In this document: positions 1 through 64,000 of the stretch, piece by piece
Layout of the letters: each line of letters starts with the position of its first letter
How positions within the stretch are numbered: position 1 is the stretch's first letter
Assembly: GCA_010356995.1 (NCBI GenBank)
Contig: ML996704.1
Location: 186,001 to 250,000 of the forward strand
Length of the DNA stretch: 64,000 nt
Source: Trichodelitschia bisporula
Taxonomy: Eukaryota
Reading direction: 5' to 3'
Made by a program: the position numbers and the translations under genes
Notes under the pieces: generated by a model
The model's database searches: none
Told to the model about the DNA's origin: nothing
Seen by the model: only the letters and a program-made list of their open reading frames with translations

Positions 1-149
1 AACAAGCGTCACATATACTGGTGTCAAGATCCACTTCATGGGTGATGCCTCCGTATTTATCCAACTTTGTCTATTCTAGTTCTAATGGACGTCTAGACAA
101 GACCGGGCCCTGACGTCCCGTTGATTGCGCATGCCGATGAGTTCTTCAC

Positions 150-953
150 ACCACCTACACCTTCCTTGCCCTACAGATAGCACAGATCGAGATCATCCTC
201 CGGCTGTCCATGAAAAAAAGGCCAGTTGCGACAAGGACTGGACGGTATTCAGGCTAAGTCGGGTTGCCCTAAGATACTAGCCGTCGTCAGTAACACAGTT
301 ACAAGCAGCCAGTTCAATTTACTCACTAGAAATTTGGACCCGATACCATGGTTGTTCAGCGCGGCTTCGATGATGTGCAGGACGTTGGTGAACTGAAAGA
401 AGACGTTGCCATGTCCGGTATATATGCCGTTCAAAGCGTGTCCGTTGTCCGGGATTTAGCTGTTTGCCACATTGGTCAGAGGAAGTTGTCGTGGAGAACT
501 AGTATATAGAAGGACCTCTGCGTTGCCGAGCAGAAAGCATTGGCGGTTGCGGGAGGACCAGGCAGACCTGAAAGACAATGATCGATCTGACGAGCTCACG
601 GTATTCCTTTCGTCGGCTTCGCCGTCCTCCGCGGCTTCGCGCGCCGTCATGGCCGCTTGTTAGTCGTCTGTCCCATCCTGAGCCATATCGATGACATCCT
701 GCTTGATCTTGTGGCGCAAACCAGCCTTTTCACTGGAAAGAGGGAGACGCTTGTTGTTATTGGAACCCCGGAAAAAGTATAATTTCCCGCATGCTGTTCC
801 TGACGACCAGGTGAAGTCTGAACCGTCGGAAGCCATCTCCGTTATATATTTTGGAGGATTGCGGGCAACGGAGCCTCGCAAGCACGAGTACGCAAGTGGA
901 CCGCAAAACTTCGGGCGGCGAGGCAAGCCCAATGCCTGCTCGCATGATGGCAA
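150..953 (-). pseudogene. Possible decayed SNF2-family helicase C-terminal fragment
   Basis: Minus-strand peptide 'VFFQFTNVLHIIEAALNNHGI' resembles the SNF2 HelicC 'FSQFTxxLDxIExxL' motif. ORFs 660..953 and 456..650 share one frame split by a single TAA. A GTGAGT...CTGAC...TAG intron-like segment follows. Similarity judged by eye only. Confidence 0.3.
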
Positions 954-1942
954 TGCAGTCGGGGATGATATAGATGTTGGCGGTGCCGATCGTAATGCGT
1001 CAGCGTATTATATGCTAGAATGGTCGTAGAGTCAGCTTGTATTCTCCTTGCATGTCCAGGTCATGATGGCTTCTAGCAAGGTGTGCGAGTATATTCAACG
1101 TCATGGCTGCCGCTGAAAGGGACCTCATAGTTCTCAACAGTCGACAACATACCTTCATATATATTGACATGCGTCGACTTGCGCCTTTCTTGGACGTCTT
1201 CGAGTCTTCGGCACCGGTGTCAGAAGGCCGTGATCCGTTGCTTGAAGCAGTAGGGTAGCGTGGCATGGTGAGGAAGCCCGAGGGTCTTTGCTAGCAGCAA
1301 TCAAAAGCGCAGTCGCTGTCGACATTCGATAGGAAGCCCCGAAATCCGATCCTTGTATTTAAGAATCGGCACACGCGCTTTCGTGATGCAGTTCTCACTG
1401 CCTGGACGAGACGTCCCTTTTATTGTAACCTTGTCTTTGTTGAAGATAACAAAAGATTGGTTGGTATAGAGCGGTTACTATGGATGAGGAGTGGAGAATT
1501 TCATGGTGAGGATGTAAAAGGTTAGGAAATCCATAGACCTCCACATTCAAGTAAAGCCATTTGAACAAGTGAATTGACCCGGTGACATTGTTATTCTAGG
1601 GGATACCGTGCACTAGCAATAACTTTAAACCGCCGCTCGAGGTTGTACCCCAAGAAGCCTCCGGGAAGTATGGTTTGGGAAGGTGCGATGAAGGTTAGAG
1701 TTCCTTCGGGAATGCCAGGACTTTCTGCCTTACCGGAAGGAATATTGATCGGGCGCATCATGGCCTAGCCCAAGCAACCACTAGTCCATTCTTTCGAGAC
1801 CGCATTACAGCAGCACGGCAGTAAGTTCTCCAGAGATATCAAGGCTTCAATGCGCCATACAGTTGTACCTTACACTTTATCAAAACATTCGAGAATGCGC
1901 CTGAAATTAAATCCTCTCAGGCAAGCCCAAGCCAAACCACAT

Positions 1943-4355
1943 CTAAGGTTCGATGCTCATAGGTGCCAGCACGTCGTCCATCTGTGCCAGCTCGTCGTCG
2001 CTCATCTGGGCTAGTACATGATCCGTCACATCCACCATGCCCTCCGTGTCTGCCAGCGTGAAGTTCAACCCGTCAATCAGCCTCCTTACAGGGGGCCAGG
2101 ATTTGCAGTCCGAACTGGCATCAGCCCTCGGATCGATCTTGAACCGTACACAGTTATTCTCCACCGTCCCGCCTTGCTTCCCGTTCACACCACTCGTATT
2201 GCATTGATCGATGGGCTTCCTCAGCTCCCTGCTGCAATCATCCTGCAGCACGAGTCAGCATCCATATCCTGCCCAGGGAATCGGTCTCCACTTACAAAAC
2301 TGTGAAAGTACTCGCAGTTTTTGAGAACAAAGATTTCCAGGCAAATCTTGTGCGCGCCCAGACCTTCGACAGGCAAATCACTCTGCCACCGCCGTACCAA
2401 TCCCTCCTTATACGCTGCCCCCTCCTGGGTCATTTTGCAGAAGCTGTTAATCGCCCCAATCGCCTTCCCGCGATCGGTCTTAGCCCCAGCCCCTCCCTCG
2501 CAATGGACCTTATCCTGTAACCAGTCCGGGTTGGGCATGTGGCTCGGGCCAGGCATCCACGGCGCCGGCGTCGACGTCGACTTGCTAGGAGGAGGGGGCT
2601 CGAAGCCGTTCGACTTGTTCTGATAGTCGATAGACCAAATCATCGTACCGCCGACGCACAACATATCGGCCCAGAGCATTTTGATTTGCATGGTTTGCGG
2701 ATCATCGAAAGCTACCCAGCTGTTTAGGTCGTAGACCATGTACTTTTGCGCAGCAGTGACGTTGAAGTAGGGGTAGACAGGCTTGCTCTTGTCCTGGATG
2801 AGCCTTTGGATCTCGTTGTTTGACAGAATGCCTTCAGAGTCTGTGCACATTCCTTTGGCGCCGGGTCCCCGGAATTTGCAGCCGCCGCCCATGCGGTCGC
2901 ATTGCCGGTCCAGGAGTTTGTACGTGCGGCCGTAGTACGGAATACCGAGGTTGATCTTTTTGGGGTCAACACCGTCGTACCAAAGGGGCATCAGATTCTT
3001 GTTGATCTCGGTCCAGTCCGCCTGAGGCCGAATTTCGGAGCCGAGAGCTTTGACGTCCGTGTCCCACGACCCGTGGAGGTCGTACGCCATGAAGCCCATG
3101 TGGTCGACATAATGTTGGAGTTCTCCCGGCTTGAAGTAGCGCAGGTACCAGTAGTCCGGAGCCAGCGCAAGGCTAAGGCCAAACTTGGTGCCGAAGGCCT
3201 GCCTCATTTCCTTCATGAGAAGCACAAAGTTGATAGTATCCGACTTGCGTCCTCCACGCTTCGCCTCGCCGGGGTACTCCCAGTCGATGTCGGCGCCTTC
3301 GAAACCCCACTTGTACATGAATAGAAGGAGCGAGCTTATGAACTTCTGCCTGTTCGCCGCAGAGGAAACCATGTCGCTGAAGGCCCACTTGGTGGGTCCG
3401 TCGTCATTGAATTCCCATCCGCCGATCGCGATCCATGTTTGTAGCACCCCGGGCTTTTTAAGCTTTGTGAAAGAAGGGTAAAGCTGCTCGTCGTACGGAT
3501 CCATTGGCTTCACCTCGAAGGTGACGGGATCAAAATACAAGAACGAGAAGTACAAGTGCGTGAGACCGTCAGTGTTGATATCTCTCGGATACACTCTATC
3601 GCATTTACGCTTGCGTACATTCCAGCCCTGATAGTAACCGATGCGGCGATATTCTGTAGTCTTCATTCCCGCAGAGCAGCTGGGTGGCTTGATGATTTCG
3701 CACTTTCCCATGCCTTTCTGGCATGGTGCTGTATTCCACTGAGGCTCCGGGTCAATGCAATGCTGAGGCTCCGTTCCACACCTGCGATAATTAGAAACTG
3801 CTCAACCCACGACGGACGAGTTACTGACCATCCAAAGTACGAGCAGCAGAGCTGCAGTCCGCAAGGGGTATGTCCGTCCTCCGACTCGCGGCCGCACATA
3901 GCGTGCGCATTGCAGTTGGAGAAGCACCTGTCCGGCGCGCAATGGCTGGGACCATATCCACACAGGCCTTCGGAGTTACAACACGACCCATCCACACAGG
4001 CCTGCTCGCGTGAGCATCGAAGGGGACCATGGCCAGTAAGTTGCCATTTATCAGTCTTGTCCACATATGTATCGTTGGGAGGGCCGCCTCGGAGCCACTG
4101 TTGGTACTTGGTCTCTTCGTTGATGTACGAGGTGCCCAAGCCAAGTATATCGAGAACGGCACCGGTTGGTTGCCGATAGCCTCCACCGGGCCCACTTCCC
4201 GGGCGTTGTTCCGGGATCGCTGTCAGTTGGTCCACCGTTTGATTTGGCGGCAGTTCGGCAACCGTTGTAACGTTGGAAGCGTCGTTTGCATGGCTGGCAG
4301 CATGGCACAAGCCGGATAGAGGCAAGACCAAGGCAAAAGCCCGGAGAAGAGCCAT
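1943..4355 (-). CDS. Secreted GH18 chitinase, subgroup C (killer-toxin-like), with two CBM18 domains and a Cys-rich C-terminal domain; 3 exons
   Basis: Signal peptide MALLRAFALVLPLSGLCHA. Two hevein-type CBM18 (CCNSEGLCGYG, CCSYFGWCGT across intron 3828-3782). GH18 motifs IAIGGW, EGADIDWEYP, MAYDLHG, MIWSID. A second intron (GTAAGT...GCTGAC...CAG, about 2295-2243) joins the catalytic exon to ORF 1943..2251. Confidence 0.92.
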
Positions 4356-5046
4356 CGTAAGGACTGAAAGTAGTTCAAATGACAGGAGACCGGCGGGCAA
4401 TACAAATCAAGCGCCTGCGCCTGGCTGAGCTTGTGAGATTCGGAGTGCTGAGGAATGTATCCCACGAGGCGGCCATTGTACATATATAGGCAATAGACTC
4501 TGAAAGACTCCATCGCCAACCCATATCCAAAGGTTATTATGATAACCGACGTAGAGTTCGCCGCGCAACGCTACGAGGAGCCAAGCTTGAGCGGCCCCGA
4601 AGGACCACAACGCTAATTCCATCATTTGAAGTTCTTGGTCATAATTTCAACAGCATGTCTGCTGTAGAATTTGAGCAGGGCTCATAGAACGGCTGTGCGG
4701 GGGCCATATTCGATGGAGTTTGGGGCAGCTAGATGCTAAGATAAGAGTGAGGTGACGAATGATGGAGGTTCAATGAGCCTCGAACCGGTATGTACATTCT
4801 TCCGGCCCGACATCACCACAACGGATCCCAAGATATCTTAGCGCAGGATCGCGTTCCCGGTCGACTTCATAAGGTTCGCAGATTAAGGCGCACTGTAGGT
4901 ATATATGGAGCGTAGCAGGAGGTGGGAAAATATACCAGATTGCAGTTGATCCTACAGAACCAAGGAATTCTAATCGCATCTCTCTTAAGTCATTTCGTTC
5001 CCGCTCCCTAAGGCGGACACTACGTCTTTGCACTCCTCTTATCGCC

Positions 5047-6031
5047 ATGGAAGATGCTTCTAATCTTCTAGCGACGGGCCGCGTCTCGGCATCGGAAAGG
5101 GAAGCCATACCGGCCGATCGAGCCGCCTCTCCGCCAGTTCATCAGTCAAAAGAAGAGTTTCAGCGGTCTAGACTCCCCAACCACGCAGACTTCACGCCCT
5201 CGGCTAACCAGACATCCGATCCATACAACTATCCGCTAGAACAGATTCCCCCACCGTAACCCCCACCATCCGCGTCAACCTTCACGAGCATCTACACTTC
5301 CCCATATGCCCCAATCGACCCGAGCCTCTTCCCTCCCCCCCGTGGCCCACCGGCACCATATGAACGGCAACCCGGTGTCCTTAACTGGGACGCCTTCTCA
5401 CGGCTCTACTGGCCCGTATTCGGCACCGAAGCCGACATCAAGGTCTACCACACCGAGGAAGGCGAGAACCTGCGGCGCAAGTCCGACATCTATGCGTGGC
5501 GCATGGATCCGCAAGAGCTGCATCCATACGCTGATCCGCTCCATCCAATTGCCGGCGAACATGCCTCCGCTGCGGGACTTTCGAGGATGGTCGTTGTTCT
5601 CTCAGATATCGACGAATTCGAATTGGATTTGGCCAATGATCCAACCCCGGAGCCGATGGTGATAGAGCGCAGGGACGGAGGTCCGGTTACGATTGGGGAT
5701 TTCGTTTCCGCGAATGTGCGTGTATGTCTTTGAGCATAGAGAGTTGATGTGGAAAGTTTTTGGCTACGGTCCAAAGACTGGAGATGCGCTGAGACGGCAC
5801 TTTTATTTTCAAGACATCATGGGTCCGACGACATTAGACCCACCTGTCAGTGATGATGAGCTTGAAGACGAAGATGGCAATCCCCCGGTCTGGGCGGTTC
5901 ATGCAAGGAAGTCTCCGGAACTGTTTCACTTTTCCATTGCCTTGGATGAGGAGACTACTGTGAGCTTTGTGCGGCCTGGAAGCACTCCTGGCATATTTGT
6001 GAGGTATACTCCAGTTTACGGTCTGCCATAA
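5047..6031 (+). pseudogene. Disrupted gene for an uncharacterised fungal protein
   Basis: ORFs 5047..5259 and 5503..5733 are one frame split by TAA at 5257. It reads 'LNWDAFSRLYWPVFG...GPVTIGDFVS', then shifts frame near 5720 into 'YVFEHRELMW...'. Confidence 0.55.
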
Positions 6032-6517
6032 GTGCGACCTGGGAGCGGACCGATACCTAGGTACAATGCATCCGTAGCCGTTGAAATGAATGAGATGTTG
6101 ATGCAATCGCAAGGCCGGCTTCACTGAGCGAAAAGGATGCGATACCTTGAAATAAAGTCCAGGACAAGGCTACAAGATATTGATAGAAAGGGTTTCGCGC
6201 CTTGACTTCCGGCCGGACAAGGCTTACAATGACCAAATGGGCGCGCCTCGGCCCGTTCTAGCGATAAACCAAAGCTTCCGCTTCTTCGCTCTGCAATCCC
6301 GGTCCGCGATCCTACGCAATGTCGACTTAATTAGGGCGGTCGGCTAGAATAGTTCTAGGGCCCAATCTAAATCACCAACCTCACGTCGTACGGTTGGGCC
6401 CTAACCTAAGTCGCCAACCTTAGGTTCGTGCAGAGAGGCTCCATAGTTGAACGACATGGCACCACAAGCCTACGCAAAACTGAAACTTTGAGGAACCACC
6501 AGGATCCCAAGGAAACG

Positions 6518-7965
6518 ATGCCGTCCCTAACGCACAGCGCGCTCGTTGCGATCGTCACGTTTCTGGTCCTTCAATCAGTTAATGCAAGGCCCGAGTATAA
6601 TTGCACCTTCAAGGCGAAGACAGACAGCACTGTATCCAGTCGCACTTGCGAGGTGATGGCAGATAGGGCCAATATCTATCTCCATGACTTTTTGAACTGG
6701 AACCCTTCGGTCCGTGGGGATTGCTCGAACATCTTGCCGAACACCGAGTACTGTCTGGAAGCGGGTGGGTGATGACTATGGCAGGACCAGAGAATCCACT
6801 GACTGGGTCTAAAACTAGAGGAGAAACTCGTGGAAAGCAAAGATGGCTTCTGTGGGCCGCAACACGGGAATGCAAGCTGCCTAGGTTTTGAATACCCCGA
6901 CGGTACGATAGCCGAATGCTGCAACAGCCGAACATGGAAATGCGGCGGCACCCTGTGAGTCTCTTCGCCAGCAAACTACTCGTTCTCTCCTCTGACATCC
7001 GAGAAGCGAAGACTGCCAGGAAGGCATATGCTACTCCGACTCGTGCAATGGCCTACCCGACTTCTACAGTCTCGACGGCAAATGCGGCAAGCAGCACGAC
7101 AACAAACAGTGCGGCGGCGTCTGGGGCAACTGCTGCAACATGGAGGGGCAATGCGGCAAAGGGCCAGACTTCTGCAGCATCGGCAAGTGCCAGTCCGGCG
7201 CAGCATGCGATGTCGTAAAGCAGTACATCGTGAACAATCTGAATCTCACATCCGCTCCGCCTGTTGGGTGGGGGATTGGAAACACAACCGACGGGACCTG
7301 CGGTGGAGAGAAGGCGTATACATGCAACTCTGTCTATGGAAACTGTAAGCAAAGCGCTTCTTAAAGGGCTCTACTAACCGGTACAGGCTGCTCAAAAGAG
7401 GGGATGTGCGGATATCAAGAGGAATGCAACGATGGATGGTACGTTTCCCTTCCATGCCAGAGACTCGCCGAAACTGTCACGGGTCTGGTCAGGTCCCCTC
7501 CCAGACTTGAGGGGGGGGGGGGGGGCTCCTGCCAGACACCGGATCGCTACCCAGGGCTCTTTCCACGAGCCCTGGGGAGGACGGAGACTTAGGTCTCCCT
7601 CATCTCACCCTCTTCTCCTCTTCCTCAACTTCTCAATTCTGAGTTTCGGTCATCGTCGTTCGGGTTCGTAAGAGAAACTGACAGCCAGCAGCCAGGTTGA
7701 TTTCGGTCTCTGCAGGGACTACCCAATTCCCGGAAACTGGGCACCATCCATATCGTCAGACGTTATGGGTGGTAATTGGACAGGCCCAGCGGAGGGGAAT
7801 TCGTCTTCAACGACCTCGTCTGAAGCGCAGACAACCACTGGCTCTGCGGCGGCCCAAAGCCCAACAACTGAGGCGGCGAAAAAGTCGTCCGCCACACACA
7901 TTGCTGGGTTGCAAGTCTTCTGGGCAGGGCAGGCGTTACTTTTCAGTTTAGCTGCCATGCTGTGA
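6518..7965 (+). CDS. Secreted LysM + 3x CBM18 chitin-binding protein, probably GPI-anchored; 5 exons
   Basis: Signal peptide MPSLTHSALVAIVTFLVLQSVNA. Fungal LysM 'TCEVMA...FLNWNPSV.GDCSNILPNTEYC'. Three DGxCG...CC...CG...C hevein-like repeats after splicing introns at about 6765-6818, 6955-7006, 7345-7386 and 7439-7691. Ser/Thr-rich spacer and hydrophobic C-terminus (LQVFWAGQALLFSLAAML). Confidence 0.85.
7475..7673. mobile_element. Solo-LTR-like insertion in intron 4 of the LysM gene
   Basis: Begins TGTCACG and ends CGTAAGA (one base from CGTAACA). Flanked by the direct repeat GAAAC at 7470-7474 and 7674-7678. Removing it leaves a normal 49-nt intron. Confidence 0.7.
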
Positions 7966-8119
7966 GGTACCGTAAAAATTAAGCGAGAATGTTGTGTGAC
8001 AAAGGTTGTGTGATGTCGGCCCTGCGCTCTCCTTAACCATTTCGAGCCGTTCTTATGGTCCATTTTTGTTTTTAACGTTTATAAATCCATAATGTGCAAC
8101 CTCTTCCATCAAAATAAGC

Positions 8120-8209
8120 GGTCGCGTGGTGTAGTTGGTTATCACACTTGTCTAACATCTGCGAAGACGTGGACACAAGTGGTCCCCAGTTCGAACCTGG
8201 GCGCGATCA
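8120..8209 (+). tRNA. tRNA-Val(AAC) with 16-nt intron (8158-8173)
   Basis: Acceptor stem GGTCGCG/CGCGATC, D arm, anticodon stem CTTGT/ACAAG with CT-AAC-A loop, T arm CCCAG-TTCGAAC-CTGGG, and a downstream T run. Confidence 0.95.
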
Positions 8210-8676
8210 GTTCTTTTGACCCATCTGGTATACAATTCTTTTTTTTTGGACCTAGGGTCATCCGCTCTAAACACCGAGCGAAGATGGCATTTGCAGATCG
8301 CGGAAAGATGAGACGAGGTGATGTTGAAATTCATTCTGCGTGATTGGTCAATGGCGATCACAGTCGATATGGCGAAGTCAACATCAGATTGATAGAAAGA
8401 GCGGTGGGGTCAAGCGTCTTAGGTGACGTAGTAGCATAAATGCCAGAAAGCAGTTGCAGTCTTCGGTTTTTCTCATCTCACTTCGTTCTGACAATCATGT
8501 TTCTTGCTTTTGCTTAGACGTCATGTCAACCAGCGTCGGCAGACGCACCACACCCGTTTCCTCGTATATCCGAGCATATCATACGCCAATTGTGGTCTAC
8601 ATATCCTCAGATTCCCGACCTCAAACGCCCAACAAGCATCAAGAGCGTCCAACCAGACCCTCCCCCCATACGCCCT

Positions 8677-9684
8677 TCAGACAGACCAGTAAACATCGAC
8701 CTCCACACTCTCCACATTGTTAACCCAAGCACCACTCGTACCCCTCGCCTTCCCCCACACGGTAACGACATCCCCCAGCCGAAGATTCCGGACAAAATGT
8801 CCATGGGTCCAACCATCGCGGAGCCCATACTTACGCCACAAGTATGCCTGCCACTCCTCCCCCTCAGGGCAGAGATAATCCGTATGCCGCCAAATCTCGC
8901 AAGCCTCATGCATCCGCCTGAGGAAATTGATATTCCTATGAATCTCTCTTCCAGGCGGCACAAGCGCGTCCTGGTCAAGGACATACGCACCTCCCTTGCC
9001 CTCCACAGTGCGCACCTGCGGGTACACGGTGGACAAGTCCTCGATAGCGCACCCCTCCCACCGGCCCGTCTCGCCCTCCACCACGCTCATCCCGTCGTCG
9101 TACCACCGCTCGATCCCCGCCTCGAACCATGTCTGACACTCCCTGATCTTGGTTATGAGGTCCCGATCGTCCTCCTCGCCTTCCCAGCCCTGGGCGTGGC
9201 TGCGGATGCGGAAGACGATTTTGCGGCAGGGGTGGGCGAGGAGGGCGGTTGATGTGCCGATTTGGGACTTGAAGTAGGCGGGTGGGAAGGGGGTGTCACC
9301 GGGGGGGCACGCCGGAATCGCGAAGTGGATTCCGCGGTGCGAGGGGTAGGAAGAGCTGCGTGTGGGCCAGGATGGGAAGCCGAGGGGGGGTGTCCGGAGC
9401 TGCGGCGTTGTTAGGGAGCGGGACTTGATTGGAGACGGAGGAGTAGACGGGCGCTGACTTACTAGGAGCAGGTTGTTTTCGGAAAAATCTCCTTCCATTA
9501 TCTGTTTGTGGGGGTAAGGGTAGGTGACCCCGGTCGTCGTGTGCGGCCAGTATTCAGCCTTGTCCAGTATTTCGTAGATAATAGGCAATGGGAGAGGCGT
9601 GCCGGCATAGAGCATGGCTTTGACGACTAGGACGTCGAGGATGCTAGGCTCGTACTCTGGGATCTTGGAGCTCTTGTTCCCCAT
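8677..9684 (-). CDS. Conserved fungal hypothetical protein (SHxQGW-motif family)
   Basis: Long ORF with motifs 'ILDKAEYW', 'PCRKIVFRIRSHAQGW', 'TWFEAG', 'GDVVTVWGKAR...WVN'. Contains a probable in-frame 63-nt intron (GTAAGT...CTAAC...CAG, about 9462-9400). Confidence 0.75.
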   Translation of the reverse strand: MGNKSSKIPEYEPSILDVLVVKAMLYAGTPLPLPIIYEILDKAEYWPHTTTGVTYPYPHKQIMEGDFSENNLLLVSQRPSTPPSPIKSRSLTTPQLRTPPLGFPSWPTRSSSYPSHRGIHFAIPACPPGDTPFPPAYFKSQIGTSTALLAHPCRKIVFRIRSHAQGWEGEEDDRDLITKIRECQTWFEAGIERWYDDGMSVVEGETGRWEGCAIEDLSTVYPQVRTVEGKGGAYVLDQDALVPPGREIHRNINFLRRMHEACEIWRHTDYLCPEGEEWQAYLWRKYGLRDGWTHGHFVRNLRLGDVVTVWGKARGTSGAWVNNVESVEVDVYWSV

Positions 9685-10118
9685 CGTGGATAAAAATGTG
9701 GTGGTAGTTGATAAAAAGATATCGGGTATTTTGACAGTGCGGTGATGTGTATTGGTATGCGGAAATTCACAAAGCTCGACACAATAAATATCGCGTCTCC
9801 AGCCTCAACGCCAGAACTTCGGAGACCCCGGCGCTGGTTTTTGGAAACGAGGGTCGAGTTTGCGGGAAGGCGCGATAGATAAATACTTGCATCGCCTGGT
9901 GAATGTGGAAGGCACTCACCAACGCGCGGGGAGTGGCGCCGTGTCGCATTCGCGCCCTACGACATAGCAGGCAGACAAGGCAAATTCCCCTCGCCTCAAC
10001 CCTTTTTCATGATTACAGCGCTAAAGCAGCACAATGGCCACCGGCTTTCCCTCCCAACCCAAACGGTATATATACTGCACTCCCGAGTCAAGCCAGGTAT
10101 CGTACTGTACACTGCTGC

Positions 10119-11172
10119 CTACACCCAGCTCCGCGGCGTCTTGAGCACCTCCACTAGCGTCGCCTCGCGACTCCCTGCCGGAGGCTCGTGCATGTATTCC
10201 CAGCGCGCTGTCAGTGGCAGGCTCATGAGGATGCTCTCCACGCGACTGCCCGGCGTATGCAGCCCGAACGCCGTGCCGCGGTCGTGCACGAGGTTGAACT
10301 CGACATACCGCCCGCGGCGCAGCTGCTGCCATCTCTTCTCGTGCTCCGTGAAGGGCGCGTCCTTGCGCCGGTTAATGATGGGGAGATAAGATGGTAAGAA
10401 GGCCGCAAGGCACGTCGAAGCAAAGCCGAATAGCTCGTCGGGCGTCCCGTTCGTGGAGTCCAGATCGTCAAAGAAGATACCCCCTACGCCGCGTGCCTCG
10501 CCCCGGTGCTTGTTGACGAAGTACTCGTCGCACCACTTCTTGAACCGCGGGTAGTAGCCCTTGTCATGCTTGTCGCATGCGTCTTTGAGGGTCTGGTGGA
10601 AGAGGGCCGCGTCTGCTTCCTCCAAGTAACTCGGTGTGAGATCCGACCCGCCGCCGAACCACCACGCGGCCCGGCCCTGCGCGTCCCGCGTCTCGAAGTA
10701 CCGGTAGTTCAGATGTACAGTCGGGGCATGCGGATTGCGGGGATGCACCACAAGACTCAACCCCGCGGCAAAGAATTCGAGCCCCTCAGCCCCCGGGTCC
10801 AGATCGAGGGCCTTGTGATCCGCACGCATGCGCTGCACCGCCGCGCGCGGCAGCGTCCCATACACAACACTCGTATTCACGCCCGCCTTCTCAAACACAT
10901 TCCCCTCCTGCAGCACACACGTAATCCCCCCGCCGCCATGCGGCCGCGTCCACGGCTCGACCTTAAAGCTCTTCCCGTCCACCGCCTCGAGCTCGGCCAC
11001 GATCCGCTTTTGCCAGCCGTGGATCAGGGCTTCCATGCGGAGGCGCATGGGGCTGCTTGGTGTGACGGGCGCTTTGCGGAGGAGGGCGTCGCGGTCGGCG
11101 AGGGAGGGTTCGTCGGCTGCGTGGGTGGGGGTTTCGGTGGCCTTTGCGAGGTGTTAGGGGGGGGGATTGAGA

Positions 11173-11204
<32 letters not shown>

Positions 11205-11401
11205 ACCATGCTGTACACCAGCGCGCTGATGAATACGATTCCGACTGCGATGCGCGTCTTCGGCATGAATACCTTGTTCGGGCCGGCGTATGCGCCTGGA
11301 CGGGGCGGCTGCGTTGCCAGATTGCGGCGGCATTGCGCGGGCCGGGGGAGAGATATACGAGTACGAGGCAGCGCGCGGAGCGCACTTGCGGGTCGGGACA
11401 T
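10119..11401 (-). CDS. HEM13: Oxygen-dependent coproporphyrinogen III oxidase with mitochondrial-type N-terminal leader; 2 exons
   Basis: Motifs [45 protein letters not shown]. Exon 1 (11401-11207, Arg-rich leader plus hydrophobic segment) splices in frame across intron 11206-11142. Confidence 0.95.
11174..11203. repeat. G30 homopolymer within the HEM13 intron
   Basis: Run of 30 G seen directly. Confidence 0.9.
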
Positions 11402-13471
11402 AATTAGGTGTTGAGACGAGAGGCAATGGGGGGGTGGATGGGAGTCAATGTGCGGAGGTAGAGTATTTGTGTCGAGTGCGCCGGGGGAGGTTGAGATGCC
11501 GACCGCGGCTGGAAAAGCGGCGCGCACGGACCGGACGCGTGGTGGTGTGAGTGCGTCAGGCAATGAGGCTGCAACAGTGACTGAGCGCGGATGATTCTCA
11601 CGCGATCGGTACGGTACCTTCGGTACCTGACATTGGGGGCGGGTTTGGGGCTGGCTGAAAGCTGTTCGTGCCGTGGTGCCGGGTTGCCGTTGGTTGGGGA
11701 ACTGGCAGCGGCGGACTCCGATGTGACAGAATGGCCTTTTCGATATTCAGCCTTGGAGTGGAGCGACAAGCTTTGATAGGAGCAAAGCGGCTCGATCATT
11801 CCTGTCCGTCAGTTGAAGCTCAGTTCGTCATCATCTTCATTACTGGCATTGGTTGACTTGCCGTACCACTACCGGTACCTTATGCTGGCTTACCCACTCT
11901 CGAATTGACCATGATAGATGCTCGCTTCCTCGATCCAATCCCCGAAGTAAATTAGCACTGCATGCTGGACCGGTGGCGATGCTCTTGATGGGACCTCTCA
12001 TTCTGTGCAAGAGCAACCGTGCAAACTAAAGATTGGAATAAAAGACAAAGAGAGGAAGACAGTTAGAGGCTCTCGAGACTGAATACATATAGCCAAGTAT
12101 CCTCCTTTGCTCCTTCCTTCTATCATGCGCTCATTACATCATGTCCCTCAGCATATTCCTTCCTGGACATACTAATGCTCCTTCCATGTCTTCATCAGCT
12201 CTCAACCCACGATGCCGCGCAGTTTCCTTTACGTCCGAAAAACGAGGACTCTTTCTCACCACGCCGACGAGATGATAGGCGTCTCGTTCCTCAAGCCTCG
12301 CTTCATACCACGCACTCTCCGTTGCCAGACAAACTCAGGCATCCAGCCTCAGCTGAAGATCAGGCCTTATCCGCAACCGAGGTTCATCGCAGAAAAGTAC
12401 GAAGAGCGCACCAATCGACGACTGTTACCGCGACAACCAACACGAGCTGTGCGCATAAGCTGCATGATAGCTTCTGAAGAGCCTCTCATGTCACCGGAGC
12501 TTCATCCGGTCGTACAGCCTCGTCATGGCTGAGCTTGATACGGAGGCGAGGCGCGCAGCTGCAGTCTTGCGGCACTTGCCGCCGTGAAAGTTGCGTACGA
12601 GGTCGGCGAAGCACATACGGTGAGGATACGGCAGAAGAGCGAAGTTATTCCCTATGATTAGCGTCTCTCGGCCCCCAAACATGCAAACGAGACTGTAGAT
12701 GTGGTGTTGGTGGATGATGTCGACTGGCCAGCAACTCACTTCCGAGATCGCGCACTTGCAGCCGAGTTCTGGAACGTTTGCTGAGATATCCGATGCTGCA
12801 GCAGGCATTTCCCAAACACCTTGTCCTGGTGGTGTTCATCTGCACAGTGCAGTAATAACTGCCAGGATGAGTTTATCCCTTCTCTCCCCAAACAATTACG
12901 TCCAATAGCCCAGTAAAAGAAGCATTTTTCACCGTTGTCGGTCGTCGTGTAATGCCCCCCCACCCCGCTCCAGGCCGTCGATCACCGTCCGCCCCACCAC
13001 AATTGCGGGGCACCAACCCCTCCACCCGCCCATTCCCTCTCTTCCGCATCCCACGCTCCTAGATCATCCGTGCCCTCGTGCGCGATAAAAAAGCACAAAA
13101 ATATACTCAAACCAGAAGGAAAAGAAAAGACCTTCTTCATTCTCGTGTATGTCGTAATGAGCCACATTATCCCCTGCACACGGGGGCTCTCTGCAAACCA
13201 AGCCCAACGGCCAAACACCATCTCAGCCTTTTCCGCGTGCGCCGCGAATTGGCGTCCCGCCATGGGTGAAGAGGTTAACGCTTCCTAAAATGACGTGCTC
13301 GCGCCCGCCGCCCACCCTCACCTGAGCTGCCCCGCGCGGGAGGGGTGAGGGAGGGACCCGAGCACGACATCGTATATATACCGGGTGGGGCAGCGCGTTG
13401 TACAACCCTGCTGTCCATCTCTCCACCTCTTTCTTCCCCTCACACTCTCCTCAGCACCAACAGCATTCACA

Positions 13472-15029
<1,558 letters not shown>

Positions 15030-16129
15030 TAGTTCGCGTGGAATGAATGGTAATGACTGATACATGAGTGTTGCGTGTAGTCTGCGACCGCACTTGTGAT
15101 GTCGTCCAGTCCATGGTCTTGGCGCGTGCGATGGCGCAGCTGAATGGGCTGCAGGAACGTTCTGCTGACCCGTCCTATCAACAGCAGTTATCGACACGCT
15201 TCCCCGTAGGTGAAGCACGAATGAAAAAAAAAACCCCGTCGAAGACGCGTCAACGGGCTAGAAAGCATTCTCCTTATCCCCGATCCCAACCCAAGAGGCG
15301 GCGGGTAACGTGCTCGCGATGCTGCGCCAGGACTCGTGAGCATCTCCAGCAAAGTTGCGCACGAAGGCATGAACATCAAGACACCAGGACGCGTCAATGG
15401 GCAAGAAAAGCATTACTCCTACTCCCGACCACAACCCTAACGTCCATAATCCGCCTCTCCCCTTATCCTCCCCAGAAGCCAGGCTTCTCAACCAGCAGCC
15501 CGTGTGCTCTTCTCATCTTCCAAACCGCCTTCTCCTCGAAGTAACCAATGTCCCGAAGTAAACATTCCCATAGACCCTTCCCTTGAATCCTCTCTCCATC
15601 CTCCCTTCTGCGTGTGCCGTCCGGGTGTGCCAGATGTGCTGTGCGTGTTGCGTGTCTACTTTCCTCCTCCGCAATAGACAATACCCCTCCTGCCCTTACA
15701 CAATCCGCGATAGAAAAAAAAGGGGAGACATAAAGCCACCCAACCCGCCCAAAACCATATTCTCTGAGAGACGAGCCAAGGGAAACACACCCCGCGCGGG
15801 GGTGGTGGTAAGGATGTTGTCCTCCGTGCCTTCTTCCTCTTCTTCCAAACATGGATCGTCCCCAAACGCGCCATCGCACCAGAAGACTCAAACCAAAGGA
15901 AATAACGGCCAGTAGCCCGACGCACAAGTATGTATATCAAACGAGTAAAAAAAAAAAATATATCTCTCTCCCAGAACACGCGAAGGAAATAACCGGCTGG
16001 CCCAAAAGCTTCCCCCTAGATCATATCAATCCCATCATAAAATGCACCCCCTCAAAGACTTCACACGCCCAGAATTCCCCCGCTCAAAAGTTCCATACAT
16101 CCCACCTCTTTTCCCCTCCCCACCCTCAC

Positions 16130-17902
16130 TTAAATATCAACCGGCACTCTCCTCTGCCGACTCGTCCCATCCGCCCTCCGATAACTCATCTTCGCCCCAT
16201 CCACCCCCTCCCCACCATCATCCTCAAACCTCTCCCCCCCACCATACCCACCAAACATCCCCCCGCTCTCCACACCATTAACCTGCGGCCGCGCACCCTG
16301 CCGCAACGGCTGCTCCATATGCTCCGTGCTAAAGGTACTGCTAAACCGGCGTTTCGGCGCGCCGCTCGTCGGCGTCTGCACGGGACTATACTTCGCCGGC
16401 TGGGGCGGAGTCGGGCCCTGCGGCGCCGCGGGCGCAAGACGTGACCCCGCGCCATTGGGCCCGGTCTCATAGTACCCGTTTGAGCCCTGGCGGCCGTCGT
16501 ACCGCTCTTCGTCTTTGAGTGGGAAGTGCTGCTGCGGCGGGGGTTGCTGCTGCTGCTGCTGTTGGGCCTGCGGCGGCGCCGCGCGGTACCCGTTCATATC
16601 GGTGTACGGGCTCATAGCCTGCTGCGGCTGCTGGGGATGCGGGCTCTGCTGCTGCGGGGGCTGGAACGCCTGGCTTGTCGGCGGGTACTGCTGCTGCTGG
16701 GGTGGGGGGTGCACCTCTCCATGCCTTCCGTCGTAGTACTGTTGCTGAGGCGGGTACGGCGCGTATCCCGGCGGGGGCTGGGGGTAGTGCTGCTGCGGGC
16801 CGGAAATGAACGGCGGCGGGTGCATATACGCGCCCTGTTGCTGTTACTGCTGCGGGGGGGGCGCGTGCCAGGCTTGCATCTGGGGCGGGTACATCGCCTG
16901 CGGGGAGTGGGGCGTGATAGGCGCGGCGTAGGGCTGCTGCTGCCCTTGGTAGGGCATGGCCTCGAGGCTAGATGGCCGGGCGGAGTAGGATGCGTTGGAG
17001 GCGTTGGAGACGGAGCGCGGGCGCTCGATGCTGTCGAGGGGTGGGGGTTGGGGGGTTCCGATCGGGGCTTGCTGGTAGGCGTCGGGGGTGGCGGTTGCGC
17101 GGCGCGCGCGCTCGTAGCTTTCCTCCTCATACTCGTCGTAGTCGCGCGAGGACTTGTTTTCGCGGCGGCGCATGCGGACGTCGCGGCGGATGCGCACGCG
17201 GCAGCCTTGCTCGGCGACCATGCGGCTGAGGGCCGTGGATTCGGACAGGCCTGGGAACTTCTTGGCGGAGAAGACGGTGAAGGGGACGGACTTGACTTCC
17301 AGGCGGTGGGAGACGTGGGCCGACTTTTGGATTTCGGCGTTTTGCGGTGTTTCGCCGTCCATGTCTTTCAATTCCTTCAGTTCCTCGTACAGGGAGAAGG
17401 ACAGGCGGTATTTGCCCTCGTGGCGCACCGACAGGTCTGGGAAGATGAAGTAGCCTGCTGGCAGCGGGCGGTCGAGGTATGCCATGCCGGCGACCGGAGT
17501 ACCGGTCAGGACGGGGAAGGCGGGCTGCGACGGCTGCGGCACGCGGCCCTGGGCGAGATGGCGAGCATTCTCGAGTGTAGCGAACAGGAAGAAGTTGGCA
17601 TTGTACTGGAACGTGATGTCATTTTCCGCGTTCGGTCCCTCGAAGATGCGCAGCTCGACAATCGGCGGCGGGTCTACGGGACGGCGGTCGGCAGACGCTT
17701 TGGTTCAGGGTCAGAAAAACGTGTTCCGTTGACGAAAACGCGACGCTCAAAACTCACACTTGGCGCCACTGCCACAGGCACGCGCGCGCTCGGGCTGTTG
17801 GATGACATCCATGCGATACGTGATCTTCTTGCCCTCCTTGGTGATGCGCGACGACGAGCTGTGCGTCTCGTTGGGCACCTGGATGATGCCCGTGGTGGCC
17901 AT
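16130..17902 (-). CDS. veA: Velvet regulator VeA, interrupted by an in-frame TAA at 16846-16844
   Basis: [26 protein letters not shown] (intron 17757-17698), [37 protein letters not shown], and C-terminal 'SYRRADG' motif. Confidence 0.95.
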
Positions 17903-18852
17903 GGTGCTGGCAAGCGGCGCCGAATGGACTTCGGCCCTGTGAGGAGCGGGATAATCAGCGATGAGAGACTTGCGGGAGGAAGCCGGTGCAGAGAATAAAG
18001 GGGCGCGACGGATGCGGGTTGTCTTTGAAGTAATATGGGATTGATTGCCTCGGGTCGATGCTCGCCGTGGAGCTGGGTGGTCTGGCGATCCCAAGGCGAC
18101 GGCGAGTAGCGTGATTTGTCGGGAGGGAGATGGGGGGAAGGGGTGGGCGATGATAATATCACTATAGAGACTTACCGGCGATAGTTGGAATAGATTGAGT
18201 TGTCAGGGTCTCTGGCAGGGAGAGATGGTGTTGTTATTGTCTGGTTGCGGTGACGTTGAGGTGTGGGTTGTGGGTTGGAAGAAAGAGTGGAGAGATGAGT
18301 TCTGGTGGGCGGGGGGTGTAGAAGGGAAGAGAGGGCAAAAGGGAAGGGTAACGAGGCACAAGGACGGGGTCGGGAGATGATGGGGGGTGGGGGGGAGGTG
18401 GGAGGGATGGAAGGTTAGAGGAATTCCCAGGACTCAGGGACTGGACGGGGCGGCCTGGGCATTACTTGGGTCTGGGAAGGGGAGGGTGGTCAACGAGCAG
18501 CGGGGTGGGCAGTGAGTGGGTGGTGGAAGAGCGTGTATGGAACGATGCTTGAGTGGGTGGGGATGGCCTATTCACACATTGGATAGGAGCATTTTGTGTG
18601 GCAGGGTAAAGAGGAGAGAGGGCGTTACCATAGACACCACCAGTAAAACGCCACTAACACTAGCATATGGACACTGACTTGATGGTGAGGATGAAGCCTT
18701 GTTACACGCAGGAATGGAGAAACGAGCAGTGCAGACAGCGGGCGGGTGGTTGAAGGATCACGGTGACGGTGATGGAAGTTTAAGGTGGTGATTCCTGGCG
18801 CTTGTGGTAACGGTGGTGACGCTGCGTCTCTTCCATCCTCATCTTCCCGTCT

Positions 18853-18876
18853 TCATCATCATCATCATCATCATCA
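18853..18876. repeat. (CAT)n microsatellite upstream of veA
   Basis: About 7 tandem CAT units. Confidence 0.8.
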
Positions 18877-21800
18877 GCACCATCTTCGTATCTTCTCCCA
18901 TGCCATTCCCCATTCTCCATCTCCTCGTGCAGTAGCTTCAACGGCATGACCCATCAACTCAAAAGAATTCCATTTTCCCTTCGCTTTCCGCTTCCCCCAC
19001 CCTCGCTTTCCCCTCTCCCCGGACCCACCCCCAACCCAGCCCAAGACGCCCGGCCCACCACCGCCACAAAGATGGCGCTCACACCATACCACACCCGGCT
19101 AGCCCAGCTGTTAAAGACCCATTAAAACCTCCGCATCAGATCTAGCGCCCTTCCTCCCCACCCGCCATCCCCACGCCGCGGTTCGTGCTCCCTCGCAAGG
19201 GAAGGGAACAAGCAAAGCAAGCAAGGAGAGCGAAAAGAGCCCCTTCATCACCATCGCCGTCGGCAGCTATCACCATCACACCCGCCATGCGCAGTATCAA
19301 TAACAACAACCTCCACCGGCCCTCAATCCATCGCACTGAGCTCCATCGCCCATAGCCTCACCCTCCACCCCCATCACGAAACGAACACCCGTTCCCACTC
19401 CCCTCTTCCTAAAGCAACCAACCAACCACGCCGGCCCACCCAACCCGCGCCTCCGGCGTCCCTCACCCCCGGGTCACCGCACGCACCACCGACCCCCGGT
19501 GCGGGCGGCAGAAGCGAGGCTTTGCCGTGGCTGCTGATTGGCCTACCGGTGATTAGCGCGAGTGTGAAGAAGGCGAGGGGGAGGGGCGACTGATTGGGCA
19601 GCTGCGGGTGGTGGTGTGGTGCGAGGTCGGAGGGCGCAGAGTGAGAGGAAGGAACGATGGTATCCATAGTAGACTTTTCATGCACAATCCTCTCTCTCTC
19701 GCCGCCAACCCCTCATCCTCCCTCTCCATCCCCAATCCTCACCCTCAATAATCCTCCAGATGCAGCACTCCATTCCCAACCCTCCCCGCCCACCGTCCCG
19801 GCTCATCCTGCCTCCTGCACTCAAGATCCCCAGCCCGCAGCCAAGCAGCGGGCAACCACCCCAGCCCGGCCAACTAGCCTCTTGGCTCCGCGGGGCACAC
19901 CGCCAATTGGGTTAGCCCCCTTCTTCCGCGCGCAGGGGGGCGGGAAGCTTCGCAGCCTTTGCATGCTTGGCGCTGACTCTGGCTCGCTGGGTTTCACGCA
20001 CTACTTGCAAGGTGTTTTCTGGGAGGTGCGTCTCGCCGGGGCGCGCGACGCGCTGCAGGCGCTGCGGCGCGCGGGTCGGGATTTGGATCCCGGCCGGCGA
20101 AAGATGTGCATGGTACGCAGTACCCGGCCCTGGTGCTCGGGGACGGGGAGCGGGTTGTTTCTGATGGCCCGTGGGTTCGGCGGGTTGGTTTGGATCGTGG
20201 GTTTCGGGGTTTGGAAAGTGGGTTTGAGGGTTTGAGGTTTGGAGCCGCGAGGGGGGCGATCGGCAGCGCGTTGGCGGCGCGGAGAAGGGTCTACCGTTAC
20301 GGCTTCATCCGTCGCTAGAACTACGCAGAGAAAGCGGTCGAGAAGGGAGAGGTGAAGGGACCCGTCTTTCGCGCGGAACGACGGGCACGGCCCGCACGAA
20401 TAATGCCCGATACCCGACTCGTGGCGCTGCTGATCCTGATACCGAAGCGCGAAGCGCGAGGATCCTGTTCCCGAAGGATTGGTCTCGGGTCTGGGACATG
20501 ACATGACAGCTGCTCTCCCGCCCCGGCCGCAGAATCAAAACTTGAATCGCAGCGAACCACCTGCCGTGATGTGAACCGCACCCTTTCCCAAACCCCATGA
20601 CGCAATACCGAAGGCAAAGGCGAACGGTGAAGAATTTGATACTCATCACGGAAAACACGCAATTCCCGCTCCGCCAGCGGCACTTCCCTCCCGCCCTCCC
20701 GCCTCCCGCCCCGCTGCCAGACCACCATCCGCCCCGCGCCTCGCGCGCCACGCGGATCTTTCCGCCAAAGGCGGGAAAGGCATCAGCCCGCCGTACCGTA
20801 CGGTAGGTACCTATCAGGGTCGGCACCATTTACCGCAGGTATCTCACGGGCACGGCACGGAACTGGCATGCGATAACACTTCCTCCTCCCGTCCCACCAC
20901 CTCAAGCCCGCATCTGCAGTCGCGGCAGTTATCTCAGCTTGGGCGCCGGCAGCGAGTCGTAAGATCCCCGCGTATCGAACCATGGCGTGGAAGGATGGTC
21001 CCCACTACGGCAGGTATGCATGTTCCTGCCCCATCGCCCGCCTTTCATTTCCAGCAGGCCCGAGGAGCGTGAAACGGCGCGTTGAGCGCGGGATGCCGTG
21101 CGACGGGCTTGTGTGACCTGGCATGGGTGCGCGCGCTGCGGCGGAAGGGGCGACGGGTGGATACCCGCGGTACGCTGCCGCGTAGCCGCGCGCCGTTTAG
21201 CGCTTCTGGCCCGATGGAGGCCCGTTTGGGCGCTTGTAGACACGCACGACACGCAATTGCCTCACGGTAATAGAGCGGTACGGCACACATGCAACGTGCG
21301 GCACGTGGGGAGGGGCTGGAGCTGGGGTGAGACATGCGTTTTCACGTGGGCGGCGTGCAGTGCTGATCGCATGTACTGTACCGCGTGGTTTTTCGATGGT
21401 TTCGGAGTGGTGCGTGGGTGACGGGCCGAGGTGGACGGGCCCGAGGGTCAGCGGTGAAGAGGCTGTGAAGGGTGGAAGATTGGATTGGGAGTTGAAGGAA
21501 TGTACGAAGGTATCATGTCAATGGTGGATGTGGACTCCTGATATGCATTACAGTAGTCGTGGAGTGCTGGTGGATGGCGGTCGATTTGCGCTTTTTGAAG
21601 ATATCTTCCTGTTGATGCCAACAGCACGATCATATATTCCACATCATTTGAATGACTGTACAAACAAGGGCAACGGGATGGGCCATTGGATCTGCAGCAG
21701 GTCCTCGCCGATGATCTAGTGGTGTTTGACTGGAAGACGTCGGCCGACTTGCATATTGAAGTCTTTTTCCTCTTCTCAACCACCACGGCACAACCACATA

Positions 21801-22639
21801 TTCAACATAAATTCAATGCTCATCCACCTTCTCCACGAAGATCAGCAGTGGTGGAATCGATCTCAAATATAGTGATCGTACGGAAGAAGAGCCCGTAAGC
21901 TGCAATTTACCAGCCCAGAGCGAACAAATGCCTTCGTCCTTTTTCATAAGGCGCCATGCACACGGCACATACATATAGTTCACCACAGCTAAATTTCACG
22001 AGAAGTTACGTTAGACGCATCTCGCCACGCTCGGTACATGCCTACAACACACAGTCATCCAAGCTGCCAAATAAGCAGCCAGGACGCCCCCCCCCTCTCC
22101 CAGCATTCACCCACCTCCCAACCCCCATCACTATCCCATCCCCACGCAAGAAACACCCCAAAACACACAAAGCCCGCCTCCCCACCCGATCACCTCCCCG
22201 TCCAACCAACCCACCGCCATCCCGCGCGCGCGGGCGAAAACCCACCGCCTCCATCCCGCTTCGTGTCGCACAGGGCACCGACCGCGTTACGCAGGCCACC
22301 GCACCACGTACCATATTGCCATGGGGAGATGGAGAGACTGGCCGCGTTACACAGGTCACGGCGTACCCTGATGCCACGGAAGAGACTGGCCCGCGAGCGC
22401 GGGATTAGTGCCGATGGGCGCTGTGCGCCGGTGAAAGGGAGGTGATACTTTGAGCCGTACACAGAGCGTGATGCCGGTGGCGTGGCTGGATGGTGCGGGC
22501 GGGTAGGCGCACGGTGGATGGGCGGGATGAAACGCGAAACTGGGTATCAGATTTCCTGTCATCGTTATCGTCGTGCTGTGGGTTGAGGTTGGCTTACGAA
22601 CCCCGACGTAATGCATCCGGTGTCCAGCTTCCCCCTGAC

Positions 22640-23864
22640 TTATATGTGCGGGATATATCTCGCCCAATTCACCGTCGAATAAACGCCCACCGGCACGGCC
22701 CTTAAATCGGCAAATACAGCTCCAAGCAGATACAGTCGCGCCGCTATATACACGATCCCCAGCATAATGACGATAACCTCGGAGAAGGACTTAATCGGGG
22801 TGAAGAACTCAACCCTCCTCTTGAACAGATCACCCACCAAAATCACGTAAAGCGAAAACAGAGACGCCGTACCAAGACACAGCGCACTGGAAATGCGCCA
22901 GAGCATTTTCTCGACGCTCGTTTGAAAAAAGAAGTTCCACGCAATGAGATGGAAAACGCCAAAAACACAGCTCGACCCGATGATGAGGACGGATACCAGA
23001 ATGGTGATACTGCTCTGCCGTTCGATTGAATAGGGCGGTCCATTCAATTGACACTTCTCAGGGTGTCTCTCAATCCGCGGATAGATCTCGGGCACCTTAT
23101 CGACGCGCAGGACAAACGGCGTGAGCACGTCCTTGGGCTTGGTAAACCACGCGCCGTAGATAACCAGCGCGTACGACACGTACGCCAACGTCATCAGCTC
23201 CAGCGGCGTAACGGGCAAGTGCTGGATCGCTCGACCGATGACCTGAACCACGAACCAGAGGACCTGCACGATGGTGAGCGTCTTCAGCAGCCAGTCGGCT
23301 TTGCTGCGGTCTCCGATGTCGCGCTCGCTAACGTCTGGCAGCGGGATGTTACGCGCTTCGACGAGGGTGAGGAATTGGTCGACGTCTAGCCGGTAACGTG
23401 ATCCGTCGGGGGTTTGGAGACAGAAGCCGCCCATAATGACGAGTTGGCAGAAGGCAAGGGATTTGGGCTCGGTGGACTGCGGGGCGGGCTGAGGGTCAGT
23501 TTAGGGTTTGGAAGGAAGGGCGAGAATGTACTTTTTCGCCATCCTTAACAGTGACGCTCTCGCCCTTCTCCATATCAGCCTGTAATTTCGCGAGCCTCTT
23601 CTTCAGCGCCACGACCCAGGGGAGACGCCAGCAAGCCATGCCAACTGTGTACTCAGGGGCGAAAACCGTGAGAAGCATCCATTGCAACTTGAGCATGAGT
23701 ACTCTCCAGGGGCCATATGCGTCGGGCGGAACGTTTATGTGCAATGCGCTCCAGGTGCAGAGGAAAATGGTGACCAGGGAGCTATACAGCAACGCCGCAG
23801 TCCCGCGACCGTTGGGATCTGGCTTCCACCCGTGGTAGAGCTCGGGGTGTGTGGTGTTCACCAT
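22640..23864 (-). CDS. Uncharacterised fungal multi-pass membrane protein; 2 exons
   Basis: Family-like motifs 'GRGT..LLYS...IFLCTWSALH.NVP', 'DRSKAD...K...VQ..WF', 'LELMTLA', 'KPKD', 'HLIAWNF.F.T..EKMLWR', 'Y..V.W...IPH'. Intron at about 23531-23491. Confidence 0.85.
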
Positions 23865-24737
23865 GGCTGGTTGACGTGAAACTGCTCGCCTCTCCTTAGG
23901 TAGAGTAAAAGAATCGCCGCTCAAAAGGCTCCGCTCGTAGCTGAGCGCTAGTTTTGAGGTCGAGGGATGTTAAATGCAGTTATCTCTCGCGTGGGCTGAG
24001 ACGGCGACGATCTTGGCTGGTGGCCTTACGAAGTGCGCCACCAAGCCCACGCAGGAGGTGCGCCGCCGTCTGAGCCCGCGCTGATATAAAAATGCAGGTC
24101 GTTCCCCAATATACTGGTCGCCGACAGATGTTGGAGGTGTGCCCCGCTTCCGTGATGGCAGCAAGACGCAGAGCCTCAGGTTCGTATTCGACATTTCGCC
24201 AGCACACTGCGACTGGGTTCTTTGATGCAGCTTGTATTTGAGCGGCCAAGGCGGCAAGGCTACGATTGGGAGAAGGACGTGGGGAGGAGAGCAGGTGATG
24301 GGAGCTGAAGATGTGAGGCGCGTGTGGCTCGTGAACGACTCCACTTCACAGCGCTCACGTTAAATAGCGGCATCAATTGCATGATGATAATTCTGTTGTA
24401 GAGAGATGTCGGATAAGTTGGGACAAGACGGGCCGGTCTGGATACTCTTTGGACACCACCCTGTCCGTCTTGGCATTGTTTTGACGCACTGACGTGGTTT
24501 GTACCCTTGGGGTGTCCTTGGGGTGATGCAACTCAACCACGCTGGCCATCGTCTCCCCCAAAACTTCCTCCATCATCTTTATTTCTTGCTGTTTGTCTGC
24601 ATTTTAGGTGTTGGGCCATCACTCCGCTATTTATTCACGCACAATCTCCTCATAATCCTTTAATGCTCCCCTGCACGGTCCGCGGCATAGCGTGAAACAC
24701 CCACCTGGAGATCGAAAGCCAGCATCTGTGCAACACA

Positions 24738-26869
24738 ATGGCGCCCACGGACGATTCCCACGAGCTCCAGGTATATCAAGCCCCCTTGGACGGTTGACGT
24801 AGCTAACAATCCAGGCTCACGCAAACCATCGCTGGTCCGCCTCACCAAACAATCATGGCCTCGATGCTCGCAAGCGTAGCCACTCCCCGAGCCCCTCGCG
24901 CTCCCACGCCGGCGATGACCAGACTATCAACAACAAACGCCTGCGCTCGGCGAACTGGCCGCTGCCAGACGATCCCATCGGCGTGCTCCAGCCTACTACA
25001 GCCAACACCCAGCGCGGTAGCCCAGTGCGTCCGTCCCGCTTCCGCGAGGGGAGCATGGCCGATCGCGCGAGCGAGGAGCCGCCCACCGCGTTCATCGCCC
25101 CTCCGTCCAGCGACTGGGACTACCCGATGAAAGACTACGGATCGCAGCGCGGACGTACCGCCTCACCGCGTTTCATCCATCGGCCTGTACACCACACGCG
25201 CGCGTCGGTCTCGCACTCAACTACAACCACAACGACAGACGAAAGCGGCGCCACGCGCCAATCGGGCATCTTCCGCTTCGGCCGCTCGGTCGCCGCCTCG
25301 TTCAACCCCGTCCGCATCTGGCAGTCCGTCTCGAACCGCTGGGACAATGCCAAGGAGGAGCTGCTCACGGAGGCGGAGATGGAGCGCAAGCGGCTGCTTG
25401 AGCGGCAGGTGCGCGCCGAGCAAGCTTACGCCGAGCTCAAGGCGTCGACCGCGCGGCCCTCACACGACGCCAACCGCGACTCCGGCATCGCGATGGATGA
25501 CACGCCGCGCGCCTCGCTGGACAACAAGAAGCGCGCCGAGGAGCCGACCCCGCGCCGCACGTTCCACTTCCGCACGCCCTCGCTCACGAATCTCAAGCGC
25601 ATACGCAGCGAAGTCAGCCTACACAAGCGCTCTGTCAGTGGCTCGGAGTCGCCGAGCAAAGATCACGAGACTCCTGGCCCGGGTTCGATGCCGGCTCATG
25701 AGCTCCGCCGCCAGCCGTCAAAAAAGGACCTGGTCAAACAACGCAAGCTGACGAAGCGCATCAGCGATTTGGAGACCAAGCTCGAGCTTGCGCGCCGGGA
25801 GTTGAACTCGGCTATGACGCACCCGCCTCTCCCTGCTACACCGCAGGTTACGCCCCGCGCTGCGCCGGGCCCGAGTGCTTGGAAGCGCAGTTTTGCGCCT
25901 ATGCCCTCGCTGCCGTCTGAGCGTCTCCTGTACGCAGCCGGATTACTGGATGATGCGGACTCAGGGCTGGGGAGTGTGGATGGCGACGAGCGGCCACCCC
26001 TGCCACCTATGCCGAATATGCCTGATGTTGTGATGGCAGACTTCGAGTTCGAGGCAGCACCGGTCTCGCATCCTGCTGGCGTGGCGTTTCAACCCGTGGA
26101 GGTCGAGCCGTCGGTGGAGAACGGGCGGATGCGTCGGTCCGTCGAACCCGAGCTACGTAAGCGTCAGTCCGTCGAGCCGGAGCTGCGTGCGCGTCGCTCT
26201 GTCGAATCTGAGTTGCGTGCACGTCACTCTGTCGAACCCACGCTGCGTGCACGCCGGTCCGTCGAACCCGAGCTGCGTACCCGTCGGTCCGTCGAGCCTG
26301 ACGCCATCCGTGTGCGGCACTCCGTCGAGCCGGAACTCCACACTCACCGCTCGGTTGAACCCGAGGTGCACCTGCGCCGGTCCACAGACCCCGAACACCG
26401 CTCCGCCAGCGGCCCGGAAACGCGCAGCCGCACCCTGCGCAAGAAGCGTCCTTCCATGGCACCCGTCCCGGCACCAGTTCCCTCGGCCGAGCCCTCAACT
26501 GCTTCCGACATCGGCATGCGCCGTGTGTCCCCGTCTAAGCTCCCGGTTAAGAAGGGCGTGCTCACTAAGCCTCCACCCCCCGCTGCTGCTGCGACGGGTA
26601 AGATCGTTCCGCGGGTGGTGGTTGAGGAGGTTGTGGGGCGGTCGAGCTTGGAAACTGTTGTTGAGGAGAGGAGGGGGGAGGAAAGTATTGTGGTTAAAGA
26701 GACGGTTGAGGTTAAGGAGGTGAAGAAGGAGGTCAAGCGTGAGGGCAGGCCGTTGATGAGGTCCCCTAGTAAGGGTGATTTGAGGACGTTGAGGAAGAGG
26801 GATGGGGCGAGGAAGGAGAACAGGGTGGAGAAGAAGAAGAGCTTTGAGTGGCCGGAGGATGTGTTTTAG
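24738..26869 (+). CDS. Low-complexity coiled-coil protein (conserved fungal hypothetical) with an internal 10-aa repeat; 2 exons
   Basis: Short exon MAPTDDSHELQ, intron about 24771-24815, then the long ORF. Motifs SRFREGSM, coiled coil 'KQRKLTKRISDLETKL', C-terminal FEWPEDVF. Confidence 0.8.
26132..26400 (+). repeat. Coding tandem repeat, 30-nt period, about 9 units (RRSVEPELRx)
   Basis: RRSVEPELRK-RQSVEPELRA-RRSVESELRA-RHSVEPTLRA-RRSVEPELRT... read directly. Confidence 0.9.
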
Positions 26870-27407
26870 ATGCCTCTTGATGCTGAGACTGAGACTGGAT
26901 AGGGATGGGGGGTTGAGTGCTGTGTGCTGTGTTGCATTTAGCGGTTGCGGTTGCGGTTGCGAGGCGTTCGGTTCATCTAGTGAGCGTGGAGTGAGATCGG
27001 AATACCTTGCGTAGTGTGGGATATTGTGTATTGTGTAATTGAGCGAGGCTATGGTGTTCTACTGAGCCTCTATTCCATCGAACTGAGTTTCTGAATGCCA
27101 GGTCCCCTGTGTATGCCGCGTCAAGTCGAGCACACCCAGCCTTCCCCGTCCAATGCTGAGACTCCATTCTATGCAACCTGCGCCACCAACATCCAACATG
27201 ACGATCACCAACCTCACAACCCACAGCTCAGAATCCATTGCTACAACCCACACCGGCAAATGACACCTTTATACTACACTCTAAATCCAAATCCTGCCCG
27301 CCTATATCGGAGGTCGGTAACCGACTGGCGCTTCCCCCCACCGGCTCGCGCCTTCGCTTCCCACCGGCTCGCGCTTTCCTCACACTCTCGTCTACCCCTC
27401 CCCGTTC

Positions 27408-29675
27408 TTACAACTTCGCCTTCGGCCTCGACTTCTCCAGCTCTTCAACCTCAGCATACATCTCATCCAGCAACCCGCGATACACCTTCGCCACTTGAGG
27501 GCGCTTGAGCTTCATTCTATTCATCCATTAGCATCACCACCCTAAAGAACCAAACCACAATCCACTTACGTCGGGGTCAACAACTCATTCACCTCCGTGA
27601 AAGGCTCCAACGCAAGCCTAACCGCCTTCACCTTCTCATAGGAATTAAACTTCTTCTTCTTTGCCACGTGGTCGAACTCCTTCAACGCCGCCGCCCTCAC
27701 GAGAGGGTGATCGCACGCCTGGCGCACAGCCGCGTAGTCTTTCGTCCCAACTTCCTTCCCCAAAATTTTGCTAGCCCACGGCGCGAATCCCTCCGGGTCG
27801 ACGCCGAATACGCCAACCAGCGAATCCTTTGCCGAATCGCCATGGACATAACCCGACGCCAGCCAGCCACAGCTCGCCAGGAAAACATTCTCAATCCGCT
27901 CGGGGGAGATGTACTCCCCATGCGCGAGCTTAAGCAATTGCTTCACGCGATCCACGATGCTAAACCGGCCCATCTCATCCACAGACGCGATATCCCCCGT
28001 CGAGAACCAGCCCTCGTCGTCCTTAGCTCCCGCCGTGCCTTCCGGATTCCGCCAATACTCGCGGAAGACAGAGCCACCACGCACAAGCAGCTCGCCGCGC
28101 GGGTACGGCTTGTCGGTGCTAAAGTACCCCATGTCCGGCACATCCCTGAGGCACAGCTCGTCGCACGCGCACACACCGCCGCAGTTACCGGCGGTCATAT
28201 CGCCCTCGGCTTGGCATAGCGCGATGGCGTACGTTTCCGTTAGGCCGTAGCCCTGGCAGAACGTGTTTGCAAACACGACGCGCAGGAACTGGTGCAAACT
28301 CGGATCCAACGGGGCGGAGCCCGAAACCATGGTCCCGCAGCGGTCGAGCCCGATCTGTGCGGCAACCTTACGCGACCAGATCCGATCCCAGAGGAGATGC
28401 TTGTTCGTCGCGGTCTTGGGGTCGCCGGTGCGCAGGCGCGCCATCTTCGTGCCCACGACGTGGCGGGACAAGGCGCCGCGGACACGCTCGTCACTCTCTG
28501 TGGTCGCAGCCGTGATCTTGCTGCCGAACTTATTGAACAGCCGCGGGACGCCCGAGAACCCGGTCGGGCGGAGGAGCTTGAGGTCGTCGACGAGCTCGGG
28601 GATGACACCGTGGAAGTAGCCGATCGAGGCGCCGGCCCAGAGGGCCACATGCTCAGTGACACGCTCGTATATGTGCGCGAGGGGCAGGAAGGAGCATGCG
28701 ACGTCCGCGGGACCCTGCTTCATGAGCAACATTGCGGCTGATGCGGCGGCAACGGCGTTGCGGTGCGTCAGCACCACACCCTTGGGATTGCCCGTCGTGC
28801 CGGACGTGTAGTTGATCGTAATCAGGTCGTCGGGGCGGGGCGGGTTGAATGGCGCGCTCGGGTCAACGGCACCCATGGCCTCGACGTCGCGGATGTAGAG
28901 CACCTGGACGCCGACGTCGGCGGCGAAGGAGGCGAGGAGCGCGGCCTTCGAGTTCTGCGGCTGTTCGCCGTTGCTCAGCGGGTCCATCGAGATGATGAAC
29001 TTGAGGCTCGGGCAGCGGGGCTTCAGGCGCAGGAGCGTGGGGACGTGCATCAGGCTCGTGACGACGCAGGCGAGCTCGGCGTTGTTGATAATGTACTCCG
29101 TCGCGTCGGGGCCGAGCGTATCGTACAGAGACACGCTGAACAGGCTCTGGCTCATACACGCCAGGTCCGTGATCTGCCATTCGGGCCGGTTTTGGCACCA
29201 CAGGCCCACGCCGAAGCGTCCGCCGATGCCGGCCGCCGAGTGCAGCTTCACAAGCCCGACGCCTAGGTTGCGCCGGCGCAGCGCCACGGTGCCATAGTCC
29301 TCCCAGACATAGTCGCCGAAGCTCTGGGTCGCGGGATTCCAGGGCCGGACGCCGAGGCAGTTTTTCTTGGGGGCAGTGGTTGCTAGTGTGGTCAGCCTTG
29401 TTTTCTGCGAATAGGGCGAGGTTTACGCACACGTCTGCTCAAAGAAGTCATGCGCCGTTTGGATCTGCGATTGTTAGCTGGGTTCGCCGCTTGCGCGCAT
29501 CACGCACCGCCGGGTCTAGCGTCTCGAGCAGTCCATCGCGGAAGCGCCAGTGCCGGTACACCTCTGTGCGGCCTTCGCGCTTCGAGCCTGGGACGGTGAC
29601 GCTGTAAGGCGAGCCGGGCGTCGGAGGCGGCTGGAGTTCGGCGGCGCGTTTGAGGGAGACGGTGTTGAGCGACAT
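27408..29675 (-). CDS. Peroxisomal long-chain-fatty-acid-CoA ligase (FAA2-like); 4 exons
   Basis: AMP-binding motifs YTSGTTGNPKG, SFLPLAHIYER, QGYGLTET, GWFSTGD, GEYISPE. The last exon after intron about 27569-27517 ends ...PKAKL*, a PTS1 signal. Confidence 0.92.
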
Positions 29676-31241
29676 CGTTGCGGTGGGGACGACGTCGAGG
29701 AGTGTGGTGCGAGGAGATGGAGGCGAAGAGGGGACGTCGGCTGGAAAAAAGAGGGTCGGTAATTAGGCGCGTTAATTGCCCGGATCTGGGCTGGGGATCT
29801 GGGAGGCGGCACGGACGCGTGCTACGTGCTTTGGGCGGAAGAGGCCGAGGCTTCGGTGGGAGTGTGGGGGAACGGGGGAGGGAGGTGGTGACCTGGGGTT
29901 GAAGGATGAGGGTTAGGATGATGCGTTTTGGAGGAGGAGCGCGATCTGGGAACACGCGGGACGGGGAGAGATCTCACAGATGTCTACGGGGCCTAGTTGC
30001 CTTCCAAAAGATGGCAGAAGGGAAAGCAGAGGCTGAAAAGGAAACAGAGAACACACGGTACTGGATGTTTGATATAGATTGGGGTGGGTAGATGTGAGAG
30101 CTACATGGAGTAGATTGAGAATCGGAGGTTCAAAAACCTCGCGTTTCCGGAGAAGCACATGCAAATGCTGTCAGCGGCGTGGGAAGGAGGCACGGCGCCA
30201 GGGATGCGGGAGGGCACAAGGGCACAAGGGCGAAGGAAAACGCCACATCGCATGCATGCCCAAAGAAACACCATTCACATTCCACGTTGTGGACACAAAA
30301 CACCACGCCTTCCCGCCTGCTATGCATTAGCTCAGCCTCGGCCTCGGTGATACCGGTACACAAGCCACCACGACTTCATCTCCAAGTAAAACACCCAGCC
30401 AATCAGCACAACGGTACGTACCGTAGGTACCATAGAGCCCATATCATATCAAGCACCGTCGCTCCACCCTCAATCCCGTACGCGGTACCTCAATCCGAGT
30501 ACCTCAATCCTCCCTCCCCCAAACGAACAACCTCGGCCCGCTCCCACACCCCATAATGATGCCAGATATGATTAATATGCGTCGCAAACGTCCAGCCCCG
30601 TGCCTCGCGCCGGACCACGTTCCTATCCCGGCTCCGGCCCCGGGGGGCTCACCACGCGCCAGCCCGAAATGTAGGGTACGCCGCGGGTGCGTCGCGCTCG
30701 CCGAAGCATACACATCATCATCAGCGAACAAAGAAATACATACAAGGCTCACGGCGAGACGTATGACTGAAGTTCGCGCAGTACAAAACGGCCGTAGCAC
30801 TCGCAGTTGACACCGTATCGCGATGTTGAAGACGCACGCCGCTGCCCAAAGCCCCGGACTTGGAGGCGGAAAACGCCTCCCCCGCAATTCCATGCGCGCT
30901 GGCCTATTGGGGGGCCCCCGTTGGTCATGAGCCGTTTTCCATCGCGCCGATGGCACATGCTGCGCGTGGCCGAGGGAAAGGGTCGGCACGTGTGTTGTGC
31001 GTTCGGATTGGGCTGATTCTATGTGTGGTGTCTCGATTGGATGGGTTTTTTTTCGGGGGACATGTGCGTGGTGATCAGGGCTGGAGGGAGGGGGGAGAAG
31101 TTATTGCCGGTGCATATACGAGGACAACCACCTTTGGTAGCAATGACTTTATGGTTGAACCTGCGGCTTGCCTGAAGCTTCCATTATCCAAACCGAGAGC
31201 TTCGAGAAGTTATGCCCTATTGCCAAGCCTCACATCGAACT

Positions 31242-31330
31242 GGTCGATTAGCTCAGTTGGTTAGAGCGTGGTGCTAATATGAATCTTCATGTATACGCCA
31301 AGGTCGCGGGTTCGACCCCCGTATTGACCA
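31242..31330 (+). tRNA. tRNA-Ile(AAT) with 15-nt intron (31280-31294)
   Basis: Acceptor GGTCGAT/ATTGACC, D arm GCTC/GAGC, anticodon stem TGGTG/CGCCA with CT-AAT-A, T arm GCGGG-TTCGACC-CCCGT, TTTTT terminator. Confidence 0.95.
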
Positions 31331-31580
31331 ATCTTTTTGCTTTTGGGCTGATGGAGAATGGGATACATTTTTGGCGGCATACGAGTATCAGGTTGCGGGG
31401 AGATGGGATGGAACACAGTGAGGAGTTCAACAATGCCAGTATTTGTGATTATCTACTAGCCATCAAATCAATCCAGACATTCCGATGTCTGGCGCCTCTA
31501 TGCCCTCCCATGGCGCCTTCCTCCCCTTCCATGACGCCTCTCTTCCCCCTCGCGGCGTCTCTCTTCCCTCTCGTAAAAAG

Positions 31581-32399
31581 CTAACCTGTACTTCCGGGGG
31601 AGATCTCTACTCTCTCGTACTCGTAAATAACTACCCTGTACCTAACCCGGCTCCCTCGTTCTCCCTCAAGTTCTGATTCTGTACTCTCCCTGGACACCCC
31701 GCTCGATCCTCCATTGTCGTCCAAAGCCCAGCCAGCGGTGATTCGCGCCTGCAGCCATGTACGAATGCCGGGATGCACAACACTGGGAGACCGGTCTACT
31801 GGTGCGCGTGCTTGCGAAGAGGCTGTACGTGAAGGACGCCCGTGCGAAGGGTAAGAATGCGAGCAGAGCTCATGGCAGGTACAACCATGCGGTGGATACA
31901 GAGGCGGAGGACACGCATGCGAAGGAAACGGATGCCAGGGGCACACATGTGGAGGATGCGCAGACGAAATGAATCCAGGCGAAGTAGGATCATGCCAGAT
32001 ACACCCATGCGGATGGCCGTATACACCACTTCCAGGTGTAGGCGCCCTCGTCGACGAGGCCCGGTCGGGGTTGGACCCGCGCTCAAGACCAGAGCCGCGC
32101 GGCGGGGGGCGAGAAGTAAGAGGGTTGTACGTCACAGTGAAATCGGGGTAGGACGTAACCTGCCTGCCAGCGGAGAGAGAAATGTTCTGCGGAGAGGCGG
32201 ATACATGGTACGGTACAACGATGGACGGACCGGAGGTGGTTGTCTCCGCGGCGCGGGGCTGCCGAGCGCGTCTCGGGGGGGCCAGCGGGCCCCGTGGCCG
32301 ATCTGGGTACCCCTCGTCATATGAAGGGGGTTCCTCGGATCGGAAAACTGATGTTCGGGCCCACCGAGATCGAGGGTTGCGTGGCGGGATGCTTGCCAT
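31581..32399 (-). CDS. Orphan Pro-rich protein with His/Cys repeats
   Basis: 272-aa ATG ORF with a PPSY motif and repeated PxHxCxxH units. Confidence 0.55.
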   Translation of the reverse strand: MASIPPRNPRSRWARTSVFRSEEPPSYDEGYPDRPRGPLAPPRRARQPRAAETTTSGPSIVVPYHVSASPQNISLSAGRQVTSYPDFTVTYNPLTSRPPPRGSGLERGSNPDRASSTRAPTPGSGVYGHPHGCIWHDPTSPGFISSAHPPHVCPWHPFPSHACPPPLYPPHGCTCHELCSHSYPSHGRPSRTASSQARAPVDRSPSVVHPGIRTWLQARITAGWALDDNGGSSGVSRESTESELEGERGSRVRYRVVIYEYERVEISPGSTG

Positions 32400-33168
32400 G
32401 TTGATGAGGTCCAGAGTTTAATGCCGGTTCGGGTAGGGGAATAGGAGTGCAGCAAGCGGTACTTATACCTCTTGTAATTTTACGCAGCCTGCTGTGAGGT
32501 TCTGAATGAGGAGATGCCGGAAGTGGCTGGACGATGCTGTCTCAGTTGTCCAGCATGGCTGTTCATAATCTGTGTGCATTTAGACGCCCCTAGAGCTAAA
32601 GGAGTTACCCATTATCATTCTTAGTGAGAGTTCTCAGATTTTGTGGCATCCATCGTTTGTCTTTGTGCCATGAAGAGGTCGATAAACGCTGTTCCAAAAA
32701 GCTTGATGGTCGTGCTGGGACTGAGATCCATAAGCAAGAGCAGGAGTCATCAGGGCAGACGGCAATTTTCAGAATCAAAAGGGCAATACTAGAACTAGAA
32801 CTGCGCCTCCATGCCAAACAATAAACTCAAGGCGGAGGTTGACAGGTGGAGGTGCTCGGGTGAACAAGGATGTGATCGTCTCTGTCGGTACAGAACAACG
32901 ATTCTCCATGGGTCTCCACCAATCATCCGTGCACAGTTGGACAACCTCAACTCAAGCTCAATCAAAACATTGGAGCGCTCACTCGTGGGCAAGATTCGTT
33001 AATCGCGCCAATTCTGGCTCTACGTGGGATGGCCATGTGGGCCATAGTATGTGTGCTGATTGTGGGGCAAAACGTTCGATGATTGAGCAGAGAACTGGCA
33101 CGAAGCACTGGTGAGCATGATGGTGCGAACGGATTTGGTCATTTGAAGGTGCTAAACTAATCTGGATG

Positions 33169-33277
33169 TAGGACAGAGCAGCGTACTCACGTTACTCCAG
33201 TGATAAGGTGAGCACACTGCCGTGTGGCCGGCTTTGTCCTTATCACTGGAATACCGTGAGCATGTTGCTCTGTCCTA
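33169..33277. repeat. Inverted repeat / hairpin (40-nt arms, 29-nt loop)
   Basis: 33169-33208 matches the reverse complement of 33238-33277 at 35 of 40 positions. Confidence 0.9.
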
Positions 33278-33412
33278 AAAAGCACCAAGCTGGCGCCCCC
33301 TGTCCGTCCGATTGCCCGTTCAACGCGCATGGGCATTGCCATCGTTCCCCAGGATGCTGAGGCGGCCGCCTAGATGTGGCGAGGCGGGATCGTGCCGCGT
33401 GGGTGACGAAGA

Positions 33413-33943
33413 CTATGGCCTGGACCTGTTAGCAATGGCCAGCATAAGGAATCGCGGCATCTCACCAGTCTCGACACTCGGCTCCGCCGCTTCCTGGCCT
33501 CCGACGCGACCGGACCGAAGATCGCCGAAGATGGCGCCGCTGCTTCGGAAGGAGATGTGGCATCCAGTGCCGTTGTTGATGGCGCTTGGAGGAGAGAGAT
33601 GAGCGGGAGGAGGCGGCACAAGACCCAAGTTGATGGCGTCTTGAACGGTGATGGGCGGCTGTCGAGCGACACGCTCACGGTGAGGCTGCTCAGGGAGTTC
33701 AATGCCCCCCTCCGGCATGTTGAGAGCGTACCCGCCGCGGCGCGCCCGCTCGACGCTCTTCTTGTGGCGGCGCGCCACCCGCCACTTGAAGAACCGCTTC
33801 ACCACCAGGTAGAGCATGATGATGATGAGGATGGCGGCCACAATGAGCGCGATGCCCCAGGCGCGCCCATGCTCATCGTCGCTGCGAGCGACAAGCAACG
33901 CAAGACGCCTACCATTATGGCCGGCGTTGGTCGTGGGCGCCAT
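33413..33943 (-). CDS. Small single-pass membrane hypothetical protein
   Basis: MAPTT... start, hydrophobic 'WGIALIVAAILIIIMLYLVV' followed by a basic stop-transfer segment. Confidence 0.6.
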   Translation of the reverse strand: MAPTTNAGHNGRRLALLVARSDDEHGRAWGIALIVAAILIIIMLYLVVKRFFKWRVARRHKKSVERARRGGYALNMPEGGIELPEQPHRERVARQPPITVQDAINLGLVPPPPAHLSPPSAINNGTGCHISFRSSGAIFGDLRSGRVGGQEAAEPSVETGEMPRFLMLAIANRSRP

Positions 33944-34589
33944 GCTGGCTGGGTAAGCGTTTGTCACGGAACACTGGGGTGAACTTCCTTGACTTGCGGC
34001 GAAAACCCGACGGCAGAGCTTGAATTCTTCCTCCGAAAATGGAGGGACGATGGAGGAGAGGGAGGGCGAGGCGAGCGGTGGAGAATTGAGGAGCAGCTTT
34101 TTGGTGGTGCTCAGGGGGCGGATGGTGAGGGCTAGGGAAGATCTGTGATGGAGATTTTTGTGAGTGAGTGTATCGAAGGCCAGTCTTTTATACTTACCAT
34201 TCCCAGGTGCCAAGATGCATTCGGGGCAGCCTCGCGAGAGGACCCCGATGGCCAATAGTTTTTCCAGTTTGCTTGATTATATGTATATCCGTCCCCTCAA
34301 AGGGGAAGGAGCAATGGGGCCGACTACCATCCCCATGCGGTTAGGGGATGGTGTGGCAGAATGCCGAATCACTATACTTTGTGTGCAGCGCACCATCAGG
34401 TTTTAGAAGTGGATCTTGAAGGCATGAAGACATGCAAAGACGCAAAAGATCATGGCAATAGCCAGCGTAGGAGCTTCTTGAGATATGAGAACAACCGTAA
34501 AACGCACACAGCACCGTTTGTCGTCCACTGAGCCTTGGAGTAATCCGGGATGCTTGCTGACATCATCCACCTAGAACTTGAGCCGGTCC

Positions 34590-35207
34590 TTAAAGGGCCA
34601 CATTCGAGAAACCATGGTCCGTACCAGTACTATGCGAGAAGTCATGGCTAGTACCAGTATCATGCGAGGAATGATGGCCAGTACCAGTTTCATGCGAGGA
34701 GCCATGGCCAGTACCAGTACCATGCGAAACCTCTCCGGCAGTGCTCGCTGTCGCATCACCACCTGGCTTCGACGTCGTAGTGCTGGAAGCTCCACCAACT
34801 GGTTCTGTCCCGACAAACTTCACTCCCGGGTTGTCCAAATCGTTGTCCGTAACGGTGGTTGGGGGCCAACGATCCAGGTGCGTTTCCATTGGCGGGTGCA
34901 GATCCGTCGACGATGTCGCAAACCCAGTCGTCTGGCGGTTTGTCGAGCCCGGGTGACGGTTAGGCGCCAACGGCGGCCACGGGTAGTTGAAAGGCGGATA
35001 CTCCACTGAGTTCGAATCGTTCAGATGCTGCTGCAACTCCATGTTGGCGTCGGGTTGATTCTGGCGGCGTGCCTGGCGCGAGCGGCAGACGAGGATGATG
35101 ATCAGTAGGAGGACAAGAGCGAGGAGGAGACTGGAAGAGGCCAAGGAGAATATGAGGAGCGGGTGGGGAGTGGTGGTATCGTCGGGAGCGGTAGCTTCAG
35201 GAGGCAT
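34590..35207 (-). CDS. Small single-pass membrane protein with His/Thr/Gly-rich C-terminal repeats
   Basis: N-terminal TM 'LLLALVLLLIIILVC' plus basic residues; tail HGTGTGHGSSHETGTGHHSSHDTGTSHDFSHSTGTDHGFS. Confidence 0.65.
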   Translation of the reverse strand: MPPEATAPDDTTTPHPLLIFSLASSSLLLALVLLLIIILVCRSRQARRQNQPDANMELQQHLNDSNSVEYPPFNYPWPPLAPNRHPGSTNRQTTGFATSSTDLHPPMETHLDRWPPTTVTDNDLDNPGVKFVGTEPVGGASSTTTSKPGGDATASTAGEVSHGTGTGHGSSHETGTGHHSSHDTGTSHDFSHSTGTDHGFSNVAL

Positions 35208-36558
35208 CTTGATGATCCGCGGGCGATGTTGACGAGGTTCGATTGTGGAGTTCTACGGAATCGAAGAAGAGGTGGTCGGGTTGACTTTTGGGTTTCGGTT
35301 TTGAGCACGTCAACCGTGAATGGGAGTCAGTGACGGCAATGGTTATTCCTTGGCCGAGCTCTATGAACTGGTGGTCCGTTCACGAGGCCTTATTGTGTAG
35401 GCGCTCAAAGGTTTCTCCGGGGATTGCCCACCATTCCCCCGAGGATGAAGCGGTATCGATATGGTCTCTTCGTCTTTCACCAAGTCAAGCCCGCCCCTTG
35501 TTTGGTGTTTTACTGCCTCCCAACACTTTCCTTTGACCATCGCTGCCCATTCGATGCCACTGTCTTCGCTCTACCGTACTGAGCGGTCTACGTGAACCGT
35601 CAGGATGTGGCCAGCACCTAGTGTCAACGACTGTGCTAGATTTCATATGATGAAGTGCTGAACAGGCAGGCCGAAACACTCACCGGCAAAGACTCTTGGT
35701 CGGCGACCATACTGCTCGAATTCTCGATATCATCGACGATTCTCCACTTTGTAGACCCTCCGGACCATGGGCAGCTTGTATCCCAATCTGTGGGAAAGGT
35801 TGATAGGATTACAACTTCATAGCAGGAATAAGTGGAGATGAATTAAAGCCGGGAGTCCAGCAAGCTTCAACAGTGAAGCTGAATACACCGGCGCCGCTCC
35901 GCTAATCAGCGTCTGATGAGAAGAGCCGTCAAGCGCGATACCAGTCACCACCGAAACCCTCTTCCACATAAAGGATTGAACTGCATGACCTTGACACAAC
36001 CTTAGGATGGCTGACATTCTTGCCTGATTCCTGTCTCTTCTTCCCCTTTATTGCCGTTGGGTTGTCCCTCTGCTTGTAAAAACGTGTCATCCGGAGAGCA
36101 TGCCCTATAGTTAGATTCAAGTGTATCTATACTCAACAATAGATGCGTTAAGCTCCTCTGAACCTCGCAGATGGCAGGTGACGTTGTCTGAGACATGCCA
36201 CAGACTAGAATTCACCGGAGCCCGCGAATGACTGGGCACGCTGGACCCTGACGACATCATTCCGCCCTACGACGGCACTTAAAAGCCACGCAACCTCTTC
36301 CATCTCATCTCACCGTGACTTCTCATTTCAATTCAATGATCGGCTGAAATAAGTGCGGCTTAGCTATGCCATGCATGCCATGTCTCTCACATCGTCTCGA
36401 AGTGGAACTGCGATCACCCTTAGGATTCGCGCTGAGAAAGCGGAATCTGACTGTCAAACAATCTTTAACTAGATCAGACGACCAAATGCAAGATGTTGAG
36501 AATTTAAACTGGGCTAAATATGGCTTAGATATTCAGAGGGTGCGCCAACACTCGATGT

Positions 36559-37917
36559 TCATTTATAGGTGCTCCCAATCTCTCCCCACCGGATCTTCGA
36601 AAACGTCACGGCCGCATCTGGCTGCTCCGTCTGAATCTGCGCGGGCCGTCCGCCGGTAGTCGGGCACGGCCCCCGGGCAGCTCCCAGAGCGTTAGGAGGC
36701 GAATCGTTAGGCACAGTCGAGTCCAGCCAATGCATGTACCCTCCAGCATCATGCCAGATGGCCATCGCCAGCACCATTCCACGGCCAAGGGCTTCACCCA
36801 TGACCTTCATCCCGCCCTGCGTCGCAAATGCATTCGGAGCTTTGGCACCCCCTCCGAACAGCTGCTTCTGAGTCGAGCAGTATCCGTCCGTCATCGAGTT
36901 GGCGCCTTCAATCCCCTTGACCGTCGAGGTCGCCTCCGGAATCACCTTTCCGCCCTGCACGTACAGGCGCTTGATTTCGGTCAAGGCACCGCTCTTGGTG
37001 TAGAACTGAGTCACGACGGTGAAAGGCTTGGTTGTGTCCACGGTGTGGTCGGCTCCCTTGCCGTAGAAGCTCTTCGCACCGTTGCGGTAGCCGTTGAAGT
37101 CGCATCCGTCGCGGTCGCAGACGCTGTCTAGCCTGTTCTTGTCCCCGCACAGTTCTCCCTTACAGGCGTACACGCCTGTCTCGTTACAAGGGTGCGGCGT
37201 GAAGGCCGTCGCGGCAGAATTTGCCTCCCAGATATCCATCTCACTGCAACAGGCGCCGAGTGATTGGTCGAGATTTGCCTATTTTGTCAGCCATACTTCG
37301 ATACCACCGGGAGAGCAGCTTACCTTTCCGTGGATGAAGTTCTGCTTGGGGCACTGGGCATCGCAATAGCCAGTACCGTACTTCGCACCCGCCGTATTGC
37401 CCTTGCCCGCATCGCCGGCCATGTCCATCTCCGAGAAGTACAGGGCACCATTAACGCCACAGCCAGCCTTGCTCATATCGACATCGAAGCTGAACTCACG
37501 GTCCAGGAGCTGGAAGTTGGCGTACTTGCCTTCGGCCTCATCGAAGAGGTAGATCCGCGGGCTGGCCAGCTGGGTCTTGCCCTCTTTTACCGTGAAGAGG
37601 TTCATAGTTACTGAATCGGCCTGGGTCTTGATCCCGTACCCGGCATAGTCGACGCCCTCGACGGCACACGACGTTACGCACCCCTCTGGCGAAGAGCAAA
37701 TGCTGGTATTAAATTTCCCGTCGGCCATGCAGTTCGTGTATCCTCCGACATTGTGCAGCCACCGGAAGTTGGAATCGAGTACAATGCTAGTGTTTGCAGG
37801 AACACAGCCGCCCTGAACGGTACAGCGGGACGATGGAAGAGAAGGGTGGCGCTCCGGGGTGTTGGTTCCGGGTTGCTGGGCCGCAACGAGCGACAGGAGA
37901 AGGATTATAGGAAGCAT
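36559..37917 (-). CDS. Secreted GH7 cellulase (endoglucanase-like loops, no CBM1); 2 exons
   Basis: Signal peptide then QQPGT, VLDSNFRW, CGVNGALYF, YGTGYCDAQC, catalytic EMDIWE, CDRDGCDFN. Intron about 37323-37279. Confidence 0.95.
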
Positions 37918-38958
37918 GTTGAACGAGTGGATGCTGCTGGGAGCGGCTGAGAAAAATGAGTGAATACTAGGCTGGCAATCAAGACACTATTCAAAGCATT
38001 GTTCGCAGTGTTTGTCCTTGGCCTGGAATCTGAAAGACCGTCGCGCTTAATGAACTCTGTGTCGGCGACATTCTTTATACAAAGAGTTGTAACACAGCCG
38101 TCGCATATATCTGATTCTGAATTTTCCCGGATACCACTGTCCGCAGCGATGGTGGACGTCCTAGCGAACGGCGGCGGTTTATTTGAAACAGCTCGGCCAG
38201 GTACACGGAGGCGAGTGGATTCAATGCACGCCCGCCCACTTTTGGCTATGCCCTTGCGGGACGGAAAGAGACAGGTAAATTGTGCGGAACAGGAAATCTT
38301 CCGGTTGCTTGAGCTGGTGCATAAAGGAGTGGGAGCGCAGTCCGCATATTACTGTTCCAAGAACCAACAGAGCCTAGATTTGGTTAGCTGCAATCATTAC
38401 ATCTGGGCAAGGCTAGGATGGAGCCTTACTGGGGCACTTGACAAGGGCTGTAAGTCTTCCTGTTGAGAGATGGTAAGCTGTCTAGGAATGAATCGTGAGG
38501 TAAATAGGTGGAAATTTTGGCTGAACTTTGCCCTGATGACACAATGTTAACCCACAATAGAAAAGATAGCTTGATAGGTGAGTCAAAGGTTCTGGTTGAC
38601 GCAAGTCTGAAGAACGATAATTTGGTGTTCGTGTCCTTGAGATGGCCAGACCAGAATCGCCCAATAAGATATGCGCGCTAGCACGGCATGCTCGCCTGCG
38701 GTACCTGCCAAGCCACTGCGGACTCCGGACCATTCAGGTTCTCCGAATGTAGAACATCCAATTCCCACGTACACTTTCTCCCAAGTTCATCCCATCAAGG
38801 TTTGCAACAGGTTATGAGCCTCTAGTATCGCTGCAGTCTTCTGTTGTGCTCGCCATGAACTCTCTACTCTAGGGCGCAATACGGCAAACGAGCAAGCTAT
38901 CGAGGTGAGTTTGAAACCCTCTGAAGACCTATCTGTCGTGGACCAGGCGAACACGTAC

Positions 38959-39794
38959 AACATCATGGCACCACTCACTCTCACACAAAGCAAAGCGGAA
39001 GAAGTGAGCGAACACTTCACGAATATGCATCCAAGCGGGATAGTGCTGGAGAATGAGTCGCAGTGGATGTCCTGGACCTTTCACATCGAAAACTGGGCCG
39101 CTGTCTGGAAGCTTTAGGAGTACCTCCAAGGAAACAACACCATGGACCTCGAACTCCCTTGGAATAAGACGCTTGACGACGCGCTGAAATGGTGGATCTA
39201 TAGGAATATTCCGGACAGCCTGTGTGAACGCCTTGGGTTGGCTCAAATTCAGCCAGCTACAGCGCCTGAGCTGTTTCACGCCATCAAGATCAGCGTAATC
39301 GGGTCAGCAGGGAACTACGCCTTTAACACGTTCAATGCGCTCTTAAACACAAAGCGTAACCGGTTCGGTACCGTCATCGAGTTCTTGGACGCATTTCAAA
39401 TGGCGTACCACCGTTGCCACCGCGCAGGGTGTGCCCTCACGCCTTCCAAGCCATGGTCATAGTCATCGCCGAAATCGAGCAGGATATGCCTAATTTTGCG
39501 ATGGAATACCGCTTCAAATGCAAACAGGCTGACCTCGCCAACCTTACTGGAAAGGACTTCGTGGATTTCATATACCAGATCAAAGACACCGCAACTTTCC
39601 TCAGCAATAGAAGAGGATGTGGTGAGGGGCGGCAAATGCCCTGTGGCGGAAACCATTTGACAAAATATGCCGGAGAATTCTTGTCTGATACCGGAGCTGC
39701 TTATCCACTCAATGGCGCTCATACCCATACGGTAGGTAGATGGGAGCGTTCTCGTCATCCAATCCGCAGGCGTCATTTCCAAAGTGTATCATGA
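38959..39794 (+). mobile_element. Degenerate LTR-retrotransposon (Ty1/copia-like) gag-protease relic
   Basis: 'W.SW...IENWA..WKL*EYLQG' gag-like N-terminus with an in-frame TAG at 39115, a frameshift near 39445, then an aspartic-protease-like 'FLSDTGAAY'. No RT, integrase or LTRs seen. Confidence 0.5.
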
Positions 39795-40194
39795 AAAGTC
39801 TTGCAACTAACGTCGATAAAATCAACTGAATGTGTCTTTATGGGACAGTCATTTGGAGTGTGTATGAACAGTCGTACTGTGATGTGACAATAACGGATCC
39901 GAGAAATCCAAATCCAGACTTGATGTCATCCCCAGTGGGACAAGGGTCCCCAGCCACGCCTTGGCCCTGCTGCGCCTCATTAGGACCCCTCCCGTGTCAT
40001 CAGCGGAAACAGTACAACATCAAACATCCCCACACCGTCCATCTCCGTGTTCCAACTCCGAGCAAAGCAGCTGTTAACTTCCGCTCACGGTCTCCGCCTG
40101 ATATCCTCTCAGATCTCCTAATCACTCCCTCACTGGCGCCTTCCTCAACGCAGCGCTAGAGCGCGCCAGCGCCGGCGCACCACCCGCTGTCGCA

Positions 40195-42231
40195 ATGCAG
40201 TTCCCGAAACTGACCCCCTTACAATCGCGCCTTGTTGCCTGCCTGTGCACTTCGACCCTCTGCGTCTTGGTATACTACCTGCTATCGCCCGCGCCCGCGC
40301 GCTACTTCGCCTACGCTGCCGAGCTAGACTCGCTGCTCAATCAGGACCACAACCACCACCGGATACTGGGGGCGCAAGGCGCGGAGTTGCTGGGCGACAG
40401 TTGGGGCGAAGAGGGGAGCTACGAAGCCGAGTTTGTGGGTGTGAGCCGCTCGCTGATCGGGAGGGCGGACGATGTGCCTCAAGGGCTGAAGAATAATGTG
40501 CCGGAGACATTGAATATCGATCCTGGAGACACCAAGTACTATGTGTTTGAGAAGGCGGACATATTCGGCAAGAAGGGATCCAACAGGAAGGAATTGCCGT
40601 CTAACCTGCCCCCCGACAATCATCGGACAAAGAGGGATGATAGTGAAGGAGAATCTCTGGATGCGGCGGAGCATGCGAACCAGACTTTGGAGAGGCGGCA
40701 GGACACTTCCATACAACAGGTGTACATCTCGATCAACACATGTCTGCAGCCTACGACAAACGCGACCGTCACCGCATACCCGCAGCTCTCTCTTTACATA
40801 TCGACCGTGGATACGAACCAAAAGCCAGGTCCAGGCGCCGATGACAGCTCGCAAACAATGTTCCAGCTGGATGGCGGATACATGAATGTTACCATTAATG
40901 TGACAGACAACGTCTACATTGGAATAGCGGCGCCGAAGCTCGACCTCGGTTTCACTGGCAGCTGGAACTATGAGATTGCGGCGTCGATTGACGCTTTCTT
41001 CATGGACTACTTTGAGACGCCGTTCCTGTGGAAGGTCGACTCGGACTCCAACTCCGCGCTGCTGGCGACAATGAATCTTACCAGTGAGAACGTCCCCCCC
41101 GATAATGTCACGGCGCAAACGAAGATGGAGCACCTGCGCCAGAAATGGATGGGCATCACACCGCCGTTTGAGCTTTTCGTATTCAATCAAAGCGATCCTG
41201 CTGCTCAGGCCCTGAAGCGATCCTACTGCGGCCTCAAGAAAATGAATCTGGGCGCAGGAATCGATACCAACATGACCAGGCGCGGCATGGGCCAAAACCC
41301 GAAACAGCAGTTCCACGTGAAGCAGCTGAAGCCCGGGCAGAAGTATCTTGCGATATTGGGATACAACGGTGTAAAGCAGGAGGATGAGGTCGGCAGCGCT
41401 GGAGGAGGCGGAAGGATATGGGAGACGTTAAGCTTTGAGACTCAAAGAGGTTTGTCCTTCGTGATCTAGTTTCCAACACTAACGTCCGCAGACGGCAACT
41501 GCCGCATCATATTCGACCTGCCCTTCTGCAACGACGTCGCCTACGCCGTGCCCACAAATCCCACCAACGACACACTAAAAGACATGCAAAACCTCGTGAA
41601 CTTCTACGACGAGCACGCCAAAGCGCTGTACCAGAACTTCACCTTCTCCCTCCAGCAAATCCCCTGCGACACAACCTCCTCCGCGCAGTACTCCCTCGTC
41701 TCCAACTGCGAGCAATGTGCCCGGAGCTACAAAACCTGGCTCTGCGCCGTGACCATCCCGCGCTGCACCGATTTCTCCGCCCCCAACTCGTCGACGAAGA
41801 AATATCTCCTCCCGCGCAACGTCATGCAGCCATTCTACAACAACGACTCCCTGGCCGACCTCACAGGGCACTGGAACGACCCCGCCGAGGCCCGCGAGCG
41901 CATGTATCTCAACTCAAGCCGCAACCCGCTGATCGACAGCGTCATCCGCCCGGGGCCCTACAAGGAGCTCCTGCCCTGCCGGCAGCTGTGCTACGACCTC
42001 GTCCGGACTTGTCCTGCGGCGTTGGGGTTCCAGTGCCCTGACCAGGGGTTTATGCTAGATAGGAGTTATGGCGATTTTGATAGGAGTCAGTTTTCGGTTG
42101 ATGTTGTTACGTGTAATTATCCGGGTGTGGATTGGCCGACGTTGAGTGGGGTGGGGAGGGTTCGGGGTGCGGGGGTCGCTGTTGCGGTGGCGGTGGGGTT
42201 GATGGTGATAGCGGTTATGGAGGGGTTGTAG
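40195..42231 (+). CDS. MID1: Calcium channel subunit Mid1; 2 exons
   Basis: N-terminal hydrophobic segment, 'VYISINTCLQP', 'SYCGL', 'PKQQFHV', intron about 41450-41490, Cys-rich 'C...YKTWLCAVTIPRC' and 'YKELLPC..LC..LVR.CPAALGFQCP', hydrophobic tail. Confidence 0.93.
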
Positions 42232-44159
42232 ATGGCTGTTTATGGATGGCGCTTGTGGGCTTTTTTTTGGAGAGGGATGGGTTCTATGACGGGACGGTGT
42301 TGGGTGTCTTTACGGCGGGGATAACGGCTCCGATAGGGTCGACTGCCGTGGTGGCTAGAGTAATGCATATGACAACGTCTACCTCTGTGGGCGATCCCAC
42401 TCGGAGTGTATCACTCTTGTTCAATGGGCATGTCACCGCTTAGAGATGGGAGCGTTGAAAAGAACATGGATTTCCTATCTACAAATCCACCAGCCATCCA
42501 ACCAACCACATAAACCATTCACGCAGCCCCAAGGCCCTCGACGCCGTTGTAATCAATCATTCACACTCACGACATAAATATGGGCACCATTACTCGTAAG
42601 ATGCAGACGCTTCATTGGGTACCACCGCTAAGAACGCTAATATTAAAAAATCCCAAGTAGTAATCATGCGGCATCCCATATCGATTCGACAGCAATAGCC
42701 GTAGAAGCATGCCATGAATTGTCACAGTATGCTGAATGCAACGTGGACGCTGTAGCGGTAAGGTGATAGATGACTAGGGATGGAGAGTGAAGCTCTCCAG
42801 CTAAACTATCTACTGTAGGAGGTGGCCTGTGCGTAGGCTGATGCCAAGCATAGACCACATCCTCCCTGATCTGGCAACTGCTGGATCTCTCACGTGTCCC
42901 ACGTGCCTACCACACTGGCTATCCTGTAACATGAATTCAACCCACGCACCCATCCCCCTCCATCTTTCAATTGATCTGGAGCCCCTCGCCCTTTTATAGT
43001 CGGAATTTCCAGTAGTGGAATCGTCGTTATAACTGTCGAGCAGGACCCGCAGTTCACGCTGGCGAATGTAAGAATCGAGTCGTTAAAGACTGAGGTCCAG
43101 GAGTAGTGTAGTCCGTCGGTGGGAGGCCCGGTAATGCTGTAGAAGAAACTGCTACCCGAAGGAGCTTGGATGCAGCGGTCAAAGGGGTTTGGTGCTTATA
43201 ATAAACCGATATGTGGTTGCACCAGTTTGGTGGATGAGTTGCAGCAAGGTGGGACCGGACTCCTAGGCCTGGCTGGTAGGTAGGCATGTTTGATCCCGCG
43301 GGATATATACGCCCTATCTGATTGACGTAGGTTCAGGCAGCCCGGACAGGAGGCATCGCTCCCGGCATCCGCCCGGTATAAAACGCGGTTTGATCGAGTG
43401 GAAGGAGGGTTGAAGTGATGACGCTCAGTATACCTCTACACGAGGTGCTGGCCTGGGAACTGCTGTCGTTCCGCCTGATGTTGAGAAGCGGCTTCGGTGT
43501 TTGAGCATTGTTTCGCTGCGTCGTGCGTAGCCGGGGACTTGAAGCGCAACATGCTGGAGGAGGCAGGTCCAGCTGGTGAAGGTGCGCGTCCGTTGCTGCG
43601 GGTGGATGCTGAGCAGTCTCGGTGGAAGGATGATACGGTTCCCAAGAGCGCTGAAGCTGCGGTTTGGAGGATGTGGTATAGAGGGCGGTTGTCCAATTCG
43701 AGCGTGTTACTCTGCAACTGAGTGCCGGTGGTTGTAGGTACTGAATACATATCCGCGTTCGAAGGGTGTGCAGAGCGTACGTCGTCGATGGAGGAGTATA
43801 TACGGCTAGCAGCAACGAGCGCCGCGCAGCGTGATCGGGTCCTGGATACCGTACGCGGTTTGTTGCGGCTGGTGGTGACCGCCGAATCCGCGTCATATAG
43901 ACATCGTTCGTTTGTGAGCCCCCGCATCGCAAATCCAGACGCGTAGCAGCGTTGATGAGTACCGAGACCGCTGGCATATCCTCCTAATCGCTCCGGAGCT
44001 CTTCCCGAGCTAGCTTGTCCAGGTAGACGCGCTCGTTATCGTCAAGGGCCTGAGTCCCGGATATACGGCTCGGGAGACCCAACCTCAGGCCGCCTTGATT
44101 GCCGCCTGTGGATGTGTGCTGATGTCGAAGGCGAGAGGTGCCGGGAAACGGGTGACGTC

Positions 44160-44262
44160 GCACCCAGCTTCTGTTCGTAAAGGAGATTGAGCCAGTTGAG
44201 GCCACCGAGTTGATAATCCTTTATAAGGAGGCTGTCGGTCATGAACTGGGGCTTGCCGAGGA
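44160..44262 (-). pseudogene. Isolated fragment of a Fun30/SMARCAD1-like SNF2 ATPase
   Basis: 'KPQFMTDSLLIKDYQLGGLNWLNLLYEQKLG' matches the SNF2 Q-motif region, but the expected ILADxMGLGKT does not follow. Confidence 0.6.
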
Positions 44263-44956
44263 TCTGGAGATTGTCTTCTGCGGCCTTGCTGAAGGCTTCG
44301 AGAGGAAGAGTCTGGGTCGAGATAATATTCACCGCCCCTGGGGAAGGCATTGATATATGACGGAGGAGGAAGGGTATATGAGGGAAGGAGAGGAGTATAT
44401 GGTGAGGTCAGGAGCTTTGTCCTTGGAGGAAGATCGTCTTTAAACCAAGCTGTCTTGGAGTTGTTGAACGCATTCAAGCGCTTTGTTATAAGAGGAGGTA
44501 TAGAAGAGGATGAAGTTGATGAAGAAGAATCCACAGCCAGCATCCCCCGAACTTAAGCACCGTTCCCAGTGACGGGCCCCCGGCTCATTCATTCATCTCC
44601 GTGAGTCAAACTCGAGGGCCTCACGTGTATCCACCCAGTCACTCCTTCCCCGTCCGAAGACCTCACGTGCATTTACCCAGTCGCGCCTTCCCCATCCTCC
44701 CATCAACCGCCCACTCATCGAGCACATCACGTGCGAAAAGCAGATATCACAAAGCACATAAGAACCTCAAATGGAACCGAAGATCTTTTATTCAAGCTAC
44801 CCAAATCATCCATTCTTCCTCCCAAAAGGCCTGTTTTATTGAATGGTACTCAACCAAAGTCCCGCCCTCCGAACCTTCCCCCTCGCTGCCAGGGGATCAA
44901 CGGGTCAGCAGAAGCAGGCGCACCCGTGGCCTGAATAATCTCAGCCTCAGCCCCCC

Positions 44957-45196
44957 CTAAACGCGCTTCCCCCCCCTCGGCGGCTTCGGCTTTGGAAACC
45001 AAGGGTACGGAGGCGGGTGTGGCGGGCCCCCGGGCTTGGGCTTCGGCTTCTCGAGGGCCTTTCCAGACATGGGATACGGATGGCCCGATGACCCGCACTT
45101 CGGCTTCGGCGGCTTCGGCTTCGGCAACCAAGGGTACCGGGGCGGGTGTGGCGGGCCCCACGGGCGGGGTTTCTGTGGAGATTTTCCGGACATGGC
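44957..45196. repeat. Imperfect two-unit direct repeat, open on both strands
   Basis: GGCGGCTTCGGCTT...AACCAAGGGTAC...GGCGGGTGTGGCGGGCCCC at about 44979-45030 and 45108-45159, plus TTTCC(A/G)GACATGG twice. Confidence 0.75.
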
Positions 45197-45566
45197 TTGT
45201 AGCTCAGGAAGCTTAAAGGTGTGCGTGATGGCTGTGGTGGTTGGTTGTGGGGGGAGGAAGCCATACTCGTTTTCCACGGCTTTATACTCAGGGAGATGTG
45301 AGCCGTGAGGTGTGATGGGATGGGGGGCGTGAAGTGGTATATCTATGATGATATGAGGGGTGATGTGTTTAGTGCGAGGACCGGTGGTGAATGGGTACTG
45401 TAGTGGTGATGTCTTCATGGGGGACGGTGAACCTACCCCTGAATCCCCTACCCACCAAAGCCAGCCTCTTCAGCACATACAGCCGACCCGAGTATTAATG
45501 CCCTCAATTCCCATCTATACACTGCCCCCTCACCCTCGCCCAACCCAGACCACCATGCCGCAATGC

Positions 45567-48355
45567 CTAGATATCCTCCCCCTCCCGCTCCTCCTCAACC
45601 TTCTTCCCCCTTCCATCCAAACCCCGAAGCTCAATCCCCCCCTCCCTCGCCCCCATAGCAATAGCCTGCCGCCCCGTCTCACTGCTCTCCAAAAACTCCC
45701 TGAGTTTCTCCTTCACGATCTCCAGCGCCTGACTCCATGCCGCATTCCCCATCCGCAACATCGGGCCCCACAGGTTCAAACTGTACGTGATGTAACTCGC
45801 CGTCGCCGCCAGGATCAAGAGTACAATCAACAGGGGATTGCGCGCCACTGCGACTGTTAGCCTTGCTTCCATTAACACCACCACTTCCGACTCACCAGCA
45901 AAAATCTCATTCTGCCCCAACACCAACATAACCGCCCACATCCACCACGGCGTTTGCGTCACACCCCCCAACGCACCCCTCTTCGCCTCGACATACACCC
46001 CATCCGCCGTCTTGCGGAACCTAGCCGCCACGTCAGCGGCCCGGGCGTCGCCCAGAACAGCCATTTCCTCGGCGATGCTGCCGCCCTCCTCGGCGTCCAC
46101 GCCGCCAATAGGGGGGAGGTCCTCTTCATCGGCCGGCGTGACCGACTTAGGCGGAACGCCAATCCAAGACTCCAGATCCGGAGCCGAACCCGTGGCTTGG
46201 AGGCGGAAGCGCGCGAGCAGCGGGATGAGCGTGAGGGTGTGATCACGTGCACGCGCAAACGCGCCGTCGATATCGTCGCTCGGGCGCCAGATACGCGGGA
46301 CGCCGGCATCATCATACCGGAAGCGGTCCTCGAAGCTACGCGAAGCGCATTAGCATCACCCCGTGCCCCACATACCTAGGAGGGAACTCACTTCTCGCGC
46401 AACTTCAGCAGCAAATTCCCCTCACTAACCTCCTCGTCGATCTTCGCGCGGAGCACGCCCCAACTCTTCCGTCTCAGCCGCCACAGCCCGACGTCCACCT
46501 CCTCAGCCGAGGCGTCGTAGCTGCGTGCACGCTCCGTGAAGCGCGCCTCCGCCTGCTGCACCGTGTCGCGAAACACAGCCCACACACGGTCCCACAGCTC
46601 GCGCTCAACAGCAGGCTTGTCGCCGTGCTCGGGCGCGCCAGATCCACCTCTACCAGAACCCAGGGCATTAAACTCAAGCCCAACCGCTTCACCCAGCCTC
46701 GTCCGCACCCAGCGCTCCACACGCGTAGCCAGACGTCTCATTTCCTCCTTCCTCAGCCCGGAGCCCACCTTCTCCAGCTCCTTCTTAAACATCCCATACT
46801 CATGCACAAAATCGCTCCATGGCGCGCCCTCGACACTCGCCTTCCGCGCCGTCTTCTCGAACCTTGCAAAAGCATCGGCCTTCGCACTCTCCACGATCTG
46901 CGCAAAATCGTACTGCGCGCCTTTCTTCTGCCCCGCTTTGACGGCCTCGGCGACCGCGCGGCTGAACTCCGCGATCCCGGCTGCATGCGCGGCAGCGAGT
47001 TGCCCCTGGAAGAGCGCCTTGAGGCGGCCGTCGATCGTGGCCTCGAGCTCGGCGCGCTTGCGCGTGTACACGCCCTTGTGGTAGCGGCTGGCCTCCAGCT
47101 CAAAGTTCTTGACCACAGCCTTGCGCGCGCTGGTCATCGTGTTGCCGAGATCGGCGATAAGCGCCGGTTTGCCGGCCTCGCGTGCAGAGTCAGCTTGCTC
47201 ACGCTCCAGCGGGGCGACGACCTCGTCAAACTGCACCAGCACCTCGCGGGCGATTTCGTCGCAGCGGAACTGAGCGAGCAATTCCTGCTGCGTGGGGAGG
47301 TCGAGATCCTTGTTGTTGACGATCTGGTCCCAGATGCTCTCGGCGTAGACGGGGAAGCCGTCGGCGGGGATGCGGCGGTGGTATTCGGGGAGCAGGAGCG
47401 GTTGGTCCGCTTCGTCGACCAGGCCGTGCCTTTTCGGGTCCTTGTAGCCTTCTCGGAAGCGGGAACTTAGCTTGTGGACCTCGGCTTCGAATTTCTCGGG
47501 CTGTAGGATCTTGTGCGGCAGCGCAACGAAGGCGAAGTCGAAGTAGTCGTCGATCTTGGAGGATTCGAGGCCTGGCGGCTTAGAGATGGAGGCCCAGAGC
47601 CGGCCAAGGTCGGCGAGCAGTGTGGCGCGCAGGTTGGCTAGTGGAGTGGTGCCGAGGTGGTCGCGGATGACGAAGAAGAGCAGCGAGCGCGGGATGGATC
47701 TGTACGATTAGTCTCGGGCACAGAACTCAATGGCTAGGCAAACGTACTGGTTGTCCTTGACAAACAGCTGCAAATTGACCTCAAACACAGTCTTGAGCAG
47801 CCCCATGTTGGCGCCTTGGTAGAGCCCGACCTGGTGCTCCCAGATGTTGACGATGAGCACTTCGCTCGTGGCCAGAGCGAACAGCGCACTCTTGCGCTCA
47901 AAGTCCTGGTCCTCGCCGCGCTCGCGGCCGTCGGTGCCCTCAACGTCCATGACGAGGATGTTCTCAGCCATACCACGGGCCTCGCGGTCGGCGCCCTCGC
48001 GCTTATTCTTCGACATCCATATGCCCTTTGTAGTCTGGCGGCGCTCGGCCTCGCTCATGACGCCAAAGGAGGTACCAAACAGAAAGTTGAGCAGCGTGGA
48101 CTTGCCCGTCGACTGCGAGCCAAAGACGGAGATGAGGTGGTAGTTGAAGCCGGCGGGGATGATCTTCTCGCGCGCCAGGTAGGTGCCAACATTTGCGTTG
48201 AAGTTCTTGTCCTCGTCGATCAGCTGGATGCCGTGCTCGTAGCTGGCGGCGGTGTCCGCGGCCATGCTCGCGAAGTGGCCGTTCATGTATTTGGCGGGTG
48301 CTGAACCGAAAGAGAGTGGCATGCTGGGCCGGCGGAGCTCTTCGGAGCCTGCCAT
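45567..48355 (-). CDS. SEY1: Atlastin-like ER-fusion GTPase Sey1/RHD3; 4 exons
   Basis: [59 protein letters not shown], and a TM hairpin near the C-terminus. Start could be 48355 or a downstream ATG. Confidence 0.95.
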
Positions 48356-49381
48356 GATGGTAGGAGCGGGTGGGGGAGGGTTAAGGGTGGAGCAAGAGGG
48401 TGTCGTGGAAGGTTGGCGATAGGGTCGGCGCGACGACAGCTACACCATGCTCCGCGCGCCAGCAAGCGCGACGATTAGGAGGGATTGCGGGAGAAGTAGT
48501 TTGTTTGCGCTGGCAGTATGCGGGTAAGGGAGCTCAAGACTAGATACAATTCCAATCTAAGAGATGCTCGTGATTAGGGAGAGAAAGGAGAAGGGCGGGC
48601 GAGAGAGTTGGAGGTTTAGGAGGACGAGACGGGCCGGGCGGGTGACGGAGGCGAATTCCATCATCGGATCCGCCGTGCCAAGTCAAGGCCTCATCTCCTT
48701 CATCTGACAGCAACCAGTTGACTGTGCGACAAACGACGTGGACCACTTGCTTTCTGGCTATGGAGGAGTAGGAGATGTGCTGTTTGCAGCGGAGCCGTTT
48801 GTGATGCCTCTTTGGTCTACACGCGATGCCCTATGCCGCGCTTCGAGGGCGTGCATCTCGTCCCTGCAGTCAAAGAACAGCTCTTTGTCGATACACAGTT
48901 CTCTCCGGCATCTCCATCACGATCATCACTGCGTATATCCCAAGTAACTCGTAGTGAAGCAGCAGCGCAGACTCAATAGCTAGCCCAGCATCACCAGCCT
49001 CTGCCAGGTGTCCATCAACGCCCCGTCAGTATCATCACCAGCTTGTCGTTGCATCTGCCACATTGTCCAAATCAGCCGGCTCTTGATGCCTGATCTCCCC
49101 CAGCACGTGTGCCTTGTCGCCTTCCACCCCCTCAACCTCGTGCTTACTCGTGTGGAGGAGCATCGCCCATAATCACCAACAACCTCATCAACACCCCCCG
49201 AATGCGCCATTTGTTTGAAACTCATATCCACGTCGTGAAGTCCAATTCCTGTCCCAGCTAACTGTCTCTCCCCATCGCAATGGAGCTTCTCTAAGACCAG
49301 CCGGGCATGAATGCCCACCCACCACCCCACGTTTAGCCTATATCAAAAGTGTATATGCATCATTCCCATCCTGCCTTCCCA

Positions 49382-50695
49382 ATGGCGTCCATCCCAAGAT
49401 TCTACAAGTTCACCTTCCTCGCCGCCCTATCTCTCTTCTCCACCCTCTTCATCAGCAGCATAATGCGCGAGCAATTCTTCTGGACCGCCGCGCTCCTAAC
49501 CGGCATCTGGGCCGCCCCCCTCGAAGTAGTATTCAGCAACCCCATCCCTTCCCCACGCCTCACCTTCTCCCCCAACGGCACCTTCACCCTCGCCATCTTC
49601 GAAGACCTGCACTACGGTGAAGGCGAAGCCAACCCGCCCTCGTCCGGCTGGGGCCCCATCTCCGACCGCAAATCAACCGGCGTCCTCCACACCCTGCTCA
49701 AACATGAGCGGCCTCACCTCGCAGTCCTCAACGGAGACCTCATCACCGGCGAAAACACCCACGCCCACAACTCAACCCGCTACCTGGATCAAATCGTCGC
49801 CCCGCTCGTTGCCGCCCGCGTCCCCTGGGCAAGCACATACGGCAACCACGACCGGCAGCAGAACCTCTCGCCCCGGTCCCTCCTCGCCCGCGAACGCCGC
49901 CTCTACCCGCACCTCTCCCTAACCCGTTGCATGACCTGCGCGCCCGGCGACCGGGACGCCAACCCCGACGCCGGGATCACGAATTATTTCCTCCCCGTCT
50001 ACCCCGCGAACTCCACCCGCCCTGCGCTGATCCTGTGGTTCTTCGACTCGCGCGGCGGCCGCGAGTATGAGCCCGGCCCACTCCTGCCGGAGAACTCAAC
50101 GCACCTCCCGCCGCCCATCCCGCAATCCGTGCATCCGGATGCGGTGGCGTGGTTCGAGACCGCGCATGCCGCGCTGGCGGCGAAGTACGGCCCGCTGCCG
50201 AGTCTCGCGTTTGCGCATATCCCGCCGTACCCTTCGCTGTTTCTGCAGGGGTCTGGGAAGGTGGACCCGCGTAGGACGCCGGGGATTAATGACGATGTGC
50301 CTGTCGACTCGCAGGGCCTGAAGAAGGGCGTGTGGGACGGGAGCGATGCGCCGTTTCTGCGGGCGCTGGGACGGGCAAGGGTGGTGGGTGTGTGGAGCGG
50401 GCATGATCATGGGAATGATTGGTGTGGGCGTTGGAATAGCACGCTGGATGCGCCTAGCGGTGGGGGGGAGGTGAGTCCGCCGGTCCGGGGGCTGTTTGTG
50501 TGTTTTGGAAGACATACCGGGTATGGGGGGTATGGGAGGTGGATGAGGGGGGCGCGGGTTGTGAGGGTGGGTTTTGGGGGGGAGGTGGAGACGTGGGTTA
50601 GGCTTGAGGATGGGAGTGTGAGTGGGCGGGTTAGGCTTAATGGGACGTATGGCGCGGATCGGTATGAGCGCGTGGAGAGGAAGTTTAGTTCGTAG
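49382..50695 (+). CDS. Secreted calcineurin-like metallophosphoesterase (DCR2/PAP-like)
   Basis: Motifs DLHYGE, GDLITGE, GNHD, HIP, GHDHGND, RHTGYGGY. Hydrophobic N-terminus; start ATG 49382 or 49463. Confidence 0.9.
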   Translation: MASIPRFYKFTFLAALSLFSTLFISSIMREQFFWTAALLTGIWAAPLEVVFSNPIPSPRLTFSPNGTFTLAIFEDLHYGEGEANPPSSGWGPISDRKSTGVLHTLLKHERPHLAVLNGDLITGENTHAHNSTRYLDQIVAPLVAARVPWASTYGNHDRQQNLSPRSLLARERRLYPHLSLTRCMTCAPGDRDANPDAGITNYFLPVYPANSTRPALILWFFDSRGGREYEPGPLLPENSTHLPPPIPQSVHPDAVAWFETAHAALAAKYGPLPSLAFAHIPPYPSLFLQGSGKVDPRRTPGINDDVPVDSQGLKKGVWDGSDAPFLRALGRARVVGVWSGHDHGNDWCGRWNSTLDAPSGGGEVSPPVRGLFVCFGRHTGYGGYGRWMRGARVVRVGFGGEVETWVRLEDGSVSGRVRLNGTYGADRYERVERKFSS

Positions 50696-53168
50696 ATACC
50701 CTGTATCAATGACTCTATTCATCAAATGCGCGGGGTTGGGATGGGCGTAAGTGGTGAGGCTGAGGCGAAGCTCCCGGGCTTGTCACCTGTAAGGAGTCCT
50801 ATGTAAGCCTAATGCTGACGCTCCAACAGTATCCACACTGATCAAACCGCCTCCATCAGGTGCCTCAATGCAAACCAATACCGTCGAACGCCCCGGCGCA
50901 TGACGATGGAAGTGTGAGGTGACTCACCCTCCGCTATCAACCTCCACACCTATAAACCTCCCAACGCGGCCCCCAACCTCTTCTCCCCATCGTAAAACAT
51001 ACCACTCCATCTATAACCCCCTCACCAACCATTCTCTCTGCATCTCTATTACCAAACTCCCTTTCTATACCAGTCCTCACTATCCGCGCACTCTACTCTC
51101 CTCACTTCGCTGCTCGGTGAGTGGTCCATACGTAGCCAGTCCTGCCTCCCATCGGCATGCAGCGCCGCAAGCCGACCAGCCCCCCTCTTCCTCCTCCCAT
51201 TATCGACAATGGCGACAACTACCAGCGTGAAGACCGCTGTTCACGATGCGCTGGTCGGAACCGCTGGACAACCTCAAAGTTACCCAACGCCCCCTCAAAA
51301 CATCCTGCAACTCCCTAATACCAGTGTCGTCGAGGGCCGTCTCATACACATAGCCACCGTCTTTCTCACTTGAACCAAAACATCGCCAACCTCAGACAAG
51401 CCTTGTATCCCCCTGGACCTAACCCGGCGACAAACATCGACAGCCTATTCGGTCTCCGCACCCTCTGGCACCATTCTTCATCCCTCGCAGCACCACGTTC
51501 TGCTCCGATTAGCATCGATCGCGTTAGATACCATATGCTTTTGTTGTTCCCGGTGTCTCCGCTTGAGGCAAGCTGGACTATATCACGAGGAGACTCTGCG
51601 AATCCGGAATCGGTTGCGGACGACGGCGTGAGATGACAACGAGATGCACGGCTGTGTCGGACTCGAGCGGACGATCGCTGGGCGGACACTGCTTCAGGAC
51701 GGACTGGGTGCCCTCCTGCCAGGCGTCTGCACCTCCGCTTTATCCAGTGCCGCCGCTGCACCCAGCTCCCCGCATCGCCTATGGCCGTCACCAGACTCCA
51801 CAGAGAAGTTCTGCTCTCTCTGCGCCTATATCGCTGGGCAGTACGATGAGGATGAGTCCTTTATCAACCTCACAAAGCACTTTGACGTCCGGCAGCGCAT
51901 CCTTCGCACTCCTCGTCACCGACCAGAAGCACAGGAAGGTGCTCGACCACTGCATCGTTCCCAGCAGATCGTTGCCAGCTACCTCGAATTTCACTCCTGG
52001 ACGCCTCGTTGGGAGCATTATCAAGCCGTTCATCATCCACTCTTTCTCATCCCCCGCTCCTCACATTCTAGTCCATCTGGGAGATCAACATCATGGCAAA
52101 GTTTCACAGTGTACCTCACGGAACTTCACATTCTGCATCTCCTCCTTGACTCAAACCTCCTCGTCACATCCCCACCATTTCTTTCCACCCTCCCGTCCTC
52201 TCCCTCGCCTTTCCGCTTCCCCTCCTATCAACTCATTACCCCAATCAGACCTTTCCTCGTCAGGTTGTATTCTTTCGGAATACCCGATGATGCCTGCTAG
52301 TAAGTTCACAGCAGCAAACGTACAGATATCTGGTTTTGTACGAGCATTTCTCGGAAAGTTCGTGGACATGTTAGAGTACTTACCAAGATGCGCCCTGGTG
52401 TTCAACCCTCCTTGCCTTCCTTTGCAGCGTATAGCCCTTCAGCTTCCGTCATGGGCCACTGCGTCACCTTCCGCGCACTCGATCCTGCTGCGCGATACGC
52501 GCGTGTTCGACGGGCCCCCTTTCCGGCCTTTCGACCTCACAAACTCGACATGCGTTTTAGTCCTTCCCTCTCAGGCATCACGCCCAGCATACCCAGGGCA
52601 CTGAACGGTTGATCTCCCCCACTGATACTGCAGCTCAAAGTACCCATCAACCACAGGCTCAAGCCAGTACCAGAGAGGCCTTCAGTGCCGCAGGACCTTT
52701 ACGCTGATATGCATGTCACTGATCCCTCGACGGTGGCAGTTTCGATGGCCGTTTTCTCGGGTTTGTCCTGGTTCCGTTTCAGGCGCCAAAAGCCTTGATC
52801 CGATCCTCTGGGGCGGCTAGGCCCACAGCTGCTTCCCATGGCACCGCGGAGCGGTGCGAGCGCGGGCTGAATTCATCTCGCTCCAACGACTCTCCTCGAA
52901 CGAAAGACGTGCAACTACATCGTGTACGAGTTCTCCTGCTCCTGCCTCTTCACCATCCTCGGCGTAATTTGCAACCGGACTGGCACCAAAATCCGGTACT
53001 GTGGCGGCATCAGAGTCGCAGGGGCGGTCGTCACGTGCCTACTACATCTTCCAGCAAGTCAGACGCGGACAAGCACTTCAGCCACCTCAGATGCAACCGG
53101 GGATGAGAGGCCCGCACCTCGTCGTCAGAGGATGAGTATCGCCGTGGGCCAGCGAGTTCCAAAGCAAC

Positions 53169-53766
53169 ATGCATAGTAAACGGAAGGGCGCACTGGCACC
53201 AAGTCGGACGAGATTAAGGCCATCCCTCCCTCTGCAACAAACCAGCTCATCCATTATATCCTCATCATTATCAACATCTACTCCACTGAATATGCTCCAC
53301 TTGTTGGCCTCCCCGTGTCCCCTCAAACCAACTCCTCCTGGCAACAGCGATTCCCGCCAGGAGGATCGGGGTAATCGCGACCGCAGCTACGACAGCAGCA
53401 CTTCCAGCCAGGGTGATCACGATCGCACTTACGAGCACGACAACTCCCGCCAAGGCTGGGGTGGTCGTCCCGGCCGTGGTCGCGGCGGCCGTGGTAGCTG
53501 CGGTCCCGAGCGCCCTTGCCCTTGGGTTCGATGGGACGGCCCATACTGTCCTTGCGGATGCGACAGCTCTCGGAGCCCTTGCGGTCCTCACTGTTGCCGC
53601 CGGCACCGGAGACCATCGCGCTACTACCTGGGACCACGAAGTCCACGGGACGATCTCGAGGCTCCACCATGGATCGCCTCGGCATCTCGTCGTCCACCGG
53701 AAGGGGACGCACCCTGAGATGGCCAGCGAGTCGCCTTGCAAGTGGAGCCCAGCCCCGGCATTTTAA
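53169..53766 (+). CDS. Possible low-complexity hypothetical protein (RGG- and Cys-rich)
   Basis: Overlapping ORFs on both strands; no recognisable family. Confidence 0.25.
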
Positions 53767-56716
53767 GAGTACCAGCCTCTCCACAAGCCCCGTCCCTCAT
53801 TCCACTTGCTCACGTATGCCGCAAACAAGGCCATTTCGAAGATCGGGGAGCTGAATGCCGCGCCAGAGGCCGCATCTGCGAAGTCCTCAACAGCGCCCTC
53901 GTCGGAACGTAACTCCCCAAGCCACGCTACTAATCGGGCAGCCACTCGTGAAGCAGACGCAGTGCTGAAAGAGCAGCCTAAGCCACCCTCGAAGCGGCAG
54001 CGAACAGCGAGAAAAACGCGCGTTTGGCCGAGACGGTTACGACAGGCCCGCCTCCACCCGCAGCTCACCTTGTCAGCATCACCCCTTGAGCGAGTTTCCG
54101 CTGACCTTTTACAAAGCACTCGAAGAAGCCTTCCTATGGGAGCAAAGCAGTCAGCTTGTGTCATACTGCACAGCGTAAGTTCCCATTCTTCGTAACGGTA
54201 GCCCATGCACCATATTAGTGCCAACGACGACCGGGCCGAGCATCCGCAGCTCTTTGATGGCACCATGGTGCACGAACGTAATCCGAGACAACTCCTGAGA
54301 GTGGACCGGGTGCTCTAATCCATGGCTGACTTTGCGACTGTTCTATGGTCGATGGACCCTTCGACTTCAGCGGTGGCTGGTCCGTTCAGGTGCCCCGGTA
54401 GAGACCGCGATGCTGAAAGCCAGAACGTATATGACGACGTGTGGTCTCGACCCGGGCACCCAGCCCCTCAGCAACGCCGAAGTCCTCGCCCACATCCAGT
54501 CTCTGGATGCAAAGTACGTGCGCCATGGCCGGACCGAGACGATTCCAGACGGCCGAATTAGCGCGCCGGGTTGTCAAGACGGACTCGCCGCGTCTCCCGA
54601 CTCCGGCGGCTTCACCCTCCTCGTTCACCTCCTGGATCCCAAAGTGGAAGGACGGTGCGGTCCAGCTCGGAACCGCGGGCTCGTGGTTCTACTCCATGCT
54701 GCTCCTCAGATCTTCTTCAACTTCTTTGCGCCCAGCTGTCGCGGGTTATATACACTCACATCCGTCCCCACGTCTGCGAGCGTCACCAGGCCTCCACAAT
54801 GGGCTACGAATAGCGCCATGCTATCTCAGTATATCGCAGTCCGCCGGGTCGGACCGCGAATTTTTGCACGACATCTCACCGCCCACGACATCATTACCCC
54901 AATTATCAGCCTCGCCGTGGTGGGATGTATCCGCCGTGTCCGATGCGCCAGCTGGAGCACACGCCTGCGTATGCGGATTCATCTGTGTAATTCCCTCCTT
55001 CAACTTTGAGCTTCAGCTGACATTTTCAGTGCAACCAATGCCGGCACATTTTGTGCCGATCCGGCGGGCGGGGTCGGCGGCATATCAAAGACGTCATCAG
55101 CATTCATACATCGCCTGCCCGTTGAGCAGCGCAAGATAGTCCTGCGACCTGAGGCGTCTTCATCGCCGCCCCAGTGCGCAATGCCCTGGGCTACCGAACC
55201 ACCGGAGGACTTCACTCCTCTTCTCCCGGGCAACCTCGGCTGACTATCGCCTCCTGTCTTGCGAAGAGGGGTCCACGCGCGGGTCGATCTCGGCGAACGG
55301 TGGAGCTGACTTGGAGGGGGGAGCGGGTGCCGGGGTATATCCCGCTCCTCTCGCCTTCTGACAACGAATAGCATCCCCCTCGGGGGGGGGGTAAGGGCGA
55401 GATTGCCGGCCGGTGTGGTCCATGATGTACGCCATGCGACAGCAGCAACCTGCGAGCCACTGCGGCCAGGTCAGCACCTCGGTAGCCAACGCAGAGGAGG
55501 CTGCGGACGAGGAGAACATTCCCAATCAGTCGGCTATGGTCCTAAGCGTCGCCGACACTATTTCTCATGTTATCTCAGGAACATACAATCCGATTACCGC
55601 ACCTGGCTCCGACGAGAGCATCTTGAAGCTTCCTGGCCAAGATGCCGCCGCCCGTCCATGTCTGCCTCTACACTCCGGCGTCGTCAACAACGCGCGCAGC
55701 TACGCTTAGTCTCACTCCACGCAGACGCCGGCACGCGTGAAGCTTCCGAAGACCACGAGCTTCAGAAGCTGTCATTCCGCACCCTTCTCCCAAAATCCCG
55801 TACCGCAATGGTGGTCAGTCAAAGCCATCGAGTGGCCACATGCTTTCGGAATAATTTGCCATCGCTATCCGTTCTGATTAAACATATGGCGCCTCTCCGA
55901 GAGAATCAGGCATCATCGTCGTCCCTGCATCAATTCTCTCTCTCACACAACTCATAATTTCTCCCTACGTACAAAACTCCAAAACACCCTCTGATTCTGT
56001 TAGTATTCATTGTCCATTTCAGATATTTTACCCCTTTAAACCTACGCTCTTCCCAATTCCAAAGGAGGAACTGTGATCCCCACGAGCACAGTGATGGGAT
56101 TCACTCTTTCCGGCCCAAATCTAGCCCTGGGCTCGTAGCCTAGTGGGGCTAAGGCGTCTACGCTCTTGCGGATGTCTAGCTGTGTAATGAATACCGGGGC
56201 TGGGGGAGTATCCATTCACACGGCTTCCTTTCACTTAAGGACCAACCGACTATCGATGACGTTAAGAGGCTGATAGCTCGTCTTGCCGAAGAAAAGCGCA
56301 AGGCGGACTGTGTGGCTTCTGAGTCTGAAGAGGGCATGCCGAAGCCGATACTAGTATCCATGTAGAAGAGCAGCGTATTGAGAACGAGAACGAGGTTATG
56401 AGAGGGGTAGGATGGACAATGCTGGAAGACAGATCCATAGCTCAACAATCTACCCCTTTTCAAAGCCGTGTCACGTGAAGTATCTCGCACTCAAAATCAC
56501 CACACACATTGAACCCAGCCCATCCATTCAAAAGCACTACCGGTACACACCCCCACCCAAACACCACCCATCAGCCGGCGCAAACCAAACCCATGGCGAC
56601 GCAGACCAACAGCAAAGTCATCAAGTTCTATGATACAATCCGAAAGAGCCTCTTCCAGGCCACTTTGCTAGCCGATATCGGCAACCCCAGACACCTCCCA
56701 TTTTCATCGCCATAAA

Positions 56717-57544
56717 TCAAACCGGCAAGTTAAATTTCTTGCCCTGAAGCACCCTGTAAGGGTTAGAGGAGTAATACGGAAGAGTAGGACGATTATACTT
56801 CGTGTAGTAGATCCAGAAGAAATCCGAGTACAGCACCGTCTGCAGAATTCCCGCCGTCACGGCGATGGGATCGAAGAAGCGCGGCCGCTCGATGAAGTAC
56901 CGGTACAGCCAGTTCGGGATGTACAAGGTGCGGTAGGCGCCGAGCGCGAAGAGGTAGTGCGTTGTGATTGTCTCTGCTTCGCCGGTGCGCTGCAGCATGA
57001 AGAGCTGTGGTAGGATGGCTACGGACTCGAGCCAGATGGAGAACGCCCAGAGGATTTCGGTCAGCGAGTACTTGTAGGGGAACAAGATTGCCAACACCGC
57101 TGCCCCGCCCAGCAGGTACTGGACCTGGAAGGTGTCGGCGTTGCGGTCGTGGGTGGGCTTGTAGTCGTTCAGCATCAGGTAAACCACGTAGGAGGACGAG
57201 GTGATGAACACGATCTTGAAGATGGTGTTGTACAGCGCCGACGGTAGGTAGAACGTCCACAGAAGATCGATATACCGTGTGATGTACACGATCAGGTACA
57301 GGAACTGCGATTTGAAGCTGATTCCGGCGGCGCTCTGCGGAAATTCGTCAGTGGGCGTGCGCGGTGCGGCTACGGGCGCGCCGGGAACGTACACTGGAGC
57401 TCTTCATCTTCTGGAGCAAGATGAAGATAGAGAGAACATGGGACAAGTCCGCTATTCACAAGCCGTCAGTATGCGCAGAACGCCGCGAGGCCCAAACCTC
57501 ATTTCAAGGGGATGCGCACCGAGAATGCGAAAGAGGTTCATCAT
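56717..57544 (-). CDS. ERD2: ER lumen protein-retaining (HDEL) receptor; 4 exons
   Basis: MMNLFRIL|ADLSH, GISFKSQ, WLESVAILPQL, LGAYRTLYIPNW, QTVLYSDFF, KFNLPV. Confidence 0.96.
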
Positions 57545-58063
57545 GCTGGGCAGAGGGCAGCTAGCAGCCGGGTACCATGCAGCAGTGCTTGTAGTGAGAG
57601 GCGAGACCGCTCGATAAATGGGCGTGGGGTGATTTGGTGGTGAATGTGGGAGCAATTGTTGCAGCTCTCTCACACGATAGCAGGATAGCTTTGCTGGACG
57701 GGGGGGGGGACAGGCTGGCGGATTCACGCGCGCCGCACCCTTTCAGTTACGGCCTCAGGCATCATAGAACGTGTCACCATTTCCATGGCCAAGAACGCCA
57801 AGCTAGCCCGATCTGCCAAGGGGGGTTCGGGCCGGGTGGGCTCCGATTGAGGCGTTTTGTAGCTTGGCAAGGCGGGAACGCCTTCGGCTTCGTCTTTGAC
57901 TTCTCGTCCCGAAGGAGAAGGAAACACCACGACCATGCTCTGATAGGGAAATTACCCCTCACGATCTCGTCCTTTCCGCTCTTTGAGCTGTCGTCTCTCT
58001 TGTCCTTCGCCAGTATGTCCCAACCTCGCCTCCGACACGTCCACCCGCCAACCTCACCCCGCA

Positions 58064-59484
58064 ATGCAGACCGCCCGCCGTGACGAGATGGGCTCCTCCG
58101 ACGAAATGACCTCCTCCGACGAGATGACCTCTTCCAATGAGACTGTCTCCACCAACGATATTCCGCCCTGGAGCGGGCGCCTGATCCCCCTCCGCACGCG
58201 CGGTGAGGTGCGGGCGAGCAACGAAACAAGTACGCGCATATGACTCCAACACATCCCAGCTAACATCCGCAGTCGACGCCTACGCCATAGAAATCCCCGC
58301 CAAATCCGCCGCCGCAGTGCTCAAGTACATCTCCTTTACAACCGCCTTGTCGTCAAACTAACCCCACCAGCGCCCTGAAAGACCCCATCCCCGTCTCAGT
58401 AACAGCGCGCCTCCAACACCTCCGCCGTCTCGTCAAACCCACCTTCCTACCCCCCCACCTCCAACTACCCACCACAACCACCAGTGCCCCAACTCTCCAC
58501 CTCCTCCTCTGTCCCACGTCCCACACCACCGCCCAGACACTTCTCACAGCCTTAGAATCACACATCCCTCGACCGCGGATATATGTAACCGCCATTCCAG
58601 CTCACCCACCCACCTCCGCGTCCCACGCGGCCAGCTGGTCCGCAACCCACTGGCCCACAGCATACAAGAACACGAATCCCCACGGACCACACCCCTCCCT
58701 TGTCGCCCGCACGGCGGCGGAAATCGAGGCCGACGTGGAAGGCTACATGACGCTGGCCGCACAGGCCGCGCACGAAGCCCGCACCTCGGGACGAGGCGAA
58801 CCCATCGGCGCCGTAGTCGTCGAGCGGCTACCCACAGGCCCAAGGATCGTCGTCATCGCAGCCGACGCCCGGCACCACGGGTCCGAACCCGCCCCCCTCG
58901 CCCACGCCGCGATGCGAGCCATAGCACTAGTCGCGCAGAAACGGCTCGCCCTCCGCGAGGACAGCCCAACCTCACCCTGCACACCCTCCGTCCCAACTCT
59001 CAACATCCCATTCCTGGACCGCCCGCTTTCGGCCCTAGAAGAGGGGTACTTCGTCGAACCGACCCTTACGCCCGGCGGATATCTAGCCTGCGACCTAGAG
59101 CTGTACCTCAGCCACGAGCCGTGCGTCATGTGCGCGATGGCGGTGCTGCATAGCCGGTTTAGCCGGGTTGTGTACGGAATTCCAAGGGCGAGGACGGGGG
59201 CGCTGGCTGCGGAGCGGGGGGAGCTAGATGCGGAGGCGGAGGAGGGGGTGGATGGGGTGACGAGGCGGAAGAGGAAGAGGGATGGTGGAGCTGGTTTATC
59301 ACTCGTGGCAGCGGAGGACAGCACTGTCGAACCTCCGGCAGCGGCACAGGGCGAGGTCCCTGAACCGCCCGTCCTTGATTACGGACTCTTCTGGCGCGAG
59401 AGTCTGAATTGGAGGTTTCTGTGCTGGCAGTGGGAGGGGGCCGTGCCGGACGGCCTGGACGTGGAGGAGGATATATCCTGCTAG
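58064..59484 (+). CDS. TAD3: tRNA A34 deaminase non-catalytic subunit; 3 exons
   Basis: LQHLRR after two introns, pseudo-active HAAMRAI (no catalytic Glu), HEPCVMCAMAVLHSRF, LNWRF. Confidence 0.88.
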
Positions 59485-60139
59485 TGGCGCATAACAGATC
59501 AAAAGAATAAAAAATTACACTGTATACTCCGTCCCCATGGTCTGTCTAATCTAGTCGCTGAGATGGGGCTGGGCAACCAATCGCCGCCCTTCCGATATCA
59601 GTAGTCCGATGTCAGTCATAATCGTCACCAGGATGACGCAGTAGGGGTATGAACCTACACCTAACCAACGCAACCGGGCCCCTCACTTTTATCCGAATTC
59701 CGAAGCACGCGCAACAAGCTTAGTGACATCACAGAGAGCACAGTGCATGCATGATTTAGACCATTTTCTCCATTTCACACATCAGCAGTCAACAAAAACC
59801 CCCACTCCGTACCCCAGGCATTCTCCGCAAAGCCATTCCCCATTAAGCACACGCAAGAAACCCTCGACAACAAGCACCGATACTAAACATGCGCGCAATA
59901 ACAGGGGGAAGCCATAGACCTCGTACACCCGCATCAAAAGCCTCCCCATAATAACCCCTTTCCTCCTTCGGTCCGTTCAATTAACTGTCAAGGCTGAGTC
60001 CCAACGAGGCAGATATTATCTCATTTTGCTAGTTAGACTGGGGGGAGACAAGGTACGAGGCGCTGCTTGATGAGTATGGAAAACGGGATTGTGAGAGAGA
60101 GTGACTCAAGGTCCTTGCGTCCCCTACGTCAGACACCAA

Positions 60140-61589
60140 CTACTCGTGCTCAACATCATCATCCGGCGTGTCGAACAGGAAGTTGGCCGCTAGCTCCTCA
60201 TTCTTGTCGCAGGCGAAGTAGGCCTGGATGACAAGGTCACGTTCAAAGCCCAACCGACACAGCTGCACAGAATTAGCCTCATAACTGCAAATAGCAAGAA
60301 ATCTCTTACCCGCTCAATCGCCTCACGCTCCTCATCTGTCACGCTGATGGCCTGAGCACCCGGCGGCAGCGTCACGTCGTCATCATGATCCTCGGCGAGC
60401 AGCTGGAGAAACTCCTCAGGACGCGAAGCGATCATTTGCGCCAGCTGCGGGTTCCCGGCGCCGACCTGTTGCAGAATCGGCTCGAGCATCTGCGGCTGCT
60501 GCTGCACAATCTGGCGCAGCTGCTGAAACTGCGGATTGTTACGCAGGAAGTCAAGTGTACCGGCCGAGGTGGCAGCGGCGCTTGCGGCACTAGTGGCACC
60601 ACGACCACCGGAGCGCCCACCGCCCTGGCCCGCCTGAGCCGCAGCCTCAAACAGGTTGACCGGCTCTGCGTCCGCAGCGGCAGCAGGAGCAGGGGTCCCA
60701 CCACCACCGGAAGGAGCTGCCGCTGCAGGCGCGGCAGCAGCACGCTCCTGTTGCTGCTGTTGCAGTTCCTCCGGAATGCCCTAAGCGCATTAGCTGGTAG
60801 ACAAAACATATGAAAAGCGACGTACCGTAAGCAGGTACTCCACAGCACGATCCGGGTTGAAGAAAGCAGCACGCATGGCAACGTCAATGTCCGCACGTGC
60901 GAAGCCCATGCTCTCCATGTTGGCAATAGCCGCAGCGCGCTCCGAGCCCACAGCCAGCATCGAGGGGTCATTGAAGCGCGGGGCCTCTGACGACGCGGGA
61001 GCGCTAGGTGTAGGTGTGGCAGGGACATTGGAGACAGAGATGGGGGCAGTCGGTGCAACGGGAGCGGCAGGGGTGGGAGGCTGCGCAACAGCAGCAGCTG
61101 GAGTCGACGGCGTACCCCTACCCGACGGGCCGGCAGAAGCAGCTTTGGCCTGGCGAGTGTTAGTGGAGCTTGGTTCGTAGCATCGATGGCCTTACCTTGG
61201 TGATCATGCACACGATGAAGCCCTTCTCCTCGATGTTGTACGACCCAACCGTATTATCATCGGCAAGGATTTTTCCTATCAGGCTTCCGTCAGCGTGGTG
61301 CAGCTAGACCCGCAAGTGACGTACCAGAGTAGATGAGCTTCTGCTGCGCTGGCTCCCAGCCCTTCTCCTCCGATATCTTGACCTTCACCTGAGCTATCTG
61401 ATAGCCGCGTCAGTCGCGTCGAGCAGTGGAAGCAGATGATGATGGAAAGCTTACCGTCTCCGAGGGGTCGGCCTCGAGGGCGAACTTTTGTTGCTTAAGA
61501 TCCTGTTGATAAGACCATCAGCAAATGTTGATATCATGGCACACACACACCACAGGCCTAGGTTTCTCTACCTTGAATGTGAGCTTCAT
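60140..61589 (-). CDS. RAD23: UV excision repair / proteasome shuttle protein Rad23; multi-exon
   Basis: UBL MKLTFK|DLKQQKF...QKLIYS|GKIL, UBA 'MESMGF...AMRAAFFNPDRAVEYL', XPC-binding 'LDFLRNNPQFQQLR', UBA2 'QAYFACDKNEELAANFLF'. Confidence 0.96.
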
Positions 61590-63816
61590 TTTCGGGGATG
61601 TGGTGGGAGAAAGGTGGGGTGGAGGAGGGGGAGTGGCGAAGAGGGTGCAGCGTCAGGCAGATGACGTGCCAAGGGTGAATGAGAAGAGCAAGGGCAGAGG
61701 GAGAAGGTGGTGATGGATAATTTCAGAGGAAGGCTTGGGAGGAAAGCAGCTTTATGGGCTTGGTACGGTGAATGAATGGCGAGGCAGAAGTGAAGGAAAG
61801 GCAGAAGAGCAGCGGACAGTAGTTCTGGTTCTAGTTCAAGCAGGCAGGTGACGGTTGATGCGGGAGCTAGAGACGTTTGGGCCCCCTCTCTTGGAAGGGA
61901 GGGGGAGCCGGTGTGGCGGCAGAGCAATGTGGCTGGTGGGCTTGAAACGCAATTGATGCCTGGACGGGCAAGCTGAAAGCCTAGTATGTGAGGCACTGAT
62001 AAGCCATTCCTCACGTGACTTGGTGATACGGGTAGCTGGAAGAAAGAGCTTGGTGCGGGCCAAAAAGTGCCAGTCAAACTCCAAAGACGTCCCAGAGAGA
62101 AAATGATCCTGTGTAATCGGACTCGGTTCAACAGCAGCTGGCATATTGTGCCATGTTCTTTTCCGAATGCCCTCGTAAATACTGTATTCAGAGGATAAAT
62201 GGAGTTAAGAGATCAGACTGCAAAGCAATACTCTCATAGCCTTATCCGGACAGTTGTCGTTGCTTTGACCACGGCGGCCGTGAAAGCGCGCGGAAGTTTG
62301 CCGAGTCAACATCTAGATGTCCCCACAGCAGTCCAAGTCGATCGACCGCCCCTTGATTGTGTTCCTTTATCTAGGGAGGACTGAGCTTGCGGAAAGTATT
62401 TGCGAATCTCATCGGAGAAAGGAACAGACGCACGTAGCCGATATGGAATCTAGACATGCGAGATCTGCATCGATGATGCTGACGGTACGGTACTGTGCCG
62501 GTGGACATCCATCAGATAGCAAATGCTGTCGCGGTCACAGCATTGCAACACTGATCCACTAGAACGAGAACTACACGCCAAAAAGCCCACGACATGGCAA
62601 CAGCGACGACGTGACAGTCATGCAACACTCAACGGCAATATAAAACCCTTTGGTGAGACGAACATCAATCGGTCAAATGGCGGAGCAAAACCCCAGCAGG
62701 CAAATCCAGCCGCTACGCTCCTACTCGTCCGCTTAAGGCGCCTTTGGTCTGTTCTTTCCCACCCCCCCCCTGGCTGCCTCGAAAGCATTGGATGATGGCG
62801 AGCTTTGGACCGTGAAGCCTCTTGGCGTGAGAGGTGAGGACTGAAAGCAGAGGCCGGGCAAGTGAGAGAAAAGAGGATATGTAGATGTTCACATCCTTGC
62901 ATCTCTTTAATCCCAAATCAACTTCTTCAACAATCGCTGCTTCTGCTCCTCCAGGTTGCTGCAGTATCGAGATATCATCTTGCCATCTCTATCTCTCTCC
63001 TTTCTTCAGACGTCGTGCCACTTCGTTCTCTCTGCCTCTTTCTCTCCACACACCCCCCCCCCCGGCCGGCCCAGCCATTTGTCTTGCATAGCACCGCGGG
63101 ATCAAACCTGTCCATATCGTCCTGCCTGCTTTTGGATGAGCCCTTTGTTGGATTCCTCCCCAGAGATTTCTCATCTGATCGTCATCCGTCTATTTCTACA
63201 TTCACCATCTAGCCGCTATTGTCGATTGTGAGCAACCTCCCACTGCAAGCACCGCGAAAAGGCCACTCGACTGTTAGCTCAAGCCAGTACCATTTTTCCT
63301 CTCACCGAATCGCACAGCGTTTCGGCAAGGGCCGCCCTCGAGCATTAACCCGGTCTCACAGAGCACTTTGGACCACCACCGCTCAAAGGCCTCAATAAAC
63401 TGTCGTACGTTGCAACGCTTCTCTTCCTTCTTATCATACCATTCCATCAAACCCAGCGGCGTTCATGTTCAGGCATAATCATCGCCAGCGCTGTTGGGAA
63501 TCGCTGCGCCATCCCGCCCTACTGTGGTGAAGGCGAAAAGCGTCCAACTGTTAATTTGCAGCCGCCCTGCCTGCGTTCCACTCACTGACCGGCCTGACCA
63601 CACACTAGAAACCTGCAGGTGCTTTATCTGACGATGAAAACACCTGCTTGAAGCATCTCGACATTCAGCGTCTTCCATCTGCATTCTTGCTTTACCGAAC
63701 ACCACTTTTCATCGGTTGCTCTGCTTTCGACAGTTGTACAGGTACCGGTGATATTTTCCCAGCTGGGCAAATCCAGGCATTCGGGGCTCCGCCACCTGAT
63801 CAGGGACAAAACACCA

Positions 63817-64000
63817 TGGTTCAGACGCGCCACCGCCAACAGTCCATCGTTAGCAATCCGGAAATGAGTGCACTACAGCGTAAGTATATATTTTCTCAGC
63901 TCAACAGATTCCAGATCATAAAATGCAAAGATTTTCCTTCGACTGACCCATACCCCAGCCACATCGCCCCAATCTTTGCTGCGGCGATCTAAGCGAAGTT
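63817..64000 (+). CDS. Possible first exon of a gene running off the window
   Basis: CACCATGG start context, MVQTRHRQQSIVSNPEMSALQ, then a GTAAGT donor and a downstream CTGAC. Confidence 0.35.

Follow-up and report, generated by a model that had tools for sequence, protein, structure and literature searches.

The VelB-VeA-LaeA complex, with VeA as its bridge, links light, fruiting-body development and secondary metabolism to one another. In Aspergillus nidulans, the N-terminal velvet part of VeA binds VelB and the C-terminal part binds LaeA, and within the 573-aa protein NLS2 was assigned to aa 507-516 (mutated residues K509 and R510) and NLS3 to aa 537-563 (PMC12169562). Combined NLS mutations mimic the deletion in this species, and a VeA 1-225 form is still nuclear and mislocalised in light (PMC12169562). 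Natural lesions of the gene were described in Botrytis cinerea, where one SNP in bcvel1 of strain T4 results in a protein of 184 aa instead of 575 and explains the light-blind, sclerotium-less phenotype (Schumacher et al. 2012, PMC3485325), and where a second natural isolate carries a different early bcvel1 stop (PMC3485325), so that alleles of this kind turn up more than once. As the same report describes both the T4 SNP and a sequence error in B05.10, it provides a precedent for a real allele and for an artefact as well. Interrupted frames of another kind are the PSC pseudogenes of Fusarium graminearum and Neurospora, namely conserved genes of development in which one in-frame stop is followed by an intact frame; their UAG stops are conserved across species and are edited to UGG in sexual development (PMC10776026, PMC11156358). 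According to these two sources, such restorative A-to-I editing was reported only for Sordariomycetes and one Pezizomycete, and a TAA is an 'uneditable' allele that acted like the deletion in 12 of 14 tested genes.

Trichodelitschia bisporula is a dung saprobe, the genome of which was assembled from Illumina HiSeq data with AllPaths-LG (Suppl. Table 5, PMC7082219). The stretch analysed here, referred to as the window, comprises 64,000 nt of its contig ML996704.1 (GCA_010356995.1), and all coordinates are window positions. On the minus strand the veA gene reads ...CCG CAG CAG TAA CAG CAA CAG GGC GCG TAT ATG..., with the TAA at 16846-16844 lying in frame between a 283-codon velvet-domain stretch and 237 further open codons (Table 1). 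The stop-to-stop ORF list displays the same situation as two ORFs of one phase that directly abut, with 286 aa for 16844-17704 and 237 aa for 16130-16843. By a scripted splice model, the TAA is codon 333 and yields a 332-aa product, or 570 aa with readthrough; in the full-length frame exon 2 spans 17697 to 16130, where a 19-residue sequence precedes the normal stop. The preliminary description had placed an in-frame stop in a veA poly-Gln tract, with the velvet domain retained before it and a frame open to 16130 with a YRRADG motif near its end, and had counted 332 aa against about 570. These claims were borne out, as the TAA parts adjacent same-phase ORFs, the Pfam Velvet match lies upstream of it, sequence and ORF list agree on the open frame and the motif, and the rebuilt gene gives 332 and 570 aa.

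Table 1. Features of the interrupted veA gene and of three control stops in the window. Residue numbers (K448, M503 and so on) follow the exon-2 translation (P0001), in which the stop is X284.
Feature	Position	Strand	Remark
veA exon 1, 145 nt, ATG at 17902	17758..17902	-	encodes 48 residues plus the first base of the next codon; splice-model translation equals the deposited 332-aa protein
Intron 1, 60 nt, GTGAGT...CTGAC...AAAG	17698..17757	-	excision joins ...GSGAK to the next 12 residues shown by the model, matching the deposited protein and homologues
veA exon 2 before the stop, remaining velvet domain plus low-complexity linker, 283 aa	16847..17697	-	Pfam, PDB, conserved columns
In-frame TAA, codon 333, inside CAG CAG TAA CAG CAA CAG	16844..16846	-	Q-rich insert absent in most homologues
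237 open codons past the stop, intact VeA C-terminal region	16133..16843	-	phmmer, shuffles, kept columns; untranslated if the stop is obeyed
Invariant Lys-Arg, K448 R449, within an 11-residue stretch	16349..16354	-	invariant in 17/17 sequences; likely NLS2 counterpart by position
Terminal 16-residue motif	16142..16189	-	M503, Y505-T511, R513, P518 invariant; likely bipartite NLS3 counterpart by position
Normal stop (TAA) of the full-length frame	16130..16132	-	sequence, ORF list, splice model
GH7 gene stop	37279-37281		45-nt intron, GTAAGC donor
Sey1 gene stop	47708-47710		48-nt intron, GTACGT donor
Mid1 gene stop	41467-41469		no match to the strict donor pattern; GTTTGT...ACTAAC...CAG by eye

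The part upstream of the stop matched Pfam Velvet (PF11754) at E=1.2e-47 with 163 bits against a cut-off of 25, and among PDB chains the 332-aa protein had A. nidulans VeA as its best relative (9i2s_A, 9.2e-71), ahead of VosA (1.2e-22) and VelB (7.3e-20). The designation as veA made in the preliminary description is thereby upheld, and orthology to veA (velvet A) is supported at the sequence level. The 237-aa downstream piece matched neither a Pfam family nor a solved chain. When exon 2 with an X in place of the stop was searched against 5.8 billion proteins, a 100%-identical record of 332 aa was returned, KAF2397098.1 ('hypothetical protein EJ06DRAFT_533291 [Trichodelitschia bisporula]'), so that the public annotation already stops at the TAA 16846-16844. 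The other matches listed had at most 58% identity over the whole query and lengths of 460-813 aa, mostly 520-620; the top ones were full-length, at 520-610 aa, and some bore the name 'velum formation-related protein'. The C-terminal motifs typical of VeA (KR...LxxGARP... and a 14-letter pattern followed by V or I and P) were present in the T. bisporula frame, but past the TAA.

Open frames come cheap in GC-rich DNA, so the identity of the downstream piece as a VeA tail must rest on homology. By phmmer, the tail alone matched 103 of 119 VeA homologues at E<1e-5, 43 of them at E<1e-10, and 107 of 108 matched stretches ended within 15 aa of the homologue's C-terminus, while 20 composition-preserving shuffles of the tail gave no match to the homologues. 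In an alignment of 17 sequences, all 22 invariant columns downstream of the stop were kept in T. bisporula, among them K448-R449 in ...KRxFSxTF..., L464, G467, R469 and P470 in LxxGARP, and M503, Y505-T511, R513 and P518 in the terminal motif. The tail frame contained no further stop and had a GC3 of 0.77, while the other two frames of the stretch held 3 and 8 stops; no frameshift was found in it, across many homopolymer and CAG runs. Judged from these sequence comparisons, the 237-aa piece is a genuine C-terminus of VeA. On the opposite strand, an antisense open frame of 504 codons (16484-17998) gave no Pfam match.

The stop itself (X284) lies within a Gln-rich insert where most of the 16 homologues of the alignment show a gap, the T. 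bisporula sequence having 17 residues there versus PPPQ----MGYMQPPP in most homologues. Glutamine is encoded in veA by 48 CAG and 11 CAA codons, and the codons flanking the TAA are likewise CAG and CAA. The simplest origin of the stop would be one C-to-T transition in an ancestral CAA.

Removal of the stop by splicing was examined at the level of intron signals. Donors of the form GT[AG]NG[TC] were absent within 90 nt upstream of the stop, and the only GT donors that would give frame-preserving introns of 40-400 nt across it were GTCTCC at 17011, GTACCC at 16892 (at least 168 nt) and GTAACA at 16847 (at least 123 nt). The 52- and 58-nt GTACCC...CAG pairs fail to restore the frame, as had been stated earlier: with the donor at 16892 and the AG at either 16841 or 16835, both lengths are 3k+1. 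A 123-nt intron from GTAACA at 16847 to an AAG at 16725 was considered and rejected, since its donor is poor, its acceptor is AAG and a CTRAY branch site is missing; it would also remove the four invariant residues M291, P293, P294 and R324, and it is unused by the deposited model. As far as the sequence signals tell, no plausible intron takes out the stop.

The region was also compared with relatives and with other stops of the window. A protein-guided metagenome scan provided 80 related loci, of which 77 contained the velvet anchor motif and 3 lacked it. From this anchor the frame ran for at least 500 codons to a normal end in 63 loci and off the contig in 13, and in the one remaining locus (L046) it broke at 341 codons, the tail lying in a different frame. 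The frame is hence unbroken in 63 of 64 assessable relatives, two of which (L001 and L002) were uninterrupted on full reading, indicating that full length is the norm and that the stop region is one exon in relatives. As a control, stops in the window with at least 120 open codons on both sides were collected (n=13), and the three largest other same-frame cases, in the GH7, Sey1 and Mid1 genes, turned out to be ordinary in-frame introns, with the Pfam profile carrying on over the gap in each (Table 1). They resemble veA in that two long same-phase frames are parted by a single stop; the veA stop, in contrast, is without intron signals and sits in sequence homologous to the relatives' coding sequence.

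Taken together, we consider it probable, though by no means certain, that the sequenced strain carries the TAA as a genuine and recent nonsense allele, CAA>TAA. That the stop base is real in the strain's DNA, and that it is recent, we infer. This reading is favoured by the established stop and frames with a deposited annotation that ends at the same stop, by a bona fide tail without a second stop or frameshift, by the location in a Q-rich insert with CAG/CAA flanks, by the unbroken frame in 63/64 relatives, by the type of assembly, and by the bcvel1 precedent in Botrytis T4. In Illumina-type assemblies consensus substitutions are rare, and indels are the usual artefact in repeats. Nevertheless, the intact tail would be expected just as much from a sequencing error, or from a tail that is still in use, as from recency. 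RIP leakage was considered as a source of the mutation and rejected, since the window is without an AT-rich island (GC 0.50-0.65 per 2 kb); a lone CpA-to-TpA change is unassignable to RIP.

An assembly or base-call artefact, by which the strain's DNA would have CAA or another sense codon, veA would encode 570 aa and the deposited 332-aa protein would inherit the error, predicts just such a run of 237 codons that are intact and homologous to the very end, and the site does lie in low-complexity CAG/CAA repeat DNA. The sole protein record comes from the same assembly and gives no independent confirmation, as an exact protein look-up returned the deposited 332-aa protein and no other, its cluster having 1 member, the tail ORF being absent with or without its ATG. 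A full-length allele of the same species was likewise not found in the 5.8-billion-protein collection, the exact 36-base stretch beside the stop had 0 matches in metagenome contigs, and none of the 80 metagenome relatives was of the same species, the best ones having 78-81% identity over the query and one partial locus 93% over 138 residues. A search for the tail among proteins of 130-415 aa gave no match and was uninformative, probably with poly-Gln words filling the 8000 candidates. An error in this very gene is also on record, as a missing base in Botrytis B05.10 split bcvel1 into two misannotated proteins (PMC3485325). The T. bisporula case would, however, be a substitution in an Illumina/AllPaths-LG assembly, where the usual fault in repeats is an indel; with up to 2 mismatches allowed, the window contains the 18-mer spanning the stop just once, leaving no local paralogue to confuse the reads; and the remaining three large pairs of same-frame ORFs of the window are normal introns, not errors. 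We therefore hold an artefact to be unlikely, yet worth keeping in view.

Recoding, in which readthrough of the UAA-C, RNA editing or the 123-nt splice would provide both a short and a long VeA, would account for the intact tail and appears to us quite improbable. Yeast readthrough is favoured when a stop is followed by a C at +4 and by a CAR codon, and the veA stop is followed by a C and by CAG CAA; UAA, however, is the least leaky stop codon. When UAA is naturally read through in yeast, the residue inserted is Tyr in 54% and Gln in 44% (PMC4150775), either of which would fit a poly-Gln tract. Against this, the stop is not conserved, since 16/16 aligned homologues are continuous across the site, most of them without the insert, and the RNA folds are ordinary, with a z of +0.71 around the stop (150/200 shuffles as good) and of -1.23 for the 100 nt after it (26/200 shuffles as good). 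Marks of programmed readthrough, sought as stop conservation, a leaky codon and RNA folding, were thus absent from the veA stop, with its context judged by the commonly accepted consensus. As to editing, a change of UAA to UGA would still leave a stop, and the veA codon is TAA and not UAG. What veA shares with the PSC pseudogenes is that a conserved developmental gene continues intact past one in-frame stop; the veA stop, unlike theirs, is a TAA, is unshared with relatives, and occurs in a fungus of a class for which the sources on PSC genes report no editing (PMC10776026, PMC11156358), so restorative A-to-I editing at it is unlikely. As to splicing, a frame-preserving GT..AG pair does start at the stop, but it is the weak candidate described above, with the loss of four invariant residues and no use in the deposited model.

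The preliminary description had named a nonsense allele, leaky readthrough and a base-call error as explanations; the first is the best supported, and leaky readthrough found no support beyond the C after the stop, given the UAA, the relatives without a stop and the ordinary RNA folds. A trace of near-normal full-length VeA made by basal readthrough of the UAA is conceivable from this analysis. Hardly to be expected is a more elaborate form of the idea, by which the TAA is real but leaky, producing mainly a short VeA that pairs with VelB without LaeA, while a low Gln/Tyr insertion at UAA-C, perhaps condition-dependent, supplies some full-length VeA and selection keeps the tail. If this were true, the stop in the poly-Gln tract would be a dosage switch between development and secondary metabolism.

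By the nonsense-allele reading, one C-to-T transition would have turned a CAA (Gln) into TAA in a lineage-specific poly-Gln insert of a disordered linker, and ribosomes would halt at codon 333 and release a 332-aa VeA. This short protein would retain the N-terminal NLS region and the whole velvet domain, which in Aspergillus provides the surface for DNA binding and VelB pairing, and would be without the last 237 residues, which in A. nidulans provide LaeA binding, NLS2 and NLS3. The invariant KR and the terminal RRADG...RRVP of T. bisporula are probably the counterparts of NLS2 and NLS3, as judged by their distance to the C-terminus and not by alignment. From the analysis of domains, the 332-aa VeA should keep the velvet-domain functions and lose LaeA recruitment and a part of localisation control. 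The predicted outcome would be a partial loss of function, in which the VelB-VeA dimer may form, the VelB-VeA-LaeA trimer would not, and nuclear traffic would be altered; the 237 downstream codons would be a remnant that has not yet decayed.

Such a product is partial in the way of A. nidulans veA1 and VeA 1-224/1-225, which are partial VeA forms altering light-dependent development (PMC3485325, PMC12169562). Of these, VeA 1-225 is missing the same kind of tail (NLS2, NLS3 and the LaeA-binding part), folds, as seen in the crystal structure of 1-224, and enters nuclei (PMC12169562). The 1-225 forms are engineered, however, and the T. bisporula product would keep about 110 linker residues more; veA1, in contrast, loses its first 36 residues through a start-codon mutation and not its tail (PMC3485325, PMC12169562). 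The closest precedent, the bcvel1 allele of T4, shares with T. bisporula veA a premature stop in a genome-sequenced strain and a single-base change as its cause, a probable one in the case of veA; the two genes are also alike in a single short intron close to the 5' end and in their intact size, about 575 aa for bcvel1 (PMC3485325). The T4 stop cuts into the velvet domain and is null-like, whereas that of T. bisporula lies about 110 residues past the velvet domain with only the tail lost; the T4 allele was re-sequenced, genetically mapped and complemented (PMC3485325), whereas the T. bisporula stop is known from the assembly alone; and Botrytis is a crop pathogen, whereas T. bisporula lives on dung as a saprobe. 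The lesion is of a known kind in a well-known regulator, as in bcvel1 of T4, and the finding is at the level of annotation, with no new mechanism.

Should the stop be real, the strain behind the reference genome is probably a partial velvet mutant, and its morphology, fertility and metabolites, as well as comparisons using the 332-aa 'VeA', would be unrepresentative of the species. The allele could then be informative as a separation-of-function form from nature, which keeps the velvet domain and linker and has lost the LaeA-binding, NLS2/NLS3-containing tail. Should the stop be an error, the protein in the public record is truncated and needs correction. Among the matches listed for literature naming Trichodelitschia, no title or abstract opening dealt with velvet genes.

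The age of the lesion was addressed through the divergence of the tail, by using 117 sequences, i.e. the query and 116 of the 119 homologues (three were dropped for lengths outside 500-660 aa). The ratio of C-terminal to velvet-domain identity was 0.411 in T. bisporula, the lowest of the 117, followed by 0.429, with the nearest relatives at 0.44-0.45, while its velvet and linker parts showed ordinary divergence. Of the C-terminal columns, 25/28 of those at least 90% conserved were kept (the seventh lowest value) and 36/50 of those at least 80% conserved (the third lowest), compared with 138/140 of the N-terminal columns at least 90% conserved. To judge from sequence divergence, this small excess in the tail could reflect a brief relaxed constraint, a lineage-specific Gln/Pro-rich composition or alignment noise, and the relaxed constraint could have lasted longer than 'recent' implies; it leaves a recent mutation versus an error undecided.

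An older truncation, perhaps species-wide and selected, would fit this lowest ratio and the loss of more conserved C-terminal columns than in most homologues. The tail would then persist by chance in GC-rich DNA, in which long spurious frames such as the antisense one of 504 codons are common, or be expressed separately from the ATG at 16825, six codons past the stop. Eukaryotic reinitiation after an ORF of 332 codons is inefficient, though, and 25/28 of the columns at least 90% conserved and 22/22 invariant columns are kept without a frameshift; moreover, the excess divergence is small (0.411 versus 0.44-0.45), and the N-terminal and linker parts show none. With these points weighed, an older truncation strikes us as very improbable, and a recent nonsense allele remains the preferred reading. 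Over its whole length the protein is about 58% identical to those of the nearest relatives with DNA, a distance too great for dN/dS, as synonymous sites would be saturated. Other phylogenetically isolated lineages scored near the T. bisporula ratio.

Besides the stop in veA, three more single stops were found to separate long same-phase open frames in the window, those in the GH7 cellobiohydrolase-type, Mid1 and Sey1/RHD3 genes (see table), and in 3 of 3 the Pfam profile spans the gap at the stop.

Features in the window and in the metagenome locus L046
Feature	Sequence	Position	Strand	Remark
GH18 chitinase	window	2224-3801		
Coproporphyrinogen oxidase	window	10122-11153		
Cys/Met PLP enzyme	window	13719-15029		
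Open frame antisense to veA	window	16484-17998	+	504 codons
AMP-binding enzyme	window	27569-29422		
Stop in GH7 cellobiohydrolase-type gene	window	37279-37281	-	within 45 nt in-frame intron
Stop in Mid1 calcium-channel component gene	window	41467-41469	+	within short in-frame intron
Stop in Sey1/RHD3 GTPase gene	window	47708-47710	-	within 48 nt in-frame intron
ER-retention receptor	window	56720-57403		
ORF with cytidine/deoxycytidylate deaminase zinc-binding domain	window	58291-59481	+	397 codons; PF00383, 3.7e-11
veA relative, N-terminal part	L046	112-1311		one frame
veA relative, tail	L046	797-1948		another frame; ends ...[20 protein letters not shown]

The VeA tail downstream of the TAA (16133-16843, minus strand) is unusually abundant in Gln and Pro runs, e.g. 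[14 protein letters not shown], and some motifs present in the majority of homologues, for example the SP.Y stretch at about alignment columns 670-680, are missing from it. When identity in the C-terminal part was divided by identity in the velvet domain for 117 sequences, T. bisporula VeA and 116 database homologues, the T. bisporula protein ranked lowest.

Among the 64 assessable metagenome relatives, only one broken veA copy was observed, that of L046 (112-1948), whose N-terminal part and tail lie in different frames; the frame change stems either from a frameshift or from an indel in the assembly. The first veA intron is absent from this contig, which therefore may be a transcript. In several database homologues (P0006, P0009 and P0010), ...GSGAKCK... 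is followed by about 20 unrelated residues and then by ASADRRP; gene callers apparently read through the conserved first intron, and so the N-terminal regions of these proteins appear to be mispredicted.

The open frame antisense to veA yielded no match in the Pfam search, and the GC content around it is 64%, illustrating how long spurious ORFs can become at such a composition. Across the whole window (1-64000), GC per 2 kb ranged from 0.50 to 0.65, with no AT-rich, RIP-like island, and the genes near veA, namely those for the chitinase, coproporphyrinogen oxidase, PLP enzyme, AMP-binding enzyme and ER-retention receptor in the table, were of ordinary fungal housekeeping or saprotroph types. 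The deaminase-domain ORF may encode a Tad2/Tad3-type subunit of a tRNA adenosine deaminase; in Fusarium, mRNA editing is carried out by enzymes of this family.
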